Positions 1-40,597 of a stretch of DNA of 40,597 nucleotides are shown here, in pieces. The number at the start of each line of letters is the position of its first letter. Positions within the stretch are counted from its first letter, which is position 1. This DNA is from an uncultured Candidatus Bathyarchaeia archaeon. Its GTDB lineage: Archaea; Thermoproteota; Bathyarchaeia; TCS64. A program made the position numbers and the translations under genes. The notes beneath the pieces were generated by a model that did not search any database, had not been told where the DNA came from, and worked only from the letters and a program-made list of their open reading frames with translations. The DNA lies in the NCBI GenBank assembly GCA_964559155.1, contig CAZLHA010000002.1:1-40597 (forward strand). Direction: 5' to 3'.

Positions 1-83
1 CGCAGCCGATGGGATTCGAACCCATGAGGCTCAAAGGCCACTGGTTTTCGAGACCAGCACAATCACCACTCTGTCACGGCTGC
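1..83 (-). tRNA. tRNA-Ser (anticodon CGA), 3' end at window edge
   Basis: The reverse complement folds as a class II tRNA. Acceptor GCAGCCG/CGGCTGC; D-loop AGTGGTGA; anticodon stem CTGGT/ACCAG with loop CTCGAAA (anticodon CGA). It has a ~15-nt variable arm and T-arm ATGGG-TTCGAAT-CCCAT. The discriminator is nt 1, so any CCA would lie off-window. Confidence 0.85.
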
Positions 84-156
84 CCACAAAAAACCAAACA
101 AACCACCAATTAACCCTTTCCCCTGGAAAACCCTGTTATTACCTATTAACAGGAGC

Positions 157-834
157 TTACTTTTCAACTAGCCGCCTAACACCGTCCCAACCCTGACGAT
201 CCTTCACCGAGACCACCCTAACAGCCTCTCTACCACTACCCATTCTAGGCCGTTCCACACCACAACGACGAAGCAAATACTCCGCAGCCCGTAACAACTT
301 ATTATTCAACTCACTGTCTACAAGATCAGCCAAAGAGACCACCAGAGCCTCCAAACTCTTAGGCCTCGTAGCCCCCACATCACCGTGATGCCCAGCCACC
401 ACATGGACCACATCCAAAGGGAAACCACGCTTCATTAATTCCCCCACCATCAAAGACAAGTGATCTACTTTACCCCCGAAATCACTTGTACGGAAACCCC
501 CCCGATCATCTTTCTCATAACAATAACATTTCATTAGATCATGCAAAACCGCGCCAGCGACCACAGTATCCCGGTCAACCGCCCCACCATAATATTCCTC
601 AACTAAATCACACAAAGTCAACGAGATACGTACAACAGACGCAGTGTGCTCAAGAAGACCACCCGCATAGCTATGATGTTGATAAGCCCCCGCAGGACAA
701 ACACTCAACGACAAACATGGTGCATCAATATCCGAAGGGGGATCTCTTAGAAATCTTAACACCTTTCTACGTAATTCTTTATCCCCAATCAACTCCGTAT
801 ATTTAATCACCTCATCAAACAAATCAGACACCAC
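157..834 (-). CDS. HD-domain metal-dependent phosphohydrolase (YhaM-like HD module)
   Basis: 225-aa ORF with HD-superfamily ligand motifs HHSYAGGLLEH, VLHDLMK and AGHHGD. The long antisense ORF 486-806 is Pro/Gln-rich and implausible. Confidence 0.7.
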   Translation of the reverse strand: MVSDLFDEVIKYTELIGDKELRRKVLRFLRDPPSDIDAPCLSLSVCPAGAYQHHSYAGGLLEHTASVVRISLTLCDLVEEYYGGAVDRDTVVAGAVLHDLMKCYCYEKDDRGGFRTSDFGGKVDHLSLMVGELMKRGFPLDVVHVVAGHHGDVGATRPKSLEALVVSLADLVDSELNNKLLRAAEYLLRRCGVERPRMGSGREAVRVVSVKDRQGWDGVRRLVEK

Positions 835-923
835 GCCACGAATCCAAAAAAATCAACGCCCAGACTCTTAAAACCATCGACCCCACAATATTTATCCCCC
901 GATAGACAGCAACAAGAGAAAAG

Positions 924-2123
924 GTGAAAACAACGAGCGGCTATACCACACGTCTATACGCCCTTATGCGCTCAGCAACCACCTTTGTACTAAACTTCAC
1001 ACTTACTCAGCCCATATACCGTCTATTCCTTACTGGCAAAGGGATAACCGTGGTCCAGCTAGGAGTTCTCCTCAGTGTCCAAAACTTCATTCCCTTAATA
1101 CTTAGAATCCCCATAAGTGGCTTAATAGAACGAATCGGCCGAATACGCAGCCTAATAATAAGCCTAATAATAAGCGGCCTAGGAACACTGCTCTTCATAC
1201 CAGCCCAAACCTACACCCACCTACTGCTTGTAATCATATTCAACAGTATATCATCCAGCAGCTTCAATCAGACCGCCATGAGCACAGTAAGTGATGCAGC
1301 CCCACAACACAGACAAGGCGACGCTATGGGAAGATATCTAACCTTTCTCGGTCTTGGAATGCTTCTGGGCCCAGCCCTATGCTCATGGCTAGTAGAACCC
1401 TTAGGATACACAAACCTATTCCTAGTAGCTGGAGCAGTACCCACTATAGGCATACTCCTCTTAGTCTTCATGGCTCCACAGGAAATCAGGGAACAGGAGA
1501 AAACTGACACACCTACCATACCCCTAAGAGAGTCCATGAATATGATACTCAAAAATCGAAACATACGCCTCCTAAGCTACTGCCGTGTAAGCTTTAGCAC
1601 CGCCCAAGCCATATTCCTAGCACTATTCAGCATATATGCCGCCAACAGACTAGGGTTAAGCGACTCCAAAATAGCCCTACTATTCACCATAAGAGGATTC
1701 TCAAACACCCTAGCACGGTTCCCAGCCGGAAACATCAGCGACAAGATAGGTAGACGCCCACTACTATACGCGGCATACAGTTTACTAGTTGTCAGCTTCA
1801 TAATCATATCAACCACAGGAAACATAACCATGTTAGCTATATCCATGGCGCTATATGGGCTCTGTTGGGGAACAAGAGCCGTATCAGAGTGGGCTTTCCT
1901 CACAGATCTCGTGGAACCTGAGATCAAGACCATAAGCATAAGCTACCTCTCCAGTATCTTCAGTCTAGGAAGCACATTGGGTAGCATAGCATCAGGAATA
2001 CTAACCGTATTCCTGCCCTATAGCAGTATATTTCTTCTAGGGTCTTTACTCAACCTAGGAGTACTACCCGCTTTATACTCTATGAGGAAGAATCCTGATA
2101 ACTCTTCATCTTCTCCAGAATAG
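924..2123 (+). CDS. MFS transporter
   Basis: 399-aa ORF (GTG start). About 12 hydrophobic segments, an MFS-like loop motif GLIERIGRIRS after TM2 and its repeat DKIGRRP in the second half. Confidence 0.75.
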   Translation: MKTTSGYTTRLYALMRSATTFVLNFTLTQPIYRLFLTGKGITVVQLGVLLSVQNFIPLILRIPISGLIERIGRIRSLIISLIISGLGTLLFIPAQTYTHLLLVIIFNSISSSSFNQTAMSTVSDAAPQHRQGDAMGRYLTFLGLGMLLGPALCSWLVEPLGYTNLFLVAGAVPTIGILLLVFMAPQEIREQEKTDTPTIPLRESMNMILKNRNIRLLSYCRVSFSTAQAIFLALFSIYAANRLGLSDSKIALLFTIRGFSNTLARFPAGNISDKIGRRPLLYAAYSLLVVSFIIISTTGNITMLAISMALYGLCWGTRAVSEWAFLTDLVEPEIKTISISYLSSIFSLGSTLGSIASGILTVFLPYSSIFLLGSLLNLGVLPALYSMRKNPDNSSSSPE

Positions 2124-2505
2124 AATTATACGCCTCAACAGGATCTACAATGCCCTGAACCATTCGTTCAAATGGACAATAGATAACGCCATTATCCATT
2201 TTGATATGTGGAACCTCTTGGTTATAAACAAGTTTCACGCCGTATTCCTCTAGCACCTGTTTACCAGGAGTACTCACAATAGCCCCGATTGCTTCTGCTG
2301 CCTTACTATAGATAACAAGAAACGCAGCAGCTCTCCCTAGGATCTTATCCACCATAAGGGTTCCCTCTAATTCCTCACCAAATTCATCAATCGCCACTAA
2401 ATGGGGTCTAATGCCTGCTAGTTTACTCTCAAAAATAAGCTCTCCTTCCTTATACACCATTAGACTATTTCCTGTGTCCTCAAGTGCTCTTAGATATTTC
2501 TTCAT
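2080..2505 (-). CDS. DUF1893 (TM1506-like) family protein
   Basis: 141-aa ORF. The pattern GIRPHL...DKILGRAAAFL...VSTPGKQVLEEYGV matches my recollection of the DUF1893 family. Its 3' end overlaps the convergent MFS gene by 44 nt. Confidence 0.5.
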   Translation of the reverse strand: MKKYLRALEDTGNSLMVYKEGELIFESKLAGIRPHLVAIDEFGEELEGTLMVDKILGRAAAFLVIYSKAAEAIGAIVSTPGKQVLEEYGVKLVYNQEVPHIKMDNGVIYCPFERMVQGIVDPVEAYNSILEKMKSYQDSSS

Positions 2506-2535
2506 CTGATCGCAAAATCATAACGGCGGTGATTT

Positions 2536-2790
2536 TTATCTATTGTTTTCTATCATGTCTTTGAATACTGTTTTTATTCTCTTATGCATCAAATAATACC
2601 AAGCTACAAGCACCCATAAAAGATAGCAATAAGCAACAATATACCCCTGTCTAGAAATAAAATAATTAAAGAACAATATCTCAGTGAAAACTGTAAGCGT
2701 AATCGCGATAACAAAGTTAAACGTAAACCAGTTGAACCCGATCTTCATATTATCTAATATAACCCGGTATTTTTCAATTATATTAACCAA
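2536..2790 (-). CDS. small membrane protein (2 predicted TM helices), hypothetical
   Basis: 84-aa ORF with two hydrophobic stretches (FNFVIAITLTVFTEILFF; VAYCYLLWVLVAWYYL). It lies 16 nt downstream of nikR on the same strand. Confidence 0.35.
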   Translation of the reverse strand: MVNIIEKYRVILDNMKIGFNWFTFNFVIAITLTVFTEILFFNYFISRQGYIVAYCYLLWVLVAWYYLMHKRIKTVFKDMIENNR

Positions 2791-2806
2791 AAAGAAATTA
2801 ACCGAG

Positions 2807-3208
2807 TTACTGCATCATTGATACCCTTATCTGCTTAAGCCCACGAGTAACCTCCAATGAGTTAGCCAACTTTTTTATCTGGGATGCTTTCCCTTTCACA
2901 GCCAAGATCTCAAGACAATTATGATGATCCAAGTGTATATGCGTCGAGGAACTGATAATATCCGTATAATCGTGTTGGAGATGGGTTAACTCTTCCATCA
3001 CGCCCCCAGTATGGTGATCGTAAATCATTGTTATTACACCGGCTAATACGCCTTCAAGATCCTTCCACTTATGTTCCGTCAAGAAACCCCTCATAGCCAG
3101 TTGTACTGCACTAGAACGATTATATCCAATCCTCTGCACAAGCTCATCAAATTCGGTCAGCAGATCGGGGTCTATTGATACGCTTATTCTTGAGACTCCA
3201 CTTGTCAT
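2807..3208 (-). CDS. nikR: nickel-responsive transcriptional regulator NikR
   Basis: 133 aa. N-terminal ribbon-helix-helix (RISVSIDPDLLTEFDELV...GYNRSSAVQLAMRGFL). C-terminal His/Cys metal site (YDHH...HLQHDY...STHIHLDHHNCLEILAVKG). Confidence 0.8.
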   Translation of the reverse strand: MTSGVSRISVSIDPDLLTEFDELVQRIGYNRSSAVQLAMRGFLTEHKWKDLEGVLAGVITMIYDHHTGGVMEELTHLQHDYTDIISSSTHIHLDHHNCLEILAVKGKASQIKKLANSLEVTRGLKQIRVSMMQ

Positions 3209-3219
3209 ACTTTCACAAC

Positions 3220-3947
3220 TCAGAGAATTGAGTCAACGAAGCTTGATATCGCTTCTGATGCAACACCAGCTTTTAACTCTCCACCCCTTAAACTAGACTG
3301 AAATATCTTAGAGTCATAACCAATAACAGCATCCGGTTTAAGTTCCTCAGACACGAGTTTCTCCATCATAACCTTCTCGACCTCTGGTGTCATCTTGTTT
3401 AATATGAGATGGATGGGTTTACCAATTCGGTCTGCTTCAGACGCCAGCTTCTTAGCTATGGCGACTCCCTCTGCAGTAGGATCAATGACTACAATTATTC
3501 TATCTATTCCTTCTTCAATGCCTCTACCCAGATGTTCAATACCCGCCTCAGCATCAACTATCAAATACTCATCTGATTCAAGCTCTATTCTTTTTAACAA
3601 TTCTTTGGAAAGAAATCCATAGGGACAAGCACAGCCTTCGCCATACTCCTCGATCTTACCCACTGCTACATACGTAATCCCGTCGCTGGTCTTTGAAATA
3701 TACTCCTCAGGGATCTTACTCATGTGTACCCTAACATGATCTTCTAACCCCTCTCGCACCTGTGATCTACCTCCTAAATAATTTGCAATAGTATCCACAG
3801 ATTCAACGCCCAGACTTTTTGGTAAGAGCCTATTGGATTCATCAGCATCCATCAAAATCGCTTTACCGTGTTTGGATAGTTCTCTAGTAATTAAAATGGA
3901 TACAGCGGACTTACCCGCCCCCCCTTACCGCCTACGAGTAGTTTCAT
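3220..3947 (-). pseudogene. cooC: CooC-type Ni-insertion P-loop ATPase (MinD/ParA class), interrupted by a 1-nt frameshift in a homopolymer
   Basis: ATG at 3947 reads MKLLVGGKGG, then the frame is lost in a C7 run (3918-3924; G7 on the coding strand). The downstream frame reads GGAGKSAVSILITRELSKHGKAILMDADES... to the stop at 3220. One extra G restores the deviant Walker A GGKGGAGKS and a 242-aa protein. A CxC metal motif (GEGCACP) is present. Confidence 0.7.
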
Positions 3948-4015
3948 AACCCCTCACCTCCGACATCGATTAAAAATATTACTAAAACGACTCTACGTAA
4001 TACTAATAATAATTA

Positions 4016-4058
4016 TCACCAGCTTCACCCCGTAATAACACCTATATTTCACCAGCTT
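4016..4058. promoter_or_regulatory. two copies of TCACCAGCTT (4016-4025, 4049-4058) in the cooC/hypA divergent promoter region
   Basis: Perfect 10-bp direct repeat with 33-nt periodicity. Each copy is preceded by AT(T)A/ATT. The second copy ends 12 nt before the hypA ATG. Confidence 0.25.
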
Positions 4059-4070
4059 GGAGAAAACCCC

Positions 4071-4475
4071 ATGCATGAATGGGCACTAGCAGAGGGAGTA
4101 CTATCAACAGCGAGGAAATTCGCCCTAGAAAACGATCTCACAAAGGTAACAGAAGTAGTAATCATGATAGGGGAATTACAACAAGTAGAACACGATGTAC
4201 TAGAGTTCGCCTTCGAACAACTAAAGACCCCTTTATTTGAGGACGCGGAATTCATATTAAAGTCACAGCCAGCAAAATTCAAGTGCCGCAACTGCGGTCA
4301 CGAGTGGACTTTTAAGGCTCAGGGTATGACAGAGGAAGTATCAGAGGCCATACATTTTGTACCTGAGATGGCGCATGTCTACTTAAAATGTGGTGAATGC
4401 GAAAGCCCCGACTTTGAGGTAATAGAAGGGAGAGGAGTCTGGTTAGCGACAATTAAGGGTGAGAAGAATGAGTGA
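4071..4475 (+). CDS. hypA: hydrogenase/urease nickel incorporation protein HypA
   Basis: 134 aa. The canonical N-terminus MHEWALAEGV is the Ni-binding MHE. The zinc site is CRNCGHEW...CGECESPDF (CxxC...CxxC). Confidence 0.85.
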   Translation: MHEWALAEGVLSTARKFALENDLTKVTEVVIMIGELQQVEHDVLEFAFEQLKTPLFEDAEFILKSQPAKFKCRNCGHEWTFKAQGMTEEVSEAIHFVPEMAHVYLKCGECESPDFEVIEGRGVWLATIKGEKNE

Positions 4476-5193
4476 TCCGAGACTAGACATCATCGAGAAA
4501 CGATTCGAAGACGTAGGTAAGGTTATTGCTGTAAGCAGCGGCAAAGGTGGGGTAGGAAAGAGCATGGTAGCAACGAGTCTAGCCTTGAATCTACGCGATA
4601 AGGGTTACAAAGTAGGGCTACTGGACCTGGACTTCACGAGTCCCGCTACACATGTAATACTTGGCGTAGAGGGCTTGTACCCCGAAGAGGAGTATGGAAT
4701 AATACCTCCATTAGCTCATGGTCTTCGTTATATGAGTATCACACATTATAGCTTGGATGAACCAGCACCTCTACGAGGAGAGGATGTTAGTAACGCCATA
4801 ATTGAGCTTCTGGCAATAATTAGGTGGGGTGAGCTTGATTATATTGTAGTGGATATGCCTCCTGGTATAGGTGACGCTACTCTGGATACTATTAGGTTGA
4901 TGCCCACATTGGAGTTTATCATAGTAACTACTCCAAGCGTGGTGGCATATCAATCGGTAAGAAGATTGATCCTATTATTACAGGATATGGGGATAACTAT
5001 TACAGGCGTCTTGGAGAATATGGTTATGAATGAATCAGACTATGTACAACCCGATGTAGAAGAAATGGGTCTAACTTATTTGGGTTCCATAGACTTTGAT
5101 GCCCATCTTGAGGCATCTATAGGAAACGTGGATAAGCTCTCTGAAACTGATTTCTATAAAGAAGTTAGTGAAATAGTGTCCAGTATTCTCTAA
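4468..5193 (+). CDS. Mrp/MinD-family P-loop ATPase, candidate ATPase-type HypB
   Basis: Deviant Walker A SSGKGGVGKS and Walker B YIVVDMPPG. ATG 4468 overlaps the hypA stop by 8 nt (an alternative GTG lies at 4459). The protein has no cysteine, so it lacks the CxxC of ApbC/Nbp35 Fe-S carriers. Confidence 0.65.
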   Translation: MSDPRLDIIEKRFEDVGKVIAVSSGKGGVGKSMVATSLALNLRDKGYKVGLLDLDFTSPATHVILGVEGLYPEEEYGIIPPLAHGLRYMSITHYSLDEPAPLRGEDVSNAIIELLAIIRWGELDYIVVDMPPGIGDATLDTIRLMPTLEFIIVTTPSVVAYQSVRRLILLLQDMGITITGVLENMVMNESDYVQPDVEEMGLTYLGSIDFDAHLEASIGNVDKLSETDFYKEVSEIVSSIL

Positions 5194-6353
5194 TCCTCTC
5201 TTATTAAGAGGGTAATTCCGAACGCTAGGCCGCTGAGGAGTGCGAAGAAGTAGAATACGCTGGAGTATCCATAGTACTGGGCTAAATATCCTGCTATTGC
5301 TGGCGTAAAGAACCCGATACCGTATTTTAGCGTGAAGTTTACTCCGTAGGTTACTCCTACCGTGTCTTTTCTGGCTACGTCTCCTAATAATGCGTTCATG
5401 GGGCTCTGGGTTACGAAGAACGTGAAGCCAAGGATTACTACGATTAGGATTAGTAGTGGTAGGCTACTAGGTGATAACACAAAGCCTATTAGGGTTAGGG
5501 CGAATCCTGCGTAACCGAAGAGGAGGAGTCTTTTTCTTCCTAGTTTGTCGCTTAGTTCTCCTCCGAGTATCTGGGCGAATGCTCCTACTGTGTATTTGAG
5601 GGTACTTAGTCCTCCAGCTATCACGAATGATACTCCTTTTTGTTCTTCCATGAAAGCCACGATGAAGCTGCTTACCCCTGTCCAGAGCATTCCGCTGAGC
5701 ACTACGATTCCTAGTGTAATGATTAGTGTTGATTTATCTGTGGTACCGAACATTCTACGTAGTGTTTCTATTGGTCCTGCGTGACCTCCTTCTGGGGTTG
5801 GATATGGTATATCTTCTGCTACAAAGTAGTCTATTGCTGCCATAGTGAGACCGATTGCCCCCCAGATGATGAATGTGGCTCTCCAGCCAAATCTGGATCC
5901 AAGTATACTTGAAGTTAGGTAACTGATGGCCATTCCCATGTCGCCTCCTAATCCCTGTATACCCATGTATCTGCCGCGACTCTCATCGCTGACTAGACTC
6001 ATATGCGCGTACCCGCATGGATGGTATAAGCTTGCTCCCATTCCCAGTGTAATGAGTCCGATAGCTGCTATTGGTATATTGGGGCTGATGCCTATGAGGA
6101 TGCTTGATCCTCCACAGAGTAGCATGCTCAACATTATGAGAGTTTTTTTACTATAGCGGTCTGCTATGAATCCTACTGGTAGGCTTAACCATCCATAGAA
6201 AAGTGATACTAGGCTTGCTAGCATTCCTACTGTGGCTATGTCTCCTAGTTCTCCGCCTAGGATGGGGATCATCGCGGGTAATAGTACTAGGTAGGCGTGC
6301 ATTATGCCGTGGCTTGCTGAGATGGTTACAATGGTTCTGTCTTCGGTGTTCAT
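5190..6353 (-). CDS. MFS transporter
   Basis: The start is placed at MNTEDRT (ATG 6353). About 12 TM segments and the loop motif ADRYSKKT. The 93 upstream codons of the track ORF are non-hydrophobic low-complexity and overlap the preceding gene. Confidence 0.7.
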   Translation of the reverse strand: MNTEDRTIVTISASHGIMHAYLVLLPAMIPILGGELGDIATVGMLASLVSLFYGWLSLPVGFIADRYSKKTLIMLSMLLCGGSSILIGISPNIPIAAIGLITLGMGASLYHPCGYAHMSLVSDESRGRYMGIQGLGGDMGMAISYLTSSILGSRFGWRATFIIWGAIGLTMAAIDYFVAEDIPYPTPEGGHAGPIETLRRMFGTTDKSTLIITLGIVVLSGMLWTGVSSFIVAFMEEQKGVSFVIAGGLSTLKYTVGAFAQILGGELSDKLGRKRLLLFGYAGFALTLIGFVLSPSSLPLLILIVVILGFTFFVTQSPMNALLGDVARKDTVGVTYGVNFTLKYGIGFFTPAIAGYLAQYYGYSSVFYFFALLSGLAFGITLLIRED

Positions 6354-6592
6354 AGTGTTTACCTTGATGTCTTTGATAGGCTGTGTTTTGGTATTTAATC
6401 CTTGACTGTTTTGGCGGCAGCTGGTGGGAACTTTATGTGTTTTTCTCTGGGTGGTGGCTTTGAAATTAATTTGAGTTTGTGTAACTGATGTATTCTTATA
6501 CCTGTTTATGATATTGGGTTTGAGGAAGGGGTTTTGGGATATTTTTCCCGCTTTTTCCCCTACCCTCACTTCTATGTGATTAGAGCTAACGG

Positions 6593-7003
6593 TTATCTGC
6601 TGATGTATATTAGCGTGAATGAGGCAATGCATGTGAAGAAATCAGGTAGCATGGCGAAGGGTCCTAGACCTGATGCCCTATAGCCGGCGACTCCGATTAG
6701 TAACGGGTTTGAGGTTAATGCGTATAATAGCAAGGCGATTGAAAATATTACTAATCCGAGGCTGAACTCTAGCCCTGTGTCCGAGTATACCTTCCAGTAG
6801 ATCGAGGACAAGGTTATCAACAGGAATGCGTTTACGCTGGCTAATACAGCTTTAATCTCGTAGTATATCCTGTAATCCCCTAGCCGGTGTTCACCCATAC
6901 CATGTCCCATGGTATATCCGGTCTGGGACGCGATGTAATATGCAATAACTCCGACTATTAGTGTTAATAGGATTATCTTAGATAGAGATTTATTCTCCTT
7001 CAT
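6593..7003 (-). CDS. integral membrane protein (4 TM), hypothetical
   Basis: 136-aa ORF with four hydrophobic helices. It overlaps the upstream wHTH regulator gene by 14 nt, which suggests an operon. Confidence 0.4.
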   Translation of the reverse strand: MKENKSLSKIILLTLIVGVIAYYIASQTGYTMGHGMGEHRLGDYRIYYEIKAVLASVNAFLLITLSSIYWKVYSDTGLEFSLGLVIFSIALLLYALTSNPLLIGVAGYRASGLGPFAMLPDFFTCIASFTLIYISR

Positions 7004-7460
7004 CTAAAGCATCCTCCTCGTTATCCTTTTTACCTTTATTCCCAATTTTCTCCCAAATCTCCTCAAAGTAATCATAATTCTCCAGTAACTCATTAGTCAA
7101 AAGATACGCCATACCATATCCCTCCCCTAGGGTTGTAACCATCTTATTCTTCTCCAATACCTCAAGATGATGCCTTATGGTGCTATAATCCAGTTCTAGC
7201 TCTTGACTTAGTTGATGCGCGTTCATGGGGGCTTCAGATAGGGTGTTAATTATCCGTGCCCGGTTCAAGCCGCCTCTTGTTCCACCTATAATCCACTGAA
7301 TAATATAGTTGAAATAATTCTTTCTTGGCGGCGTCAATATATTCTCTAATCTGTTCAGGTGACAAAAAACCCTTCGATATATCCTACACTGATTCAGAGG
7401 TAATTCAATAAAGATTTGGGAATAACTTGGGACCAACCTTGGAAAATTGATTAAATACAC
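6990..7460 (-). CDS. ArsR-like winged-helix transcriptional regulator (true start uncertain)
   Basis: GTRGGLNRARIINTLSEAPMNAHQLSQELELDYSTIRHHLEVLEKNKMV is a typical ArsR-type HTH. The C-terminal tail is acidic. The first ~40 codons of the ORF look non-coding. Confidence 0.55.
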   Translation of the reverse strand: MYLINFPRLVPSYSQIFIELPLNQCRIYRRVFCHLNRLENILTPPRKNYFNYIIQWIIGGTRGGLNRARIINTLSEAPMNAHQLSQELELDYSTIRHHLEVLEKNKMVTTLGEGYGMAYLLTNELLENYDYFEEIWEKIGNKGKKDNEEDALDEGE

Positions 7461-7482
7461 CGTTTAGATGCTTTGAGTAGAG

Positions 7483-7920
7483 ATGAATAAAGAAATGAGT
7501 AAGAGAAACATGAAAGCACTCGGCTTACTAGTCCTGGTCGCCATAGCTTTAGGTGGAATCAGTTTTGTATTAGCACAAACGAATTCAACCGACGAGATAA
7601 CATGTCTGGGTACAGGCCCTCAGAGTCTTTTAAACGGTAACGGGTTCTGGGGTCAACTAACGGAAGAGCAGAGAGATGCTCTTTATGATGAGGCTCAATC
7701 CATGCTAGATAGTGGTGCAACTCCTGAAGAGATCCGGGAGATGAAAGCAAAAATGCTGGCTGAGTGGGGTATTGAGGCTCCACTTTGGCGTGGACCACAC
7801 AACGGTGAATCTGGCCCCCATGGTAATATGTTCCGTGATGGCACAGGTAGAGGCAGCCAGTATCGTAGGGGCGGAGCTAGAGGCAATCACTACAACGGAA
7901 ATTGTCCATACACAGACTAA
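7483..7920 (+). CDS. secreted or membrane-anchored small protein with Gly/Arg-rich C-terminus, hypothetical
   Basis: 145 aa. N-terminal signal/anchor ALGLLVLVAIALGGISFVLA. The helical LTEEQRDAL...EEIREMKAKM segment is reminiscent of CpxP/ZraP-type periplasmic proteins (weak). It is divergent from the ArsR-like gene. Confidence 0.4.
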   Translation: MNKEMSKRNMKALGLLVLVAIALGGISFVLAQTNSTDEITCLGTGPQSLLNGNGFWGQLTEEQRDALYDEAQSMLDSGATPEEIREMKAKMLAEWGIEAPLWRGPHNGESGPHGNMFRDGTGRGSQYRRGGARGNHYNGNCPYTD

Positions 7921-7937
7921 ATCCCGGGTTCATTGTC

Positions 7938-7944
7938 TTTTTTT
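7938..7944 (+). terminator. oligo-T tract (T7) downstream of 7483-7920
   Basis: A run of 7 T begins 18 nt after the stop codon. Archaeal terminators are typically oligo-T. Confidence 0.3.
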
Positions 7945-7971
7945 AGATAGAACCCCTTTTTAACTATATAT

Positions 7972-8024
7972 TTTATTGTGACTATATTTTTCAATATACT
8001 TTATTGTACCAAGTTATTTATTGT
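7972..8024 (+). repeat. three copies of TTTATTGT upstream of the Na/Pi cotransporter gene
   Basis: Exact octamers at 7972-7979, 8000-8007 and 8017-8024, within an A/T-rich promoter region that also carries ACTATAT(A/T)TTT twice. Confidence 0.3.
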
Positions 8025-8083
8025 AAAATGTATGGTTTTTAGCCTAGTTGGATAGCGATCTATAGAATCTATGGGGATTATAT

Positions 8084-9286
8084 ATGTTTAAGACTAAAAA
8101 ATGGTATGGCGGTATCCCGATATTCTCTGATAAACGCGTACGTGTTGCTGTTTCACTCTTTCTAAGTGTATTCTTCTTTATCTCAGGCCTTGAAGGAGTA
8201 AAGTCTGGTTTTAAACTCATTTTCGCTGAATGGCAAGTCAGTATCCTAGGAATGGTGACCTCTGAAACAGCCGCGGTAACCGGATTAGCTCTTGGAATCT
8301 TAGGAACCGCACTAGTCCAGAGCAGTAGCGCAGTAGTAGCCACTACAATGGTGAGTATGTCTGGAATGGTTACAGGAGGATTACCTCTTGAAAGTGCGAT
8401 AAAATTTGGAGTACCCATGGTATTAGGCGCAAATATCGGAACCACGGTAACAAACACAATTGTCGCCTTCGGAATAGAGCGGGGAATGACTATGGAGGAA
8501 TTCAAGGAAACTATTCCTGGTGTAATTGTTGATGACGTATATGAAGCTCTTACAATTACAATTTTCTTCGCCTTAGAACTCACTTTTGGATTAATCAGTA
8601 AAATAGTTTTAAGACTAGGAGAATTTTATACTAATGTACTCAAACTAGAGAGTTTCTTCGCGAGTTTTGAGGACAGTCTTATTGATGTCATAGTAAAAAA
8701 ACCGATTATAAGCCCAATCAAAGAAATAATGGTCAATTTACTAGGAGATAGGGCAGGTGGAATATTGTTATTCATAGTATGGTTCATAGTCATCATCTTT
8801 TCTATGAACATGATAACCAAGAACCTTGAGACAATGATTGAGCTGGAATGGGAAAACCGGGTAAAAGCAGCCTTCAATAACCCAGTGAGAGGTTTCTTCA
8901 CCGGGTTTGCTGTCACTTTCCTTGTGGGAAGTAGTAGCATCGGTAGCAGTCTAGTGATACCCTTCCTCGCTACCAAGGTTGTTGATCTCAAGACCGCGTA
9001 TCCATATCTTGTTGGTACTAACGTGGCAACCGCAGTAGACCTTTCTCAGATCTATGGGTATATGGCTGGCGGCGTCACAGGTATGATTCTGGGGAGTGCT
9101 CACGTTTTACTTAATCTCATGGCTATGACTCTTTGGTTGATATCTCCCTTGAGATTTGTACCTGTAGCAATCGCTGAGTGGTTAGGCGCTAAAATAACTG
9201 AAAACCAGAATGTTGCCTTCGCATTACTTGCCTGGGTTGTCGGGGTTTTCTTTGTGGTGCCAATTCTTATAATCTATTTATTGTAG
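8084..9286 (+). CDS. Na+/phosphate cotransporter family protein (NptA/YjbB-type core, no fused PhoU domain)
   Basis: 400 aa, polytopic. Duplicated signature segments GTALVQSSSAVVATT...GANIGTTVTN and LVGSSSIGSSLVIPF...GTNVATAVD are typical of the Na_Pi_cotrans repeat. Confidence 0.75.
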   Translation: MFKTKKWYGGIPIFSDKRVRVAVSLFLSVFFFISGLEGVKSGFKLIFAEWQVSILGMVTSETAAVTGLALGILGTALVQSSSAVVATTMVSMSGMVTGGLPLESAIKFGVPMVLGANIGTTVTNTIVAFGIERGMTMEEFKETIPGVIVDDVYEALTITIFFALELTFGLISKIVLRLGEFYTNVLKLESFFASFEDSLIDVIVKKPIISPIKEIMVNLLGDRAGGILLFIVWFIVIIFSMNMITKNLETMIELEWENRVKAAFNNPVRGFFTGFAVTFLVGSSSIGSSLVIPFLATKVVDLKTAYPYLVGTNVATAVDLSQIYGYMAGGVTGMILGSAHVLLNLMAMTLWLISPLRFVPVAIAEWLGAKITENQNVAFALLAWVVGVFFVVPILIIYLL

Positions 9287-9964
9287 GTGTACATTGTGAG
9301 TGAAAGAATTCTAAGATGGTTCGGGGACCGAAGAAATGAAAAAGTCCTTGAGATGACCTATGAGCATCTTGAGTTGACCACTAAGGCAGTTTATAAGCTG
9401 TATGAGATGGTACAGAATATTGTCGAGGAGCCTGAAAGAAAGAAACCACATTATGAGTCAATTAGCCGTTATGAGATGCAAGCAGACAGAATAAGAAGAG
9501 ACATGGTAAACGAGCTAAGCAAAAGAGATCTTTATCCCAATGAACGCGATGACTTGATAGAACTAGTCAGAGCTGTCGACTGGATCGCAGATCTATCGAG
9601 GGAAGCGAGCAGACTTTTAGTGATTATCCCCTTCGAAAAATTGCAGGATATTTTTAGGGAATCAGTAGAAAATATGTGTAGAGCAAACTATGCAACTGTA
9701 AAGGTATTATCCCAGTGTATACACGAGTTATCAATGAACCCGCAAAAAGCGCTTGATCTAGCTGACCAGGTCGAGTTATTGGAAGAAGATATGGATGATC
9801 TATTCGGTGAGGCTAGAAATCAATTAGTAATGATGGATGAAGGGGAACTCACTAGAAGCGCCTTGATACTGGTTAATGAACTCGTAGAGACCATCGAAGA
9901 AGCATCTGACTGGTGTGAAAACTCGGCTGACATCGCTAGAGCTATAGCGCTTAGAGCGATCTAA
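9287..9964 (+). CDS. DUF47/PhoU-like phosphate-transport regulator family protein, paralog 1
   Basis: 225 aa, all-helical. Motifs E(M/K)QADRIRRDMV, ERDDLIELVRAVDWIAD and ASDWCENSADIARAIALR. The GTG start immediately follows the transporter stop. Confidence 0.7.
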   Translation: MYIVSERILRWFGDRRNEKVLEMTYEHLELTTKAVYKLYEMVQNIVEEPERKKPHYESISRYEMQADRIRRDMVNELSKRDLYPNERDDLIELVRAVDWIADLSREASRLLVIIPFEKLQDIFRESVENMCRANYATVKVLSQCIHELSMNPQKALDLADQVELLEEDMDDLFGEARNQLVMMDEGELTRSALILVNELVETIEEASDWCENSADIARAIALRAI

Positions 9965-9992
9965 TGTTAAAAAAATTTGAGGTGTGTAGAAA

Positions 9993-10664
9993 ATGGCGAG
10001 AAGACTATTCGGAAGATTAGGGCCCAACAGAGGAGCCAACGTACTAGCGATGGTGGAGAAACACCTAGAGTTAACAAAAAAAGCTGTCACAAGCCTCCAG
10101 ACCATGGTAGAAGCAGCAAGTGAAGAAGGACAAGAATCAGGAAGCAACATATTCTCAGACATTAGCAGGTTTGAGAAAGAGGCTGACGAGCTTAGACGAA
10201 ATATGGTAGAGGAGCTAACCAATGGTGAGATGTATCCTGAAGAAAGGGATGATCTCATGGAGCTTGTCAGGGCAGTTGACTGGATAGCCGACTGGTCAAA
10301 GGAGGCTGGAAGGATACTGAGAACGATTCCCTTTGAAAAGGTGACTGATAACCTCAAGGACTCTGCTTTCAAGATGGTGAAAGCTAACGTGGATTGCGTT
10401 AAGGTATTAATCAAAAGTATTGATGCATTACCGCGAGACTCCAATAAGGCATTGAGTCTAGCTGATGAGGTAGAGATGCTTGAGGAAACCATAGATGATT
10501 TGTATGGTGAGGCTCGTTTCTATTTCGCTAGAGATGAACTAACTGAGTTTAAGACTGGTCAGTTAATCCTGATAAACGAGTTCTTTGATGCTCTTGAGAC
10601 AATTGCAGACTGGTGTGAGAATACCGCTGATATAGTAAGAGCCATTGCCGTAAGAAGGCAATAA
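9993..10664 (+). CDS. DUF47/PhoU-like phosphate-transport regulator family protein, paralog 2
   Basis: 223 aa, collinear with paralog 1. Shared blocks include ELVRAVDWIAD, IPFEK and ADWCEN.ADI.RAIA.R. Confidence 0.7.
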   Translation: MARRLFGRLGPNRGANVLAMVEKHLELTKKAVTSLQTMVEAASEEGQESGSNIFSDISRFEKEADELRRNMVEELTNGEMYPEERDDLMELVRAVDWIADWSKEAGRILRTIPFEKVTDNLKDSAFKMVKANVDCVKVLIKSIDALPRDSNKALSLADEVEMLEETIDDLYGEARFYFARDELTEFKTGQLILINEFFDALETIADWCENTADIVRAIAVRRQ

Positions 10665-10710
10665 TCCATTGAATATTTTCTTGGAACTTTTTATTTCTGT
10701 TTATAATTCG

Positions 10711-10947
10711 CTAGTTGTCTTTTTCGGCTAATTGTTCTGCTTTTTGAGCTTGGCTTACAGCCATCTTCTGGAGATGTACCAGTGGTCTTTTCAATGTACG
10801 CGCCCACTTATTGTACCAGTGACATTTTTTCCAGTTGCCTCCAAGGCAGAAAGTACTAAAATGCAGTCTAGTTATAGGTCGTTTACACTCTTTGATGCGT
10901 GGACATACCCCGTGTTTTCCCCTTGAGACTTTTCTGGGCATACTCAC
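10711..10947 (-). CDS. small basic Cys-containing protein, hypothetical
   Basis: 78-aa ORF with 4 Cys (CPRIKEC...FCLGGNWKKC) and a helical C-terminal tail. No family recognised. Confidence 0.3.
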   Translation of the reverse strand: MSMPRKVSRGKHGVCPRIKECKRPITRLHFSTFCLGGNWKKCHWYNKWARTLKRPLVHLQKMAVSQAQKAEQLAEKDN

Positions 10948-11005
10948 TCAGTCATGATTGATGGTGAAACGTGACCTATATTGTTTAGGTAAGAGTGTTT
11001 CTAAC

Positions 11006-12256
11006 TTATGCTACTTCGAATCTGCATAACCCGATGCGTTTAAACTTAACATTGGTCACCCAGTAAACATCATTTCGAATATAATAGAACGTTACACCAT
11101 TAGGTTCCATGTAAACCCTAGAAATATTCAAACGATCAATAGTGTTTTTGAAGACCGTGAGATCACCAACATTGAAACTTGTTATACTATGATCCCTTTC
11201 CCTAACCTCTAAATCATACCCAGAGAACCCATGGATGACCTCATCCCTCACCTTTGCCTTATTCACGTTACAGGTATATGTAAGCAGTGATCCACCTACT
11301 ATGAGTAAAATTGATGCTATTATCAGATATTTCCTGTTGGATCTCTTTAGTAGGTGTCTTGATACTAAGCCATCTTGTGCTATATCCGATCCAAATAACC
11401 CATTCGGGGCGAACAACAACACAAGAACAATAACGATGATGGGTACAAGAATTCTAAACCCACCTACCCACACCCCTATGATACGCTGACCCCAGGTGAC
11501 TAACATTATCTCCGCTAGCCCTGTCAACAATCCTCCTATAAACGCCCCCCTGTAACTGTCAATTCCACCAAGTAAAGCAGCTGCAAGAATAGAGATCATA
11601 ATCCATGAACCACTTATAGGCGTAATATGGAACCACATAGTCATTATTGCACCTGATAAGCCCGCTAAACCGCCAGCGAGAACCCAGAGAACCCGCCCAC
11701 TTCTTGTAGGGTTAATGCCCTGGACCTGGGCTAACTCAATGTTTTCCAAAACCGCTCTTACAGAGCACCCAAATCGGGTTGATTTGAAGATGTAACTGAT
11801 TAGTAGAAACGATGATATAGCTAATATTGCCGATACTGGAAAAACGCTGTAAATTTCTCCGATCTTGAAATCATATTGACGGAGCATTATGTTTGTGTGG
11901 GGAACTCTGATGTATTTATGATAAATTTGGATCAAGGCTTCTAACAGTATCCCTAATCCAATGACTACCAGGGTCATCTCAATCAGTGATCTGCCTTTTC
12001 TCATCAATGGCTCGATGATGAATGTATTGATGATTAACGCCAGTATTGATCCTACTAGAAACGCGACGGGGAAACCGAGATACACTGGATAATGGAGAAT
12101 ATGTTTGCTGGTATAAGCCGTATAGGCTCCGATAGTCATGAGTGTTCCCAGCGCATAGTTAGGTACTTTTGTTAAAATGTACATCAAGGAGAATGCTTCT
12201 GTGAGTAATATCAGAGCGGATGCATACGTGAATGCAGCCATCCATAGTTGATTCAT
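11006..12256 (-). CDS. LivH/LivM-type (branched-chain amino acid ABC) permease domain fused to an extra TM helix and a ~95-aa C-terminal soluble domain
   Basis: Residues 1-~290 show the BPD_transp_2 pattern (PNYALGTLMTIGAYTAY...GINPTRSGRVLWVLAGGLAGLSGA...LLFAPNGLFG). An anchor YLIIASILLIVGGSLLTY and a beta-rich tail follow. Confidence 0.6.
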   Translation of the reverse strand: MNQLWMAAFTYASALILLTEAFSLMYILTKVPNYALGTLMTIGAYTAYTSKHILHYPVYLGFPVAFLVGSILALIINTFIIEPLMRKGRSLIEMTLVVIGLGILLEALIQIYHKYIRVPHTNIMLRQYDFKIGEIYSVFPVSAILAISSFLLISYIFKSTRFGCSVRAVLENIELAQVQGINPTRSGRVLWVLAGGLAGLSGAIMTMWFHITPISGSWIMISILAAALLGGIDSYRGAFIGGLLTGLAEIMLVTWGQRIIGVWVGGFRILVPIIVIVLVLLFAPNGLFGSDIAQDGLVSRHLLKRSNRKYLIIASILLIVGGSLLTYTCNVNKAKVRDEVIHGFSGYDLEVRERDHSITSFNVGDLTVFKNTIDRLNISRVYMEPNGVTFYYIRNDVYWVTNVKFKRIGLCRFEVA

Positions 12257-12425
12257 ATACAGATCAAACTAACCTCGTCAACCATATAAGGTTAACCAAA
12301 TCGTGTTAAACCACTAACCCACATAAACTAAAAAATCACAACAACCAAAAAAACGATGCAAATACCGGTGAATTTAAATACCAAAAGAACCAAAAACACG
12401 TCAAGTTTTAATAAAAAAACCCCAT

Positions 12426-12707
12426 ATGATGTGCTTGAAGACTATGTCAGCATCAACACTACGAAACAAAATCGGAGTCCTACTACTAGATGGACCAATG
12501 TCCCTAATAGAGATAGCCGATGAACTAGACGTCAAAGAAAAAAAAGCATTCAGCCTACTAAAAAAAATGTTCAAAGACGAGCGGATAAACAGCTTCAAAG
12601 CCGACGACGGTCAACGAAAATACCGAATAACAGAGAAAGAAAGAGAGAAAGCCGAGAAACGGAGAGCACGAGCAGAGAAGAGAGCAGCCAAGAAAAAATC
12701 CAAGTAA
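12426..12707 (+). CDS. small winged-helix DNA-binding protein with polybasic C-terminal tail
   Basis: 93 aa. LLLDGPMSLIEIADELDVKEKKAFSLLKKMFKDERI is wHTH-like. The tail is EKEREKAEKRRARAEKRAAKKKSK. A TATA-like TTTAAATA lies at ~12374 upstream. Confidence 0.45.
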   Translation: MMCLKTMSASTLRNKIGVLLLDGPMSLIEIADELDVKEKKAFSLLKKMFKDERINSFKADDGQRKYRITEKEREKAEKRRARAEKRAAKKKSK

Positions 12708-12763
12708 CCCCATAACCCAGCTCCTGCATAGTGTTTTATGTCCTACCCCAATTAGAATACGAT

Positions 12764-13693
12764 ATGTCAGAGTATGGAATAACCCATGAATCAGGAACCC
12801 TAAAACGGGTGATGGTTCATCACCCGGGAAAAGAACTGGAATTAGCTAACAATGACCCCGTTGCACACCACTTTGATCAACCAGTAAACGTAACACGCTT
12901 CATCAACGACCACCAGGAACTAGTAAACGCTTTACGAGAAGCCGGCGTAGAGACCCTACTAGTACGTGACCTTATCTCCGACAACGAAGAAGCACTAGAA
13001 CAGAGCTACAATACACCCAACCTAGTGTTCGTCAGGGATAGTAGCACCATGACCAATAACGGGGCCCTACTATTCAGGATGGGGCTACCCAGTAGACGAC
13101 TAGAGACCCCAATCATAAAAGCAGCTCACAGGGCTAACGGTGTACCCATCGCAATGGAGATGCATAAGCCTGAAAGCTTCGAGGGAGGAGGATTCGCATT
13201 ACTAGAGGGCAGGGTTGCCGTCGCTGGTCTATGTGACAGAGCAACACAGGGCGCGTTAAACCATATGAGCGACTATCTTCTGGAAAACAATCTGGTAGAT
13301 TTGTTCATACAGCTCAACATGCCACCTGGCATCGTGCACATCGACGGAGAGTTCTGTGAACTACCTGGAAAAGTAGCTTTAATCCACCCTGAGGTAATTG
13401 AAAGCGTACCCACGGTGTTCAAGACAAGTAATGAGACTTGGAGAGGAAGCTTCACCGAGTGGTTGCGAGAAAAAAACTGGGACATACTAGAGATAAACGA
13501 CCAGGAATGTGTTGATATGGCTGCAAACTTCCTGACAATAAATAAAGACCTAGCGTTCCACTACACAGGCAACCCAAGGGTTATGCGGGAATGCCGTGAA
13601 CACGGAATCGAGGTGATCCAGATTCCCGGTGAAGAGATGCGGAAAGGGATGGGCGGTATACATTGTATGACCTGCCCCATATATAGAATCTAA
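12764..13693 (+). CDS. amidinotransferase / arginine deiminase-fold (guanidino-group modifying) enzyme
   Basis: Start taken at MSEYGI (ATG 12764). The C-terminal catalytic-Cys motif is GMGGIHCMTCPI, with upstream FVRDS and FEGGGF motifs typical of the ADI/DDAH/amidinotransferase superfamily. Confidence 0.65.
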   Translation: MSEYGITHESGTLKRVMVHHPGKELELANNDPVAHHFDQPVNVTRFINDHQELVNALREAGVETLLVRDLISDNEEALEQSYNTPNLVFVRDSSTMTNNGALLFRMGLPSRRLETPIIKAAHRANGVPIAMEMHKPESFEGGGFALLEGRVAVAGLCDRATQGALNHMSDYLLENNLVDLFIQLNMPPGIVHIDGEFCELPGKVALIHPEVIESVPTVFKTSNETWRGSFTEWLREKNWDILEINDQECVDMAANFLTINKDLAFHYTGNPRVMRECREHGIEVIQIPGEEMRKGMGGIHCMTCPIYRI

Positions 13694-13694
13694 A

Positions 13695-14576
13695 CTACTT
13701 TTCATCATCATTGTAGATGAGTTTAAGCTCCTGAAAGCTGAGCTTTTCCCCGTTCTCCATCTTCTTAATAGCCGCTTGCTTCCTAGCCTCAGCCCTCTCT
13801 TGGGCGTTCATCTTACGTAGCTCAGCGAGTCTTTGATCATGGGCTTTAAGTCCATCCCTTAACGCGTTGATCTCGGGCATAATTACACTGAGCTCGCTCT
13901 TAATCTCATCAGCCTCTTTAATCTTCTCTACGTAGCGTTTATGGGCGTCGTCCGCCATCTCATGTTCTTTATCCGCTTGCTCGTAGAATAGAATCATTCG
14001 TTCATGGTGTTCTTGGCTCTTCTCAGCCAACTGGTTGATCTCGTCTCTGAGCGCATTAATCTCTGCTTCCGTGGTTTTCTTATCCGAGAGATAATCCTTT
14101 TTTACATCCTTCTTCTCTTCGATTCCCTTGAATTCTTCAAGAGTCTTCCTGAGTTCTGATGCCCGTTTAACCAGTTCCTCTTCTCGGCCCAGCATCTCCT
14201 GCGTGGGAGTGGTCATAACCTCCCACTCGATACGTTTAAGATCCTCTTGGACCTTCTTCTTACTGGGCAAACCCCTGTACTCCTCTCGTAAAGCTCTATC
14301 CGCTTTTCTAAGTACCTTGTTTGTCTCGGATAACTCATCAAACAAGGGTCCAAGACTCTGTTTAATCTCCTGTACCTTGGCGTTGATCCTATCCCTCTCT
14401 TTCCTATGTTTATTGGCTTGTTCCCGTGTAGCTCTGGCTTTCTTATTCAGGCGATCTCTTTCATCTCTGATTTTACCGATCTTTCCAAATAACTCGTTTC
14501 TCTTTTCTCGTAACTCAGCTGCCTGTTCTTCCAGTTCATCAAGTTTGTTTTCGTTTACAGACATATGGACGTGCAC
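13695..14576 (-). CDS. archaeal coiled-coil protein (COG1340-like), hypothetical
   Basis: 293 aa, almost entirely heptad-like and E/K/R-rich helix. No enzymatic motif. Confidence 0.5.
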   Translation of the reverse strand: MHVHMSVNENKLDELEEQAAELREKRNELFGKIGKIRDERDRLNKKARATREQANKHRKERDRINAKVQEIKQSLGPLFDELSETNKVLRKADRALREEYRGLPSKKKVQEDLKRIEWEVMTTPTQEMLGREEELVKRASELRKTLEEFKGIEEKKDVKKDYLSDKKTTEAEINALRDEINQLAEKSQEHHERMILFYEQADKEHEMADDAHKRYVEKIKEADEIKSELSVIMPEINALRDGLKAHDQRLAELRKMNAQERAEARKQAAIKKMENGEKLSFQELKLIYNDDEK

Positions 14577-14692
14577 CGTACAGGTTTTCTCGTCTAACGC
14601 TGTAGAGAATTAATACTAATCTAAAAGGGCTTCTATACAATTAAGAATCTCCAGTAGTTACTTTGATAAAAACCCGGATACAATTGATGTGT

Positions 14693-15238
14693 ATGAAGGT
14701 TATTGGCATAGTAGCTGGTCCACGTAAGAACGGTAATACTGCTCAACTGGTTAAGGAGATAGTCAAGAGTGCGAGGACAGCTGGAAACGATACTCATCTC
14801 TTCTATCTAAGCGATATGGTAATCAAGCCCCTTGAAGCCGATGAAGATGGATACATCTATCCTGATGACGATTTCATAGAGTTAATGCCCCACCTTGAAT
14901 CAATGGATGCATTAATTCTGGGAACTCCAATCTATTATGATCACGTTAGTTCAAGAGCCAAGTTGTTCATCGATAGACTCTACTATTACAGTAAGAGCCA
15001 CGGAGACGAGTACAGGAAACGAATAAAGGATGACATCAAGTTCATCAGCGTCTTTTCCTGTGGATGGGATAATCCTAATGTCTACGGAGAAGTTGTCGAG
15101 TGGCTCAATGAGAGGATGAGCCACTACTGGAACATGAAGATCTATGACTCTCTGAAAGCCCACGGAACAGGTAACAACCCGGTGAAAGATAACGAAAAAC
15201 TACTAGAAAAAGCTAGGATACTCGGTGAAAGCCTCTAA
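14693..15238 (+). CDS. flavodoxin-fold NAD(P)H-dependent FMN reductase / iron-sulfur flavoprotein-like
   Basis: Start at MKVIGIVAGPRKNGNTAQL (ATG 14693). DALILGTPIYYDHVSSRAKLFIDR is typical of the FMN_red family. Confidence 0.6.
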   Translation: MKVIGIVAGPRKNGNTAQLVKEIVKSARTAGNDTHLFYLSDMVIKPLEADEDGYIYPDDDFIELMPHLESMDALILGTPIYYDHVSSRAKLFIDRLYYYSKSHGDEYRKRIKDDIKFISVFSCGWDNPNVYGEVVEWLNERMSHYWNMKIYDSLKAHGTGNNPVKDNEKLLEKARILGESL

Positions 15239-15240
15239 CA

Positions 15241-16242
15241 TTAGCTTAATTCCTTTTTCTTTTCAATATAACCTGATACTAGAGGTGGGGTGATATAGGG
15301 TATTTTGGCGAAGTCACTTGACTGTGTATACTTTACCTGTGTCTGATGCCAGAAAACAGGTGATTGGTGCCCCGTTACCCGTATAACATAGTGGTGACTT
15401 ACTGTTAACGGCTCATTTTTATGCATGTATATTTCGGGTGCAGAGTATCTGACTCTATAAAGTTCTTGACTAAAGTCACTCATATCTATTATTCGCATTC
15501 TGGGGTCTTCCGGTTTCAACCATGGTAGTATATCTCTTATGTCGAATCCCATTATTCTCCAGAGGAAACTGAATGGTCCTTTGGGCGGTTCATTCCTTGG
15601 GGGTTGATCATAGTTTGATAGATGTATGTTTGATTTACCCAGTGAGCCGTTCATGGTATAGGTTAGCCAGTTCCACTCCCAGCTTGTCGAAGAATAGTTT
15701 GAACCAGGCACTAGGTGTTGATTTATTGAAACATCGTACCAGTCATATTCTAAGTCATCCTCGACCAACTTCAGGATATCCATCTCTGTCTCGATGAAAC
15801 CATATGGCTCATGATACTCAATACTGGTTATCCTACCCTCAATAAGGTAGTCTTCAGGGGCAGACATCATCCCGCTCTCTTCAACCCAGTTACCTATTTT
15901 ACCCCTGAGCGATACCCGGTAATCGATATCATATATTTTTAGCTGATGTTCGATGGTATTTCCCCCCACTTCTTGAAGCCAGAAGCCGCTCACCACGAGT
16001 TCAGTATTCGTATCTGTCCTATTCGTGGTCACGAAACTTGGACCAAATACATCCCCTAAACTGGAAACATCTTCCCCGTATAGAACTACTGGACTATTGC
16101 ACTGTATTAGATTCTGGATCTTTGATTGATTAAACTCGCTACTTGAAACCATAGTCATCTCAGGCTTTTCACTGTCAGTAAAAACAATCATCTGGGATCC
16201 GATGAGAAGCAAGAACAGACCCGTAATTACCCCGAATTTCAA
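15241..16242 (-). CDS. membrane-anchored or secreted protein, hypothetical
   Basis: 333-aa ORF. N-terminal hydrophobic segment FGVITGLFLLLIGSQMIVF. The remainder is Trp/Tyr-rich and probably beta-rich. No family recognised. Confidence 0.4.
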   Translation of the reverse strand: MKFGVITGLFLLLIGSQMIVFTDSEKPEMTMVSSSEFNQSKIQNLIQCNSPVVLYGEDVSSLGDVFGPSFVTTNRTDTNTELVVSGFWLQEVGGNTIEHQLKIYDIDYRVSLRGKIGNWVEESGMMSAPEDYLIEGRITSIEYHEPYGFIETEMDILKLVEDDLEYDWYDVSINQHLVPGSNYSSTSWEWNWLTYTMNGSLGKSNIHLSNYDQPPRNEPPKGPFSFLWRIMGFDIRDILPWLKPEDPRMRIIDMSDFSQELYRVRYSAPEIYMHKNEPLTVSHHYVIRVTGHQSPVFWHQTQVKYTQSSDFAKIPYITPPLVSGYIEKKKELS

Positions 16243-16357
16243 GGTTAAATCAACTCAATTCATCTCTGCTTATAGGTGTTTAGACCCTTAGCGTGATTTT
16301 ACACGCTCTCTTAGAATAATCTTTATTTGATTGCCTATATCATAGTTGGTGCACATC

Positions 16358-16432
16358 GCCTTGGTAGCTCAGAGGTAGAGCGGCAGCCTTGTAAGCTGTT
16401 GGCCGCGGGTTCGAATCCCGCCCGAGGCTCCA
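16358..16432 (+). tRNA. tRNA-Thr (anticodon UGU) with encoded CCA
   Basis: Acceptor GCCTTGG/CCGAGGC (one G-U pair); D-arm TAGCTCAGAGGTAGAGC; anticodon stem GCAGC/GCTGT with loop CTTGTAA. T-arm GCGGG-TTCGAAT-CCCGC, discriminator T, CCA at 16430-16432. Confidence 0.85.
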
Positions 16433-16444
16433 TTCTTAAAAAAA

Positions 16445-16792
16445 TTATTTCTTGGATTTTTTGCTTTTCTTTTTCTTCTTTTCTTCTTTATCCTTGTGTT
16501 TCATACGTTTATGTTGCTCCATACCGAACTGGGAGTTAAATGTCCTGCCGCATATGGGGCATGGAACTGCGACCATCTCAAGCTCAATGTTTTTACCCAT
16601 CAAGTCTTTCTGGAGCTGTTTCATCAGCTTCTCTCCCTCAGTGTATGAGACTCTCTTATCCGTCTTTACCTTGATCCCTACGGTTAGGTTGAATTTTCTG
16701 TACTCTTTCTCGTCTCTCTCCATTCCCACAGCGTTTACTACGCCATGTATCTTGTCTTCTTGCGCCATTTTGTCACCTAAAGGGATATTCAT
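16445..16792 (-). CDS. C2H2 zinc-finger protein with poly-lysine C-terminal tail
   Basis: 115 aa (start may be MAQEDK at 16768). The single finger CPICGRTFNSQFGMEQHKRMKH (16496-16561) fits C-X2-C-X3-F-X5-hydrophobic-X2-H-X4-H exactly. The tail is KDKEEKKKKKSKKSKK. Confidence 0.6.
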   Translation of the reverse strand: MNIPLGDKMAQEDKIHGVVNAVGMERDEKEYRKFNLTVGIKVKTDKRVSYTEGEKLMKQLQKDLMGKNIELEMVAVPCPICGRTFNSQFGMEQHKRMKHKDKEEKKKKKSKKSKK

Positions 16793-16935
16793 TAAGGATA
16801 ATGTGATACAGATTATAAAATCATACCCATATAATTGGATAATCCATTTATCTGAGACAATTCTAGTAAACAGAAAACCGTTGCTAGAATCTCATAGATA
16901 TTGCTTTAAGCGATAAAATACGTGGAAAAAAGGGG

Positions 16936-17316
16936 ATGTTCATGGATTTCAATGTCGAGGAATGGGGAACGAGACCAAAAGTAGGTAAAGGATTCGGTGC
17001 AAATGTAAACGGTAAATGGTGCAGCTTTCTCGAAACAAAGAAGGGAGCCTATCGTGGAGATCATATTCATCCGTATGACCAATACACTGTGCTCCTCGGA
17101 GGCTCAGCCATCGTGGTTACAGAAATAGATGACAAACTAAAGGAACACATTCTAAAGGAGAACACGGTACATAAGACTCCTAGGGGAATACCTCATATTC
17201 TCATACCTCTAGAAGACACAGTGCTATACGAGTGGTGGGATGGACCATACGAGGGCGAACCATGTCCCGGAGTATTCGATGAATACAAGAAGAACAGAGT
17301 CGGTCCAAGAGACTAA
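16936..17316 (+). CDS. cupin-fold protein
   Basis: 126 aa. GDHIHPYDQYTVLLGG...PRGIPHIL resembles cupin motifs 1 and 2. Confidence 0.45.
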   Translation: MFMDFNVEEWGTRPKVGKGFGANVNGKWCSFLETKKGAYRGDHIHPYDQYTVLLGGSAIVVTEIDDKLKEHILKENTVHKTPRGIPHILIPLEDTVLYEWWDGPYEGEPCPGVFDEYKKNRVGPRD

Positions 17317-17328
17317 TTTTTTCATCCT

Positions 17329-17874
17329 ATGGTTTATACTGTATTACTACAACCCCTAAATATGAGACCTGAGGACTTTTTCAAGTTTAATCCTGAAACC
17401 GGGGAATGGAACAACATAAACGTGGATTACCGTTTCGTGCTAATAGGTGAAACAATTATCCACAGTATAGTGGAAAACCTAACTGAACACTTCGGCAGCG
17501 CAACAGGTGTATTCATGTACCAGAGTGGCTTGGGTGTGGGGATTAGTTACGGAAACCTTCTGAAAGAATCCCCAGACAAGTTAGTGGGTTTGAAGAATAT
17601 CTTTGAGAACATGTACATGGCTGGATGGGGGCGGATGACTATCGAGGACTCAGACATAGATTCCCTAGAACTGGATGAAATAACTATACTCGAGGAAAAT
17701 GGGTTCTTCACAAAAATGGGGTTGGAGGAAGAGATGGAGAACCTGAATCCATTCACAAAAGGATTTCTAACAGGTATCTTTGATACTGTTAACGGAGAGG
17801 AACACACCTGTGAGATGGAGGTCGTTAGCGAAAAGCCATTGAAATGTCGTTACACTATCACGACTATTCGTTAG
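17329..17874 (+). CDS. V4R-domain-like (4-vinyl reductase / hydrocarbon-binding) protein
   Basis: 181 aa. MYQSGLGVGISYG...MAGWGRMTIED...ENGFF...KGFLTGIFDTV...C resembles the V4R pattern. Weak, by eye only. Confidence 0.4.
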   Translation: MVYTVLLQPLNMRPEDFFKFNPETGEWNNINVDYRFVLIGETIIHSIVENLTEHFGSATGVFMYQSGLGVGISYGNLLKESPDKLVGLKNIFENMYMAGWGRMTIEDSDIDSLELDEITILEENGFFTKMGLEEEMENLNPFTKGFLTGIFDTVNGEEHTCEMEVVSEKPLKCRYTITTIR

Positions 17875-18469
17875 AGTTTTTTTCCTGCTCTCTTTTACCG
17901 TAGCTAACCACGAGGTCCACTAGTTTCTTGGAGTCTATCTCGGCTCTGCTACGCCAGTCAAGGTACAGCATTCCCTGATCATCCTCACCAAGATAACCCT
18001 GATTGATGTAACGATCAATATTGAGTTTCACCCTCCACCCGGGAAGCTTCTCCTCCAAGACCCTCTCCACGTCCTGTCTGGTGGATTTTCCCTGCTTGGA
18101 GATAATATAGGCAACGGATACAGCTAACCCGGCGATATCATCTATACGCCACCCAATGGTCTTGGCTGTCTTCTGGTCCACGGTGCCCCTCATGGTGATA
18201 TAATATCTGGCGTCCTGAAGCTGAGAACTGGTGGGGTCAAGGATATCCGGGTCATCAAGTACTCTGGTAACCTGAAGGTCAAATGGTTGTAGTTGTTTAT
18301 CCAGTACCTCAAGGATGTTCTGCCAGTCGGATCCTAGTTCTTTACGTAGCTCCCAGCCTCTAACCCCGGGTAATTTATGATGCGTGAAGAATAGTAGATG
18401 TACTGCGTCCTTGAGTTTACGTTGATAATGCTGCTCTGCCTTGCTTACTCGTTTCGCCAAAGTTTCCAC
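17864..18469 (-). CDS. tandem winged-helix KITE-type protein (ScpB / Nse3-MAGE-like), third gene of the SMC-like operon
   Basis: 201 aa with two WH-like modules, at about residues 22-72 and 110-188. Module 1 reads AVHLLFFTHHKLPGVRGWELRKELGSDWQNILEVLDKQLQPFDLQVTRVLDDP. Module 2 reads GLAVSVAYIISKQGKSTRQDVERVL...YINQGYLGEDDQGMLYLDWRSRAEIDSKKLVDLV. The start overlaps the upstream gene by 25 nt. Confidence 0.55.
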   Translation of the reverse strand: METLAKRVSKAEQHYQRKLKDAVHLLFFTHHKLPGVRGWELRKELGSDWQNILEVLDKQLQPFDLQVTRVLDDPDILDPTSSQLQDARYYITMRGTVDQKTAKTIGWRIDDIAGLAVSVAYIISKQGKSTRQDVERVLEEKLPGWRVKLNIDRYINQGYLGEDDQGMLYLDWRSRAEIDSKKLVDLVVSYGKREQEKNSNE

Positions 18470-19218
18470 TCCTCATAATCTACTAGCACTGGTAGGCTTA
18501 CTTTTCCCTGCTCAGGATCGGGTATGGGCTCCTCTTTATGGATAATAGTGTATTCATCCATTAACTTGTCCCATTCGACGCCCGCGTACCCGTAACCCAC
18601 CATGAATACGGTTAGATAAGCCCGGTTAACAGTATCCTCGTAGGTATCTGCACCGATCCAGTCCCAGTAATCGATACTCCCCCCGGGTCCCACTTTTTCC
18701 TCAAGCTCCTGCCAGAGTTTCTCTATCACCTCAGTGAATCCTTCCTCCGGCAGTAACCCCATACGCCGCACCTCGTCACGGGTGGTTCTACCTGTCTCTC
18801 TCTCCTCTACCTCCTCGTCCTGCCATCTCTCATCGATGGGAACAAGGTCCCCCCAGTACCCGAGGCTAGCCCCCAGGGTGCCTGCGCTCATCTGCTCTAA
18901 CTCCACCAACGGGTGCCATGTTCTGAGAAATAGATCCGCGATAGCCCCTATGTCCAACGCTAATAGGCTCTGACTCAGCATGAATGGATCCTTGTACAGT
19001 GTCGTAGACTTATGCTCTATCCACTGATTCTGGCGCTCAAGCACGTTACTGAGCTCCCTCAACGCCTCAGCGTCCAAACAGAAATCCTTAGGGTTCTTAA
19101 TGTTAGGGTAATGTTTCTTGATGACGCTCATCACGTAGTCGAAGTCGATGTCAAATGGCTCTATCTTGCCGCTCTGAACCATCTTGCATAGGTTTATGAC
19201 GCTCTCAAGCTCGCTCAT
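18445..19218 (-). CDS. ScpA-like kleisin, second gene of the SMC-like operon
   Basis: 257 aa. The N-terminus LCKMVQSGKIEPFDIDFDYVMSVIKKHY...LDAEALRELSNVLERQ parallels the ScpA N-terminal helical domain. A charged central linker (DERWQDEEVEERETGRTTRDEVRR) is followed by a C-terminal WH-like segment (YEDTVNRAYLTVFMVGYGYAGVEWD). The ATG lies 1 nt after the SMC-like stop (TAAgATG). Confidence 0.6.
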   Translation of the reverse strand: MSELESVINLCKMVQSGKIEPFDIDFDYVMSVIKKHYPNIKNPKDFCLDAEALRELSNVLERQNQWIEHKSTTLYKDPFMLSQSLLALDIGAIADLFLRTWHPLVELEQMSAGTLGASLGYWGDLVPIDERWQDEEVEERETGRTTRDEVRRMGLLPEEGFTEVIEKLWQELEEKVGPGGSIDYWDWIGADTYEDTVNRAYLTVFMVGYGYAGVEWDKLMDEYTIIHKEEPIPDPEQGKVSLPVLVDYEEWKLWRNE

Positions 19219-19219
19219 C

Positions 19220-21274
19220 TTATTCCTCCACTACTGTGGGCTCTGAGACCGTCTCTGTTTTATGAACCATGATGATGTGCACATCTTTCTCCTTGAAGGT
19301 AATCTGGCTAGGGGTAATAGCCATGTACTGGTCATCGGTGCCTTCCGTGGTCTGCACGATGAAGTCGCTTACAGCCTCCTTGTTCTGGGGATCCATGTGG
19401 AGGTCGAACTCGTCCACAGCCCTGAAGGGACTCAATACGTTCTGCTGTAGTGAGAGCAGGAACGCCATAACGCTGCTGCTCCGTTCTCCACCACTATGCG
19501 TGTATGGGTCGAGTCGGCTGGGTGGAGCGCCTTTGAACCCTACGAATATCTCTAATCCTGCTTCTTCGATGTCGTGGCTGTCGATTAACCTGACTTCTCC
19601 GTTTGCTTGAAGTCTCTTGAGTAACTTCTTGTATCGTATATTCACGTCGTCGAGGAGTTTCTCTGTTACTTGTCTCCATTTCTTGTTTCGTTCCTCGATC
19701 TCCTTGAGTATTTTACGGCGGTTCTCTTTTACTTCCTGGATCCGCTGCTGTATCTCTTTGAATGTCTCGTTGTAGCTCTCGTACATCTCCTCAGCTTCAT
19801 CAGGTATATTGGACATCCCCATGAGGATTCCCTGAGTCTTTCTTATCTCGTTAAGAATCTCTTCCCCGGTTCTCCCTGTCTCGATCCGCTGCCCTTTGAT
19901 TAACGCCTCTGCCTCAGCGTCTTTCAGGTCACGGTTAGCCCTATCCATCTCCGCTTTCAGCGACTCTACTCTGCGGTTCAGGCGTTGGCGCCGGTCCTTG
20001 AGTAACGCTAGGTTTATTCTGCTGTCGATGTATTGATCATTTGCTTTATCGATTCTTCCACGCAGCTGATTTATCTCAGTTACTAGTTTCTGGGCTTCTT
20101 CCTCTGCTGTGGTTAACCGCCGGGTATACGTCTCTAACTGGGTCTGGATTGTGTTCCTCTGGGCGTTAAACTGATTGCTCAGGCTCTCATATGTCTCTAC
20201 CTGTGTCTCCTCTAGCTCCTCGAAGAGCTTGAAGTAGTCATCCAGCTTGGTGGGGCCCATCTCTAGCTGGTTTAAAAGGTTCTTGTAGCTGGTTTCGAAG
20301 CGTCTTCTCTGTTGATTGCTCTCCAGTATATTGTCTTCCAGCTGATTGAGCCTGTCTTTAGCTGTGTTGATGCTGTGTTCGCTTACCCCAACGATTCTCT
20401 CTGATTCGATACGTTTCTCGATAAGGTCTTCCCGCTGGGTTCTTAGATTCTGGAGCATTTGCTCGCTGTCCACTATTAGCTTGGTGTTCTGCTCCATCTC
20501 CTCCTCGGCTTCAAACAGCTCCTTTTCTGTATCCTTTAACTGTTCTTGGAGTTTCTCCACCTGCTCCTCCATGGACATAACCCTGCTCCACGCCATCTCC
20601 TGCTGGAGAAAAGTCTGTCTCTTTTCTAACTGCTTTTTCTCCTGAAGGCGCTCATTCTGTTCACGCCAATAATTTAGTGTCTCCCTTGCCTGATTCAGCA
20701 AATTACCAAGGCTCTCCTCCTCGCTCAGCACCCCACTGAGTTTTTTCTTCGCCTCTATCACGTCCTCTCGGAAGGTATCGAAGCCGACTGCTTCCTCCAA
20801 TATCTGGAGTCTCTCCTTGGGGTTTATGTTAGCGAACTTGCTGGGCATAGCTTGATGCATGATTATCAGCATATTAGTGGGGTCGAAGCCATAGGTTCTC
20901 AGAAGCCCCATTACCTCCGCTTTGGTCACGTTTCTCTGGTTAACCCTAAAACCATATTTTCCATCTACCCTCAGGGTTCTTGTGAGTGTAATCTCATCCA
21001 TATTATACTGGGGGACTGGTCTGTAACCGTTCTCTCCAACCGTGTTATCCAGTATCAGTGTGACTCTGGCTGTCTCGCTCCCCCATCTGATGAGGTCGCT
21101 GAGTTTCTTTGATCGTTCTGTATAAGTGTCTCCGAGGGCGACGCATATCCCCAGTAGTAGACTGCTTTTCCCGGATCCGTTGGGGCCGCAGACTACGTTT
21201 ACCCCTTCTTTCAGGGGTACTCTGGCGTACTCGTATGACATAAAGTTCTCTAGTATTACCTCACGGATGAGCAT
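19220..21274 (-). CDS. short hingeless SMC-like ABC ATPase with SMC5/6-type head motifs
   Basis: 684 aa. Walker A GPNGSGKS (30-37), Q-loop MHQ (139-141), signature SGGERS (594-599), Walker B AVDEFD (619-624) followed by LHMDPQN. Residues ~170-545 are heptad-rich coiled coil, broken at MGPTK (339-343). There is no globular hinge and no CxxC hook. Confidence 0.85.
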   Translation of the reverse strand: MLIREVILENFMSYEYARVPLKEGVNVVCGPNGSGKSSLLLGICVALGDTYTERSKKLSDLIRWGSETARVTLILDNTVGENGYRPVPQYNMDEITLTRTLRVDGKYGFRVNQRNVTKAEVMGLLRTYGFDPTNMLIIMHQAMPSKFANINPKERLQILEEAVGFDTFREDVIEAKKKLSGVLSEEESLGNLLNQARETLNYWREQNERLQEKKQLEKRQTFLQQEMAWSRVMSMEEQVEKLQEQLKDTEKELFEAEEEMEQNTKLIVDSEQMLQNLRTQREDLIEKRIESERIVGVSEHSINTAKDRLNQLEDNILESNQQRRRFETSYKNLLNQLEMGPTKLDDYFKLFEELEETQVETYESLSNQFNAQRNTIQTQLETYTRRLTTAEEEAQKLVTEINQLRGRIDKANDQYIDSRINLALLKDRRQRLNRRVESLKAEMDRANRDLKDAEAEALIKGQRIETGRTGEEILNEIRKTQGILMGMSNIPDEAEEMYESYNETFKEIQQRIQEVKENRRKILKEIEERNKKWRQVTEKLLDDVNIRYKKLLKRLQANGEVRLIDSHDIEEAGLEIFVGFKGAPPSRLDPYTHSGGERSSSVMAFLLSLQQNVLSPFRAVDEFDLHMDPQNKEAVSDFIVQTTEGTDDQYMAITPSQITFKEKDVHIIMVHKTETVSEPTVVEE

Positions 21275-21312
21275 CGTTTTTCCTCGGACTCTGTCTTCTT
21301 AGCTTAGCCTCA

Positions 21313-21320
21313 TTTTTAAA
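21313..21320 (-). promoter_or_regulatory. TATA-like box (TTTAAAAA on minus strand) for the SMC-like operon
   Basis: It lies ~40 nt upstream of ATG 21274. A GAGG Shine-Dalgarno-like element sits 8-11 nt before the ATG. Confidence 0.3.
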
Positions 21321-21476
21321 CATTGACTAAAGGAATCGGGTTTCCGGTTACAGTAAAGTATTAGCGTACAGGTGTCATCGCATCTATTTCTGGTTCAGTT
21401 GATGCGTCTCTCGTGAATATATAGTATTGATCATTTATTGAAAAAAGGTAATAACCCCCAACACCTAATCTAACCC

Positions 21477-22493
21477 ATGATAGAATTAAATGAAGCTCAA
21501 GAAGAACGAGCAATGAGACTTCACAAGGAAGCCATAATCGTTGACACCCACTGTGACACACTGGGGCACTTCCTCAAGCATCCATGGCCACAACCAAAAG
21601 CACGTACACTGGGAGAAAGAAGCGAGAGAGGACACCTAGATCTTCCGCGTATGATTGAGGGTGGGCTTACCTGTCAGACCTTTGCCATATACACTGGTAG
21701 AGCACCAATCGTACCTGACGCCACGTTAAGGGCTCTCCAGATGGTGGACAAGTTCTATACCCAGATCAATGCCAACTCCGAGATAGTTCCAGTAACCACC
21801 CACGGTGAGATAGTGCAAGCCAAAAAGAGGGGGAAAGTATGTGGATTACTCAGCATCGAGGGAGCGGAACCCCTAATGGGGGACATCGCATTGTTAAGAG
21901 TCTTCTACAGGCTCGGCGTAAGGATGTTAAGCTTCGCGTGGAACTATAGAACCCCGTTCGCGGATGGGTTAGGAGCCAAACGAGCTGAGAGCAAGCTACC
22001 TGAGCTAGGCGTAGAGGCTCTTGAGGAGATGAACAAGCTGGGTATGATCTTCGATGTAAGCCACCTCGCTGACACCGTCTTCTGGGATGTAGCTGATCTT
22101 ATGGATACCCCCTTCATCGCCAGTCACAGTAATGCTAGGGCTATCTGTGATCATCCTCGTAACTGCACAGATGATATGATTGAGGCGATAGCTGATCATG
22201 GAGGGGTTCTTGGTATGAACTATGCTCCAGCTTTCATTAAGAAAGGCGGAGAAGATGTCACCATTAATGATATGGTTGACCATATTGACCACATAGTGGA
22301 ACTGGTTGGACCCGACCACGTGGGTCTGGGCTCGGACTTTGATGGCATAGGAGCACCACCGGAGGGTCTGGAGAGTGTTGATAAGACGCCTAACGTTACC
22401 CGGGTTCTTGTTCAGCGTGGTTACAGCGACGAGGATATCATGAAGATTCTCGGCGGTAACCATATGCGTGTCTTCAAAGAGGTTATAGGTTAA
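21477..22493 (+). CDS. membrane dipeptidase family M19
   Basis: 338 aa. Motifs IVDTHCDTL, FDVSHL, ASHSNARAICDHPRNCTDD and HVGLGSDFDGI are characteristic of renal-type dipeptidases. Confidence 0.8.
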   Translation: MIELNEAQEERAMRLHKEAIIVDTHCDTLGHFLKHPWPQPKARTLGERSERGHLDLPRMIEGGLTCQTFAIYTGRAPIVPDATLRALQMVDKFYTQINANSEIVPVTTHGEIVQAKKRGKVCGLLSIEGAEPLMGDIALLRVFYRLGVRMLSFAWNYRTPFADGLGAKRAESKLPELGVEALEEMNKLGMIFDVSHLADTVFWDVADLMDTPFIASHSNARAICDHPRNCTDDMIEAIADHGGVLGMNYAPAFIKKGGEDVTINDMVDHIDHIVELVGPDHVGLGSDFDGIGAPPEGLESVDKTPNVTRVLVQRGYSDEDIMKILGGNHMRVFKEVIG

Positions 22494-22783
22494 TCTCTTA
22501 TGGTGGCTATGCAACCACTGCATCCATGTTTTATCTTGAATCTGCAATCTGTGCACTCTGGTCCACATGGCGGGGTGTCAGATGTTTTTATCTCTCTGGG
22601 TTCCTCAGGGTAGTAGACTTTGTCTATTAGTATGGTTTCTGATTCACTATCTGGGAATAGTTCCGAGTAGTTTATCCCCCACTCTAGTTCATCGGGGGCC
22701 ATGAACACGGAGATTATCTTTCTCCCCCTCAGACCATAGGCAAGTAGGTGGGGACACTCCTTGAATCGTCTAGCTTCCTCCAC
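22490..22783 (-). CDS. small protein with C-terminal Cys cluster, hypothetical
   Basis: 97-aa ORF ending CGPECTDCRFKIKHGCSGC. No confident family. Confidence 0.3.
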   Translation of the reverse strand: MEEARRFKECPHLLAYGLRGRKIISVFMAPDELEWGINYSELFPDSESETILIDKVYYPEEPREIKTSDTPPCGPECTDCRFKIKHGCSGCIATIRD

Positions 22784-22898
22784 GGGATTTCTTCTCTCTG
22801 ATTACAACTGAGGCTTTATATCCTTCAACGGGCATGGTGATTTGTTAATCTACTATGTTTTAGAAATTGCTATATCTCCACAGGGTGTTTCTTTTAAT

Positions 22899-23825
22899 AT
22901 GAGTGCAGGATTTCATGGCTCAAAGTACTGTTGGATGAATGGTAAAGTTATACTCACCAGTGAGGCGCTGGTCTCACCTATGGAGAGTATCCATCTGGGT
23001 ATCTTTGAGGGGATTAAAGCTTACGCTGCCGGTGATGTGCTTAGTAAGGGTGAGTTGAACATCTTCGGCTGGGAGAAGCACATTGACAGGCTCTGGAGAA
23101 GCGCCGAGGTAAACGGTTTGACTATGCCTTATACCCGGGATGAGTTACTTGCCGCTGTACGGGCGTGTATAATCAGAAACGACTACGATGAGAACACGTA
23201 TATCCAGCCCAGGATCTGGCCGAAGGGCTCCTGGGGTAGCGATGACAGCCACGTAGTGGTACCTGTTTGGCCCTTTGAGACGCTATTAGGCAAAGATAAC
23301 CCAAAGTTTGCTGAGGAACGTAGGTTTATGGTGAGCAGCTGGACCCGGATCAGCAGCGATGCTATGCCACCCCAGGCTAAGAGCTGGGCGAATTATTTGA
23401 ACAGTATGCACGCGATCCGTGAGGCTAGGCGCTGTGGGTATGATAACGCGGTTTTCCTTGATAGGCGTGGGTTTGTCTCGGAGGCTACTTTGGCGTGTTT
23501 GATGATGGTTCGGGATGGTAAGGTGATTACTCCCCCTGTTACCGCTAGTATACTGGAGTCTGTTACTCGGGGCGCGTTTATCGAGTTTATACCTGATCTA
23601 GGTTACCCGGTTGAGGTAAGGGATGTTACCCGTGTAGAGCTCTATGCATGTGATGAGGTTTTCCTATGTGGAACCGGCGGCGAGTGTACACCGGTCACAA
23701 GCGTTGATGACATAAAGTTCGGGGACGAGTACCCTGGGCCTATAACAACCGAGGTAGCGGAATACTATGCCGAGATATTGGCAGGCAACGTACCCAAATA
23801 CAGGGACTGGTTAACCCCCGTCTAG
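22899..23825 (+). CDS. ilvE: branched-chain amino acid aminotransferase (class IV PLP enzyme)
   Basis: Start at MSAGFHG (ATG 22899). GIFEGIKAY, AKSWANYLNSMHA, EATLACLMMV and VFLCGTGGECTPV fit the BCAT/fold-type IV pattern. Confidence 0.75.
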   Translation: MSAGFHGSKYCWMNGKVILTSEALVSPMESIHLGIFEGIKAYAAGDVLSKGELNIFGWEKHIDRLWRSAEVNGLTMPYTRDELLAAVRACIIRNDYDENTYIQPRIWPKGSWGSDDSHVVVPVWPFETLLGKDNPKFAEERRFMVSSWTRISSDAMPPQAKSWANYLNSMHAIREARRCGYDNAVFLDRRGFVSEATLACLMMVRDGKVITPPVTASILESVTRGAFIEFIPDLGYPVEVRDVTRVELYACDEVFLCGTGGECTPVTSVDDIKFGDEYPGPITTEVAEYYAEILAGNVPKYRDWLTPV

Positions 23826-25855
23826 TCTATTTCCTCTTTTCTCAGCAGTAACGCGTTTGCGACGACAATTATTGAGCTTGCTGACATTATTAGTGCCCCC
23901 ACTTTCGGTCTTAGGGTAATATTCCATGGCATCAGTACCCCCGCTGCTACAGGTATAGCTATCGCGTTATACCCTGAAGCCCAGACAAGGTTCTCCCTCA
24001 TCTTCTGCATAGTAGCCTTACTCAATCTGATAAGCTTCAATACGTCACCTGGCTCATTTTTAATCAGTACAATATCCGCGGACTCTATGGCTACATCTGT
24101 ACCCGCGCCAATGGCTATTCCAACATCTGCCTGTACGAGAGCAGGGGCATCATTGATACCATCTCCCACCATGGCCACCTTTTTACCCGCATCCTGAACC
24201 TTTTTCACCTCACTAGCCTTATCCTCAGGCAGGACCTCGGCGAGGTAGTCATCTATCCCGGCTTTCTCTGCGATTGCCCGGGCTGTGCGCTCGTTGTCCC
24301 CCGTTATCATAATTATCTCTTTGCCTAACGCATGAAGCTCTTCTATAGCCTTGAGACTACTATCTTTCAACTCATCCAAGAATGCGACAATCCCCACCAC
24401 TTCGTCCTCGATTGCAATATAACTCAGAGTCTTAGCTTCATCATAGAGCCGTTCACCCTTCTCCAACAATTCAGCCGAGATGCTTTTACCCATATCATTC
24501 ATTAGCTTTAGGGTACCGGCGGTCATCCTACTATCGTTAACGGTGCCCCTGACTCCGTGCCCTGAGATTGCTTCAAATCCCTGAGTATCATGCAATTTGA
24601 TCCCCCTCTCCTTGGCTGCTTCATTCAAGGCTTTCCCTATGGGATGCTCTGACTCGTATTCCAGCGATGCCGCATATCGTAGTAACTCCTCCTCGCTCAT
24701 ATCCCCTGATGATATTATGTCAGTAACGCTGAAAGTTCCCTTTGTGAGTGTACCTGTCTTATCAAAAATGATGGTAGCTATTTTCTCACCAACCTCCAAC
24801 GCATCAGCGTTTTTCACTAGTATCCCGTTACTCGCGGCTAAAGTCGTTGAGATGGCTGTGACCGTAGGAATCGCCAGCCCTAGAGCGTGAGGGCAGGCTA
24901 TTACAGTAACCGTAACCATAGTGGTCAATGCGAATACGAGGCTCGCTCCCCCGAAATAGTTCCAGTAAATAAAGCTACCCAGCCCCACCGTGATCGCTGT
25001 GATGGTGAGATAATGTGCTGCTCTATCTGCAAGCTTCTGTGTGGGTGGCTTTGATTCCTGCACCTCCTCCATTAACTGGATGATCTGAGCCAATGCTGTC
25101 TCTTCACCCGTCTTCTCTATCCTGATCCTCAGTGCCCCGGTGGTGTTTATCGTCCCCCCGATAGCCTCATCCCCTTCCCCCTTGGCTACGGGTTTACTCT
25201 CACCAGTGATCATGGACTCATCTAATGCGGATGCCCCTTCGATGATGACTCCGTCTATTGGTACTTTTTCCCCTGGCCGCACAAGCAGCACATCGCCGAC
25301 TTCAACATCACCTGTGGACACCTCTACGATCTCATCCCCCTCAACCCTGTTAGCGGTGGGGGGAATCAGCTTCACCAGTTCCTCAAGTGCACCGGTGGCT
25401 CTCCGGGTCATCCTCATCTCCATCCAGTGCCCAAACAGGAGGAAAACCACAAGGGTACTAATCTCCCAGTAGAAATCCACCACATCGGTCAATACGAAGG
25501 TGGCGGCCGCACTGAACAGGTACCCTGTCCCCACGGCTATACTCACCAAGACCATCATGCCAAGAACCCCTCGTTCAAGATCCCGTTTTGCTCCCCTATA
25601 GAAAGGCCAGCCACCATATAGGGCGATGATGGTTGCGAGTCCAAATAAGATATAATCGTATCCTGTGAATCTGGGCACGGTAAAGTTAAACCAGTCCTGG
25701 ATCGTCGGTGAGAGAACCAGTATAGGTAAAGTGATCAACAATGAGACGAAGAAGCGTCTCTTAAAATCCTGCTCCATCTTGGCGTGATGATTCCTTCCCT
25801 TATGCTTCATCCTCTCTTTCTTCATATCGTGCCCTTCCTCCGCCAAATTAATCAA
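23822..25855 (-). CDS. copB: P1B-type heavy-metal (copper) translocating ATPase, CopB-like
   Basis: 677 aa. TGES, the CPH motif in TM6 (IACPHALGLAIP), DKTGTLT, GDGINDAPAL. The N-terminus is His-rich (KHKGRNHHAK) and has no CxxC HMA domain. The start may be MKKERMK (25825). Confidence 0.85.
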   Translation of the reverse strand: MINLAEEGHDMKKERMKHKGRNHHAKMEQDFKRRFFVSLLITLPILVLSPTIQDWFNFTVPRFTGYDYILFGLATIIALYGGWPFYRGAKRDLERGVLGMMVLVSIAVGTGYLFSAAATFVLTDVVDFYWEISTLVVFLLFGHWMEMRMTRRATGALEELVKLIPPTANRVEGDEIVEVSTGDVEVGDVLLVRPGEKVPIDGVIIEGASALDESMITGESKPVAKGEGDEAIGGTINTTGALRIRIEKTGEETALAQIIQLMEEVQESKPPTQKLADRAAHYLTITAITVGLGSFIYWNYFGGASLVFALTTMVTVTVIACPHALGLAIPTVTAISTTLAASNGILVKNADALEVGEKIATIIFDKTGTLTKGTFSVTDIISSGDMSEEELLRYAASLEYESEHPIGKALNEAAKERGIKLHDTQGFEAISGHGVRGTVNDSRMTAGTLKLMNDMGKSISAELLEKGERLYDEAKTLSYIAIEDEVVGIVAFLDELKDSSLKAIEELHALGKEIIMITGDNERTARAIAEKAGIDDYLAEVLPEDKASEVKKVQDAGKKVAMVGDGINDAPALVQADVGIAIGAGTDVAIESADIVLIKNEPGDVLKLIRLSKATMQKMRENLVWASGYNAIAIPVAAGVLMPWNITLRPKVGALIMSASSIIVVANALLLRKEEID

Positions 25856-25949
25856 CTACTAGATCGTAACCAGCACTTATATAGCAAAGTAATTTGAAAC
25901 CAGTCTTGAGAAAGAATTTTATCTTACACGATTCTTATTGGGATGGAGT

Positions 25950-26027
25950 GGGCCGGTGGTCTAGTCTGGCTAGGACACCGCGTTCACATCGCGGTAATCG
26001 CCTGTTCAAATCCGGCCCGGCCCACCA
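25950..26027 (+). tRNA. tRNA-Val (anticodon CAC) with encoded CCA
   Basis: Acceptor GGGCCGG/CCGGCCC; D-arm GGTCTAGTCTGGCTAGGAC; anticodon stem CCGCG/CGCGG with loop TTCACAT. T-arm GCCTG-TTCAAAT-CCGGC (one U-C mismatch), discriminator A, CCA at 26025-26027. Confidence 0.8.
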
Positions 26028-26143
26028 CTCATTATCAATCTAAGAAACTAGGAAAAGTCGTCTACTTTTCTTGTATCTAGATCATAAAAAAGGCGTTCTA
26101 GGGAAATACCTTCTTGAAAAAGATGGCTAGGGTAAGGCACTCA

Positions 26144-27121
26144 TTAATACCTGAGCTGTTTATCCACCAAGTTGATAGGTGTCTTACCTTCCTGGACTCG
26201 TTTAATGTTCTCCACCATGATCTCCAGTGATGCATCGCTCTGATGATCAGTAAACACGATATTATGTGGAGTACAGATGACGTTATCCAGTTCCCAGAAA
26301 GGATACGCTGAAGGCGGCTTATCCTCAGTATTCCACAGAGGGTCCCAAAAGTGAGGCTGCCACCAGACATCTAATGCAGCTCCAGCGAGGTGACCATCTT
26401 TCAAGGCCTCGTAAAGTGGTCTCTCTTGTACAATTGCTCCCCGAGCCACGTTCACTATATACGAGCCCTTTTTCATCGCTCTAATCTCTTTTTCACCAAT
26501 TAACCCCTTAGTCTCTGGTGTTAATGGTAAGGTAATCACCAAGAAGTCGGATTCACGCATTAAATGCTCCAGATCGTCTTGGCCACCGAGCCACTCTAAA
26601 CCTAGCTCATCTCTTAGCTTCTCATCCCGTTTCCTCCTAGTAGCGATAACCTCCATTCCCAGGCCCTTAAGCATCTTTGCAACCTCAACACCTATGGAGC
26701 CCATGCCTAGAATCCCCGCTGTCATTCCGTGAAACAGTACTCCTCTTTTATCCCCCCGCCCCTCTAGGAACCTACTATGCCTTGGCACGATTCTCTTAGC
26801 CAGTGCCAGTAGAAGGGCTACTGCTCCCTCAGCCAATGGCAACGGGTTACTTCCACTGGTGTTAGCCATATAGGTCTCAGGCCTCAAGGCATCGAAAGGC
26901 ATATCGTCAACCCCCGCCCCGGTCTTCTGGAGTAGCTTAATCTTCGATGCGTTCTCCGCTACAATAGGTGATAACCGTGTTGAGACTATAACATCCACAT
27001 CTCTCGCTAATTCAACCAATTCCTCATCAGTACCCTTCTCCGGGTAGACTACATCAACATCATCAGGTAAACGCTCCTGTATACGCTCCGCGAGCCCCTT
27101 GTAAACCACTAAAACCTTCAT
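26144..27121 (-). CDS. D-isomer-specific 2-hydroxyacid dehydrogenase family (glyoxylate/hydroxypyruvate reductase or PGDH-like)
   Basis: 325 aa. NAD-binding GILGMGSIGVEVA; catalytic-region motifs VNVARG and the PH near the C-terminus (CTPHN). Confidence 0.8.
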   Translation of the reverse strand: MKVLVVYKGLAERIQERLPDDVDVVYPEKGTDEELVELARDVDVIVSTRLSPIVAENASKIKLLQKTGAGVDDMPFDALRPETYMANTSGSNPLPLAEGAVALLLALAKRIVPRHSRFLEGRGDKRGVLFHGMTAGILGMGSIGVEVAKMLKGLGMEVIATRRKRDEKLRDELGLEWLGGQDDLEHLMRESDFLVITLPLTPETKGLIGEKEIRAMKKGSYIVNVARGAIVQERPLYEALKDGHLAGAALDVWWQPHFWDPLWNTEDKPPSAYPFWELDNVICTPHNIVFTDHQSDASLEIMVENIKRVQEGKTPINLVDKQLRY

Positions 27122-27196
27122 AGTACTGAGTCTGGAACGGCATCCTTTAGCCGTTACGAGTCCAAACAGTTTACCTTTTTATACAGGATTCCTACT

Positions 27197-28648
27197 ATGC
27201 CGTGGTCAACCAGTATGGTCAGTAAGGCAACAAGGAAGATGCATGAGATCGGCTATGTTCCCCCGCGGGAATCATGGACCCCCGTTGATGAAGCCCTGTA
27301 CGGAGTGGAGACACTATTCCAGCTCCCCATAGAAAAAGCGGATAAGCTGAGACTCCAAGCGATCAAATATGCATTCAACTACTGGTACGAGAACAGCAAA
27401 TGGTATCATATTTACTGCAACGAATTCGATTTCAAACCAAGCCAGCTACAGACAGGTGACGACCTAGCCAAAGTACCTCTAATAAGCCACAGATTCTTCA
27501 AAGCCTACTTGGAGGGACAAGAGTTCGTCAACTGGCTCCTGAGCATAAGCATCAACAAGGTGGAGAAACCTGATATCACTAAGAAGAATCCCAGTATGGA
27601 TGAACTCATTGATGTATTCAGCGAGAAAGGCTTGAGCCCGGTCTACAGCAGCGGAACCAGTGGAAGATTCAGCTTCATACCGAAAGACCAGAAAACATAC
27701 ATGCGTAGCCAGTACGCCCTGGGGAAGATGGGTATCAGCGAGATGCTGGAACACTGGTACGATGAGTCAGCTTATGCTTACCTCTGTGGACCAAACCCGT
27801 CAAAGACCAACATGTGGGTTGGTAAAGTGGTCAAATTAATGGATGATGTCTACACTGATGTCCAGTACGCCATAGATAGGGAGATCACAACCCAACTTAT
27901 GCGCATCAGCAACGGCGATATACGTGGCCTCAGCGATGCTGTCATGGCCGCGGCAATGCAGCTATTGGGCACCACACGCAAGATCACGGGCAATGTAATC
28001 AAGTGGCTAGAGGAACGGGATAAATCCGGAGACAGAGTATTCATAGCAGAAGCCCCCTTCATTATGCAGAGGGTCTTCGATAAACTGGAGGAAGATGGAA
28101 GAACCTTCGATTTCGGTGAACGAGGCGCCATCATCACAGGTGGGGGCTGGAAGCTCCACGACACAGAGGAGATACCCCTAGAAGAGTTCAGAGATAAAGC
28201 TGAGCGTGTACTGGGGATTCCCCATGAGAACAACATCGACCTTTACACCATGGTGGAGAGTAACTGGCACGCCATCCAATGCCCAGAAGGACACTACCTG
28301 CACCTACCGCCAACCCTAGTCCACCCAATGATACTTGACGAGAACAATCAGCCACTAGAATACGGTGAGACTGGTAGATTCGCGTTCATAGACCCGCTCG
28401 CAAACAGTTACCCTGGAGCCATCATCACAGGTGACATGGTTACATTACTGGAAGAATGTCCAGTATGTGGAAGAAACGGTCCAGTACTGGAGCCCAATGT
28501 TCGCAGAATGAGCGGCGAAGAAATACGAGGATGCGCCGAGGAGATGCGCCGATTGATGGATGATCAGACACCAGAGCTACTCCACGACCTAGTATGCACG
28601 CCAGACCGTGCACGGATGCCCATGATGATACTGGATAAAGAAGACTAG
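27197..28648 (+). CDS. LuxE-like acyl-protein synthetase / adenylate-forming enzyme with N-terminal extension
   Basis: 483 aa. The P-loop-like YSSGTSGRFSFIP and IITGGGWK motifs match my recollection of the LuxE / PaaK-F390 synthetase class. A CPVCG motif lies near the C-terminus. Confidence 0.55.
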   Translation: MPWSTSMVSKATRKMHEIGYVPPRESWTPVDEALYGVETLFQLPIEKADKLRLQAIKYAFNYWYENSKWYHIYCNEFDFKPSQLQTGDDLAKVPLISHRFFKAYLEGQEFVNWLLSISINKVEKPDITKKNPSMDELIDVFSEKGLSPVYSSGTSGRFSFIPKDQKTYMRSQYALGKMGISEMLEHWYDESAYAYLCGPNPSKTNMWVGKVVKLMDDVYTDVQYAIDREITTQLMRISNGDIRGLSDAVMAAAMQLLGTTRKITGNVIKWLEERDKSGDRVFIAEAPFIMQRVFDKLEEDGRTFDFGERGAIITGGGWKLHDTEEIPLEEFRDKAERVLGIPHENNIDLYTMVESNWHAIQCPEGHYLHLPPTLVHPMILDENNQPLEYGETGRFAFIDPLANSYPGAIITGDMVTLLEECPVCGRNGPVLEPNVRRMSGEEIRGCAEEMRRLMDDQTPELLHDLVCTPDRARMPMMILDKED

Positions 28649-29862
28649 GCTAATCCCTGTTCTTTTTGCCACTTATCTTTATTTCTTATACATCCGCTGT
28701 CAGCGGCCATAGGCTCACCGATATAGTTAATGGCGCGAGCCCTGCAACCACCGCAAAGGTACCTGAACTGGCATGAGCCGCAGTTATCCTCCAAGGCGTC
28801 TCGATCAGTGAAACAAGGATACGTAGCGAAGCGTTCCCAGATATCCCAGAAAGGTTCTTCACGGATATTGCCCTCAATCCAGCTCTTGATGAACATACAT
28901 GGGCTAATGTCTCCATTTGGCTGGATACATACAAACTGGCGACCCGCACCACAGCCCTGTAAGGACTCTAGAGGAACTGTTTGGTGTTTGTCGCTCATTG
29001 TGTTATAATGTGTTGGACTCTGAACGTAGAACTGCTCGCTCTTCTGCGCTTTTGTCTCCACATAGAGCCTGTCAGGTTCAAGATACTTACCGAGGCTGCC
29101 CTCTAGACACGCTCTACCATACTGGGGTGCTGTACTAAGTACCTCTAGTCCAATTGTTCTGCGGCGTTTGAAGAGCTTGCTGAGCACCATCTCACGTTCC
29201 TCTGGACTAATATCGTTCTCCGCGTATTCTTTTCCCCTACCCGTTGGTACGAAGTTGAAGTGTATAAACCTCTGTGCCCCCAGCTCAGCCGCCAAGTCCA
29301 GCATTGCATCAACCTCGTCGACAGTCTCTTTCGTGAAAACTGTGGCTACAGATGTAAATATTCCAGCCTCTACACAATTCTTTATTCCTTTAACTGTCTT
29401 CTCCCAGCAGCCTTTGGCTCCCCTGAACTCATCATGCTTCTCAGGGTCTACGCTGTCTAAGCTAATCTCGATATAAGCTAACCCGTGTTCCTTGAGCTTG
29501 GCCGCGAAATCCTTGGTGAGCATTGTTCCGTTGGTGGCGGTAGCTACATGCATGCCCTTGGATACCATATAATCCAGCACAGTGAAATAGTCAGGATGAA
29601 TCAACGGTTCACCACCACTAATCATGGGGACTTTTACACCCGCATCCTCCATGGTGTCAACGAAATTGATTTTCTCCTCCAGCGTCAACTCATCCGGTGT
29701 CCCCGATGCTTTCGCATCCTGATAACAGTGTTTACAGTTGAGGTTGCACATATTGGTAAAGTTCCAGACCACCATGTACGGTATCCTGTTTGGCTTATCC
29801 TGTGGTTTCCCGATATGTCTTATCTTTTTACCCAACTGGTCTACGATAGATCTTATAGCCAA
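28645..29862 (-). CDS. radical SAM / SPASM-domain enzyme (NirJ/AhbC/AhbD-like)
   Basis: 405 aa. CNLNCKHCYQ (CX3CX2C), SGGEPL, TNGT, FNFVPTGRG. The C-terminal auxiliary-cluster cysteines are CGAG...CIQPNGDISPC...CGSCQFRYLCGGCRARA. Confidence 0.8.
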   Translation of the reverse strand: MAIRSIVDQLGKKIRHIGKPQDKPNRIPYMVVWNFTNMCNLNCKHCYQDAKASGTPDELTLEEKINFVDTMEDAGVKVPMISGGEPLIHPDYFTVLDYMVSKGMHVATATNGTMLTKDFAAKLKEHGLAYIEISLDSVDPEKHDEFRGAKGCWEKTVKGIKNCVEAGIFTSVATVFTKETVDEVDAMLDLAAELGAQRFIHFNFVPTGRGKEYAENDISPEEREMVLSKLFKRRRTIGLEVLSTAPQYGRACLEGSLGKYLEPDRLYVETKAQKSEQFYVQSPTHYNTMSDKHQTVPLESLQGCGAGRQFVCIQPNGDISPCMFIKSWIEGNIREEPFWDIWERFATYPCFTDRDALEDNCGSCQFRYLCGGCRARAINYIGEPMAADSGCIRNKDKWQKEQGLA

Positions 29863-29958
29863 GATTGTTCGCCTAGATTATCTCCATAGTCATAATGGTC
29901 TGCTTTAAACACTTCATAAGCTATTTCCCAAGAAAACTAAATTGTAGCCAATTCTTCT

Positions 29959-31380
29959 TTAGTTAACGCTATATTTTATATCCGCGTTAACGACTATTGA
30001 ATTCTTTAGCTGGGTAACCGACTGAATATCCAGATCAAGTAGTAGATCACTCCCTTCCAACTGATGCCTAATAATGGAAGGAGTTAACGGAATTCTAGGA
30101 AAACTCTCCAACACCTCTTTCTCGATGCTACGTTCTAGCCGCTTCATCACTCGTCTAGGCAGCCTCCAGTCTAACCCCACATCAAGATCAAAGCCATTAA
30201 TCTCCACTAATAGATGCTGCTCTTCATCTACAACAATACCTAACTCCGCGTTAACAAGCTCTATACGCTTCTGACGCGTATTATATCTCAGGGTATTAAA
30301 AATTCGTCGACTTCTGCCTACCACCTTGTCGTCTTCCCATGGAGTAAATATGTCAGGAATGGGCCCGCTGGTATCAAATTCAAGGGCTGCGTCCAGTTCG
30401 ATACGTAACACAGCGGATAAATCCACAACGGCCTCGGCTTCAAGCTTAATATTATCTTCCTCCAGGATTAATACTGGTTTATGGACCTCAATAACTCCAG
30501 AATAGTCTAACCAAATATTGATAAGATCCCAGTCAAGCTCCACGAAGCCAAGGGTGAAGAGTTTAGGGAATAACTCAATACTATAATTTGAGAAGTAATC
30601 AATCAACTCACCAATATCATTTATCTTGTTTCTACCCGTAAACCCCTGTCTTTTAGGATAAGTTGTCCTCTCCCACCAGAACTCTAGAACCTTTTTCATT
30701 GCTGAATCAGAGACTGCAACCGCTAAATCATTTCTCAGGTTTATGCTCTCCTGACTTGTCTTGACTCCATCTCCAGGTAATTGAATATCAAATGCGACAG
30801 ATACTTTGTCATGATCAAGTACTTCGACTTTACCGAAGCCAAGGGGTAGAAGGTTCTCCTTACCTGGGGGCATCTCAGGGAGGTCTAGTTTCCCAGCGAT
30901 AGGTGAAACAGGTATAACATCTAGGTCATCCAATCCTTTTCTGATAACCCCCCGAATAATATCATTAATGGAGTTCACTAAAAAACGGGGTAATTCTATC
31001 GACTTGAGTAATTTTACCTCGTCTAGTCTTATTTCCTGTATTTTTAGTTCAAGTTGATTTGATGCCCTGTTATAGGTTGGTCTACTCATGATTCTTCCTG
31101 AGGTACGGGTTTTTACTTGGATGATGTTAAAGCTGATTTTTAGCCCTGCATTAAAGAATATTTTTATTTTTCTGCTTGTCAGGGCATCTACTCTTAATGG
31201 TTCTGTTAGTGTGATCTCATAGTAGAGTTTCTGGTATTCTTTTAGTATTTCTGGTGTGTCTAACAGGTATATTCCCTGGATGATACCCGGTATTATTTTC
31301 TCTTTCTGCATATTTTCTAGAGACCTGTTGATGAAACCCTCAGACGCCTCTACAATTATATCGTACCCTAATTTACTCAA
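29959..31380 (-). CDS. cytosolic 473-aa protein with internal duplication; tentative BPI/LBP/CETP-like (TULIP) two-lobe architecture
   Basis: No signal peptide or TM segment. Both halves open with the same motif (res 7-22 DIIVEASEGFINRSLE; res 218-233 DLAVAVSDSAMKKVLE). The length and several segments parallel my recollection of BPI. The product call is speculative. Confidence 0.45.
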   Translation of the reverse strand: MSKLGYDIIVEASEGFINRSLENMQKEKIIPGIIQGIYLLDTPEILKEYQKLYYEITLTEPLRVDALTSRKIKIFFNAGLKISFNIIQVKTRTSGRIMSRPTYNRASNQLELKIQEIRLDEVKLLKSIELPRFLVNSINDIIRGVIRKGLDDLDVIPVSPIAGKLDLPEMPPGKENLLPLGFGKVEVLDHDKVSVAFDIQLPGDGVKTSQESINLRNDLAVAVSDSAMKKVLEFWWERTTYPKRQGFTGRNKINDIGELIDYFSNYSIELFPKLFTLGFVELDWDLINIWLDYSGVIEVHKPVLILEEDNIKLEAEAVVDLSAVLRIELDAALEFDTSGPIPDIFTPWEDDKVVGRSRRIFNTLRYNTRQKRIELVNAELGIVVDEEQHLLVEINGFDLDVGLDWRLPRRVMKRLERSIEKEVLESFPRIPLTPSIIRHQLEGSDLLLDLDIQSVTQLKNSIVVNADIKYSVN

Positions 31381-31463
31381 TATTTACAAATATTTCTTTG
31401 AGGTAACCTGATAAGAACCTTAGCTAGAATAACTCAAACTCATTTTGATTACTCTTATTCTTA

Positions 31464-31772
31464 TCAGATTATATTATCTACGAGGCTCCATGAATCATCT
31501 TTAACGATAAAACCCCAGAAAGATGTGTACTTGTTACACCTTGCATATTTTTTGAGTTTCTCAAGAGTGTCCCTGGATTTTATGTAATCCCTTTTCTCTT
31601 TCACCACTATAATACGTTCTAGGTTATCCTCTCTGGCAAATATCTCCGGCTTAACCCTGTTAAACTCGGGCATCCTCTCTGGGTTCTCCATTATATTTAT
31701 CACAGTGAAACCTTCGAGACGGAGGCGATCACTATAATTCTTAATGAAGTGTCGATAGTACTCTGAGCTCAT
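31464..31772 (-). CDS. hypothetical 102-aa protein
   Basis: Clean ORF on the same strand, 83 nt upstream of the 473-aa gene. Mixed alpha/beta pattern, no canonical catalytic motif recognised. Confidence 0.4.
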   Translation of the reverse strand: MSSEYYRHFIKNYSDRLRLEGFTVINIMENPERMPEFNRVKPEIFAREDNLERIIVVKEKRDYIKSRDTLEKLKKYARCNKYTSFWGFIVKDDSWSLVDNII

Positions 31773-32045
31773 AGGATCCAGGGGAATAATGTTGTGTTGT
31801 TATATGAAGAACAGCTTAGAACATTCTGGAACGATCGTTCAAGATGAATAAGTAACCTGTTTAACGTCTCAAAATGGTTGATATCAGTTTCCCTGTGACC
31901 AGACCCATATAGATGTCCTTTAATTCATTCATACTTTCTTCCCGGTTCTATCTATGACCGTATTCCTAGGATAAAATGTTCAATAACCGAGAGCTGAGTA
32001 CCCTCGGGGGAAAAGATAATAATCCTGGAAACTATCCCTCTCACC

Positions 32046-32483
32046 ATGCCTAAACTCGACCTAGATAAACTCGATAAACGTAGCTATAACCTTGGTATGA
32101 TCTACGCTTTCTCTGAGGTGGTGGGAAGCGGTGTTAAACGTCTGGGGCTTAGTCCTCCCCTCTCCACGGAAGAATATAATGCGATAATAGATGATGTAAG
32201 GCTCGTCGCAGAGGAATACGGAGTCACCTTACATACAGATAACGATTTCTTAGAGACATTACTCTTCAACCCGGACTTTACCAGAAACAAGATAGTTATC
32301 CATCTAGCAGACTCCAAGGAGACACTGAAGGAGTACCTACAGTTAAAAGAACAGAAAAAAACACTGATAGAGCACGACGAACTAACGAAGGAGAAGGAAG
32401 AAGAGATCGCCAGATCCTTAGGATCTTTACTCAGCTATAGCAAAGAAACCGTAGATGATCTATTGACTAATCCCAGATTCTGA
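32046..32483 (+). CDS. hypothetical 145-aa protein
   Basis: Clean ORF with a charged helical C-terminal half. No family recognised. Confidence 0.4.
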   Translation: MPKLDLDKLDKRSYNLGMIYAFSEVVGSGVKRLGLSPPLSTEEYNAIIDDVRLVAEEYGVTLHTDNDFLETLLFNPDFTRNKIVIHLADSKETLKEYLQLKEQKKTLIEHDELTKEKEEEIARSLGSLLSYSKETVDDLLTNPRF

Positions 32484-32499
32484 TCCCTAACTTTATTCT

Positions 32500-32820
32500 C
32501 TAGTCCATTCGTTCTAGTTTAAATATTACAGGTCTTAATCCATCGGTGCAGCATCTAATCATCTCCTTCTCCCCCAGCCATGGATAGAAGCTACCTCCAT
32601 GATGCAGGACCCTAACATATTCAAGAATATCATGCCAAGCACTAGGGCAGAACCCTTCGGGAGGTGTACCCATACTCTCCGCAAAGAAAGTTTGCCCCTC
32701 TTTGAATACTGGGCATGCTACATGAGGGACGTTATTCTCCGTATTAACGGGAACCTGTTCATAGATCATTGAAGGCTCTATACATTTTAGCACAGTAATC
32801 TTTACTTTATGTTGAACCAT
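32500..32820 (-). CDS. TIGR04076-like small Cys-containing protein
   Basis: 106 aa. CPVFKEGQTF...PEGFCPSAWHDI...IRCCTDGLRPVIFKLER matches my recollection of the TIGR04076 family signature. Confidence 0.5.
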   Translation of the reverse strand: MVQHKVKITVLKCIEPSMIYEQVPVNTENNVPHVACPVFKEGQTFFAESMGTPPEGFCPSAWHDILEYVRVLHHGGSFYPWLGEKEMIRCCTDGLRPVIFKLERMD

Positions 32821-33034
32821 TATTATTCCTTCTTTAATCTCTCTAACTTAAACATTAATGGTTTACTCTTATGATCAAATCAACTAGGTTTTAGTCATAG
32901 TTGAAAGAGTTTATGCTCTTTGGTTGTATATACTTAGCTTTCTTACTGTTTCTTCAGTAGAGTATCTAAACCATATATACTGTATAGGTATAATTGATAA
33001 TAACGATTCAAACCACTACATAATAGGATACAGA

Positions 33035-33412
33035 ATGGTTGAATTACCCGAAGCTGCAAGAGAACAAATGAAACCACTCGATGAAGATGAGGAGGTCATA
33101 GGTTCATATGAATGTAGGATAGATTTCATGAGAGGATTCCTCTTATGCACAAACAAGGGAATACAGTTCATACAAGGTGGAGGCAACTATGAAAGATGCT
33201 TCCACAACCAATTCTATGCCCCTTACAGTAAATTAGATGTGGGAGAAGAAGCGAACACCAACCTAGTTCTAACCATCGATGGGGAGGCATACAGAAAAAG
33301 ACTTGAACCAATTGGTGAGCCAATCCAGGTTCTTGAAAACATGTTGAAGTCTTATGTTCGGATACATGAGATGCCTACCCCGTGCATACAGGATATGAGG
33401 ATAAATCACTAG
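33035..33412 (+). CDS. hypothetical protein, possible bacterial-PH/GRAM-like fold
   Basis: Start taken at MVELPEAARE (ATG 33035). EEVIGSYECRIDFMRGFLLCTNKGIQF resembles the PH/GRAM-like 'G.L.lTn..i.F' pattern. Weak. Confidence 0.3.
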   Translation: MVELPEAAREQMKPLDEDEEVIGSYECRIDFMRGFLLCTNKGIQFIQGGGNYERCFHNQFYAPYSKLDVGEEANTNLVLTIDGEAYRKRLEPIGEPIQVLENMLKSYVRIHEMPTPCIQDMRINH

Positions 33413-33462
33413 CATCCATTTTTCTTCATTAATGTTAAATCCCGTCATACATATCCTCACTT

Positions 33463-34158
33463 ATGAAGCCACTTATCGGTATAACCTCAAGATTTAGCAG
33501 TGAAAATAAGAGATATAATCTACCCGATGCCTACGCCAAGGCTATCCAGAGAAACGGTGGAACACCCATAGTAATACCGCCCTTATACGAGGCAGAGTAC
33601 CAGCAATTATACGAGAGTGTAGACGGTGTGCTCTTCACAGGTGGACCAGACGTGGACCCTATACTATACGGGGAGGAGCCCCTACCCAAACAGGGCGGTA
33701 TCGAGCCAATGAGGGATGATTTTGAGTTCAAACTAGCCAAGATAGCCTTGGATGGCCCCAAACCCGTGTTTGGGATATGCAGAGGACTACAGGTCCTGAA
33801 CGCGGCAGCCGGTGGCACATTGATTCAGGATATTGGTAGCCAGATTGATGAGCCGTTGAAGCATCGTCAGGAGGCTAAGGCATGGTATGGCACCCATCAT
33901 GTACGACTTGAACAAGGGTCAACGCTACATAGATTATATGGAAAAGATAAGGTGCTAACTAACACCTTCCATCATCAAGCCTGTAAAGACCCGGCTCCCG
34001 GGTTCACTGCAACAGGGTGGGCTGGGGATAACGTAGTTGAGGTGTTGGAGATTGAATCCGAGCCATGGAAGCTATGCGTCCAGTGGCATCCAGAGCATAT
34101 GGACAATGAAGACATGAACAAGCTCTTCCAGGCTTTCATTCATGCCTGTCAAAAGTAA
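33463..34158 (+). CDS. class I glutamine amidotransferase-like gamma-glutamyl hydrolase (peptidase C26, PuuD-like)
   Basis: 231 aa. Nucleophile-elbow GICRGLQVLN and C-terminal VQWHPE. Confidence 0.8.
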   Translation: MKPLIGITSRFSSENKRYNLPDAYAKAIQRNGGTPIVIPPLYEAEYQQLYESVDGVLFTGGPDVDPILYGEEPLPKQGGIEPMRDDFEFKLAKIALDGPKPVFGICRGLQVLNAAAGGTLIQDIGSQIDEPLKHRQEAKAWYGTHHVRLEQGSTLHRLYGKDKVLTNTFHHQACKDPAPGFTATGWAGDNVVEVLEIESEPWKLCVQWHPEHMDNEDMNKLFQAFIHACQK

Positions 34159-34351
34159 TATACCTCAAATACCTTTTTTTCTTCTGTGAACCTCTGGAAA
34201 TGGGTAAAAAGGATCATCCTACTAGGGGTAATCCTTGTTTCACTATATTATCTGCTACTAATCGTGATCGGTGTATTCGTTTTATTACTGCCTTTCACAA
34301 AATCATAGAGCTGTGGATGGATTATTATAACAATTCCACGAATCATACCCT

Positions 34352-35440
34352 ATGTCTGATCCCGTTTATTTCTGTAAAAAACGGTACAACCACCTCAAGA
34401 ATAAGATGGCTGAGCAGGAGCTAGACCTTGTGTGGCTATATGGTGGACCGGGAATGGGGCCGAGATTCAAACGAATAGCCGACACCACCAGCGGAACCGC
34501 GCTAACCATACCCATAGATGGAAACCCCGCACTGTTCGTCTACAATGTAGACTATAACAGCACAGTGGAGGAGAGCTGGCTACCCGTCAAACTCATCGAG
34601 AATAGAGAAAAAACAGGTGAACATGTAACCGAGTACGCTAATCAACACCTGAAGGACGGATCCAAGATAGGAGTTAATCTAGGCTCACTGAATCACTCCG
34701 ACTATGAGTACTACCGGGAGGAGATGAAAGGAGAGCTAGTAGATATAACCGGCACCATAATACCCGAGGTCTTCTTCGGCCTATACCCTGAGGAAATACG
34801 CTATCAGAGAAAAGCCTCAAAACTAGCAGATATAGGATGCAGCGCAGCGAGAGAAGCTATGGCTGCTGGAGTAAAAGAGACCGAGATAGCGGCTGAGGCT
34901 AATTACGCCATGCAGAGAAATGGAGCCGAGACATTAAGTTTCCAGACAATAATATCAACTGGACCCAGATCAGCTTACAGCCACGGATGGCCTACACCCA
35001 GAGAGTTAAAGAAAAACGAGTTCATGTTAGTAGACTTGGGCCCAACCGTGAGTGGCTATGCAGCTGATGAGACACGTACATATCTCTTGGGGGAAGACTT
35101 GAAGAAAGAGCGGATGCTGAAAGCCATGGATGAAGCAGTTCAGGCAGTCATAGACAATGTCAAACCCGGTGTAAGATGCGTGGAACTGGATAAAATATCT
35201 AGAAAAGTATTGAAGGAACATGGGTTCCCTGATTATCCTCATAGCTTAGGTCATCCATTAAGTGGCTTTCCTGTTCCATCTTTAAGCAAGACCAGCGTCG
35301 ATATATTGAAACCAGGGATGTTATTCACCGTTGAACCTGGAATATATTTACCTGGTTATGGTGGTGTCAGGATGGAGGAAAATGTTGTAGTCACGGAGGA
35401 TGGTTACGAACAACTCACTAAAAACCCCCGACTCCTCTAA
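34352..35440 (+). CDS. M24 family Xaa-Pro aminopeptidase/dipeptidase
   Basis: 362 aa. Creatinase-like N-domain followed by a pita-bread fold with metal ligands (VDLGPTVSGYAADETRT, HSLGH, VEPGIY, VRMEENV). Confidence 0.8.
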   Translation: MSDPVYFCKKRYNHLKNKMAEQELDLVWLYGGPGMGPRFKRIADTTSGTALTIPIDGNPALFVYNVDYNSTVEESWLPVKLIENREKTGEHVTEYANQHLKDGSKIGVNLGSLNHSDYEYYREEMKGELVDITGTIIPEVFFGLYPEEIRYQRKASKLADIGCSAAREAMAAGVKETEIAAEANYAMQRNGAETLSFQTIISTGPRSAYSHGWPTPRELKKNEFMLVDLGPTVSGYAADETRTYLLGEDLKKERMLKAMDEAVQAVIDNVKPGVRCVELDKISRKVLKEHGFPDYPHSLGHPLSGFPVPSLSKTSVDILKPGMLFTVEPGIYLPGYGGVRMEENVVVTEDGYEQLTKNPRLL

Positions 35441-36195
35441 ACGTGAAGAACTAGTCCAAGAATCATGGCGAATAACATTCCCAAGAGTAAACCACTAGAA
35501 ACCATGTGTTTATGGTCAAGTGTACAGTATTCATGAGCAATAGGGATCAACTCATCGATGGTCACATAGGTCATTACCCCCGCCGCGAATCCTAGACCCC
35601 AGCCAATAATATTCATGCCTACGCTTGCGATTATGATAACCCCGATTAACGCCCCCAAGGCTTCCATTAATCCACTTAAAGTAGCGAGACCCACAGCCCT
35701 CCACTTATTTACCCCGGCGTTAATTAATGGGCTAACCGTGGCTATGCCTTCAGGGATATTATGTAGGCAGATCATTATAGCTACAAGGATACCCAGCTCT
35801 GGTATATGCCCATAACCAGCGCTGACCACTATACCTTCAGGCAGGTTATGAATCGACATCCCAACCGCTATCAACAAGCCACTGTTGAACAAATGACGGT
35901 CCTGTACCCCTTCTTCCCATAAGCCGAATTCGATGTGGGGTAGAGTCAAGTCTATACCCATCATAAACAGTGTTCCCGCTGCGAATGCAAGAGTAACTTT
36001 CCACGGAGATAAAACGCTTATAGCCTCCGCGTAAAGTTCGATGAAACTAACAACCAACATAACTCCACCGGCAAACCCCATCAGGAACCCCATCTTTCTA
36101 TCGCTGATATCCCCGAATCGTAGTACTATGAGTCCACCGATTCCTGTAGCGCTCCCTGCTATCGTGCTGAGAATTATTGGAATTAGTAGGTTCAA
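35437..36195 (-). CDS. zupT: ZIP family divalent metal (zinc) transporter
   Basis: 252 aa, 8 TM. Paired HNLPEGI and HNIPEGIA motifs. Confidence 0.8.
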   Translation of the reverse strand: MNLLIPIILSTIAGSATGIGGLIVLRFGDISDRKMGFLMGFAGGVMLVVSFIELYAEAISVLSPWKVTLAFAAGTLFMMGIDLTLPHIEFGLWEEGVQDRHLFNSGLLIAVGMSIHNLPEGIVVSAGYGHIPELGILVAIMICLHNIPEGIATVSPLINAGVNKWRAVGLATLSGLMEALGALIGVIIIASVGMNIIGWGLGFAAGVMTYVTIDELIPIAHEYCTLDHKHMVSSGLLLGMLFAMILGLVLHV

Positions 36196-36293
36196 TTGGT
36201 TCTCCTAACGCATCTATACCTTTTCTTTAATATTTTAGGCTTGTCTAATCTTTCACGTGTTTCGTATACTAAACCCTATACACGGCCCTAAAC

Positions 36294-36806
36294 ATGATAC
36301 ATGCATCTATGAATTTCAATTGTCAACAATGTGGAAAATGTTGCCGTGATCTGGTCTTCAGAGACCATGGAGTACTCCGTGGTTTAACTCTTCTCCCAGA
36401 GGAAACAGAACACTTCAGGGAAGAAGCCATAGAGCCATACCTCGGCTCAGGTAAACACCCGGACAGCGTGAACTTCACGATACTTGCTTATCAGTTAATA
36501 GAAACAGTCTGCCCCCATCTAGCGGAAAACATGTGTAATATATACGCCTCCAGACCAGTTTCCTGTAGACAATTCCCCTTCAGCCTAGACCCCGACCCAG
36601 AGGAGGGTGTACTTCTCGGTGTAGACATGAACTGCCCCGCAGCCGTTGAACTCGTGAATAACTGCACTGGACAGATCGCCTTCCCGGATAGAGACGCGGC
36701 CGCTAAGTTATTCTCCTTAAAACAATTAGCTATGAAGAAACCTAGACAGGTCTGGGTCTATGATCTAGCTCAAGAAAAATGGGTCCGCTATGATAGGTTA
36801 GATTAG
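36294..36806 (+). CDS. YkgJ/UPF0153 family CxxCxxCC cysteine-cluster protein
   Basis: 170 aa. The N-terminal CQQCGKCC plus downstream C...C...C pattern is typical of the putative zinc/iron-chelating domain family. Confidence 0.65.
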   Translation: MIHASMNFNCQQCGKCCRDLVFRDHGVLRGLTLLPEETEHFREEAIEPYLGSGKHPDSVNFTILAYQLIETVCPHLAENMCNIYASRPVSCRQFPFSLDPDPEEGVLLGVDMNCPAAVELVNNCTGQIAFPDRDAAAKLFSLKQLAMKKPRQVWVYDLAQEKWVRYDRLD

Positions 36807-37405
36807 AAACCTATCACAGTATTAGTCACCATGGGGATGCTTCTCTCTATAGCTAGTTTAGCTCCACCACTGGGCTGTATCTCAATCCTGAGCTCCTCAT
36901 ATGGATGCGTATAGATGTTATTCCTATCCTCCTGTACTGGATCCACGCTGGTTCCATCTAGCTCAGTGAAGTCGATTACCACCTTGAATTTTTCACCTGC
37001 CTCAAGCATAGAGTCTCCATCACCGGCAACCGGTGTAATGGTGGTCACAGTACCGTTAGAGTCATAGATGGATCCATGACACCTGGGGTTAGTATACGTG
37101 ATAACCACCCTGTTATCATCCATATCAATGGGGGTACCTCCCTGACTGAGTCTGAGATAGAAAGTAGCCTTGGTGAGACATATGGTGCTCTGGGCACCTG
37201 TTGTGTTAGCGAATGTTCCAATAACCTCAGAGTCCATCTGTAATGCTGCGCTGGACTCATCAATACTGCTGCTTATAACCGACTGGGCTTGCTCCGCCGA
37301 TAACGCCCCCATGTTTAGAACCACGAAAGCGAAAGCTGAAGAAGTAATCACAAAAGCCACCAATATAATGGCTGTCTCCAAGCCCGTTAATCCCCGTCTA
37401 CTCAT
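36803..37405 (-). CDS. archaellin / archaeal type IV pilin-like protein (class III signal peptide)
   Basis: 200 aa. The N-terminus MSRRGLTGLETAIILVAFVITSSAFAFVVLNMG closely parallels crenarchaeal FlaB N-termini (..KGLAGLDTAIILIAFIITASV..). The C-terminus EIQPSGGAKLAIERSIP is archaellin-like. Confidence 0.75.
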   Translation of the reverse strand: MSRRGLTGLETAIILVAFVITSSAFAFVVLNMGALSAEQAQSVISSSIDESSAALQMDSEVIGTFANTTGAQSTICLTKATFYLRLSQGGTPIDMDDNRVVITYTNPRCHGSIYDSNGTVTTITPVAGDGDSMLEAGEKFKVVIDFTELDGTSVDPVQEDRNNIYTHPYEELRIEIQPSGGAKLAIERSIPMVTNTVIGF

Positions 37406-37478
37406 TTATTCTCACCTGAATACGCATGTTTTTCGGGTGAATCGTGTTAAAAGAAAATGTATGTTAGGTTTACTACAT

Positions 37479-37940
37479 TCAACGATGATCCTTGGCCATA
37501 TCAGGAGTCTTTACCGGCGTGAGCACTAGGTTCCAGTTATCCAGCCTCCATGATCTGAGTCCTGCGTACTCTATCTCATTTTCCTCCAGTAACTTCAACG
37601 CCTCATCCTCGCTCCCCTCTGGGACATAGAGGAAGAATTTCTTGTACTTTACCCCGGGACCCGTTAACCGGCTCATGGTTCGCCATTTCTCCACGTGATC
37701 ATCTGTGTAGTTCTCACTAAGCTCAACTTCTCCGCATTCACGGACTGATCCATCCCTGTTTAGCACCACTACGCTGGGAGCAAGTGGTCCTTCCTCTGTC
37801 GCAAAGAACCATTCAGGGTCTCGGGGATCGTTGGCTATGGTGATTCGGGTTTCATCCCAGTCATCCTGACCCACAAAGGGGAAACGGGTAGCAGCGATAA
37901 CCCGGTTGATACGTGCCTTCAATATATCCTGCTCTACCAT
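37479..37940 (-). CDS. hypothetical 153-aa protein, translationally coupled downstream of the sugar kinase
   Basis: Clean ORF. The start overlaps the kinase gene by 7 nt. No family recognised. Confidence 0.4.
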   Translation of the reverse strand: MVEQDILKARINRVIAATRFPFVGQDDWDETRITIANDPRDPEWFFATEEGPLAPSVVVLNRDGSVRECGEVELSENYTDDHVEKWRTMSRLTGPGVKYKKFFLYVPEGSEDEALKLLEENEIEYAGLRSWRLDNWNLVLTPVKTPDMAKDHR

Positions 37941-38890
37941 ACTCCATCTTGCTCCCTGATGAGGTTAACCGCTTCATCATAGCTAGGGATGGGTGCGACG
38001 GCTCCTAGTCCAGTTGCCGTTAGAGCACCTACTGCATTACTAAAGCTGGCTGTCTTCTCCAGATCCCAGTTCATCTCAATTCCTTTTATCCATGCTCCGT
38101 CGAAGGCATCACCCGAGCCAGTGGTATCCACCACGTCTACCTTGTACCCGGGCATGGTAAACTCTTGTCCATCCGTTGACACGAAGCACCCTCTACCCCC
38201 ATGTTTCACAACCACGGTGTCAACTCCTAATCCCCTGAGATGATCTGCAGCCTTCTCAGGGCTCTTGATCCCATACAGTGTGTTTATATCCTCCATGCTA
38301 GCGAAAACCACATCACATACCTTGAAAACCTCAGCGAGGCTACTTCGGGCTGTCACAATATCCCATAGCTTGGTTCTCATATTTATGTCGAAGCTGTTGT
38401 ATCCACCGTTCTCTTTCACGGTTTGGAGCGCCTTGATGGCGGCTTCTCTTACCTCTGGACTAATAGCGAGGCTTATCCCACTTGTATGGAAGTAACTAGC
38501 TTCACCAATGTAATCAAGGTCAAGATCATCCACATTATACCTGCTAGCAGCGGATCCAGCTCTATAATAAGTGAAATCATGGTCTCCACCCTCGATAAGG
38601 CTAATTATATAGATGGCTGTCCACCCACCGGGTTCCACCAATACTCTGCTACTATCCATCCCCTCTCTTTCCCATAAATCAAGGAAACTTCGTCCAAACT
38701 CGTCCCCCCCAAGCCTGCAAATATGCGCCACTTCAAGCCCCTGTCTAGCCGCTGCTACGGCGAAATTACTGGTGTCTCCACCCCATCCCCGCTTAAATAA
38801 TGATACATCCCCTAATCTACCAACCTCTGTTGCGCAGAACTCCACCATGGGTTCTCCGAGACCTATTACATCCGGGCTCATAATACTCAA
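37934..38890 (-). CDS. kdgK: PfkB-family sugar kinase, likely 2-keto-3-deoxygluconate kinase
   Basis: 318 aa. GGDTSNFAVAAARQG (the GG motif region) and DTTGSGDAFDGA (the PfkB ATP-site signature). It is divergent from a DapA/KDG-aldolase family gene. Confidence 0.7.
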   Translation of the reverse strand: MSIMSPDVIGLGEPMVEFCATEVGRLGDVSLFKRGWGGDTSNFAVAAARQGLEVAHICRLGGDEFGRSFLDLWEREGMDSSRVLVEPGGWTAIYIISLIEGGDHDFTYYRAGSAASRYNVDDLDLDYIGEASYFHTSGISLAISPEVREAAIKALQTVKENGGYNSFDINMRTKLWDIVTARSSLAEVFKVCDVVFASMEDINTLYGIKSPEKAADHLRGLGVDTVVVKHGGRGCFVSTDGQEFTMPGYKVDVVDTTGSGDAFDGAWIKGIEMNWDLEKTASFSNAVGALTATGLGAVAPIPSYDEAVNLIREQDGVW

Positions 38891-38959
38891 CCAAACTGTG
38901 CTTTCACCGGGATAAGATTTGGCACAAATAATAACAATCGAGTCAACCCTATATGACCC

Positions 38960-39838
38960 ATGGAGCCATTATCAGGTATTATCACAGCCCTCATAACGCC
39001 TTTCACAGTGGAAGGTGAGTTGAAGAAAGAAGCAGTAAAGCCTCTCATAGATTTTCAGGTGAAGGGAGGTGTGGATGGGTTATTTCTTTGCGGTACAGCT
39101 GGACTGGGCACAGTAATGCGTACAGATCAGAGAATAGAGATGTATCAACTATCAGCCAAGGCAGCCCGTGGCCGGGTGAGACTACTGGCCCACGTTGGAG
39201 CATCCAGCACAGGGGAAGCCGTACGTCTCGCAGTGGAAGCCGAGAAAGCCGGTGTGGACGCGGTTGGAGCTGTTCCACCTTACTTCATGAAGCCTGACGA
39301 GGAGAGCATCCTCAATCACTTCAAATCAATTGCAGACGCAACGAAGTTACCCGTCTACATATACAATATACCACGACAAGCCCTCAACGCTGTAACTCCA
39401 GAGATGATGCTGGAGTTATCCAAAGTACCTAACATCCAGGGAGTGAAAGATAGCAGCAGGGATTTTATTAATGTCTTAAACTATCTCAGGTTACTCCCAG
39501 ATACTTTTAGCGTAATCTGCGGTACAGATAGTTATATTTACCCGGCGATGGTTATGGGCGCCAAGGGAGCCATAACAGGCTACGCCAACGGGTTCCCAGA
39601 CATTTACGCGGACTTTTTGAAAACTATCAAGTCAGGTGACCAAGAGGCAGCCAAACGGAAACAATTCGAGATAAACATGCTGAGAAGCAAGCTCCAGAAG
39701 CCACCCTTGGCCCCCCACTATGAAGCATTACGTCTCAGAGGCGTTGACTGCGGGGTTCCAAAGGCACCCTTGAGAGCAATGACCGAGGATGAATCAGAAG
39801 CTTTCGTGAGGGAGATAGAGAAACTAAGCATCCTCTAG
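38960..39838 (+). CDS. DapA/NAL-family class I aldolase (candidate KD(P)G aldolase)
   Basis: 292 aa. GLFLCGTAGLG, YIYNIP and the Schiff-base lysine context GVKDSS. Pairing with the PfkB kinase suggests a KDG pathway rather than lysine biosynthesis. Confidence 0.7.
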   Translation: MEPLSGIITALITPFTVEGELKKEAVKPLIDFQVKGGVDGLFLCGTAGLGTVMRTDQRIEMYQLSAKAARGRVRLLAHVGASSTGEAVRLAVEAEKAGVDAVGAVPPYFMKPDEESILNHFKSIADATKLPVYIYNIPRQALNAVTPEMMLELSKVPNIQGVKDSSRDFINVLNYLRLLPDTFSVICGTDSYIYPAMVMGAKGAITGYANGFPDIYADFLKTIKSGDQEAAKRKQFEINMLRSKLQKPPLAPHYEALRLRGVDCGVPKAPLRAMTEDESEAFVREIEKLSIL

Positions 39839-40597
39839 GCTATCTATTTCCTCGTCAATTATTTTCTCGATGTCATCCAGCTTACCTTTTATCCATTGCT
39901 GGAGTTCCCTGATCTTCTGGACCCTTGCATTCCACTTTGGTACATCAATGTTTTCTCTTATGGCCTCCTCCACAATCTCTTGGAAAAGATTAGGATCTAA
40001 AGCATCCAGTTCCACTGATTTATTACCATATTCGGCTAGAAAGCTCTCAGAACGGGCGTCACTTCTCTTAACCGGCATGGGTGGCAGATTGTATTCTCTT
40101 ATCTGATCTAGTGTCAGGGCGATTCTCTTTACCTTGAACTGGGTTGCACCATAACGGGTGAGTCTTTCCTCCAAGTCTCTTTCAATATCCACGCCGCTGG
40201 GGTCAAAGTCACCGAAATAGAGAACTACTGTTGGTTTTCCACCGAGTCTGGTCTCCATATACTTGGCCATGGTCTGTACATAGCTAAAACTCGGATAACC
40301 TCGTGTCGGGAACGTCCTAACAGAGTACCGGTTACCAACCCTGCTTACGAGTCTGCTCAAGGCATCTTTTTCTAGGCTAATCAGGAGGTATACTGGCTGG
40401 TCCTCCCACATGGGCATGGAGAAACCTTTCCAACTATCCTGTAGGCTATTTAATCTCCTTTTCAGATAATCCTCAGCTGACTCATAACCCGTATCTCCAC
40501 GACCCAGCACACGTCGGCTACGGTCCTCGATACAGTTAAGGGTCACGTCACCCTGCTCTCTGGCTTTCACCATTATCCTGCTTAATCGCTTGTAGCT
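39824..40597 (-). CDS. Topo VI-A/Spo11-type Toprim domain protein (partial; ORF open at window end)
   Basis: The Toprim Glu context is LLISLEKDALSRL, followed by RGYPSFSYVQ and the DxD motif VVLYFGDFDPSGVDIERDL. There is no stop in the 8 codons upstream of the first Met (40573), so the N-terminus may lie off-window. Confidence 0.6.
   Translation of the reverse strand, partial: SYKRLSRIMVKAREQGDVTLNCIEDRSRRVLGRGDTGYESAEDYLKRRLNSLQDSWKGFSMPMWEDQPVYLLISLEKDALSRLVSRVGNRYSVRTFPTRGYPSFSYVQTMAKYMETRLGGKPTVVLYFGDFDPSGVDIERDLEERLTRYGATQFKVKRIALTLDQIREYNLPPMPVKRSDARSESFLAEYGNKSVELDALDPNLFQEIVEEAIRENIDVPKWNARVQKIRELQQWIKGKLDDIEKIIDEEIDSLEDA

Follow-up and report, generated by a model that had tools for sequence, protein, structure and literature searches.

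A Bathyarchaeia operon very probably encoding an SMC5/6-related complex, with a short-armed ATPase that appears to lack a hinge

Archaeal operons encoding an SMC5/6-related ATPase together with a kleisin and a KITE protein are already known, having been reported from sequence analysis in 2021–2025. Yoshinaga & Inagaki 2021 defined the SMC5/6-related archaeal SMCs and placed Bathyarchaeota homologs with SMC5/6, and van Hooff et al. (bioRxiv 10.1101/2024.01.07.573240) described, from TACK and Asgard archaea, operons in which an SMC5/6-related SMC is combined with an Nse4-related kleisin and an Nse1/3-related kite. The latter study lists Bathyarchaeia genomes in which Nse4-related genes lie next to Nse1/3-related ones, and gives Ca. 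Bathyarchaeota E29_bin60, which has the same gene order as the locus described here, as an operon example. Given these two studies, the proposal of our first-pass annotation that the locus might represent an undescribed complex, with no dedicated kleisin/KITE set known, is out of date. The locus shares with the described archaeal complex its three components, gene order, strand arrangement, taxon and SMC5/6 head affinity; we found no essential difference and regard it as a member.

The window, i.e. the whole stretch of DNA that was analyzed (40,597 nucleotides), carries the following genes and candidate promoter element, the latter a TATA box read from the sequence.

19220..21274, minus strand: gene for an SMC5/6-related archaeal SMC ATPase (gene 1), 684 aa, ATG start
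18445..19218, minus strand: gene for an Nse4-like kleisin (gene 2), 257 aa, ATG start
17864..18469, minus strand: gene for an Nse1/Nse3(MAGE)-like KITE (gene 3), 201 aa, GTG start
21313..21320, minus strand: candidate archaeal TATA box TTTAAAAA, 39–46 nt upstream of the SMC start codon

The three genes are co-directional and translationally coupled, as judged from ORF coordinates and junction sequence; the coordinates in the first-pass annotation and its TAAgATG junction between genes 1 and 2 (19222-19216, minus strand) were both confirmed. The 25-nt overlap that it assigned to genes 2 and 3 holds for the GTG start at 18469, but shrinks to 16 nt with the TTG at 18460 as start codon. Most homologs of gene 3 begin with MA(K/Q/R)R..., matching the TTG, so that a 198-aa product is the more likely one. 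A GAGG sequence is located 8 nt upstream of the ATG of gene 1. The operon is surrounded by metabolic genes (a divergent M19 dipeptidase, a class IV aminotransferase, a cupin and an FMN reductase), and neither a nuclease nor another effector gene was found among the immediate neighbours, in agreement with the earlier reading; Nse2 and Nse5/6 genes were likewise absent near the operon.

Hundreds of full-length homologs were found for each of the three proteins. Of the informative metagenome loci, 43/43 and 59/59 keep the order SMC, kleisin, KITE, and so do a complete Bathyarchaeota genome and, among distant archaea, UBA160 and Thermofilales contigs. The same three genes also occur under consecutive GenBank accessions (TFH17538-40). 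Because of the number of homologs and the strict gene order, the association of the three genes is far beyond chance. The survey across archaea that had been suggested at first pass shows a conserved triad, and a genome with a kleisin of 59% identity still has the divergent M19 dipeptidase as neighbour.

The gene 1 protein matches Pfam SMC_N over residues 3–676 (4.5e-32). When the family profile was compared with the PDB, all Smc5/Smc6 structures came first (202–245 bits), followed by the archaeal Smc head (188), SMC2 (182), SMC1/3/4 (139–154) and Rad50 (48 bits), and the low score of Rad50 speaks against a grouping with Rad50, which the first-pass annotation had named as fatal to its reading. 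In a search of 1.84 billion representatives, the best matches after its own archaeal family include eukaryotic SMC5 and SMC6. The single sequence scored SMC5/6 and canonical SMC about equally (about 125–132 bits; 106 versus 108 bits against the PDB). The motifs QSGGERS, PFRxVDE, MDxxN and QYxxITP are held in common with SMC5/6, as are loop lengths, and the peptide SGGERSSSVMAFLLSLQQNVLSPFRAVDEFDLHMDPQN (residues 594–631), which had been read as SMC5/6-type rather than canonical, bears out that reading together with the profile scores. The head motifs are as follows.

21164..21187, minus strand: Walker A / P-loop GPNGSGKS, residues 30–37, read from the sequence; columns invariant in the family alignment
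19478..19495, minus strand: ABC signature SGGERS, residues 594–599, SMC5-type by sequence reading and motif comparison
19391..19426, minus strand: Walker B / D-loop FRAVDEFDLHMD, residues 617–628, SMC5/6-type by motif comparison

D621, E622, H626 and D628 are also invariant in the family alignment. These data support assignment of the gene 1 product as an SMC ATPase with an SMC5/6-type rather than a canonical head; its sister group was not settled by a crude unrooted neighbour-joining tree of heads.

The two head halves, at the N- and C-termini, are joined by an antiparallel coiled coil of ~170 residues per arm, corresponding to about 25 nm, which is half as long as usual. Pfam SMC_hinge gave no match in this protein, no CxxC of a zinc hook could be read in it, and the only Gly/Pro residues between positions 191 and 460 are G296, G340-P341 and G406. 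In addition, the profile alignments to Smc6 span its residues 81–506 and 666–1056, passing over the Smc6 hinge. From this pattern we infer that the arms end in a plain hairpin, with neither hinge nor zinc hook, whose tip would lie as follows.

20252..20257, minus strand: predicted coiled-coil hairpin tip Gly340-Pro341, at the usual hinge position

In related proteins, by contrast, the arm tip bears either a zinc hook or a true hinge. All 43 measurable independent metagenome copies are 682–687 aa long (548–685 aa in the wider family), indicating that the compactness pointed out at first pass is real and not the result of a truncated assembly.

The AlphaFold2 model of the gene 2 protein (moderate confidence, pLDDT 62) comprises an N-terminal helical domain (~1–99), a low-confidence linker (66–147) and a C-terminal winged helix (161–227), which lies as follows.

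18538..18738, minus strand: kleisin C-terminal winged-helix domain, pLDDT 85–95, supported by Foldseek superposition

The leading Foldseek matches are Nse4 (7tve_G, E 5.3e-5; 7qcd_F; 8t8f_G), followed by the C-terminal winged helices of ScpA, Scc1 and Brn1; superposed on ScpA-C / Scc1-C, the winged helix gave target-normalised TM-scores of about 0.6–0.7 (ScpA-C 0.66–0.72). Against the PDB, the family profile matched yeast Nse4 best, in its C-terminal part (E=0.01), and Pfam Nse4_C matches weakly in 11/37 family members. Sequence profile, Pfam and modelled fold therefore support a kleisin that is Nse4-like rather than ScpA-like: the kleisin fold and C-terminal winged helix expected from the first-pass label "ScpA-like", which had cited the peptide GKIEPFDIDFDYVMSVIKKHY present in this protein, were found, but the best match in sequence and fold is Nse4, not ScpA. 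The winged helix presumably binds the "cap" of the SMC head.

For the gene 3 protein, the AlphaFold2 model (moderate confidence, pLDDT 71) shows two tandem winged-helix modules, as had been proposed, and Foldseek placed MAGE-G1 (5hvq_D, E 3.6e-4), MAGE-A4 and Nse1 and Nse3 from 7dg2 at the top, with MukE lower. Pfam SMC_Nse1 matches weakly in 4/33 family members. A tandem winged-helix KITE of Nse1/Nse3(MAGE) type is thus supported by the model. The sequence matches of the kleisin to Nse4 and of the KITE to Nse1 fall below family thresholds (E about 0.01), and global TM-scores of both models are low (0.25–0.37) because relative domain orientations differ.

For each of the three proteins, the closest match in sequence and in fold comes from the eukaryotic Smc5/6-Nse1-Nse3-Nse4 core (7tve, 7qcd, 7dg2), which has in common with the operon QSGGERS, PFRxVDE, MDxxN and Q-Y/F-xx-I-T-P, a kleisin with N-terminal helical domain and C-terminal winged helix, and a tandem winged-helix KITE. 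In contrast to the eukaryotic SMC heterodimer and the Nse1 and Nse3 pair, the operon has one SMC gene, whose product would probably form a homodimer, and one KITE gene, without RING finger, whose product would probably dimerise as well; the arms are about half the eukaryotic length and lack a hinge domain, and the kleisin is smaller (257 aa versus about 400 aa for Nse4).

We consider it very probable that this chromosomal operon encodes an archaeal SMC5/6-related complex of SMC5/6-type ATPase, Nse4-like kleisin and Nse1/3-like KITE. The operon is unlikely to be a defence module of the Wadjet, Lamassu or MADS type directed at plasmids or viruses, in which an SMC-like ATPase and accessory proteins sense and restrict foreign DNA. 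Since restriction of viral and extrachromosomal DNA is known for eukaryotic Smc5/6, a defence function could be reconciled with the family assignment; in PADLOC, gene 1 also gives sub-family matches to mad3 (95.8 bits, confined to the N-terminal half), LmuB (59.7) and JetC (44 bits). However, these matches lie on the generic ABC head, genes 2 and 3 match no PADLOC model, and no effector gene adjoins. The metabolic neighbours and retention of the M19 dipeptidase point to a conserved core locus rather than a variable island. MukBEF, MksBEF and Wadjet JetABC(D) likewise combine an SMC-like ATPase, kleisin and KITE, but have long hinge-bearing arms, a JetD nuclease in the case of Wadjet, and the order kleisin, KITE, SMC, the jetABC order being the reverse of that found here; the first-pass annotation was correct on this difference.

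It is very unlikely that gene 1 encodes an ASRP (coalescin/Sph) or Rad50-like zinc-hook protein beside two unrelated small genes by chance. Its length is near that of ASRPs (about 590 aa), which, like Rad50, are short SMC-superfamily ATPases without globular hinge, and the alignment to the NCBIfam ASRP model runs from end to end. With 92.7 bits, however, it stays well under the cut-off (300), Rad50 models reach ≤70 bits, and the profile favours Smc5/6 over Rad50 by about 200 bits. ASRPs (ClsN/coalescin, Sph1/2) and Rad50 dimerise via a CxxC zinc hook, which almost all ASRPs have (Yoshinaga 2022) and gene 1 lacks, and have no kleisin/KITE partners, whereas here proteins of both folds are always adjacent; the ASRP/Sph-type assignment was rejected on score and missing hook. 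Least credible is an ordinary Smc-ScpAB of the organism with a truncated or mis-assembled smc gene. Smc-ScpAB also encodes SMC, kleisin and tandem winged-helix KITE together, the order smc, kleisin, kite is typical for its canonical archaeal operons too (van Hooff supplement, 10.1101/2024.01.07.573240), and SMC_prok_A is the top NCBIfam match of gene 1 (204 bits). This score is far under the cut-off of 729, no curated NCBIfam cut-off being passed by the protein, and canonical SMC is about 1170 aa long, against a hingeless 684 aa with SMC5/6-type motifs. The partners are closest to Nse4 and Nse1/3, with no Pfam SMC_ScpA or SMC_ScpB match in either, and one published Bathyarchaeota genome holds both operon types (van Hooff et al., 10.1101/2024.01.07.573240). 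Lengths, including the uniform metagenome copies and short wider family, motifs and partner matches effectively refute a truncated smc, the concern raised at first pass.

For the archaeal SMC5/6-related complex, a mechanism can be proposed by analogy with Smc5/6-Nse1/3/4 and Smc-ScpAB, from which its stoichiometry, subunit contacts, DNA clamping and cellular role are drawn. ATP binding would engage two ATPase heads, which the kleisin would bridge, its N-terminal helices holding one SMC at the coiled-coil neck and its C-terminal winged helix holding the other head at the cap. A KITE dimer on the kleisin linker would then, with the engaged heads, clamp double-stranded DNA, and ATP hydrolysis would cycle the clamp for chromosome organisation or DNA repair.

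The sole little-noticed point of the operon is its ATPase with short arms and without hinge: coiled-coil columns were removed from the analyses of Yoshinaga & Inagaki 2021 and van Hooff et al. (10.1101/2024.01.07.573240), and word searches of both texts found no discussion of arm length or hinge. As read from the sequence, hinge absence sets this complex apart from every characterised SMC-kleisin-KITE complex, so that the ring and clamp model may not hold for it. With a plain hairpin at the arm end, dimerisation at the arm tip, if any, would need another interface, and with such short hingeless arms the complex may work chiefly as a DNA clamp close to the heads.

The three minus-strand genes that the first-pass annotation had read as a tightly coupled SMC-kleisin-KITE operon were all present in the sequence as ORFs, exactly where it had placed them:

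19220-21274, minus strand, gene 1, SMC ATPase of 684 aa
18445-19218, minus strand, gene 2, predicted kleisin of 257 aa
17864-18469, minus strand, gene 3, predicted KITE protein, 201 aa when read from GTG

The stop codon of gene 1 and the start codon of gene 2 form TAAgATG at 19222-19216, as had been described. The reported overlap of genes 2 and 3 was also real, but its length of 25 nt holds for the GTG start of gene 3, whereas a TTG at 18460 gives 16 nt. Since the majority of gene 3 homologs begin with MA(K/Q/R)R, matching this TTG, the gene 3 product is probably 198 aa long and the overlap 16 nt rather than 25 nt. Located 39-46 nt 5' of the gene 1 ATG, a TTTAAAAA box is a candidate TATA box of archaeal type. 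The window belongs to Bathyarchaeota (Bathyarchaeia, Thermoproteota), and proteins nearly identical to those encoded here carry the annotation 'Candidatus Bathyarchaeota archaeon'. It contains no further SMC, kleisin or KITE gene; the neighbours of the operon are metabolic and include no nuclease or other effector gene, in agreement with the earlier remark that no nuclease is attached. A gene for an M19 membrane dipeptidase (21477-22493, plus strand, E 6e-104) and the SMC gene diverge from an intergenic region of 202 nt; as the dipeptidase is kept as a divergent neighbour in the complete Bathyarchaeota genome CP070784.1 (locus L081), the two genes probably share a promoter region and a conserved synteny. 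On the other side, a 181-aa ORF (17329-17874, plus strand) without Pfam match is convergent with the KITE gene, the 3' ends overlapping by 11 nt, and is probably unrelated to the operon because it is not conserved beside the three genes in L081.

Further features of the window were as follows:

1-83, minus strand, tRNA-Ser (CGA), at the contig edge
13695-14576, minus strand, uncharacterised DUF7121 protein of 293 aa
15241-16242, minus strand, uncharacterised protein of 333 aa, hydrophobic at the N terminus, without Pfam match
16358-16432, plus strand, tRNA-Thr (TGT)
25950-26027, plus strand, tRNA-Val (CAC)

A protein of 115 aa (16445-16792, minus strand), encoded beside the tRNA-Thr gene, has one zinc finger of C2H2 type at residues 77-99 and ends in a tail that is very rich in lysine, KDKEEKKKKKSKKSKK; a eukaryote-like finger of this sort is unusual in an archaeon. 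A 97-aa ORF (22490-22783, minus strand), rich in Cys at its C terminus, CGPECTDCRFKIKHGCSGC, and without a Pfam match, is convergent with the dipeptidase gene, their 3' ends overlapping by 4 nt.

Pfam SMC_N covered residues 3-676 of gene 1 (E 4.5e-32), the two halves of the ATPase head lying at the N and C termini, and the motifs GPNGSGKS, MHQ, SGGERS and VDEFD were present and invariant in the family. A search of 1.84 billion representatives with gene 1 returned a family mostly of 548-685 aa at 34-57% identity, one cluster member of which is labelled 'structural maintenance of chromosomes protein 5' by JGI. Beyond this family, the best matches included eukaryotic SMC5 (Dictyostelium and a mite, names as given by the sources) and SMC6-type proteins, at scores close to those of canonical SMCs. 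While the margin between SMC5/6 and canonical SMCs was small for the single sequence, a profile of the gene 1 family was far more discriminating: against the PDB, its ten best distinct sequences were all Smc5 or Smc6 (202-245 bits), followed by an archaeal Smc head (188 bits), SMC2 (182 bits), SMC3, SMC1 and SMC4 (139-154 bits) and Rad50 (48 bits). In PADLOC, the best match of gene 1 was 'mad3' (95.8 bits, residues 3-258 only, i.e. the N-terminal half), with LmuB and JetC weaker; we read these matches as generic similarity of SMC heads.

When the archaeal family was aligned with SMC5 (Dictyostelium, mite), SMC6-type and canonical SMC sequences, it had QSGGERS, PFRx(V/I)DE and MDxxN(R/E) in common with SMC5/6, as well as Q(Y/F)xxITP where canonical SMCs read QFIV(I/V)(S/T)(H/L), and the loops preceding the Q-loop and Q(Y/F)xxITP were of equal length in the two groups. 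A neighbour-joining tree of the head domain gave three clusters (the archaeal family, SMC5 plus SMC6, and canonical SMCs); being unrooted, it could not be polarised without an outgroup and does not decide the sister group, so it was not used as evidence. Published rooted analyses, including that of Yoshinaga & Inagaki (2021, PMC8665677), group Bathyarchaeota homologs with SMC5/6.

Neither gene 2 nor gene 3 had any match in Pfam, NCBIfam or PADLOC at default thresholds. A gene 2 profile built from 37 homologs, compared with 177,635 PDB sequences, found yeast Nse4 as the best match (E 0.01), with query residues 142-222 aligned to Nse4 residues 264-345, which correspond to the C-terminal winged-helix region of Nse4, along with a faint match to the N terminus of ScpA (E 0.55). 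Pfam Nse4_C was the commonest sub-threshold family (11 of the 37 members, below the gathering threshold), and no member matched the SMC_ScpA family even at E up to 10. The AlphaFold2 model of gene 2 (pLDDT 62) consisted of helices at residues 3-15, 26-36 and 43-74, a low-confidence linker at 66-147 and a C-terminal winged helix at 161-227 with pLDDT of 85-95. Foldseek against the PDB placed Nse4 chains of Smc5/6 cryo-EM structures in the top three positions (E 5.3e-5, 1.9e-4 and 2.1e-3); next came ScpA, Scc1 and Brn1, matched through their C-terminal winged helices with target-normalised TM-scores of 0.6-0.7. From the profile, Pfam, AlphaFold2 and Foldseek results, gene 2 is predicted to encode a kleisin whose nearest relative is Nse4.

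For gene 3, the profile gave no meaningful sequence match in the PDB, and a fold comparison was therefore needed. Its AlphaFold2 model (pLDDT 71) had two tandem winged-helix modules, for which the best Foldseek match was MAGE-G1 of the MAGE-G1/NSE1 complex (E 3.6e-4), then MAGE-A4 and the Nse1 and Nse3 KITE chains of the Nse1-Nse3-Nse4 complex, with MukE lower. The alignments to MAGE-G1, MAGE-A4, Nse1 and Nse3 spanned ~185-200 columns each; the global TM-scores were low (0.33-0.37), which is expected because the two domains are oriented differently, but still limits the strength of the match. Pfam SMC_Nse1 appeared weakly in 4 of 33 members, and SMC_ScpB in none of the 33 even at E up to 10. 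The protein of 198-201 aa has no Cys/His-rich C-terminal domain and so lacks the RING finger specific to Nse1, as expected from its reported absence in archaeal kites (van Hooff et al., 10.1101/2024.01.07.573240). The modelled fold thus points to an Nse1/3-type KITE protein without the Nse1 RING finger.

The order of SMC, kleisin and KITE on one strand was the same in L081, in 'Thaumarchaeota UBA160' and Thermofilales contigs (L001 and L002), in which the best-matching SMC segments were 32% and 49% identical to that of the window, and in the consecutive GenBank entries TFH17538-40. In metagenome loci, the SMC gene ended at the kleisin start in all 43 with room upstream, and the KITE gene followed the kleisin gene in all 59 with room downstream, as it did in L001, L002 and L081. 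In L081 (5948-7999) two ORFs (201 and 457 aa) are called in place of a single orthologous SMC gene, directly 5' of intact kleisin and KITE genes; a frameshift, pseudogene formation or an error in sequencing may explain the split. A contig profile search with the SMC alignment was dominated by Walker-A pattern matches to bacterial canonical SMC, and its family loci were L001 and L002 only; three further loci (L011, L020 and L076) were rejected, their SMCs being ~1180-1195 aa long without A1/A2-type partner genes.

The other readings of the operon can be weighed against these data. That it is a truncated canonical Smc-ScpAB appears practically negligible: gene 1, like seven further family members, passed no curated NCBIfam cut-off (204 bits for SMC_prok_A and 189 bits for SMC_prok_B, with cut-offs of 729 and 567), no hinge was matched, and the partner proteins matched neither ScpA nor ScpB families. 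Nor is the shortness of gene 1 an assembly artefact, because the SMC was 682-687 aa in each of the 43 metagenome loci whose upstream sequence was long enough. An ASRP or Rad50-type protein is highly improbable as well, given 92.7 bits against the NCBIfam ASRP model (cut-off 300), at most 70 bits against Rad50 models, and no CxxC at the tip as would be found in an ASRP (ClsN/Sph). A defence module of the Wadjet, Lamassu or MADS type is what the PADLOC matches might suggest, but these are partial, generic to ATPase heads and limited to gene 1, with none for genes 2 and 3, and the neighbourhood holds no effector gene and has a conserved core context, leaving this reading very unlikely. All three were rejected.

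The structural part of the first-pass annotation was thus borne out by an SMC5/6-type head, an Nse4-like fold and an Nse1/3-like fold, whereas its suggestion that the complex was possibly undescribed was not, since the system has already been reported from sequence analysis. Yoshinaga & Inagaki (GBE 2021; PMC8665677) divided archaeal SMCs into 'canonical' and 'SMC5/6-related', the latter coming from TACK archaea in 66 of 80 cases, with Bathyarchaeota metagenomes named explicitly; a canonical SMC also occurred in 44 of the 80 species or metagenomes having an SMC5/6-related one. Van Hooff, Raas, Tromer & Eme (bioRxiv 10.1101/2024.01.07.573240, v2 May 2025) grouped Nse4 with a clade of TACK and Asgard kleisins, defined an 'Nse1/3-like' kite type restricted to archaea, and found the paralogs in distinct operons, each of SMC, kleisin and kite. 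In their Table S3, Nse4-related and Nse1/3-related genes lie next to each other in many Bathyarchaeia genomes, and Ca. Bathyarchaeota archaeon E29_bin60 is the example given of a genome with both operons, each running from SMC through kleisin to kite. The operon is therefore real and well conserved and belongs to a family that has already been reported; as a typical member it adds no new kind of system. Our literature search turned up no experimental study of a family member.

What the two papers leave unremarked is the compact, hinge-less form of the SMC. Only ~340 residues separate the two head halves of gene 1, and Gly and Pro within residues 191-460 are limited to G296, G340-P341 and G406. 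Pfam SMC_hinge had no match in gene 1, and a zinc hook was likewise absent, as there is no CxxC and the only cysteines (residues 29 and 44) are both in the N-terminal head. The gene 1 profile aligned with yeast Smc6 at 81-506 and 666-1056, that is, with all of it except the hinge. The SMC5/6-type hinge dimerisation domain between arms of ~50 nm is thus absent at the sequence level. We infer that gene 1 forms an antiparallel coiled-coil hairpin of ~170 residues per arm with its turn at G340-P341, the arms of which would be ~25 nm long at 0.15 nm per residue; for Bacillus Smc, 49 nm is given in PMC5526789. The arms are the least conserved region of gene 1, and across the wider family the tip is not conserved and arm length is variable. 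In both Yoshinaga & Inagaki (PMC8665677) and van Hooff et al. (10.1101/2024.01.07.573240), coiled-coil columns were stripped before tree building, and mention of arm length or hinge is confined to the introductions. The only 'hinge-less SMC' paper found in our literature search (PMC12153180) was rejected, its subject being a marine actinobacterial clade and not this family.

Longer relatives carry other arm tips. Bathyarchaeota proteins P0371, P0384 and P0395 (~1016-1047 aa), together with the truncated entries P0426 and P0427, have the SMC5/6-type head motifs of the window SMC at 34-37% identity to it. All five have a conserved C(D/E)(K/R)CGS placed precisely halfway along the coiled coil and resembling a zinc hook of the Rad50 or ASRP kind, and the three full-length proteins had no match to SMC_hinge. 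At locus L082, where P0371 is encoded (2105-5248), the next gene is a gamma-glutamyltranspeptidase and no kleisin or KITE gene lies beside it. An archaeal protein of 982 aa, P0420, has the SMC5/6-related C-terminal motif and a central region matching the hinge of P0448, which carries Pfam SMC_hinge (E 3.3e-10); P0420 therefore has a true hinge. Hairpin, zinc-hook and hinge relatives mean that the clade shows three arm-tip types. We tentatively propose, while regarding it as somewhat doubtful, that the arm tip varies within one clade among a hairpin (548-687 aa), a Rad50-like CxxC hook (~1030 aa, apparently with no kleisin or KITE gene beside it) and a true hinge (~980 aa), and that the hairpin form is the dominant Bathyarchaeia/TACK version, a natural 'mini-SMC' that makes a complete SMC-kleisin-KITE machine with half-length arms and a bare hairpin.

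By analogy with other SMC complexes, the heads of an SMC homodimer would engage on ATP, the kleisin would bridge them by binding one SMC at its neck and the other at its cap, and a KITE dimer seated on the linker of the kleisin would complete a DNA clamp as in DNA-bound Smc5/6 (7tve). Closure at the arm tips is doubtful because gene 1 has neither hinge nor hook; the tips may associate via a helical interface not yet characterised; alternatively, the arms may stay open and the complex may clamp DNA close to the heads.

Eukaryotic Smc5/6 has been proposed to descend from archaeal operons of the SMC5/6-related kind, which makes these relevant to eukaryogenesis and to understanding Smc5/6, the least-understood SMC complex. 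At 684 aa for the SMC, 257 aa for the kleisin and ~198 aa for the KITE protein, the compact set could be attractive for reconstitution and cryo-EM, and the missing hinge raises the testable question of how, or whether, the complex entraps DNA. If the hairpin form truly lacks arm-tip dimerisation, a kleisin/KITE-type SMC complex can function without a closed SMC ring, which would bear on the parts needed for DNA clamping versus loop extrusion and on the form of the archaeal ancestor of Smc5/6.

Follow-up and report, generated by a model that had tools for sequence, protein, structure and literature searches.

A two-lobe protein with a predicted BPI-like TULIP fold and no signal peptide in Bathyarchaeia

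TULIP proteins such as BPI, LBP, CETP and the SMP tethers are central lipid carriers and lipid sensors of eukaryotes. The characterised members (BPI, CETP, P47/OrfX and TipA) bind lipids (PMC6791001; PMC7020563; bioRxiv 10.1101/2025.09.09.675085), and a six-strand interface has been described for BPI-like and bacterial TULIPs (PMC6791001). The prokaryotic TULIPs described so far are bacterial and, where their location was predicted, extracytoplasmic (PMC6791001). They include the bacterial double-TULIPs of DUF4403, in which one chain folds as a pseudo-dimer of two TULIP domains and has a BPI-like central sheet (Levine 2019, PMC6791001). Bdellovibrio TipA holds lipids and binds bilayers, and is partnered by a small β-sandwich adaptor, TipB (bioRxiv 10.1101/2025.09.09.675085). 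According to one recent survey, current annotation confines most lipid-transfer superfamilies almost entirely to eukaryotes (PMC12139934), and our literature search found no published description of an archaeal TULIP.

The gene described here lies on the minus strand at 29959..31380 of the window (the whole stretch of 40,597 nt that was analysed) and encodes 473 residues, with a TTG start at 31380-31378 and a stop at 29961-29959. The ORF listing and the shared start position of its homologs indicate that the ORF is real, and the identical protein sequence is found on three public contigs. A sequence-only reading of this DNA had proposed a cytosolic, BPI-like double-TULIP protein without signal peptide or transmembrane helix. 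Both absences hold. The N-terminus (MSKLGYD...) is not hydrophobic, the ORF cannot be extended upstream, and the maximum Kyte-Doolittle hydropathy over 19 residues is 1.21, which argues against a transmembrane helix. Because the TTG at 31380 is the earliest start available past the upstream stop and homologs start alike, a signal peptide hidden upstream is impossible. No lipobox or lipoprotein signal was found in the protein, and almost all of 52 aligned family members likewise have neither signal peptide nor transmembrane segment. A cytoplasmic location is most likely, and a reducing cytoplasm would fit the His/Cys zinc-type tail borne by relatives.

Two AlphaFold2 models, built on different alignments of 15 and 52 sequences, display identical topology with pLDDT values of 80.9 and 86.2 and pTM values of 0.75 and 0.79. 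In both models, DSSP assigns to each half a strand, helix A, a long twisted antiparallel sheet, helix B and two further strands. A helix is wrapped by the twisted sheet in both halves of both models, which bears out the TULIP call at the level of predicted structure. The N-terminal lobe, as delimited by DSSP, translation and a lobe-lobe hhalign alignment, spans residues 1-212 (30745..31380, minus strand) and consists of a strand (8-13), helix A (14-26), long strands (33-123), helix B (132-151) and two strands (180-188 and 192-199). The C-terminal lobe, delimited in the same way, spans residues 213-473 (29962..30744, minus strand) with a strand (219-224), helix A (225-238), long strands (280-398), helix B (409-426) and two strands (446-457 and 461-472), exceeding the N-lobe by about 50-70 residues. 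The one strand predicted before helix A and the two predicted after helix B in each lobe agree with the published six-strand interface (PMC6791001). A fold of two TULIP domains in one chain is thus supported by the predicted structures.

Searching the PDB with Foldseek in two runs returned TULIP proteins as the only high-probability matches, at a probability of about 1.0: BPI, LBP, CETP, P47, OrfX1-OrfX3, YceB and BPIFA1. All non-TULIP matches had probabilities below 0.15. The TULIP fold was therefore not missing and no unrelated family appeared at high probability, the two outcomes that the sequence-only reading had named as speaking against it. SMP-domain structures were absent from the Foldseek matches listed, and Pfam returned no SMP match either.

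The top full-length structural matches are BPI, LBP and CETP (1BP1, 4M4D and 2OBD; E 1e-12 to 1e-10, probability 1.00), with E values of 1.5e-12 to 1.9e-12 for the alignment to BPI. Like these proteins, the archaeal protein is a single chain of about 460-475 residues with two homologous, highly diverged lobes. Its elements also follow in the same order, with a single strand ahead of helix A and a pair behind helix B in each lobe. There is no detectable sequence similarity and the host is prokaryotic. Whereas BPI, LBP and CETP are secreted, the archaeal protein has no signal peptide. It is acidic and contains no cysteine, whereas the N-lobe of BPI is cationic and carries a conserved disulfide (Cys135-Cys175). 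The larger lobe here is the C-lobe, which bears an invariant acidic loop. Global TM-scores against BPI and CETP reach 0.37-0.41 with an rmsd of about 12 Å, suggesting that the inter-lobe geometry either differs or is poorly predicted. The best per-lobe superposition among structures is with E. coli YceB/DUF1439 (3L6I), which on a single lobe gives a TMt of 0.55-0.65 and an rmsd of 3.9-7.5 Å. However, YceB has one domain and is an outer-membrane lipoprotein of about 186 residues, whereas the archaeal protein has two domains and no lipoprotein signal.

The two lobes are related to each other. Aligning the N-lobe and C-lobe family profiles with hhalign gave a probability of 97.3% and an E value of 5.8e-11 over 188 colinear columns, confirming the internal duplication that had been proposed. 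This homology is visible with family profiles but not with plain Smith-Waterman comparison of half against half, which was not significant at the raw sequence level (z = 1.0). The lobe-lobe alignment also pairs residues 7-22 with residues 218-233, as had been suggested, and the short motifs quoted earlier were located at residues 7, 218, 53, 425 and 459. The N-lobe opening motif DIIVEASEGFINRSLE (31315..31362, minus strand) forms the interface strand and the beginning of helix A; its C-lobe counterpart is DLAVAVSDSAMKKVLE (30682..30729, minus strand). D7 of the N-lobe motif is nearly invariant family-wide, K230 of the C-lobe motif is invariant in the close family (alignment A1), and W236, in C-lobe helix A just past the motif, is invariant in both family alignments.

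At the sequence level, significance against any known TULIP family was reached by none of the methods used. The echoes of BPI quoted in the sequence-only reading did not prove significant in a whole-protein test against the verified 1BP1 sequence, which was used because shuffling hand-picked short strings inflates z-scores. The best local match pairs residues 62-120 with BPI 58-114 (25% identity, pairwise E 0.021, shuffle z 2.8), and the family profile is colinear with BPI at an hhalign probability of 1.6%. Searches of Pfam and NCBIfam, and of PDB sequences, with the single protein returned no match even at E<=10. For the expected Pfam models of the LBP_BPI_CETP N- and C-terminal domains, this holds at E<=10 for the protein itself and at E<=5 for the 52 members. 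The commonest weak Pfam match among those members was DUF1439/YceB (PF07273; 5/52, best E 0.0012), below the curated threshold and with no match for the 473-residue protein itself. The N-lobe profile is colinear with a YceB profile at a probability of 6.6% (P 0.0055 versus 0.58 for the reversed control), the latter profile being shallow as the homologs listed are all at least 81% identical. LmeA (DUF2993) was matched by one of the 52 members (E 0.017). Membership of DUF4403, LmeA or DUF2140 is not indicated by Pfam, there being no DUF4403 match and no N-terminal anchor. P47/OrfX gave no Pfam match of any kind.

This silence of sequence methods on the fold, together with global TM-scores below 0.5, would be expected if the TULIP likeness were a modelling artefact and the protein an unrelated β-rich one, such as a MACPF-, aerolysin- or Bin-type pore-forming toxin. 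BinAB, pleurotolysin, MACPF proteins and autotransporters do occur among the low-ranking Foldseek matches. Their probabilities are 0.02-0.15 with TM-scores below 0.1, compared with 1.00 for six TULIP families, and with matches of such low probability only, we rejected a pore-forming toxin fold. The agreement of two AlphaFold2 models from different alignments, the profile-level duplication, which independently predicts a two-lobe pseudo-dimer, and weak sequence signals that lead to YceB and LmeA rather than to toxins all make an artefact extremely unlikely.

Among prokaryotic systems, DUF4403 proteins and, by its description, TipA share with the archaeal protein the organisation as a single-chain pseudo-dimer of two TULIP domains; the PDB matches included no TipA entry. 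However, those proteins are bacterial and either secreted or periplasmic and lipid-anchored, whereas the present family also occurs in archaea and has no signal peptide. Unlike TipA, it has no conserved adaptor gene. P47, OrfX2 and OrfX3 (5WIX, 8BGM) were matched with a Foldseek probability of 1.00 (P47 at an E value of about 3e-10). Nevertheless, TM-scores were lower, at 0.30-0.35 with an rmsd of about 20 Å. To our knowledge, clostridial P47/OrfX proteins have no classical signal peptides. Their TULIP paralogs stand side by side, comparable with the bacterial A/B pairs of the present family, but they do so in toxin gene clusters. Here, neighbours are not conserved, no toxin gene lies nearby and no orfX-p47 cluster was seen, so that only the fold is held in common. 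The lobes of P47 are packed alongside each other instead of head to head (PMC6791001).

The family is small and not specific to archaea. Single-copy members occur in Bathyarchaeia, Methanoperedens, Archaeoglobi and Dehalococcoidia, and a tandem paralog pair (A/B) in many anaerobic bacteria. A MAG assigned to Fibrobacter succinogenes carries the pair, and the cultured Pseudobacteroides cellulosolvens has a pair of members (WP_036943598.1, WP_036943600.1) that RefSeq labels hypothetical proteins. A profile search of a set of 5.8 billion proteins added almost no further members, an effect of the set's word index. A neighbour-joining tree shows three clades, and the trees of the A and B paralogs mirror each other. 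Hemopexin repeats are fused to two family members.

As many anaerobic bacteria share the family and a motif-based genome scan using alignment A1 found no Asgard member, the significance for eukaryogenesis put forward from the sequence was overstated, and the link of the protein to eukaryogenesis is weak; taken alone, the family is not informative on that question. Its sequence affinity is no closer to eukaryotic than to bacterial TULIPs. Being common to archaea and anaerobic bacteria, the gene family is a new branch within an established lipid-binding fold rather than the direct forebear of its eukaryotic members. With this unnamed double-TULIP family, which has no signal peptide and occurs in Bathyarchaeia, Methanoperedens, Archaeoglobi and many anaerobic bacteria, the range known for the fold becomes wider.

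The family signature is an invariant C-lobe loop, DTSGPIPDxxTPWEDD. In the archaeal protein, this is DTSGPIPDIFTPWEDD at residues 336-351 (30328..30375, minus strand, from the translation) and does not vary within the close family. The motif D[TS]Sxx[IVLF]PDxx[TS]PWxDD was present in 49 of the 59 near-full-length family ORFs in the loci examined (14/15 single-copy members, 20/22 of paralog A and 15/22 of paralog B). The loop sits between the two longest strands of the C-lobe, where pLDDT is just 53-79, and from a trace of the strand order it would lie at the lobe's distal tip. The strongest conservation in the family falls on polar and acidic residues of this loop, plus a small number in helix A of the C-lobe and close to helix B. 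TULIPs do not usually show their highest conservation at polar residues (D, T, S, K, W), as here, which may be a sign of a ligand other than lipid, or of a partner protein.

Such a pattern leads to an alternative in which the fold is TULIP-like but no lipid is carried. The loop, along with the zinc-type tail of relatives, would then bind or scaffold some other molecule: a protein, a metal ion, a nucleic acid or a small polar compound. Most members outside the subclade of the 473-residue protein bear an Ada-like Hx3C...Cx2C tail; searching the PDB with the 52-member profile gave just a weak match of the Ada zinc domain to this tail. The bacterial A/B pairs look obligate, suggesting a heteromeric complex, and lipid-related neighbours are not conserved. 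On the other hand, the experimentally studied proteins of this fold among the search matches all bind lipids or other hydrophobic ligands. The family as a whole has kept its long amphipathic strands and its amphipathic helices B, and the subclade of the archaeal protein lost the tail but keeps both lobes. We regard a non-lipid module as unlikely.

By analogy with characterised TULIPs and from the predicted fold, we consider it reasonably probable that the 473-residue protein is a soluble, probably cytoplasmic two-TULIP protein arranged like BPI, LBP and CETP, which would bind lipids and deliver or sequester them at a membrane. Each lobe would form a long, strongly twisted antiparallel sheet around helix B, and a central inter-lobe sheet would be built from the strand before helix A and the two strands after helix B of each lobe. 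Putative apolar pockets may hold a single lipid or a small number of them, or other hydrophobic molecules, for delivery to, or sequestration at, a membrane. The acidic and aromatic C-lobe loop is a candidate docking site, which could attach to a membrane with a divalent cation as bridge, or else bind a partner or another molecule of the same protein.

A bolder version of this lipid-carrier reading is one we think doubtful at best: an ancient cytoplasmic family of TULIP-type lipid shuttles and membrane-docking proteins in archaea and anaerobic bacteria, with the 473-residue protein as founding member. If true, prokaryotes, though free of organelles, would already rely on BPI-shaped carriers inside the cell. 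Their cargo could suit both membrane chemistries, for example polyprenyl phosphates or quinones, and the invariant acidic/aromatic tip would provide cation-dependent membrane docking. The TULIP lineage would then reach into archaea, with consequences for how the origin of eukaryotic intracellular TULIPs is seen. Cultured P. cellulosolvens makes the family a tractable target, which could help decide whether hydrophobic molecules travel on carriers in the cytoplasm of prokaryotes.

Alternatively, the protein could be released without a classical signal, through lysis, vesicles or another route, and act on foreign membranes, in an antimicrobial or toxin-accessory role comparable to that of BPI, OrfX/P47 or predatory TipA. 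The Foldseek matches to P47 and OrfX1-OrfX3 would suit this idea, and OrfX and P47 likewise come as several TULIP paralogs per operon, their localisation being unresolved (PMC7020563). The patchy spread over distant anaerobes and the mirrored A/B trees suggest a horizontally transferred cassette, and the two hemopexin fusions may also be counted in its favour. Yet neighbours of family loci are housekeeping genes or genes of unknown function, with no toxin, secretion or immunity genes seen. The protein is acidic and not cationic, and Cys-based zinc tails are atypical of extracellular proteins. Searches of PADLOC and PHROGs gave no PADLOC match and no meaningful PHROG match, and the structure search matched no viral fold; on these grounds a defence-system or phage origin was rejected as well. 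Overall, release onto foreign membranes appears very improbable.

Across the family loci, we found no conserved gene neighbours and saw no link to lipid metabolism. The 102-residue ORF noted earlier does lie 83 nt upstream on the same strand (31464..31772). Together with radical SAM/SPASM and LuxE-like genes, it is syntenic only in relatives at least 83% identical; in relatives at 47-48% identity and in other phyla, the neighbouring genes are unrelated. This loss of synteny led us to reject a functional link with the 102-residue ORF, including a TipB-like adaptor role. That the host is an archaeon is supported by a syntenic Ca. Bathyarchaeia MAG with 89% identity and by a Ca. Bathyarchaeota genome with 83%. 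The window also contains an archaeal-type flagellin/pilin gene.

AlphaFold2 predicts the same order of elements in both halves of the 473-aa protein encoded at 29959..31380 on the minus strand, whether the model is built on the close-family alignment (15 sequences; pLDDT 80.9, pTM 0.75) or on the wide one (52 sequences; pLDDT 86.2, pTM 0.79). A short strand is followed by helix A (residues 14-26 in the N-lobe, 225-238 in the C-lobe), several very long strands, helix B (132-151 and 409-426) and two further strands (180-188 and 192-199; 446-457 and 461-472). In these models each half is a helix-sheet-helix TULIP core with one strand before it and two after, the combination that builds the six-strand head-to-head interface of BPI-like and bacterial TULIPs (PMC6791001). 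As the sequence-only reading had anticipated in proposing a BPI/LBP/CETP-like double-TULIP, Foldseek searches of the PDB with either model returned TULIP proteins alone at high probability, including BPI (E 1.5e-12 to 1.9e-12), LBP, CETP, BPIFA1, clostridial P47 (E ~3e-10) and OrfX1-OrfX3; YceB was matched over a single lobe, with TMt 0.55-0.65 and a lowest rmsd of 3.9 Å. MACPF, Bin toxins and autotransporters do appear among the matches, at probability <0.15 and TM <0.16, and we consider a modelling artefact or an unrelated β-rich toxin highly improbable. The TULIP fold of each lobe is well supported by the predictions; the detailed inter-lobe geometry is not, and the global TM-score to BPI and CETP is just 0.37-0.41, with an rmsd of ~12 Å. 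A BFVD search found no viral structural counterpart.

The window protein matched nothing in Pfam, NCBIfam, PADLOC or the PDB sequences, even at permissive thresholds, and a PHROGs search gave a single short, meaningless match. The motifs quoted in the sequence-only reading are all present in the translation where it placed them, and its supposed echoes of BPI map to topologically equivalent elements. Comparison of the whole protein with human BPI, whose sequence had been checked against 1BP1, is weak: the best local alignment (residues 62-120 vs 58-114) shows 25% identity, a pairwise E of 0.021 and a shuffle z of 2.8, and the 52-member profile is colinear with BPI (5-471 vs 2-456) yet reaches an hhalign probability of 1.6%. 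Given these scores, the echoes do not count as evidence. The internal duplication is clear when N-lobe (1-212) and C-lobe (213-473) profiles are aligned (probability 97.3%, E 5.8e-11, 188 colinear columns), although a plain half-vs-half comparison fails to detect it (z 1.0). The profile alignment reproduces the proposed pairing of residues 7-22 with 218-233, and the C-lobe is the longer by ~50-70 residues. Across the family, the commonest weak Pfam match is DUF1439/YceB (5 of 52 members), with LmeA matched in 1 of 52; both are bacterial TULIP families. The N-lobe profile aligns colinearly with that of YceB (P 0.0055 vs 0.58 for the reversed control), though with a low hhalign probability; kinship between them is suggestive only.

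In the ORF listing, the TTG at the gene's 5' end is the first possible start past the upstream stop, and homologs on other contigs begin at the identical position with the MS..GYD N-terminus; a signal sequence therefore cannot be hidden upstream. Peak 19-residue hydropathy (1.21) falls short of what a TM helix would need, in agreement with the earlier claim that the protein has neither a signal peptide nor a TM helix, and almost all family members lack both as well. With a pI of 5.1 overall and 4.8 for the C-lobe, the window protein is acidic; it contains no cysteine. In predicted shape and, by analogy, in working, it resembles BPI, LBP and CETP as well as the bacterial double-TULIPs (DUF4403 and Bdellovibrio TipA), but by sequence it falls outside every one of these families, and their secretion, anchor and disulfide features are missing. 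A released factor acting on foreign membranes, as OrfX/P47, TipA or BPI do, is a rival reading that we regard as quite unlikely. Of the readings considered, a soluble cytoplasmic double-TULIP has the best support; by analogy with all studied TULIPs, it would enclose hydrophobic ligands. Phospholipids or neutral lipids are the cargo of BPI and CETP, P47/OrfX show lipid binding in vitro, and TipA accommodates several lipids and attaches to bilayers (PMC6791001; PMC7020563; bioRxiv 10.1101/2025.09.09.675085).

When 1.84 billion representatives were searched exhaustively with phmmer, 69 proteins matched at E<=1e-3. The 16 proteins recovered by a word-indexed search are all unnamed or "hypothetical", and RefSeq labels the members from cultured Pseudobacteroides cellulosolvens "hypothetical protein". 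A motif-based scan of species-representative genomes located 32 loci, archaeal in Bathyarchaeia, Methanoperedens and Archaeoglobi, and bacterial in Dehalococcoidia, Anaerolineae, Chloroflexia, Syntrophomonas and other Bacillota, several Bacteroidota and Fibrobacter. To our knowledge, all hosts named for the family are anaerobic. Archaeal and Dehalococcoidia loci carry a single copy, while 22 bacterial loci carry a same-strand tandem pair, A (~540 aa) followed by its diverged paralog B (~575 aa), typically spaced by 12-30 nt and overlapping in two predicted ORF pairs. The P. cellulosolvens pair (L017:6001-7620 and L017:7648-9456; WP_036943598.1 / WP_036943600.1) is one example among loci L015-L038. 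A rough NJ tree separates A (88% bootstrap), B (100%) and the single-copy archaeal and Dehalococcoidia proteins (83%). The A and B subtrees mirror one another, which suggests that the pair may travel as a cassette and that A and B may form a heteromeric complex. The window protein is nearer A than B.

Two features define the family. The first is a C-lobe signature loop, D-[TS]-S-x-x-[IVLF]-P-D-x-x-[TS]-P-W-x-D-D (window residues 336-351, between the two longest C-lobe strands), retained in 14 of 15 near-full-length single-copy proteins, 20 of 22 A and 15 of 22 B, even though overall identity is 20-25%. Strand-order tracing from both C-lobe ends would place it at the distal tip, the part with which BPI, LBP and CETP contact membranes or lipoproteins. 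Being acidic and aromatic, the loop would require a bridging cation to bind anionic membranes directly, as it may do; alternatively, it could mediate protein-protein or tip-to-tip contact, which would fit its conservation in A and B alike. Since the family occurs with both membrane chemistries, ether isoprenoid in archaea and ester acyl in bacteria, and keeps one invariant loop, the target of the loop is probably common to both. The second feature is a C-terminal tail of ~45 aa, H-x3-C...C-x2-C (for example 'EVHRxDC...GYYxLxDAxxxGYxxCxxCLP'), weakly like the Ada zinc-binding domain (E 0.23 vs PDB Ada; PF02805 E 0.019 in 2 members). Most members carry it, namely both bacterial paralogs, Methanoperedens (L010:1172-2791), Archaeoglobi, one Bathyarchaeia lineage and Dehalococcoidia; proteins P0021 and P0015 are further examples. 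A non-lipid binding or scaffold role, with the polar loop and the zinc tail as the working parts, is a possible, if doubtful, alternative; the window's Bathyarchaeia subclade has lost the tail. Elsewhere, long charged or proline-rich C-terminal extensions replace the tail (P0042, P0050, P0053 and P0076), and hemopexin repeats (PF00045, best E 7.9e-41) are fused to two members of the wide alignment, P0082 and one other.

In the literature searched, we found no paper describing an archaeal TULIP, and a 2025 survey regards most lipid-transfer superfamilies, as annotated, as almost confined to eukaryotes (PMC12139934). On the predicted fold, we rate this as a new, unnamed, signal-less TULIP-fold family with its own signature and with members in archaea. 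The relevance to eukaryogenesis that the sequence-only reading had suggested is weak, because bacteria share the family, the motif-based genome scan found no Asgard member and there is no special affinity to eukaryotic sequences.

The archaeal origin of the contig holds: equivalent proteins in a Ca. Bathyarchaeia MAG (89% identity) and a Ca. Bathyarchaeota assembly (83%) share its gene order, and a 200-aa gene with a PF01917 archaeal-type flagellin/pilin domain (36803-37405, minus strand) is a useful independent marker of it. Directly downstream of the TULIP-like gene lies a radical SAM/SPASM gene (28645-29862, minus), then a LuxE-like acyl-protein synthetase family gene (27197-28648, plus) and a 2-hydroxyacid dehydrogenase gene (26144-27121, minus). 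This trio, whose synteny is confined to the closest Bathyarchaeia relatives, may form a small, separate cluster for modification or biosynthesis. The same-strand 102-aa ORF reported to lie 83 nt upstream was confirmed at 31464..31772 (79 aa by one gene caller); its Pfam match, an AHJR-like restriction-endonuclease fold, is sub-threshold (E 0.0084, 16 bits vs cutoff 26). Like the radical SAM/SPASM and LuxE-like genes, it accompanies the TULIP-like gene only in relatives of at least 83% identity, and nothing supports it as a partner. At 47-48% identity the gene is flanked by glycoside hydrolase genes or by one for a thioredoxin-like protein, and at other loci the neighbours encode TFIIB, PEP mutase, cytochrome c peroxidase, aminotransferases or ribosomal protein L10. 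No partner gene recurs across the family loci, including any equivalent of TipB, the small β-sandwich adaptor of TipA; the TULIP-like gene stands alone, or in bacteria as the A/B pair. Finally, G+C falls to 0.40-0.43 at 30001-34000, compared with 0.48-0.50 between 18 and 30 kb, over the TULIP-like gene and four small ORFs without a Pfam family (102, 145, 106 and 162 aa); as 2-18 kb is comparably low, the patch may be ordinary heterogeneity.

Follow-up and report, generated by a model that had tools for sequence, protein, structure and literature searches.

The window, a stretch of 40,597 nucleotides that makes up the entire contig C2 of a Bathyarchaeia assembly (G000; 245 contigs, 2.45 Mb, 88% complete), ends within an open reading frame. 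The frame occupies positions 39824..40597 of the minus strand, reaches the last base of the window and encodes 257 amino acids followed by a stop codon at 39824-39826; no start codon within it could explain why the N-terminal sequence is conserved. At its 3′ end it converges with a DHDPS-family aldolase gene (38960..39838, plus strand), with which it overlaps by 15 nt, and it lies ~18.5 kb from a gene for a 684-aa SMC_N protein (19220..21274). Both the overlap and the distance had been given correctly in a first-pass annotation made from the sequence by itself, and the motifs quoted there, LLISLEKDALSRL, RGYPSFSYVQ, LYFGDFDPSGVDI and LTLDQIREYNLPPMPVKRSDARSESFLAEYGNKSVELDALDP, along with an acidic helical tail, were all found in the frame. 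The protein, hereafter called Mini-A after the family to which it is assigned below, has more than 1,350 homologues at E≤1e-3 and matches 7,845 representative clusters, and dN/dS values of 0.05-0.2 were obtained for close pairs of genes. Conservation on this scale marks the frame as a genuine gene, as opposed to one open by chance.

Because the window is the whole contig, the gene could not be extended directly past position 40597. Another contig of the same assembly, C239, was found to have an end that repeats the last 68 nt of the window with one mismatch. Read in the same frame, C239 provides the beginning of a protein, M(M)SRKRPSYDKVVAAALEVFEQYDTAITLRQLYYRLVARLLIENTIN, which continues into the SYKRLSR... 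sequence of the window; an extra in-frame ATG (L003:2362) precedes the codon of residue 1. The N-terminus that the first-pass annotation had wanted sought beyond 40597 is thus located, and so is the winged helix with a catalytic Tyr that it had predicted there (TLRQLYYRLV, with the codon of R29 at L003:2449-2451 and that of the catalytic Y33 at L003:2461-2463). The single mismatch in the overlap affects residue 66, which is Thr in the window and Pro in C239 and in all relatives, and this single-base variant is probably the reason why the contig breaks inside the gene. The two Mini-A matches in the assembly are the halves on C2 and C239, and the gene is therefore single-copy. A 99%-identical protein of 303 aa (P0001) is encoded intact on a 72.8-kb contig (L004) and on a 21.6-kb contig, and the order of genes around it (NUDIX, ICMT-like, M24 peptidase, DUF3795, Mini-A, DHDPS, PfkB) is that of C239 followed by the window. 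The gene is likewise intact, in the same gene order as the joined contigs, in L004, in L005 and in G006, a genome of the same genus whose Mini-A match is 100% identical. The join is not an artefact, being confirmed by near-identical genomes with the same gene order, and the complete, intact protein consists of 303 aa. The features of the joined gene are as follows.

39824..39838, convergent, no single strand: 15 nt shared by the 3′ ends of two genes, Mini-A and the DHDPS-family aldolase, an arrangement also present in L004, L005 and L006
39824..40597, minus strand: Topo mini-A gene, 3′ 774 nt, residues 47-303 and stop codon (from the open reading frame, the join, phrog_6247 and the phage matches)
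G000:C239, L003:2365-2502, off-window: residues 1-46 of Mini-A (from the 68-nt overlap join)
40511..40597, minus strand: C-terminal part of the truncated 5Y-CAP/winged-helix domain, residues 47-75, with invariant Y48, R59, D71 and R74 (alignments A2 and A3; helices at 45-61 in the AlphaFold2 model)
40091..40393, minus strand: Toprim domain, residues about 115-215 (AlphaFold2 pLDDT 89-96; Foldseek matches 9o8p, 9o0g and 1d3y; weak DUF2399 and JetD matches)
40370..40372, minus strand: codon of E122 (ISLEKD), the Toprim Glu, which does not vary in either set of diverse homologues (50 and 49)
40202..40210, minus strand: codons of D176-F-D178, the DxD of GDFDPSG, a predicted metal-binding acidic pair (sequence read directly; D176, D178 and G181 invariant)
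39998..40015, minus strand: VELDAL, the C-terminal 'T2BI box', Mini-A-diagnostic [V/W]ELDAL, with invariant E242 (motif according to PMC7671362)
39830..39943, minus strand: long C-terminal alpha-helix with an acidic end, residues 265-302 (AlphaFold2 secondary structure)

Across two alignments of 50 and 49 diverse members, residues R29, Y33, E122, K123, D176, D178, G181 and E242 are invariant, and L243, D244 and A245 of the VELDAL box are invariant or nearly so. The box reads SVELDAL here, with V in place of W, as it does in many other members. An AlphaFold2 model built from 49 sequences has a mean pLDDT of 90.1, and its first helix begins at residue 8. When the model was compared with the PDB using Foldseek, the significant matches were Topo VI A subunits only (Methanosarcina mazei 9O8P, 9O0G and 9O7O and Methanocaldococcus jannaschii 1D3Y), with E values about 1e-5 and probability 1.0. 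The TM-scores of about 0.37 are low, since CAP and Toprim are oriented towards each other in another way than in Top6A. A sequence search of the PDB returned no match, and a weak match to a Salmonella-phage 'DNA topoisomerase 2 fragment' was obtained in the BFVD viral fold library (E 3e-3).

Takahashi et al. (2019/2020; PMC7671362) described Mini-A as a third subfamily among the type IIB topoisomerase-like proteins. The literature places it only in viruses and mobile elements, and the family as published is exclusive to viruses and proviruses. Its members are A-subunit homologues of ~300 aa without the N-terminal half of 5Y-CAP, and their hallmarks are an RxxY/FY motif, a Toprim domain with E and DxDxxG, a 'T2BI' box (xWELDAL) in the C-terminal part and the absence of a B subunit (PMC7671362). 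Searches of Pfam and NCBIfam with our protein gave no above-threshold match (DUF2399 was matched weakly), and in PHROGs the family phrog_6247, annotated as 'DNA topoisomerase', was matched with an E value of 1.7e-71 over residues 14-293 of 304. By tblastn, 78 phage records were found at 35-39% identity over ~88% of the length, and 74 of them span 80% or more of the query; among the 78 are Xylella phage Salvo, Pseudomonas phages NP1 and PaMx25 and Flavobacterium phages, and several are annotated 'DNA topoisomerase'. Every molecular hallmark of the subfamily was present in the Bathyarchaeia protein: the size, the RxxYY context of the Tyr, the Toprim E and DxDxxG, the T2BI box, the viral homology and the lack of a B subunit. 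No GHKL or Top6B gene adjoins Mini-A in the neighbourhoods examined, two closed chromosomes among them, in agreement with the first-pass annotation, which had seen none. Its assignment of the protein to the Topo VI-A/Spo11-type Toprim proteins, and to the Mini-A type in particular, is borne out by the profile, the phage matches, the motifs and the Top6A-like fold. [quoted passage not shown]

The same annotation had named two findings that would speak against it, namely that the protein is the ordinary Top6A of the organism next to top6B or that its fold is other than Toprim. Neither was made. The fold is Top6A-like, and a canonical pair was located on contig C121, where TP6A_N and Topo-VIb_trans matches lie side by side in frames of 365 and 530 aa. 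With this pair elsewhere in the genome, and with the TP6A_N model (PF04406) giving no match to Mini-A, identity with the ordinary Top6A was rejected.

Within the genus, Mini-A always lies between two conserved blocks of genes, M24 peptidase/ICMT/NUDIX/methyltransferase/PriL/PriS/GINS/L44e/eIF2-alpha on one side and DHDPS/PfkB/archaeal flagellin-type/CxxCxxCC/Zip/M24 on the other. In deeper lineages (64-69% identity) the neighbourhood is rearranged and the synteny of the genus is lost, the genes still being cellular. Two closed Bathyarchaeota chromosomes, CP070784 and CP070640, have metabolic and signalling genes near Mini-A, and no integrase, capsid or terminase gene was found within 10 kb on either side in them. 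No tRNA gene lies nearer to Mini-A than 13.8 kb. A survey of 301 sampled genomes of the class, in which an orthologue was defined by at least 64% identity, gave the following distribution.

Own genus: orthologue in 31/31 genomes
Eight other genera of the same family: 15/16 genomes
Sister family (f4): 4/6 genomes
Genera g13-g15 of the same family: 0/23 genomes
Rest of the class: 25-49% homologues only, in 7 genomes

The corresponding site in g13 was inspected for an 'empty site', and synteny was found to break right after PriL, the locus being rearranged. Taken together, the gene is very probably fixed in the host, as a single-copy chromosomal gene of this Bathyarchaeia lineage that is present in addition to canonical Topo VI.

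The gene is also kept under constraint. When the same genome pairs were compared, pN of Mini-A was 0.169, equal to that of PriL and below those of PriS, eIF2-alpha, DHDPS, PfkB and GINS; only L44e was slower. Purifying selection on Mini-A is as strong as on primase. A TTATA[C/T]-like box was seen by eye 26-33 nt upstream of the start at all 27 loci inspected, 17 of which were also flagged by a script pattern; in L003 it is a TTTATA box at positions 2336-2341. Archaeal TATA boxes lie ~26 nt from the transcription start. This spacing suggests that Mini-A has its own promoter and that its mRNA is leaderless or nearly so.

In a gene tree of 116 sequences, which is unrooted and in which some deep forks are poorly supported, all 45 Bathyarchaeia sequences form one clade with SH-aLRT support of 99 and short internal branches. 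The sister of this clade is a long-branch viral contig (support 90), and the clade lies inside a 99-supported group together with viral contigs and multi-copy Nitrososphaerota sequences. The nearest viral-contig homologues, at 47-49% identity, belong to virus genomes whose genes are densely packed and run in one direction, with terminase, PolA and RNR among them. Inheritance of Mini-A in Bathyarchaeia is essentially vertical, and its origin would most likely be one ancient capture from the viral or mobile-element pool of Mini-A genes, in the ancestor of part of one Bathyarchaeia order.

The invariant Tyr, R29, the Toprim acidic triad and the Glu of the T2BI box are the residues used by Topo VI and Spo11. 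These enzymes act by Mg2+-dependent transesterification to a 5′-phosphotyrosyl intermediate, with active sites split across the dimer. By analogy, two Mini-A protomers may form a homodimer in which the Tyr of one and the Mg2+-binding Toprim domain of the other make up two composite active sites. DNA would be cut via a 5′-phosphotyrosyl intermediate that could be resealed, with no ATPase gate or ATP-driven strand passage. Dimerisation, or the binding of a partner, may involve the long helix at the C-terminus (residues 265-302). Mouse SPO11 makes double-strand breaks by itself in vitro upon dimerising (PMC11922746, PMC11922745), and an A subunit on its own can thus suffice for catalysis. We propose tentatively, at slightly less than even chances, that Mini-A works as a Mg2+- and tyrosine-dependent dimer that cleaves and rejoins DNA without an ATPase. 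The cell might use such an activity in a DNA transaction such as recombination, repair or resolution. A host-fixed, stand-alone Mini-A that breaks and rejoins DNA independently of a B subunit is, taken as a whole, the explanation that we regard as likely the best. The more specific proposal of a domesticated viral Mini-A that carries out Spo11-like double-strand breaking and rejoining without a B subunit, in an important housekeeping role (recombination, repair, chromosome resolution), is possible but rather unlikely in all its parts.

Other explanations of the presence of the gene were weighed against this one. The first-pass annotation had suggested that it may mark where a mobile or defence element has its border, in which case Mini-A would be carried by an integrated provirus like its published relatives, all viral or proviral (PMC7671362). 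The 44-49% identity of the nearest viral-contig homologues and the end of the contig exactly within the gene are in line with this suggestion, which nevertheless did not hold: the core cellular flanks are syntenic across the genus, the two closed chromosomes lack mobile genes (integrase, terminase, capsid) within 10 kb, the nearest tRNA gene is distant, and the gene is found in every sampled genome of the genus, with an evolutionary rate like that of primase. True viral homologues, moreover, sit in the dense unidirectional genomes with terminase described above, and the contig break coincides with the single-base variant in the 68-nt overlap. There is next to no likelihood that Mini-A lies at such a border. 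Conversely, the Bathyarchaeia gene might be what is left of a stand-alone A subunit that ancestral cells possessed, with viruses having taken theirs from such cells. An unrooted tree leaves room for this direction, and Takahashi et al. deemed a stand-alone ancestor possible (PMC7671362), but the orthologue is limited to one class, and within it to part of a single order, the remainder of the class yielded sporadic copies at 25-49% identity only, and in the tree the clade sits amid viral and mobile-element sequences whose branches are much longer; we regard a cellular relic as very unlikely. A role as a JetD/MksG-like defence nuclease, forming a Wadjet-like system together with the SMC-like ATPase encoded at a distance of 18.5 kb, is highly improbable. 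The likeness to JetD that the first-pass annotation had pointed out extends to weak matches around the Toprim region, which cover only the C-terminal parts of the JetD models (E 4e-4 to 5e-3), and to a DUF2399 match that is weak as well, and goes no further; for the 684-aa protein, an SMC_N ATPase, JetC and LmuB were matched weakly. Against a common system, Mini-A gives no match to the JetD models in their N-terminal portions and has no jetABC-like operon beside it. Cleavage by JetD is reported to proceed with no catalytic Tyr, the residue that is invariant in Mini-A. The co-occurrence of the two families, proposed as a check on their link, did not emerge: the SMC-like family is present in 252 of the 301 genomes and is a class-wide core gene, it is found in genera without the Mini-A orthologue (17/18 and 4/4 genomes), and the two genes are unlinked, ~520 kb apart in the closed genome G187 and on separate contigs elsewhere. 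Two neighbours were also considered and rejected. The small gene DUF3795 lies upstream in some genomes only and not across the clade, and Mini-A has a TATA box of its own; hyp145, examined as a partner, which adjoins Mini-A directly downstream in four deeper lineages, is a multi-copy family with a different phyletic pattern, occurring in 14 of 18 genomes of one genus without Mini-A and missing from some carriers. No conserved partner was found among the neighbours and the candidates examined (the SMC-like gene and hyp145).

Two further alternatives concern the activity itself. The genome encodes a Top6B and the catalytic core of the A subunit is conserved in Mini-A, which might accordingly serve as an alternative A subunit for the cell's own Top6B; yet the protein gives no match to TP6A_N (PF04406), in agreement with the published analysis of the family (PMC7671362), and the gene is unlinked to top6B, and we give such pairing hardly any credence. 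Mini-A may, on the other hand, be a Rep-like initiator that nicks and joins single strands for a chromosomal replication or recombination step. Such a role was raised for the Mini-A of skuldviruses (10.1101/2021.07.29.453957), and it would fit the lack of an ATPase partner and the position of the gene within the genus, where 3-6 kb separate it from the primase-GINS cluster. The gene is no longer close to primase in other genera, however, unrelated genes on the opposite strand lie between Mini-A and the primase cluster, and the active sites of Top6A and SPO11 are composite across the dimer, which favours paired cuts (PMC11922746). We consider an initiator of this kind unlikely.

A domesticated viral Mini-A with a housekeeping role would, if confirmed, give the third type IIB subfamily its first cellular function and be a prokaryotic parallel to the origin of Spo11 from Top6A. 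That a clade has become fixed in a cellular chromosome, under constraint as tight as that on primase, points to a useful role without an ATPase partner, and it bears on how a cell tames a stand-alone Top6A-like cutter, the same question as with Spo11. The Bathyarchaeia orthologues make up a clean set for biochemistry and for partner finding by phylogenetic profiling, and the genes, now labelled 'hypothetical protein' in Bathyarchaeota MAGs, could be named. The literature searched yielded no description of a host-fixed Mini-A in Bathyarchaeia; a match to 'Bathyarchaeia' with 'mini-A' concerned CRISPR 'mini-arrays' and not Topo mini-A.

Among known systems, JetD/MksG of Wadjet (DUF2220/DUF2399/DUF3322) has a Top6A-type Toprim domain in common with Mini-A, to which the weak profile matches correspond, whereas Mini-A lacks the N-terminal domains of JetD (DUF3322/DUF2220) and a jetABC operon and possesses the catalytic Tyr motif. 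Topo VIII, a plasmid-borne type IIB topoisomerase, shares with it the truncated 5Y-CAP, the Toprim domain and a T2BI-type box. Topo VIII, however, carries an RVELNAM box and a B moiety with a Bergerat ATPase, either fused or adjacent, and the Bathyarchaeia protein has neither; at 303 aa without an ATPase domain, and with VELDAL as its box, identity with Topo VIII is ruled out. With Topo VI A and Spo11 (1D3Y, 9O8P, 9O0G) Mini-A has in common the two-domain CAP and Toprim fold, the catalytic Tyr, the Glu and the DxD. Compared with Topo VI A it is 60-100 residues shorter and without the N-terminal CAP segment that binds Top6B; identity is 12-18%, Pfam TP6A_N is unmatched, top6B is not adjacent and the genome keeps a separate Topo VI. 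The closest likeness is to phage Mini-A (phrog_6247; Salvo, NP1/PaMx25), with ~300 aa, a truncated 5Y-CAP, RxxYY, the Toprim E and DxDxxG, [V/W]ELDAL and no B subunit. What is unusual here is the host-fixed cellular lifestyle: the only departure from published Mini-A is in distribution and not in molecular features, the gene being encoded not by a virus or provirus but in the context of the core chromosome. Unlike the published viral Mini-A, the Bathyarchaeia clade is single-copy, syntenic, vertically inherited, chromosomal and under strong purifying selection.

The Mini-A gene is split between the end of the window and contig C239 of the same assembly (L003), and the 68-nt overlap of the two contigs contains only one difference, at window position 40543, corresponding to about position 2557 of C239. 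This difference places Thr at Mini-A residue 66 in the window, while Pro is found in C239 and in all relatives. Strain variation probably accounts for it, and for the resulting interruption of the assembly within the gene.

The 60 nt immediately 5′ of Mini-A, including the TATA box, are conserved between C239 and L004, the contig of a near-identical relative with intact Mini-A. A small DUF3795 gene lies upstream of Mini-A in both genomes. Its product is 60 aa long in this genome versus 96 aa in the relative, and the gene is much more divergent between the two than Mini-A, which is 99% identical. Coordinates of this gene and of two loci in the window are as follows.

C239 (L003) 2112-2294 and L004 9666-9956: DUF3795 gene
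Window 32046-32483, plus strand: ~145-aa gene without family assignment; relatives in L057, L060, L062 and L066
Window 17864-21274, minus strand: 684-aa SMC_N ATPase gene, followed downstream by two ORFs of 257 and 201 aa

In deeper lineages (the four contigs listed with it) the ~145-aa gene directly adjoins Mini-A in convergent orientation; in this genus it is found 7.3 kb away. Its placement looks like a remnant of an older gene order. Each genome encodes several paralogues of this family.

The SMC_N ATPase gene, present in 252 of the 301 sampled genomes, belongs to the core gene set of the class; it does not represent a sporadic defence system. Neither downstream ORF had a Pfam or PADLOC match.

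Bathyarchaeia-clade Mini-A was also detected in four contigs binned as bacterial.

L038, DATKWY010000270.1: binned as 'Desulfaltia'
L051, QMPS01000205.1: binned as 'Aquificota'
L066, DATLAV010000222.1: binned as 'Patescibacteria'
L073, DATKWN010000016.1: binned as 'Krumholzibacteriaceae'

Archaeal PriS/PriL synteny is likewise present in L038 and L073. All four are probably archaeal contigs mis-binned into bacterial MAGs.

The Thaumarchaeota MAG REEA70 (Nitrososphaerota) carries at least four near-identical Mini-A copies (L076, L079, L082 and L083) on three contigs, with branch lengths of about 0.02-0.03; such multiplicity suggests a multi-copy integrated element. The nearest viral carriers of Mini-A are L189 and L190, the IMG/VR contigs of L107 and L108, respectively. 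A 914-aa gene of L189 matches GATase and Topoisomerase IB. In both contigs an adenylosuccinate-synthetase-like gene is located beside a UDG-PolA fusion and RNR, and this gene set is reminiscent of PurZ/DpoZ phages, which have 2-aminoadenine genomes.
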